From Pseudobdellovibrionaceae bacterium (GTDB lineage: Bacteria; Bdellovibrionota; Bdellovibrionia; Bdellovibrionales; Bdellovibrionaceae), in assembly GCA_044359815.1 (NCBI GenBank), contig JBIKLL010000087.1, positions 1 through 10,087 of the forward strand: a stretch of 10,087 bases of DNA, given 5' to 3'. This document shows, piece after piece, positions 1-10,087 of the stretch. Each line of letters starts with the position of its first letter. The stretch's first letter is position 1. The notes under the pieces are model-generated. The model had not been told where the DNA came from. It did not search any database and saw nothing but the letters and a program-made list of their open reading frames with translations. Position numbers and translations under genes: made by a program.

Positions 1-2
1 CA

Positions 3-1037
3 GATGGCGAACTGTTTATGGTCCACGGTGGGTTTTATTATCAGGTTTTGAAAAAGAAATTTTATCCCGGCGAACTGCCAAAGACTCTGCACTGGTTTAA
101 ATGGGAAGCGACAATAACTTGGATCACCGGAATCTTTTTATTTTTCCTGATGTATTATCTCAACGGTGCCGGATTAATGCTTTCTGCAAAACTGAATCCG
201 ACGATGACCCAATTTCAAGTCATCGCAATGAGTCTATCAATTATAATCCTGAGCTGGCTTGTCTATGATTTTATTTGGCTGCCAAGATTTGAAAAATTCA
301 AATTTGTATCTTTGTTTATCTCAGTGTTTTTGTTTTTTGGAATTGTATTTTTAAACACCTATATGTTCAGTGGCCGAGGGGCCTATATTTTGACAGGCGT
401 CATTATGGGAACCATGATGGTTTTAAATGTTTGGGTCAGGATATTGCCTGGGCAACGGAAAATGTTAGCGCAAGCTGAATCAGGACAGATACCCGATTAT
501 TCATTGGGACTGAAAGCCAAAAGCCGAAGCATTCACAATACCTATTTTACCTTTCCTGTTTTACTGATCATGATTTCAAACCATTATGCTTTTTTGTATA
601 ACTCTGAAAACAACGGATTGTTTTTGATTCTGTTAGCACTCAGTGGGGCTTTTATCCGCCATGCCATGGTTGCTCGTGAAAAAGCTTATCGCTGGCTATA
701 TGTGATCGGTTTTGGGATTTTATTTTACCTGTTTTATATTTCTGCACCCAAAACACAGACAATGATTCTCTCAGACAAAAATCCTGTCCCAGAATACAGT
801 CAAATCAAAGGCATTTTTCAAACTCACTGTTTAAGTTGCCATAGCAGCCAAAATACTGACAAGATTTTTACAGTGGCTCCGAAAAACTTTATTTTAGAAA
901 CAGAAGAACAGATCAAATTAAATGCAGCATCCATATATCAACGTGTTTGGGTAGACAGAAACATGCCTTTCAACAATCAAACTCAGATCACTGAGGCTGA
1001 ACGCGAAGCCATTGCTCGGTTTACTAAAAAACTCTGA
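3..1037 (+). CDS. puuD: Urate hydroxylase PuuD (membrane urate-oxidase N-terminal domain plus C-terminal cytochrome c); 5'-truncated by the window edge
   Basis: The frame is open from nt 3 (DGELF-MVHGGFYY), so the ATG at 18 is probably internal. PuuD motifs recognised: LHWFKWE..TWITG, GTMM..NVW..ILPGQRKM and RSIHNTYFTFPVLLIMISNHY. It has several TM helices, a haem-binding CLSCH (nt 828-842) and a distal MPFNN.T.IT..ER motif. The neighbouring genes are urate catabolic. Confidence 0.93.
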   Translation, partial: DGELFMVHGGFYYQVLKKKFYPGELPKTLHWFKWEATITWITGIFLFFLMYYLNGAGLMLSAKLNPTMTQFQVIAMSLSIIILSWLVYDFIWLPRFEKFKFVSLFISVFLFFGIVFLNTYMFSGRGAYILTGVIMGTMMVLNVWVRILPGQRKMLAQAESGQIPDYSLGLKAKSRSIHNTYFTFPVLLIMISNHYAFLYNSENNGLFLILLALSGAFIRHAMVAREKAYRWLYVIGFGILFYLFYISAPKTQTMILSDKNPVPEYSQIKGIFQTHCLSCHSSQNTDKIFTVAPKNFILETEEQIKLNAASIYQRVWVDRNMPFNNQTQITEAEREAIARFTKKL

Positions 1038-4000
1038 TCCTATTTATCCCACCATCTGGAAAAATTAAAACCTTTAGGTACCTGAATTTTTTTTGATTTT
1101 TTATTTTAAATATTTTTTTATTGCCCGCAAAGGGTTTCACAAAAGTCTTTGGAACTAACTGATCAAAACTGAGGGCTTCAAAATCACCGTCTTTGACCTT
1201 TGAGGCATCAATACCCTGGGGCGCATTTCCGGCCTCAATCGAAACAAATCGAGGATTGTTATTAACAAAATAACTAAAATCCAAAACGATTTCCTGAATA
1301 ACTGTTTTTTTGCAAAGCTCAATGATTACAAATTCACTATTACCCATCTGACGGCTTCTGGAATTTTCAAGACCATCAAACATATTTAGTGGCTCAAAGG
1401 GTGAAATCACCTGACTGGCCGGGGCATAGTGCTCGTTGCTGGCTGCAATGATTTTACCACCATTTAAACTGCAAGCCAGATCTTGGCTTTTATATTTTAA
1501 ATATTTCGGATCTAAAGCCAAGGTCATTGGCTTTTTAGTTTTTGGAATCAGGGCTTGAATCTTTTCACAAACAGCCCGCTCGGGTGGTTGAAACTGGGCT
1601 GCGATTTCATCTGGTAATTTCTCAAACAACTGAATCCGGCTGAGCCCACCATCAGGATAAATATTCACTCGTATTTTCGTGTAAGATTCACCTCTAGGAT
1701 TCAGTTTAATTTTTGTCGTTGAATGCCCCTCCATTTTAAACTGTGGCAAAATCGTCTGCCAGCTATCTGCAAATCCTTCCACACTGACCATGGGCGCTTG
1801 ATTGCCCAAATGAAATTCCGTGGACAGAAAAATAAAATTCACTTGGCTTTTTTTAATCAATTCAAACTCGGCACTGTCACAAGGTGATTGATTGTGTCTG
1901 GCACTTTCCCAAGAATCCATGATTTTACCCTGATTACCAAATAACCTTGGATCAAATGTGGGTTTACATGGGCTGATCAGATTCTCAGCCCTGGCAAATT
2001 TTTGATTGGAAACTTTTATGAGTTTTGCTTTTTGTAAAACATTAAACTGATTCAAGTCCATTAATACGCCATTGTCCCTGACAATTGATTCTGGCAGATC
2101 TGGCAAAAAGGCTTTGAATAACAAGTTTTTGTAACCTTGATTCACCTTTTGCTCAGTCGGAATATTTTCATCATCAAATGATTTCTGAAATTGATCAAAA
2201 TCAATCCCCGAAAACTCCATACTCTTAAGCAACAACTGCACAATTTCTGCTATTGCGTAAACACCTTCCTGATCAGCGTTGACCAGTACAGTGATAGTTT
2301 TTCCAAAATCTGGCCCCTGATAACAGCTTAAATAAATTGCCCTAAATCCATCATTGGCTCCTTGGTGCAACATGAACCGATTAGAGCCAGCTTCAATCAA
2401 AAATGTCCCTAATCCCGACAGGGCTTGCATAAAGTCTTTACTGCCAAAATCACATCCCCAAACCATTTGAACCACAAAATCATGCCAAGGATCTCTGGGA
2501 TTCACAAAGGCCCGCGCAAGCTTTGCATTAAATTGGCAAACAGCCATTGCACTTGCACTGAATCCCGCTGCAAACGCAGGAAATTTCAATAAAACAGAAT
2601 TACCGGCTTTTTTGCCAATGGCATGATTAGAATTTTGATTAAAATAAAACCCATGCTGTTTTAAAAACGGCGACAGAATTTTTTGTATGCTTTTTTTCTC
2701 GAGAGTCTCTAGTAAATGTTCCAGAATTAAAAAACCACCCCCCGAATAATTGAACTGAGTCCCGGGATCAGGATGACAATCAATAGCCTGATAGCCAAAC
2801 TGATCGGGGTTTAATAAAATTTTTGTAACTGATGGGAGCTGATTTTTAAAGCCACTGACATAATGTAAATTTAAAGCCGTGTGATTGAGCAAGCTTCTGA
2901 TCGGAACCTTTTTTGAAAGCTGCAGCTTAGATCCAGCTTTGCCCAGCCAATCATTGACCATATCATCCAAATCGATGCCTTTTTTCAAAAAATACTGCTG
3001 ACAAAAAATCGAGGCCACAGTTTTACTGAGACTGGCTATTTGAAACAGTTTTTTGGATTGAGGTCCAACACCAAATTGACTGCCATTCACAGAAACCTGT
3101 GCGGATTCCACACCATGCTTTTTTAAAATTTCAGAAATCTCTGTTTTTAAATCTAGCGAACTCTGTTGCTGCATTCTTTTGACAGTGATTTCTGCCAGTG
3201 CTTTCTTGGCATTCATCAACTCTTTGGCGGCAGAACCCTTAATACGCTGCTTTAAAGCCTTTAACATTTCTGCCGAGGACTTGCCCTTTGCTGAAATTAA
3301 AAACTTAAACCCAAATTTCTTCAGGTAATCTTGACCTAGTTTTTTTAACTCACTCCTGGATCTGTCATCCATATCTTGTTGAGCTCGAGCTTGCTCGCTG
3401 GTGGCCTGGGCATCTAAGGTTTTTGCGCTTTCACCAATATCACCATGAAAATGAGCAGCCTCGATCACTTGTTTTTTTGAAAACTGCATAATGCAATCAG
3501 AAATATCAGCCTGATCATAAAAATCAGTTTCCGACATTTTGTCTGCAAACCATTGGCAGGAACACAATTCATAAAAATAATCCCAATCCCTAATTTCTTT
3601 AGGCAGCTTTAAAAGTTCAGGCCGATCCGACTGGATTTTTTTAAGAGGATCAATTGAATTTCTGGCACCCTCATCAGTAAATGGCATCAAAAGCTCACTG
3701 ACAAATTCGCAGGGGTTTGAATCAAAAACCAATTTCATAAAAATCAATTTTGCAGTGGGATACCATTTAGCTGTTTCCTGGTTCCATTTTACGGCGACTA
3801 TTTTTTGTTTGTTTGAAAAATCTTTTCTGATAAACAGCAATTCCTGATGAATGATTTTTATCAGTTCAGTTTTTTTAAACCTGCTATGATAAATTTCGTG
3901 CCAGACTTCCCAGCGCGACCGTTCACAGGTGGCCAGATCATCCATAACCCTGACTGCCGTCCCGCCAATATTAGCAGGCAGGGCCACACAACCATTGCCA

Positions 4001-5517
4001 CACAACCAATCTGCTAAATACTGCAAACTCTGAAAAACATTGTATCTGATTTCATCAGGATGATTGTTTGCAATAAAATCAGATTTTTTAATGTCACAGA
4101 CTATTAGTTTATTAATTTCGATATCTGAATTTAGCTTGGATGGGGATTTTTTAGCACCCACAGCTTTTTTGGCAGGCAATTTTTTCTTTTGATCTGATAG
4201 GTTTTTGATTAATCCTAAAATTTCCGTTTGGTGCTTTGCTTTCAGAAACGCTTTAACAAGGGATTTTAAATCTGCAGAATTATTTTTATAACTCCAAACC
4301 AGGGCCAGTCCCAGTCTGACAAAATCTGGATGAGCCACCCAAAAACCATCCAGGCCCCGGGATAATTGTATAATCACATCCTTAAAAAAACCTTTTAGCG
4401 TCAGTTGATAACTGTCTGAAAATAAATCTTTACCCAACGGCAGAACCCCATACATTCCGCCAATTTTGATTCCACCCCTATCACCCACGACCTGTGACAA
4501 CAATCGATGGGAAGCCGCTATGTGTTTGATAACGATTTCCGGATCAGCCTTTACGGGTATTCTGTATTGGGAATCAAATCTGGACAGCCTGGCCATGGAG
4601 GCTAAAAAATCATGCCACCCCAAAGAGGCTCCTGCAAAATAGGGATCCAATGCGGTTATGATTTCATTGGCTCGCAATATGGCCCTGGGGTTTTCCAATA
4701 CAATCATCAATTTCACTGTGCCCATTTTGTAATTTGGATTTATTGATTGGATTTTTTCTTCGGCCCTATGAATCAATAATTTAACATAAGAAGCTTCTTC
4801 TTCATTTTCGATCTTGGGAATATAAAAACACAATGCCTCTGGAAAATTTTGATTTTCAAATAAATGGTTGGCGAAATCCCACAGATGCAAAGGGGCCTGC
4901 AAATGCAAAAAATTTCCCTGCAATGCCAAACCTGGAATGCGCTTTATGGGCTTCGCTAAATGTGTGGCTTGCAATCTGTACTGCTGGCTGTCTGAAACAA
5001 CATTTAAAGTTTTGTTAAAGCATTTGTTGAGGTTTTTCTGAGCGATCAATAAATCCTGCATTAATGGAGTTTTTGAATCTTCGTCGTCAGCTCCCCAAAA
5101 CGGGATCAAATCTGATTTGGCTAAAATTTCTGCCAGTATTTCAGGTTCCTGGGGAAGTTTTCGGTGGTAGGAATTCATGGCATTAATACAAAGCTTGGCA
5201 TCCCCTGGCGGACCAAACAAAGTCACATGGGGGCCTTGTATAAATTCAGGTATATTTTTAACGGGATCACCATAGCCACGATCAAAATGATTATTTCTGG
5301 GACCAAAAACAATGCGGCCCTCGGAATCCGTCTGACCAATCACTCTCATGTAATCCGGATGATCAGGAGTTAAACCCAACTGCTGATTGAATTGTGAAAT
5401 CACTTTCACACGCTCATCGATAAAAGCTCGGTCTTGAACCCTTTGCTTGAGCACTTTTTCGTAGTCTGTTTTTATCTGATCATAGAGCCAACTGACAAAA
5501 GACTCAGCTGTGCGCAT
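1024..5517 (-). CDS. Four-domain polyprotein, 1497 aa: malate synthase A / OHCU decarboxylase / beta-lactamase-fold serine hydrolase / allantoicase
   Basis: Single uninterrupted ORF with its ATG 2 nt downstream of the uraH stop. Each domain has recognisable family motifs (see the domain entries). Confidence 0.92.
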   Translation of the reverse strand: MRTAESFVSWLYDQIKTDYEKVLKQRVQDRAFIDERVKVISQFNQQLGLTPDHPDYMRVIGQTDSEGRIVFGPRNNHFDRGYGDPVKNIPEFIQGPHVTLFGPPGDAKLCINAMNSYHRKLPQEPEILAEILAKSDLIPFWGADDEDSKTPLMQDLLIAQKNLNKCFNKTLNVVSDSQQYRLQATHLAKPIKRIPGLALQGNFLHLQAPLHLWDFANHLFENQNFPEALCFYIPKIENEEEASYVKLLIHRAEEKIQSINPNYKMGTVKLMIVLENPRAILRANEIITALDPYFAGASLGWHDFLASMARLSRFDSQYRIPVKADPEIVIKHIAASHRLLSQVVGDRGGIKIGGMYGVLPLGKDLFSDSYQLTLKGFFKDVIIQLSRGLDGFWVAHPDFVRLGLALVWSYKNNSADLKSLVKAFLKAKHQTEILGLIKNLSDQKKKLPAKKAVGAKKSPSKLNSDIEINKLIVCDIKKSDFIANNHPDEIRYNVFQSLQYLADWLCGNGCVALPANIGGTAVRVMDDLATCERSRWEVWHEIYHSRFKKTELIKIIHQELLFIRKDFSNKQKIVAVKWNQETAKWYPTAKLIFMKLVFDSNPCEFVSELLMPFTDEGARNSIDPLKKIQSDRPELLKLPKEIRDWDYFYELCSCQWFADKMSETDFYDQADISDCIMQFSKKQVIEAAHFHGDIGESAKTLDAQATSEQARAQQDMDDRSRSELKKLGQDYLKKFGFKFLISAKGKSSAEMLKALKQRIKGSAAKELMNAKKALAEITVKRMQQQSSLDLKTEISEILKKHGVESAQVSVNGSQFGVGPQSKKLFQIASLSKTVASIFCQQYFLKKGIDLDDMVNDWLGKAGSKLQLSKKVPIRSLLNHTALNLHYVSGFKNQLPSVTKILLNPDQFGYQAIDCHPDPGTQFNYSGGGFLILEHLLETLEKKSIQKILSPFLKQHGFYFNQNSNHAIGKKAGNSVLLKFPAFAAGFSASAMAVCQFNAKLARAFVNPRDPWHDFVVQMVWGCDFGSKDFMQALSGLGTFLIEAGSNRFMLHQGANDGFRAIYLSCYQGPDFGKTITVLVNADQEGVYAIAEIVQLLLKSMEFSGIDFDQFQKSFDDENIPTEQKVNQGYKNLLFKAFLPDLPESIVRDNGVLMDLNQFNVLQKAKLIKVSNQKFARAENLISPCKPTFDPRLFGNQGKIMDSWESARHNQSPCDSAEFELIKKSQVNFIFLSTEFHLGNQAPMVSVEGFADSWQTILPQFKMEGHSTTKIKLNPRGESYTKIRVNIYPDGGLSRIQLFEKLPDEIAAQFQPPERAVCEKIQALIPKTKKPMTLALDPKYLKYKSQDLACSLNGGKIIAASNEHYAPASQVISPFEPLNMFDGLENSRSRQMGNSEFVIIELCKKTVIQEIVLDFSYFVNNNPRFVSIEAGNAPQGIDASKVKDGDFEALSFDQLVPKTFVKPFAGNKKIFKIKNQKKFRYLKVLIFPDGGINRIRVF
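1027..2055 (-). other. Domain 4 (aa ~1155-1497): allantoicase, two tandem repeats
   Basis: Repeat 1: SNQKFA.AENLI, GKIMDSWESARH, TEFHLGN and NIYPDGGLSR. Repeat 2: DLA..LNGG.I.A.SNEHY, NMFDGLENSRSR and IFPDGGINRIRVF. Boundaries are approximate. Confidence 0.88.
2218..3150 (-). other. Domain 3 (aa ~790-1100): beta-lactamase/PBP-like serine hydrolase
   Basis: FQIAS829LSK832 (SxxK), LLNHTA (LLxHxS/A-like), PGTQFNY924SGGG (Y-x-x motif), H1051QGANDGF (HxG motif), and VLVN near the end of the domain. Boundaries are approximate. Confidence 0.9.
3163..3585 (-). other. Domain 2 (aa ~645-785): OHCU decarboxylase (UraD-like)
   Basis: HGDIG (H691; cf. HPxIG/HPDLA), SEQ (E708), Y.KKFGFKFLI.AKG, and C-terminal E...A..A...I...RM. 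Boundaries are approximate. Confidence 0.88.
3673..5517 (-). other. Domain 1 (aa ~1-615): malate synthase A-like (AceB type)
   Basis: VTLFGPP..KLCINAMN (cf. VEITGP..KMVINALN), ADDEDS (cf. ADFEDS), R193 in IKRIPG, FYIPKIE, VLEN (E275), LGWHDF (D303), GGM, GLDGFWVAHP, GNGCV and MDDLATCERSR (D527; cf. MEDAATAEISR). The catalytic Arg/Asp and Mg-ligand Glu/Asp appear retained. Boundaries are approximate. Confidence 0.88.
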
Positions 5518-5519
5518 AC

Positions 5520-5843
5520 TTATGATCCACGGTAGGTGGAATAGCCAAAGGGATTTAACAACAAGGGTACGTGATAATTTCGTTTTGAATCTGAAACTTT
5601 AAAGCAGACTTCGGTGTTATTAAAAAATGAAGGTATTTGTTTTTTACTGAAATAATCTTGTGTTTCGAAGGTCAGTTTGAAATCACCCGCCTGGGCTGTA
5701 AAATCAAATTTAATCCGCCCATCGCTGTTGGTTTTGTCAGTGGCAATAACCTTCCAGGTATCTGCGGTTTTGATTTCAAGTTTTACTTTAACACCAGATG
5801 CAGGTTCCCCGCAGCTGGTGTCCAAGATATGGGTGCTAATCAT
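5520..5843 (-). CDS. uraH: 5-hydroxyisourate (HIU) hydrolase, transthyretin-like, cytoplasmic
   Basis: STHILDT..G.PA, TNSDGR, YHVPLLLNPFGYST and the diagnostic C-terminal YRGS. No signal peptide. An AGGA SD-like sequence overlaps the upstream TAG stop. Confidence 0.96.
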   Translation of the reverse strand: MISTHILDTSCGEPASGVKVKLEIKTADTWKVIATDKTNSDGRIKFDFTAQAGDFKLTFETQDYFSKKQIPSFFNNTEVCFKVSDSKRNYHVPLLLNPFGYSTYRGS

Positions 5844-5849
5844 AGGTTC

Positions 5850-6707
5850 CTAAAATCCAAATCCAAATTTACCTGTGACACTGCTGGTATCAAAAGCTTT
5901 TGAATATTCAACCCCCAAAGACATCAAAACCAATTTTGCATTGAAGCCCACAATCAACTGTGTGGTCGATACCTTGGTGCTTGATGCTTGTGCTGAAGTC
6001 ACTGAAACATCAAATACAGTCCCCGTACCTGTGACCTCCAGATCATTTTTCGCATTGATAAATCCAATGCCACCGTAGGGTTCTAAAAATGGAATTTTAG
6101 GGCTCAGCAGTAACTGCACTCCTGTGACTGCGTTTTTATTGTCAACTGTTCCCGAAACTCCGCTCTGAGCCTGCACAAAAGAAAATTTTGAAGTCGTTGA
6201 AAATAATCTGGTCGAGAAATTGAGCGGTAACACTGGGATCAATTCATCAATTGAAATCTTTAATGCCATTGACGTGGATTGAAAATTCCCATCATCGCCA
6301 CCCATCTTAGGAACCATGGCTATTTCACCAGTAAGCCCAAATGGAATGGTCAGAGCTCCATAAAGGCCAAAATTTGCTATCTGTCCTAAGCTGTTTCCAG
6401 CGCTGCTGGCTTTAACAATTGCATCCAATTTAGGAGTCGCCGTTGTTCCGCCCATAATGCCAAACTCAAAGCCAAAAATGCTGCCTAATCCAGCGGCACC
6501 CTGTCCTGCTTTATGCATAAAATTGGCTGAAAACTCCTTAGATAAATCCGTGAAATTTTGTTCGGTTAAAGAACTAAATCCAATTGCAGCCTGAGCCTGG
6601 TTAACAACACTTCCCATAACAATAAAAGACACCATCGCTATCAGAACTACTGATACCCTGAAATCCTTTAGATTATTAAAAACACTTAATACTTTCAAAT
6701 TTTTCAT
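5850..6707 (-). CDS. Putative outer-membrane beta-barrel protein (about 285 aa), function unknown
   Basis: Start moved from 6758 to ATG 6707, which has GAAGGGG 6 nt upstream. Signal peptide ends ...NQAQA. Amphipathic beta-strands (GFEFGIMGG, FGLYGALTI, LEPYGGIGF, LSLGVEY-like) and a C-terminal GKFGFGF BAM-type signal. Confidence 0.75.
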   Translation of the reverse strand: MKNLKVLSVFNNLKDFRVSVVLIAMVSFIVMGSVVNQAQAAIGFSSLTEQNFTDLSKEFSANFMHKAGQGAAGLGSIFGFEFGIMGGTTATPKLDAIVKASSAGNSLGQIANFGLYGALTIPFGLTGEIAMVPKMGGDDGNFQSTSMALKISIDELIPVLPLNFSTRLFSTTSKFSFVQAQSGVSGTVDNKNAVTGVQLLLSPKIPFLEPYGGIGFINAKNDLEVTGTGTVFDVSVTSAQASSTKVSTTQLIVGFNAKLVLMSLGVEYSKAFDTSSVTGKFGFGF

Positions 6708-6729
6708 TATCATCCCCTTCGTTTTAAAA

Positions 6730-6758
6730 ATTGTATGTTCTTGCAATTTATAATTCAA
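6730..6758 (-). promoter_or_regulatory. Sigma70-type promoter for the OMP-uraH-polyprotein operon
   Basis: Minus strand: TTGAAT (6758-6753), 17 nt, TACAAT (6735-6730). The predicted TSS at about 6723 lies just upstream of the SD at 6714-6720. Confidence 0.6.
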
Positions 6759-6769
6759 CCCTCTAAAAT
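6741..6769 (+). promoter_or_regulatory. Sigma70-type promoter for the DoxX gene (probably leaderless)
   Basis: TTGCAA (6741-6746), 17 nt, TAAAAT (6764-6769). The ATG follows 7 nt later at 6777, with no SD. Confidence 0.55.
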
Positions 6770-6776
6770 TTCAGAT

Positions 6777-7193
6777 ATGAAAAAACTTTTAGTCAAAATC
6801 ACAGAAGAACCCACTTTTTTGCAGAATATTGGCATCACTAGTCTGCGCGTTTACGTGGGACTGTCCATGGCCTTCGCTCACGGAATTAAAAAAGTTCCCC
6901 CGTCAGAGGGCTTTATCCAAGGTGTTACTGATTTGGGTTTCCCTGCACCTTTGTTTTTCGCATGGTCGGCAGGTTTGGCAGAATTAATGGGTGGAATCTT
7001 TTTGGCCATAGGTTTATTAACCAGACCCTCGGCATTTTTTATTGCCATTACGATGGCTGTAGCGGCCTTTGGCGCTCACGCCTCAGATCCTTTTCAAAAA
7101 AAGGAATTGGCAATTATGTTTATGGCGCTTTCATTGTTTTTTATGGTCAGGGGATCTACGAGGTATTCACTGGATCGATTTTTAAACAGATAG
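6777..7193 (+). CDS. DoxX family inner-membrane protein (about 138 aa)
   Basis: LRVYVG..MAFAHG..K, GFPAP..FAW.AGLAEL.GG..LAIGLLTRP.A, M.VA.F.AH, KELA and G..RYSLD: a typical 4-TM DoxX pattern. Start moved to ATG 6777, which removes the overlap with the divergent ORF. Confidence 0.9.
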   Translation: MKKLLVKITEEPTFLQNIGITSLRVYVGLSMAFAHGIKKVPPSEGFIQGVTDLGFPAPLFFAWSAGLAELMGGIFLAIGLLTRPSAFFIAITMAVAAFGAHASDPFQKKELAIMFMALSLFFMVRGSTRYSLDRFLNR

Positions 7194-7267
7194 CTCTTTG
7201 CGACAAAATGAACCCAAATTCTAGAAGCCCCTCTTACCTGAGGCCAAGTGGCCCATCTCCTACCAAA

Positions 7268-7681
7268 TTAGTAATCTATCAGATTCTGATTCAGAATTTC
7301 TGTGATTTGATCTGGCTTCAGATTTTCGCCAGTGGCCAGTGGGCTGCGGGTAAGCTTTTGTTCAATGCGAGAATTCATAAATTTTATAGAATAAATTAAA
7401 ATCAGCGAAAATACCAATCCAGCCCAACTCATAAAGGTCAACATGGTTGCCGCCAATAAATAGTTTTTCATGCCCTTTTCAGGCTTTTTATCACTGATTG
7501 AAACCAGTTTGTTTAAATCGCGGGACCAATACCGATCAATTTGGGCCAATTGTCTTTGCACAGCATTTAATTTGGTCGAATTACTTGGCGACAGAAAATA
7601 TAAAACCCACAATGCGGCTGTGGGAATCACCCCCGCCACGTAAAATACAACTTCTGAGACTAACAAAACGTTTGTTTGCAT
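7268..7681 (-). CDS. Hypothetical small membrane protein (about 137 aa, 2-3 TM segments)
   Basis: ATG at 7681 with AGGGA about 7 nt upstream. Hydrophobic stretches VVFYVAGVIPTAALWVLYFL and YLLAATMLTFMSWAGLVFSLILIYSI. The ORF fills the gap between DoxX and the hydrolase. Confidence 0.7.
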   Translation of the reverse strand: MQTNVLLVSEVVFYVAGVIPTAALWVLYFLSPSNSTKLNAVQRQLAQIDRYWSRDLNKLVSISDKKPEKGMKNYLLAATMLTFMSWAGLVFSLILIYSIKFMNSRIEQKLTRSPLATGENLKPDQITEILNQNLIDY

Positions 7682-7728
7682 AAAAAAATTCCCTGAACCC
7701 TTTTTTATCAGCAGTTTAAATATTTGCA

Positions 7729-7760
7729 ATCAGGCAATTTATGCTCAACAGATGCCTGAT
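7729..7760. repeat. Perfect 8-bp inverted repeat with 16-nt spacer in a divergent intergenic region
   Basis: ATCAGGCA (7729-7736) and TGCCTGAT (7753-7760). Confidence 0.5.
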
Positions 7761-7810
7761 CCTTTGCTACAAAGTTTCCAAATGAAAGCTTCACGAAAGG
7801 AAATCAACCA

Positions 7811-8971
7811 GTGCTGGCATTACTGTTATCATTAAATTTATTTGCAGATCTGAAAGTGATTCCCTCTGACCTTAAAAAATGGGAATGGCACCAGTCAACC
7901 CTATTAGGTGGCTTTGTTAAACCTGAAAACGACCTGTCCATCGAAAGGTCCGTTCAAGGTCCTAATGGCCCTTTGAAAGTCCGCATCTGGAAAACCCAAG
8001 ACAGCAAAGGGCTATACGTTTTGATACCAGGAACTGGAGCCGATGCTGATTCTGGTAATGCCGGCGTGTTGGCCGAGACCATTTACAAAAACGGTTTTGA
8101 TGTTTTGATTTTGGCCAACCCTTTTGTTGTGGATTTTCAAAATTCATTTTCCAGCGATGGTTTGATTGGATTTCCACAAAAAGATAAACCTGATATTTAT
8201 AATATGATTTTCACAGCACTGAATCAATTTAGTACGGAGTTTGGAGAACCCAAATCCTTGAACATCACTGGATTTTCGCTGGGTGGATTTTATGTTGAAA
8301 TGCTAAGGCCCGAATTAAGCCGCATTGGCTTTAAGAAATTCATCGCTTTGAATCCTCCCTTAAATTTTTCACATGCCATGCATCAATTGGACGAACTGAT
8401 TCGTATCAGAATGGATGAAGACCCTTCGCTATTAGATTTGTTGGATCAATTGATTCCGTTGTTTAGACTGGTCAGAAAAGGCCTCAACAAGATTAACTTG
8501 CTGCTGCTCAAAGAACGCATTGGTGACAACGAAGATCAAAATAAATATTTGATCGGCAGATCCTTTCAGAGTGTTTTAAAACGAATCTTAGAGGAAACTG
8601 TCAAACGCGAGCCCTTCAGATCTGAGTACCGTGGTACAAGGATTTTATTGAACAAAGACTACATAACCTTTTCGAAATTTTTGGGCTACGTTGGCGTAGT
8701 GGTGGGTGTGCAAGAACCGCTTAAGGGAAAAACCCTAGCTGATCTGGTTGAAGAATTGGATCTTATCGAAATGATCAATCAAAATGGAAATTCTGAAAAT
8801 CTGTATGTTTTTACTAATGGCGATGATTTTTTAAATACAAAAAAACAGCTCAAATCCCTAGTGCAAAATCGCAGTGTTAAAACCTTTGTGTTTAAAGACG
8901 GCGGGCATTGCGGAAATTATTGGACCCCTAGCTTTATCAAAGAATTCGGAAGGGTTTTGAGCGCTCCTTAA
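7811..8971 (+). CDS. Probably secreted alpha/beta-fold hydrolase (lipase/esterase-like)
   Basis: GTG start with AAGGA upstream and a short signal peptide (MLALLLSLNLFA). Oxyanion LIPGTG, nucleophile elbow GFS156LGG, acid in NGDD339F and His in GGH366CGN. Confidence 0.85.
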   Translation: MLALLLSLNLFADLKVIPSDLKKWEWHQSTLLGGFVKPENDLSIERSVQGPNGPLKVRIWKTQDSKGLYVLIPGTGADADSGNAGVLAETIYKNGFDVLILANPFVVDFQNSFSSDGLIGFPQKDKPDIYNMIFTALNQFSTEFGEPKSLNITGFSLGGFYVEMLRPELSRIGFKKFIALNPPLNFSHAMHQLDELIRIRMDEDPSLLDLLDQLIPLFRLVRKGLNKINLLLLKERIGDNEDQNKYLIGRSFQSVLKRILEETVKREPFRSEYRGTRILLNKDYITFSKFLGYVGVVVGVQEPLKGKTLADLVEELDLIEMINQNGNSENLYVFTNGDDFLNTKKQLKSLVQNRSVKTFVFKDGGHCGNYWTPSFIKEFGRVLSAP

Positions 8972-9498
8972 GAGCCCTTGTCCTCGTCGCGTTTTTTTTC
9001 TTTGATAATTTTATTTTGATAAGCAATGTCGCCAAAATGTTTTTTTGCGGCCTGGTTGTAGGCCAGAGCTGCGTCGTCTTCGTCATCAAAATTTCCCAGA
9101 TTGATGGCTTTGCCGTTGACCTCGATACCGGCACGCCATTTTTTTTCTTTGGCTGAAAACGAAACCCCTCTGTACTGCGAAGATTTGTGTTTGCGATTTT
9201 TAGGCAGCAGTCTTTGACGGTCTTTTAAAGTGCAGACGATTAAATTGTCTTTTCGATAATCCAAACCATCGTTAAAACGCCTAGGGTAAACCTGCATCCC
9301 AGTTTCGGGCTTCATTAAAAACTTGCCCAGAGTCATGGTTTTGACTTTGCCCTTTTCTCGGTACGAAGTCACAACTCTGATTCTGCCAGTGGTTCCTTTG
9401 GTGACTCGCCAACTGTGTTGATTCACCCTATCAAAATCTTCTTCGTCAATTTTGACTTTCATATTTGGATGCACATCTAACCAGCGCCACTTTTTCAT
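8968..9498 (-). CDS. AP2/ERF DNA-binding domain protein with a degenerate N-terminal HNH-like region (about 176 aa)
   Basis: ATG 9498 with GAGGA 7 nt upstream. AP2 domain SQYRGVS....KKWRAGI...GK.INLG.F..E.DAA.AYN.AA...FG. The N-terminal part (IDEEDF..V..HSW, LDYRK.NL) resembles phage HNH-AP2 endonucleases. Confidence 0.85.
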   Translation of the reverse strand: MKKWRWLDVHPNMKVKIDEEDFDRVNQHSWRVTKGTTGRIRVVTSYREKGKVKTMTLGKFLMKPETGMQVYPRRFNDGLDYRKDNLIVCTLKDRQRLLPKNRKHKSSQYRGVSFSAKEKKWRAGIEVNGKAINLGNFDDEDDAALAYNQAAKKHFGDIAYQNKIIKEKKRDEDKGS

Positions 9499-9533
9499 TG
9501 TCTTTTCCTCAGGTATAAATAAACTCAATAAAT

Positions 9534-10028
9534 ATGAAAAAACTCATACTCACATCCATTTTATTATTGGTAAGTTCCCCTGTTTTTGCAAATCTATTGA
9601 TTGAACCCTACATCGGATACAACCGAGGACAACACGGCGGAAGTCGAGGTCAAGGATTGGGATACGGAGCCCGCTTTGGTGCCGAATTCACAGAGGCGTT
9701 TTTAGCGGCTGACATCGGCCTAGCAGACATTCAGTTAAGCAACAGCACCAGTGCCAAGTACACTGACATTGGCGCGGCCTTTGGGCTGAAGAGCTCCAAT
9801 GTGCGCTTTTGGTTTGGGTATGCGTTTTCTGCTCAGGCTGTCGTCGGAAACTCTACTGACAAAGGCTCTGGGATTAAAATAGGCATCGGCATCCCCATTG
9901 CTTCAAAAGTTTATTTTAATACCGAAGTCAAAACCTACGACTACACAGAAACTACTACAGGATCGACAACAGTTTCCAACACCACCTACGGTACCTATGG
10001 CATGTTTGGACTGAGTATGGTTTTTTAG
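9534..10028 (+). CDS. Small (about 8-stranded) outer-membrane beta-barrel protein
   Basis: Signal peptide MKKLILTSILLLVSSPVFA. Strands IEPYIGY, GYGARFG, GIKIGIG and VYFNTEV, ending in a C-terminal GLSMVF. Confidence 0.8.
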   Translation: MKKLILTSILLLVSSPVFANLLIEPYIGYNRGQHGGSRGQGLGYGARFGAEFTEAFLAADIGLADIQLSNSTSAKYTDIGAAFGLKSSNVRFWFGYAFSAQAVVGNSTDKGSGIKIGIGIPIASKVYFNTEVKTYDYTETTTGSTTVSNTTYGTYGMFGLSMVF

Positions 10029-10035
10029 TTTTAAG

Positions 10036-10087
10036 ATGTGCTTTGCCTACACACTCAGAACCAAAATTGAAAAACTGGATCTGCCAT
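10036..10087 (+). CDS. Partial ORF running off the window, possibly SOS response-associated peptidase (SRAP/YedK) family
   Basis: ATG 7 nt after the OMP stop translates as MCFAYTLRTKIEKLDLP. The Met-Cys2 start resembles the MCGRYTL N-terminus of SRAP proteins. Only 17 codons are visible. Confidence 0.35.
   Translation, partial: MCFAYTLRTKIEKLDLP

Follow-up and report, generated by a model that had tools for sequence, protein, structure and literature searches.

Does the long gene in this window (the whole stretch of DNA analysed, 10,087 nucleotides) encode one genuine protein, and which steps of purine breakdown would its parts carry out? The gene is a single ATG-start open reading frame of 1497 aa whose translation has no internal stop, and Pfam finds five domains in it, each above its gathering score, in the order of the four purine-catabolic modules that the initial annotation had described (Table 1). 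The module junctions that it had placed near 3600, 3155 and 2100 fit the domain limits found, and the TIGR02962 and Urate_ox_N matches bear out its view that the fusion lies directly downstream of uraH and convergent with puuD. Two bases separate the uraH stop codon from the ATG of the fusion gene, and puuD overlaps its 3' end by 14 bases; puuD itself is incomplete because the contig start cuts the gene, and its cytochrome c part is a weak match. The fusion gene is part of a three-gene unit, puuD-uraH-fusion.

Table 1. Features of the fusion gene and its neighbours; residues are those of the fusion protein.
Feature	Coordinates	Strand	Residues and matches
puuD (membrane urate oxidase with cytochrome c tail)	3/18..1037	+	PF06181 Urate_ox_N, 219.6 bits
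uraH (hydroxyisourate hydrolase)	5520..5843	-	TIGR02962, 130.8 bits (cut-off 87.45)
Fusion gene	1024..5517	-	
Malate-synthase-like module, candidate ureidoglycolate lyase	3598..5517	-	residues 1-640
MS_TIM-barrel + MS_C			residues 225-404 (Pfam, 56 bits); 488-606 (Pfam, 33.9 bits)
UraD (OHCU decarboxylase) module	3166..3576	-	residues 648-784
OHCU_decarbox			residues 653-782; Pfam PF09349, 76.9 bits (cut-off 24)
Class-C beta-lactamase / S12-fold serine hydrolase module	2098..3162	-	residues 786-1140
Beta-lactamase			residues 818-948; Pfam PF00144, 43.1 bits (cut-off 27)
Allantoicase module, two repeats	1027..2097	-	residues 1141-1497; stop codon 1024-1026
Two Allantoicase repeats			residues 1164-1497; Pfam PF03561 in two stretches, 180.8 bits

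The fusion is a genuine four-module ureide-pathway enzyme, real and conserved. Relatives are encoded in 375 of 435 candidate stretches of species genomes, almost all labelled Bdellovibrionota, and a protein search at E<=1e-3 returned 630 proteins; the 120 best of them all measure 1488-1582 aa and all have the same five Pfam domains. Five of 40 related genomes contain a full-length relative of 50-52% identity without stops; among 401 sampled Bdellovibrionota genomes, 61 hold the module, and for 53 of the 62 matches the open frame is 1400 aa or longer. The complete isolate genomes of Bdellovibrio sp. HCB337 and Peredibacter sp. HCB2-198 show the same uninterrupted architecture. Three other lake-water metagenome runs yielded contigs identical to the fusion gene (0 differences), and the domain junctions, whose integrity had been marked as a point to check, are bridged by contigs of other runs with no differences and no indels (X3 record 7, 3054-3778; X4 record 11, 1976-2288; X5 record 20, 1919-2242). 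That a sequencing error joined separate genes during assembly or gene calling, an idea favoured by the window being the entire 10-kb contig of a metagenome-assembled genome and by a frame change near residue 700 in two related genomes, is refuted by the full-length relatives, the unbroken isolate genes, the identical architecture of those 120 best database proteins and the identical junction sequence in independent runs, and we give it practically no weight.

The catalytic motifs, judged largely intact at the outset, are so throughout the family: of 182 full-length members, 180 to 182 retain the candidate catalytic residues that could be placed. The surroundings are conserved as well: of 80 related loci, 77 contain UraH, in 69 cases directly upstream and on the same strand, and 54 contain PuuD. 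Of 41 genomes searched, the 6 with the fusion, and no others, match PuuD strongly, always on the contig of the fusion gene and within about 2 kb. In the literature searched we found no description of the four-module architecture, in line with the initial annotation, which knew of none; a long gene of predatory Bdellovibrio-like bacteria is widely conserved yet unstudied.

We propose a route through these modules that, taken whole with both module reassignments and the upstream puuD-uraH steps, seems to us about evenly balanced between right and wrong. PuuD would convert urate to hydroxyisourate and UraH would convert hydroxyisourate to OHCU, which the UraD module would decarboxylate to (S)-allantoin. 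The beta-lactamase-fold module would then open the hydantoin ring as a serine-hydrolase allantoinase, in place of AllB or PuuE; the allantoicase module would split allantoate into ureidoglycolate and urea; and the malate-synthase-like (MS-like) module would split ureidoglycolate into glyoxylate and urea in place of AllA, in parallel with a eukaryotic lyase. Overall, the fusion would likely take OHCU to glyoxylate and two urea, and two of its four modules probably do known steps as a new kind of enzyme. Both of these substrate assignments are inferred, and so is any channelling from one module to the next. The distributions of the MS-like and beta-lactamase-fold modules complement those of the known AllA and allantoinase genes.

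The UraD module scores 70 against the NCBIfam equivalog, which its cut-off of 139.4 places out of reach, and aligns to the solved OHCU decarboxylases 5uou, 3o7h and 2q37, whose H-x-x-I-G His and C-terminal Arg it keeps. H691, E708 and R781, presumably the catalytic residues of OHCU decarboxylase, are each kept in 181 of 182 members. The allantoicase module reaches 185.4 bits on TIGR02961, below the cut-off of 277.9, and is matched by the solved allantoicases 1o59 and 1sg3 (E 3e-29). Smaller fusions of the pathway exist: the UraD module weakly matches NF010373 ('unknown domain/N-carbamoyl-L-amino acid hydrolase fusion protein'), and a myxococcotal locus (L223) encodes an allantoicase-UraD protein. 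These two-domain proteins also join consecutive or neighbouring ureide-pathway enzymes, whereas here there are four modules, two of them from families that had no earlier link to the pathway in bacteria.

What, then, would hydrolyse allantoin? AllB (TIGR03178) over cut-off is found in 0 of 41 relatives, PuuE in none of the 6 fusion genomes among them, and neither over cut-off in a further five fusion genomes, which represent four other families (AllB 0/5, PuuE 0/5), leaving all 11 of 11 fusion genomes without either. A roughly 260-bit AllB match in the genome of the window was rejected as a dihydroorotase (NF006559, 610 bits). In five Myxococcota genomes that combine allantoicase with a stand-alone MS-like gene, a true AllB (509-573 bits) directly adjoins allantoicase in 5 of 5, and none of the five has the beta-lactamase-like module. 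The serine hydrolase of the initial annotation stands as a module with its motifs; its role, left blank there, is now that of a candidate allantoinase of a new type, suggested by the missing AllB and PuuE. The proposed reaction, allantoin to allantoate, is that of AllB and PuuE (TIGR03212), which like this module come immediately before allantoicase in gene or domain order. However, AllB is a cyclic amidohydrolase and PuuE has a polysaccharide-deacetylase fold, to both of which the S12 fold and proposed mechanism of the module are unrelated. Since it has no homology to either and matches no NCBIfam model, it would be an analogue and not a member of these families.

The motifs S829-x-x-K832, Y924-S-G and H1051-x-G1053 are kept in 181-182 of 182 members, the middle one reading Y-S-G as against the class C Y-x-N, with the Asn lost. 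An AF2 model (pLDDT 95.3) supports the fold, its nearest PDB relatives being FmtA-like proteins, LACTB and R61 DD-peptidase (TM about 0.65, 14-20% identity). None of the nearest solved folds is a cyclic ureide hydrolase; they belong to DD-peptidases, D-stereospecific amidases and esterases, and this, with the altered Y-x-N motif, would suit a scaffold without catalysis or another kind of amidase, with for instance a ureido group or some peptide-like metabolite of the prey as its target. The hydrolysis of allantoin would then fall to an unrecognised enzyme elsewhere, such as one of the dihydroorotase paralogue family, and the genomes searched do hold a dihydroorotase-like amidohydrolase, to which the allantoinase model gives 120-285 bits. 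We nevertheless consider this rather unlikely. The retained Ser, Lys, Tyr and His argue for catalysis, the module occupies the exact AllB position in front of allantoicase, and the dihydroorotase-like gene, found in 39 of 41 genomes, is just as common where the pathway is lacking and passes the dihydroorotase cut-off. The subfamily, moreover, is nearly confined to this fusion or to allantoicase fusions: only 30 of its matches measure 195-622 aa, mostly fragments carrying allantoicase, and one genome (G297) encodes a 772-aa protein of beta-lactamase-fold module plus allantoicase, the remaining modules being split off.

The N-terminal module raises the second substrate question, since it had been read as a malate synthase that would carry the pathway on to malate. 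Its AF2 model (pLDDT 90) has the TIM barrel and C-terminal plug of malate synthase A (MSA), with E. coli MSA 3cv2 and 3cuz as best PDB matches (TMt 0.79-0.81). Aligned to 3cuz, its R193, E275, D303 and D527 take the positions of MSA R166, E250, D278 and D447, the first of which we take to be catalytic and the next two to be Mg ligands; the equivalents are kept in 181-182 of 182 family members. According to the available part of PMC3112382, Asp447 is the catalytic base of E. coli MSA and I94, T95, G96, M102, M330 and P369 line its acetyl-CoA pocket. The equivalents here are L100, F101, G102, L/M109, M355 and P397, so that four of the six residues named there are kept (G96, M102 as Met or Leu, M330 and P369), with I94 replaced by Leu and T95 by Phe. 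Because these four and the catalytic Arg/Glu/Asp/Asp persist, the module may still be active as a malate synthase.

The module thus has its fold and catalytic residues in common with E. coli AceB (3CUZ/3CV2; TIGR01344; PF01274+PF20659), but it scores 98.9 bits against the MSA equivalog TIGR01344, where the cut-off is 594.5. MSA R276/W277 are replaced by W301/H302, a W/H pair invariant in the family, whereas W393 (MSA Trp365) is kept in 181 of 182 members. Compared with MSA, the module has extra segments within its N-terminal part, behind the I-N-A-M-N motif and in the linker that leads to its C-terminal domain; about 45 N-terminal residues of relatives are absent here. The gene context is purine breakdown and not the glyoxylate shunt. 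The true MSA of the same genome lies on another contig (C25; TIGR01344, 663.3 bits), adjoins isocitrate lyase as an aceB-aceA pair and shares 25% identity with the module over 490 aligned columns. The malate synthase reading is therefore doubtful.

Distribution speaks to the ureidoglycolate step. None of the 41 relatives has a match to AllA (PF04115), and for co-occurrence we used the stand-alone MS-like homologues of 301 Myxococcota genomes. Thirty-five of these have the gene, 32 of them with allantoicase (against 41 of the 266 others), and it lies within 10 kb of allantoicase in 9 of the 32 by coordinate comparison. Of the 73 allantoicase-bearing genomes, 32 have the MS-like gene and 18 match AllA strongly; the two never occur together (Fisher p = 4e-6, without correction for kinship), and 23 genomes have neither. 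The exclusivity may partly reflect clade structure. Three of 5 Myxococcota genomes with the MS-like gene have a true MSA as well, and isocitrate lyase sits beside the true MSA, not the MS-like gene, in G007 as in the genome of the window (G000). In a metagenome operon (L121), the order is PuuE, ABC transporter, hydantoin racemase, MS-like gene, ureidoglycine aminohydrolase and allantoate amidohydrolase, with no AllA among its genes. The link to allantoicase, the exclusivity with strong AllA and the coexistence with true MSA point to the ureidoglycolate step, where the module probably plays in bacteria the part of the malate-synthase-like ureidoglycolate lyase of eukaryotes.

That lyase was described as the zebrafish protein DrMSL/UGL (Dembech et al., PNAS 2023, PMC10120013). 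As far as the available text of that paper goes, both are MSA homologues at the last step of purine breakdown (here as a candidate), both have Arg276 of G-R-W-D-Y replaced with the other glyoxylate and Mg site residues kept, and both are associated with allantoicase and not isocitrate lyase. The same text allows differences to be listed: its UGL group is stated as eukaryotic only, whereas the MS-like group is bacterial; R276 is Trp here and Ile in the eukaryotic lyase, with W277 here His; W365 is kept here and Met there; four of six acetyl-CoA site residues are kept here, a site lost there; and the insertion before the catalytic Asp is 8 residues here and 2 there. Unlike the eukaryotic lyase, the module measures about 640-700 aa and is fused to three other enzymes.

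Could the module nonetheless be a working, divergent malate synthase, with ureidoglycolate split by allantoicase or spontaneous decay, and the route running from OHCU to malate? Allantoicase is reported to accept ureidoglycolate (by the title of a reference cited in PMC10120013), so that a separate lyase may not be needed, and the MSA-type fold (TMt 0.80), the invariant catalytic residues and the CoA-pocket identities all fit such an enzyme. So does its setting in three of the six fusion genomes (G019, G036, G040), which show neither another malate synthase nor an isocitrate lyase over cut-off (the G019 isocitrate lyase match is only 61-bit and partial), where the module could be the sole glyoxylate sink; one myxobacterial homologue adjoins phosphate acetyltransferase and one a TPP enzyme. 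We judge this unlikely in view of the equivalog score, the exchanged R276/W277 and the aceB-aceA pair in the same genome. A plain malate synthase also gives no reason why homologues, which are found together with true MSA, are present in 0 of the 18 allantoicase genomes with strong AllA, and would leave the L121 operon without a ureidoglycolate-splitting enzyme.

A module with both functions would take urea off ureidoglycolate and then join the bound glyoxylate to acetyl-CoA, with no free glyoxylate. This would reconcile the AllA-exclusive distribution with the retained catalytic base, acid and CoA-pocket residues, and would fit the genomes that show no other glyoxylate sink. However, it is without precedent, the DrMSL and NvMS activities separate cleanly in the available text of PMC10120013, and in G297 the MS-like gene lies between two class-V aminotransferases, of which one is nearest aspartate-glyoxylate aminotransferase (207 bits, below its cut-off), which suggests that glyoxylate is released and aminated there. 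We regard dual function as distinctly improbable, and prefer a ureidoglycolate lyase that would release glyoxylate.

Further genes accompany the fusion at its loci. One of them counts against the proposed route: in Bdellovibrio sp. HCB337, a distant polysaccharide deacetylase (PF01522, 47.8 bits) follows the fusion gene; it has no match to the PuuE model, and such a gene occurs in just 1 of 80 loci. Xanthine dehydrogenase subunits lie near the fusion in 14-18 loci, and an adenosine deaminase and a cytidine-deaminase-family (CDA-fold) deaminase recur there.

On the sequence evidence, the window most likely encodes a route from urate to glyoxylate and urea whose last four steps would be carried out by a single protein. 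PuuD would convert urate to HIU and UraH would convert HIU to OHCU; the UraD module of the fusion protein would then yield (S)-allantoin, a beta-lactamase-fold module would hydrolyze (S)-allantoin to allantoate, the allantoicase module would produce ureidoglycolate and urea, and a malate-synthase-like (MS-like) module would split ureidoglycolate into glyoxylate and urea. Along the chain, the modules are arranged as the fourth, first, second and third of the protein's four steps, which differs from pathway order, and channelling between them is possible.

Features of the window and domains of the fusion protein
Feature	Window position	Strand	Residues	Match
PuuD gene, cut by contig end	3-1037			Urate_ox_N, 219.6 bits
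Fusion gene, ATG start, 1,497 aa	1024-5517	minus	1-1497	
Allantoicase module	1027-2097	minus		
Allantoicase, two repeats			1164-1497	Pfam, 180.8 bits
Beta-lactamase-fold module	2098-3162	minus		
Beta-lactamase			818-948	Pfam, 43.1 bits
UraD module	3166-3576	minus		
OHCU_decarbox			653-782	Pfam, 76.9 bits
MS-like module	3598-5517	minus		
MS_TIM-barrel			225-404	Pfam, 56 bits
MS_C			488-606	Pfam, 33.9 bits
Hydroxyisourate hydrolase gene (uraH)	5520-5843	minus		TIGR02962, 130.8 bits (cut-off 87.45)
DUF6588 protein	5850-6758	minus		
DoxX membrane protein	6735-7193	plus		
Small protein	8968-9528	minus		AP2, sub-threshold, 28 bits (cut-off 33.3)

The single stop-free frame with four recognizable modules, as described in the initial annotation, is borne out by the translation and by five Pfam domains in order, and its architecture recurs well beyond this genome. 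Full-length relatives with 50–52% identity and open frames of 1,492–1,585 aa, free of stops, are found in 5 of 40 related genomes. A whole-length search returned 630 proteins at E ≤ 1e-3 out of 6,126 candidates, and the best 120 of these (1,488–1,582 aa, 100% query coverage, 47–50% identity) all have the same five domains. The family is already in public databases under uninformative names: among those best 120, NCBI entries are called only 'serine hydrolase' and JGI entries 'malate synthase' or 'allantoicase/malate synthase/CubicO group peptidase'. When each species is represented by a single genome, a relative is encoded in 375 of 435 candidate stretches. Among the 80 loci retained, which include those of the completely sequenced Bdellovibrio sp. 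HCB337 and Peredibacter sp. HCB2-198, the majority bear a Bdellovibrionota label and 11 carry other or no taxon labels as deposited (Planctomycetia, Phycisphaerales, Gemmatimonadota, Polyangiaceae, Proteobacteria, Pseudomonadota, 'uncultured bacterium'). In an even phylum sample of 401 genomes, the N-terminal module is present at E ≤ 1e-40 in 61 genomes and 31 of 204 genera, and open frames of at least 1,400 aa hold 53 of its 62 matches.

The window makes up the whole of contig C112; its genome assembly, 91% complete, totals 2.95 Mb in 125 contigs. In run X1, possibly the source sample, a single contig extends over the entire window, and contigs from three other lake-water runs cover 28–30 of 30 bins with 0 differing letters, 0 indels and 0 joints, bridging all three domain junctions, which the initial annotation had named for checking. 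No RNA run with the sequence is listed among the 24 runs. Because related genomes, database proteins and complete and other species genomes have full-length relatives of the ORF and independent contigs match it identically, an assembly artefact is ruled out.

The neighbouring genes were also read correctly at the outset: uraH lies immediately 5' of the fusion gene, and puuD, at the window start, is convergent with it. Of the 80 loci from species genomes, 77 contain UraH (69 of them immediately 5' of the fusion gene and in its orientation, 7 divergent) and 54 contain PuuD. Of 41 genomes searched (the window's own and 40 relatives), the six with the fusion, and no others, have PuuD matches above 200 bits, each on the same contig as the fusion gene and within about 2 kb of it. 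Given this co-location of PuuD and UraH, the unit is puuD-uraH-fusion, set in purine-salvage and purine-breakdown surroundings: the only other neighbours that recur are xanthine dehydrogenase subunits (14–18 of the 80 loci), a sensor kinase and, in a few loci, a cytidine-deaminase-family (CDA-fold) deaminase (8 loci), an adenosine deaminase or an S1/P1 nuclease. Predatory bacteria live on prey nucleic acids, and such a unit would suit predators digesting them. None of the DUF6588, DoxX and AP2-like neighbours beyond uraH recurs beside the fusion gene in relatives. Another contig of the same genome ends with a 44-residue N-terminal piece of PuuD (C91, 12563–12694), and the PuuD tail has a weak cytochrome c domain in the window and a CarboxypepD_reg-like domain in relatives.

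We assessed conservation over 182 full-length members (the fusion protein, 61 locus ORFs and 120 database proteins, with duplicates possible). The candidate catalytic residues placed in the motifs, which had been called largely intact, are retained in 180–182 of them. Solved OHCU decarboxylases (5uou, 3o7h, 2q37) align with the UraD module, which keeps the H-x-x-I-G histidine and the C-terminal arginine; H691, E708 and R781 are each found in 181 members. The allantoicase module contains both repeats and matches solved allantoicases (1o59, 1sg3) at E 3e-29. Both modules score under the NCBIfam equivalog cut-offs, as expected of divergent fused forms. A separate allantoicase–OHCU decarboxylase protein of 635 aa occurs in a myxobacterium (locus L223, G597:C6, 13329–15236), adjoining AllB, UraH, PuuD and a stand-alone MS-like gene; a 453-aa ORF there that lacks a Pfam match was set aside as an opposite-strand shadow of the AllB gene.

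The beta-lactamase-fold module retains S829-x-x-K832, Y924-S-G and H1051-x-G1053 in 181–182 of the 182 members, and the motifs are also present in stand-alone and two-domain forms. Its AF2 model (pLDDT 95.3) resembles FmtA-like protein, LACTB, R61 DD-peptidase, D-stereospecific amidohydrolases and AmpC (TM about 0.6–0.68, 14–20% identity); no NCBIfam model matched it, and the Protein Atlas places it only in generic beta-lactamase clusters. The subfamily is narrow, with 30 matches among proteins of 195–622 aa, about half also carrying allantoicase repeats; most are on contigs of a few kb, and a few are stand-alone proteins on long contigs. Where the modules are split, in genome G297, this one is still joined to allantoicase in a 772-aa protein.

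Its distribution points to the allantoinase step, which falls between those of UraD and allantoicase. AllB over its cut-off was found in 0 of the 41 genomes; the roughly 260-bit allantoinase-model match of the window's own genome is a dihydroorotase (NF006559, 610 bits against a cut-off of 482), and 39 of 41 genomes have such a match, whether the pathway is present or absent. PuuE was not found in the six fusion genomes searched, and five further fusion genomes from four other families have neither AllB nor PuuE over cut-off, so that 0 of 11 fusion genomes carries a known allantoinase. All five Myxococcota genomes examined have a true AllB (509–573 bits) directly adjoining allantoicase, with PuuE absent and the beta-lactamase module unmatched, and an allantoin operon at locus L121 has PuuE and lacks the module. 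Within the sets examined, the module thus takes AllB's position, and its occurrence complements that of AllB and PuuE. For an S-x-x-K serine hydrolase, opening a cyclic amide would be ordinary chemistry, and the module is probably the allantoinase. We considered as a hidden PuuE a distant polysaccharide deacetylase directly 3' of the fusion gene in Bdellovibrio sp. HCB337 (L030, 12564–13463; PF01522, 47.8 bits); it does not match the PuuE model and appears in 1 of 80 loci, and so is no general explanation of the step. In a collection of eukaryotic transcriptomes, the 364-aa protein P0269 matches the module (31% identity, 84% query coverage, E 2e-22) and may be either a contaminant or a real eukaryotic relative.

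The MS-like module is unmistakably homologous to malate synthase A (MSA). Its AF2 model (pLDDT 90) has E. coli MSA as its best PDB match (TMt 0.80, 21–22% identity), and it aligns with the MSA of its own genome over 490 columns at 25% identity. E. coli R166, E250, D278, W365 and D447 (chain index + 1, verified on E250, D278 and D447) correspond to R193, E275, D303, W393 and D527, which 181–182 of 182 members retain. Judged from its sequence, it is nonetheless no ordinary MSA: it scores 98.9 bits on TIGR01344 against a cut-off of 594.5. R276/W277 of the MSA G-R-W-D-Y motif is an invariant W-H pair, eight residues are inserted ahead of the catalytic Asp, and more insertions follow the I-N-A-M-N motif, lie within the linker that leads to the C-terminal domain and occur in the N-terminal part. 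The ureidoglycolate lyase that had been missing in metazoa and some protists is a malate-synthase-like protein with R276I and W365M, an unconserved acetyl-CoA site and no malate synthase activity (PMC10120013). The bacterial module differs from it in keeping W365 and in having not visibly lost the CoA pocket.

Stand-alone MS-like proteins of about 680 aa (44–58% identity) occur in Desulfobulbales, Myxococcota, Bradymonadaceae and Planctomycetota, and an 846-aa MS-like–UraD fusion is encoded on a 468-kb contig. In a metagenome scan for stand-alone genes, 77 of 80 kept loci held the fused form or fragments, leaving L120, L121 and L183. The L121 gene, 66% identical to a Desulfosediminicola protein, sits in an operon ordered PuuE, ABC transporter, hydantoin racemase, MS-like, (S)-ureidoglycine aminohydrolase, allantoate amidohydrolase and GntR regulator. 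Each step from allantoin to ureidoglycolate has a known enzyme there (PuuE 525 bits against 424.6, (S)-ureidoglycine aminohydrolase 328.6 against 200, allantoate amidohydrolase 469.5 against 452), and the operon genes include no AllA, ureidoglycolate amidohydrolase or ureidoglycolate dehydrogenase.

Of 301 evenly sampled Myxococcota genomes, 35 have the MS-like gene, unfused to the other three modules in 34 (frames of about 680–1,200 aa, most about 700), 73 have allantoicase, 20 have a strong AllA match and 6 more have a weak one. Allantoicase accompanies the MS-like gene in 32 of 35 genomes, versus 41 of the remaining 266 (Fisher p = 1e-19). Within the 73 allantoicase genomes, 32 have the MS-like gene, 18 strong AllA, 0 both and 23 neither (p = 4e-6); both p values are uncorrected for kinship and therefore overstate the signal. 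The sole overlap with AllA is a 43-bit partial match in G597. By coordinates, MS-like and allantoicase genes lie at most 10 kb apart in 9 of the 32 genomes; of 12 myxobacterial stand-alone genes, 10 have no pathway gene within 9 kb, so neighbourhood alone is uninformative for them. A true MSA (783–824 bits) accompanies the MS-like gene in three of five Myxococcota genomes examined. Among the six fusion genomes, G000, G007 and G015 have a second MSA-sized match, confirmed as true MSA over the cut-off in the two examined, G000 and G007, and AllA is found in 0 of 41 Bdellovibrionota genomes. The gene thus appears to track allantoicase, exclude AllA and ignore MSA, behaving like a replacement for AllA and unlike a malate synthase. 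In G297, one locus (L116, C12:1–19000) carries PuuD and then the beta-lactamase–allantoicase protein; next come two class-V aminotransferases enclosing an allantoicase-like protein with a single repeat (166 aa) and, after it, MS-like on the opposite strand (735 aa). These aminotransferases may be the glyoxylate sink. A second MS-like copy in this genome has an internal TAG and an unrelated context.

That the module is a plain malate synthase we consider unlikely: besides its low MSA score, the window's own genome encodes a true MSA (663.3 bits, contig C25) followed by isocitrate lyase, and among allantoicase-bearing Myxococcota the MS-like gene is exclusive with strong AllA yet coexists with true MSA. 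A dual lyase and synthase seems less probable still. We retain both for three reasons. Around acetyl-CoA, E. coli MSA has I94, T95, G96, M102, M330 and P369 (PMC3112382); the equivalents here are L100, F101, G102, L or M109 (102 and 79 of 182), M355 and P397, four of these six identical and one conservative, and W365 is kept. G019, G036 and G040 show no other malate synthase and no isocitrate lyase over cut-off, so the module could be their sole glyoxylate sink. Finally, allantoicase is reported to act on ureidoglycolate (reference 42 in PMC10120013). The boldest version, five steps from OHCU to malate on one chain, with a third, independently evolved allantoinase of beta-lactamase fold and an MS-like module that frees urea and then condenses never-released glyoxylate with acetyl-CoA, is a long shot. 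Of the OHCU-to-malate polyprotein first proposed, the four-module pathway enzyme is real; its end point is probably glyoxylate, given the MSA score, the AllA exclusivity and the separate true MSA.

Urate breakdown is a textbook pathway, several steps of which evolved more than once. The reactions and folds are known; new here would be two fold-to-reaction assignments and the four-module chain. In keeping with the initial annotation, which knew of no earlier description of the architecture, the literature searched gave no paper that describes the fusion protein, an allantoinase of beta-lactamase fold or a malate-synthase-like ureidoglycolate lyase from bacteria, and excerpts of a 2026 review of urate-pathway evolution name malate synthase only as yeast DAL7 (PMC13751858). 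If the assignments hold, a third type of allantoinase, working by another mechanism, would be added by the serine hydrolase of beta-lactamase fold, and the MS-like module would be the first bacterial malate-synthase-type ureidoglycolate lyase, which would bear on the origin of the eukaryotic enzyme because that group is stated to comprise eukaryotic sequences only (PMC10120013). They would also correct the database names 'serine hydrolase', 'malate synthase' and 'aldolase/citrate lyase family protein', fill two pathway holes in metabolic reconstructions of predatory bacteria and offer a natural four-enzyme chain for studying the transfer of unstable intermediates between active sites. Since the gene is present in cultured isolates, these ideas are directly testable.

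Two further observations concern the gene itself. About 45 N-terminal residues present in 33 aligned relatives (consensus start F-E-I-P-Y-Y) are missing from the N-terminus of the fusion protein (window 5382–5517), whose ATG lies 2 bases past the uraH stop, with 27 in-frame codons upstream that hold no start codon. In two genomes of different genera, a frame change at the same place (L118, G142:C32, about 6882–6897; L119, G393:C19, about 9874–9882), near residue 700 inside the UraD module, splits the gene into parts of about 730–760 aa and about 780 aa; it may reflect gene decay, an error in sequencing or a genuine split.
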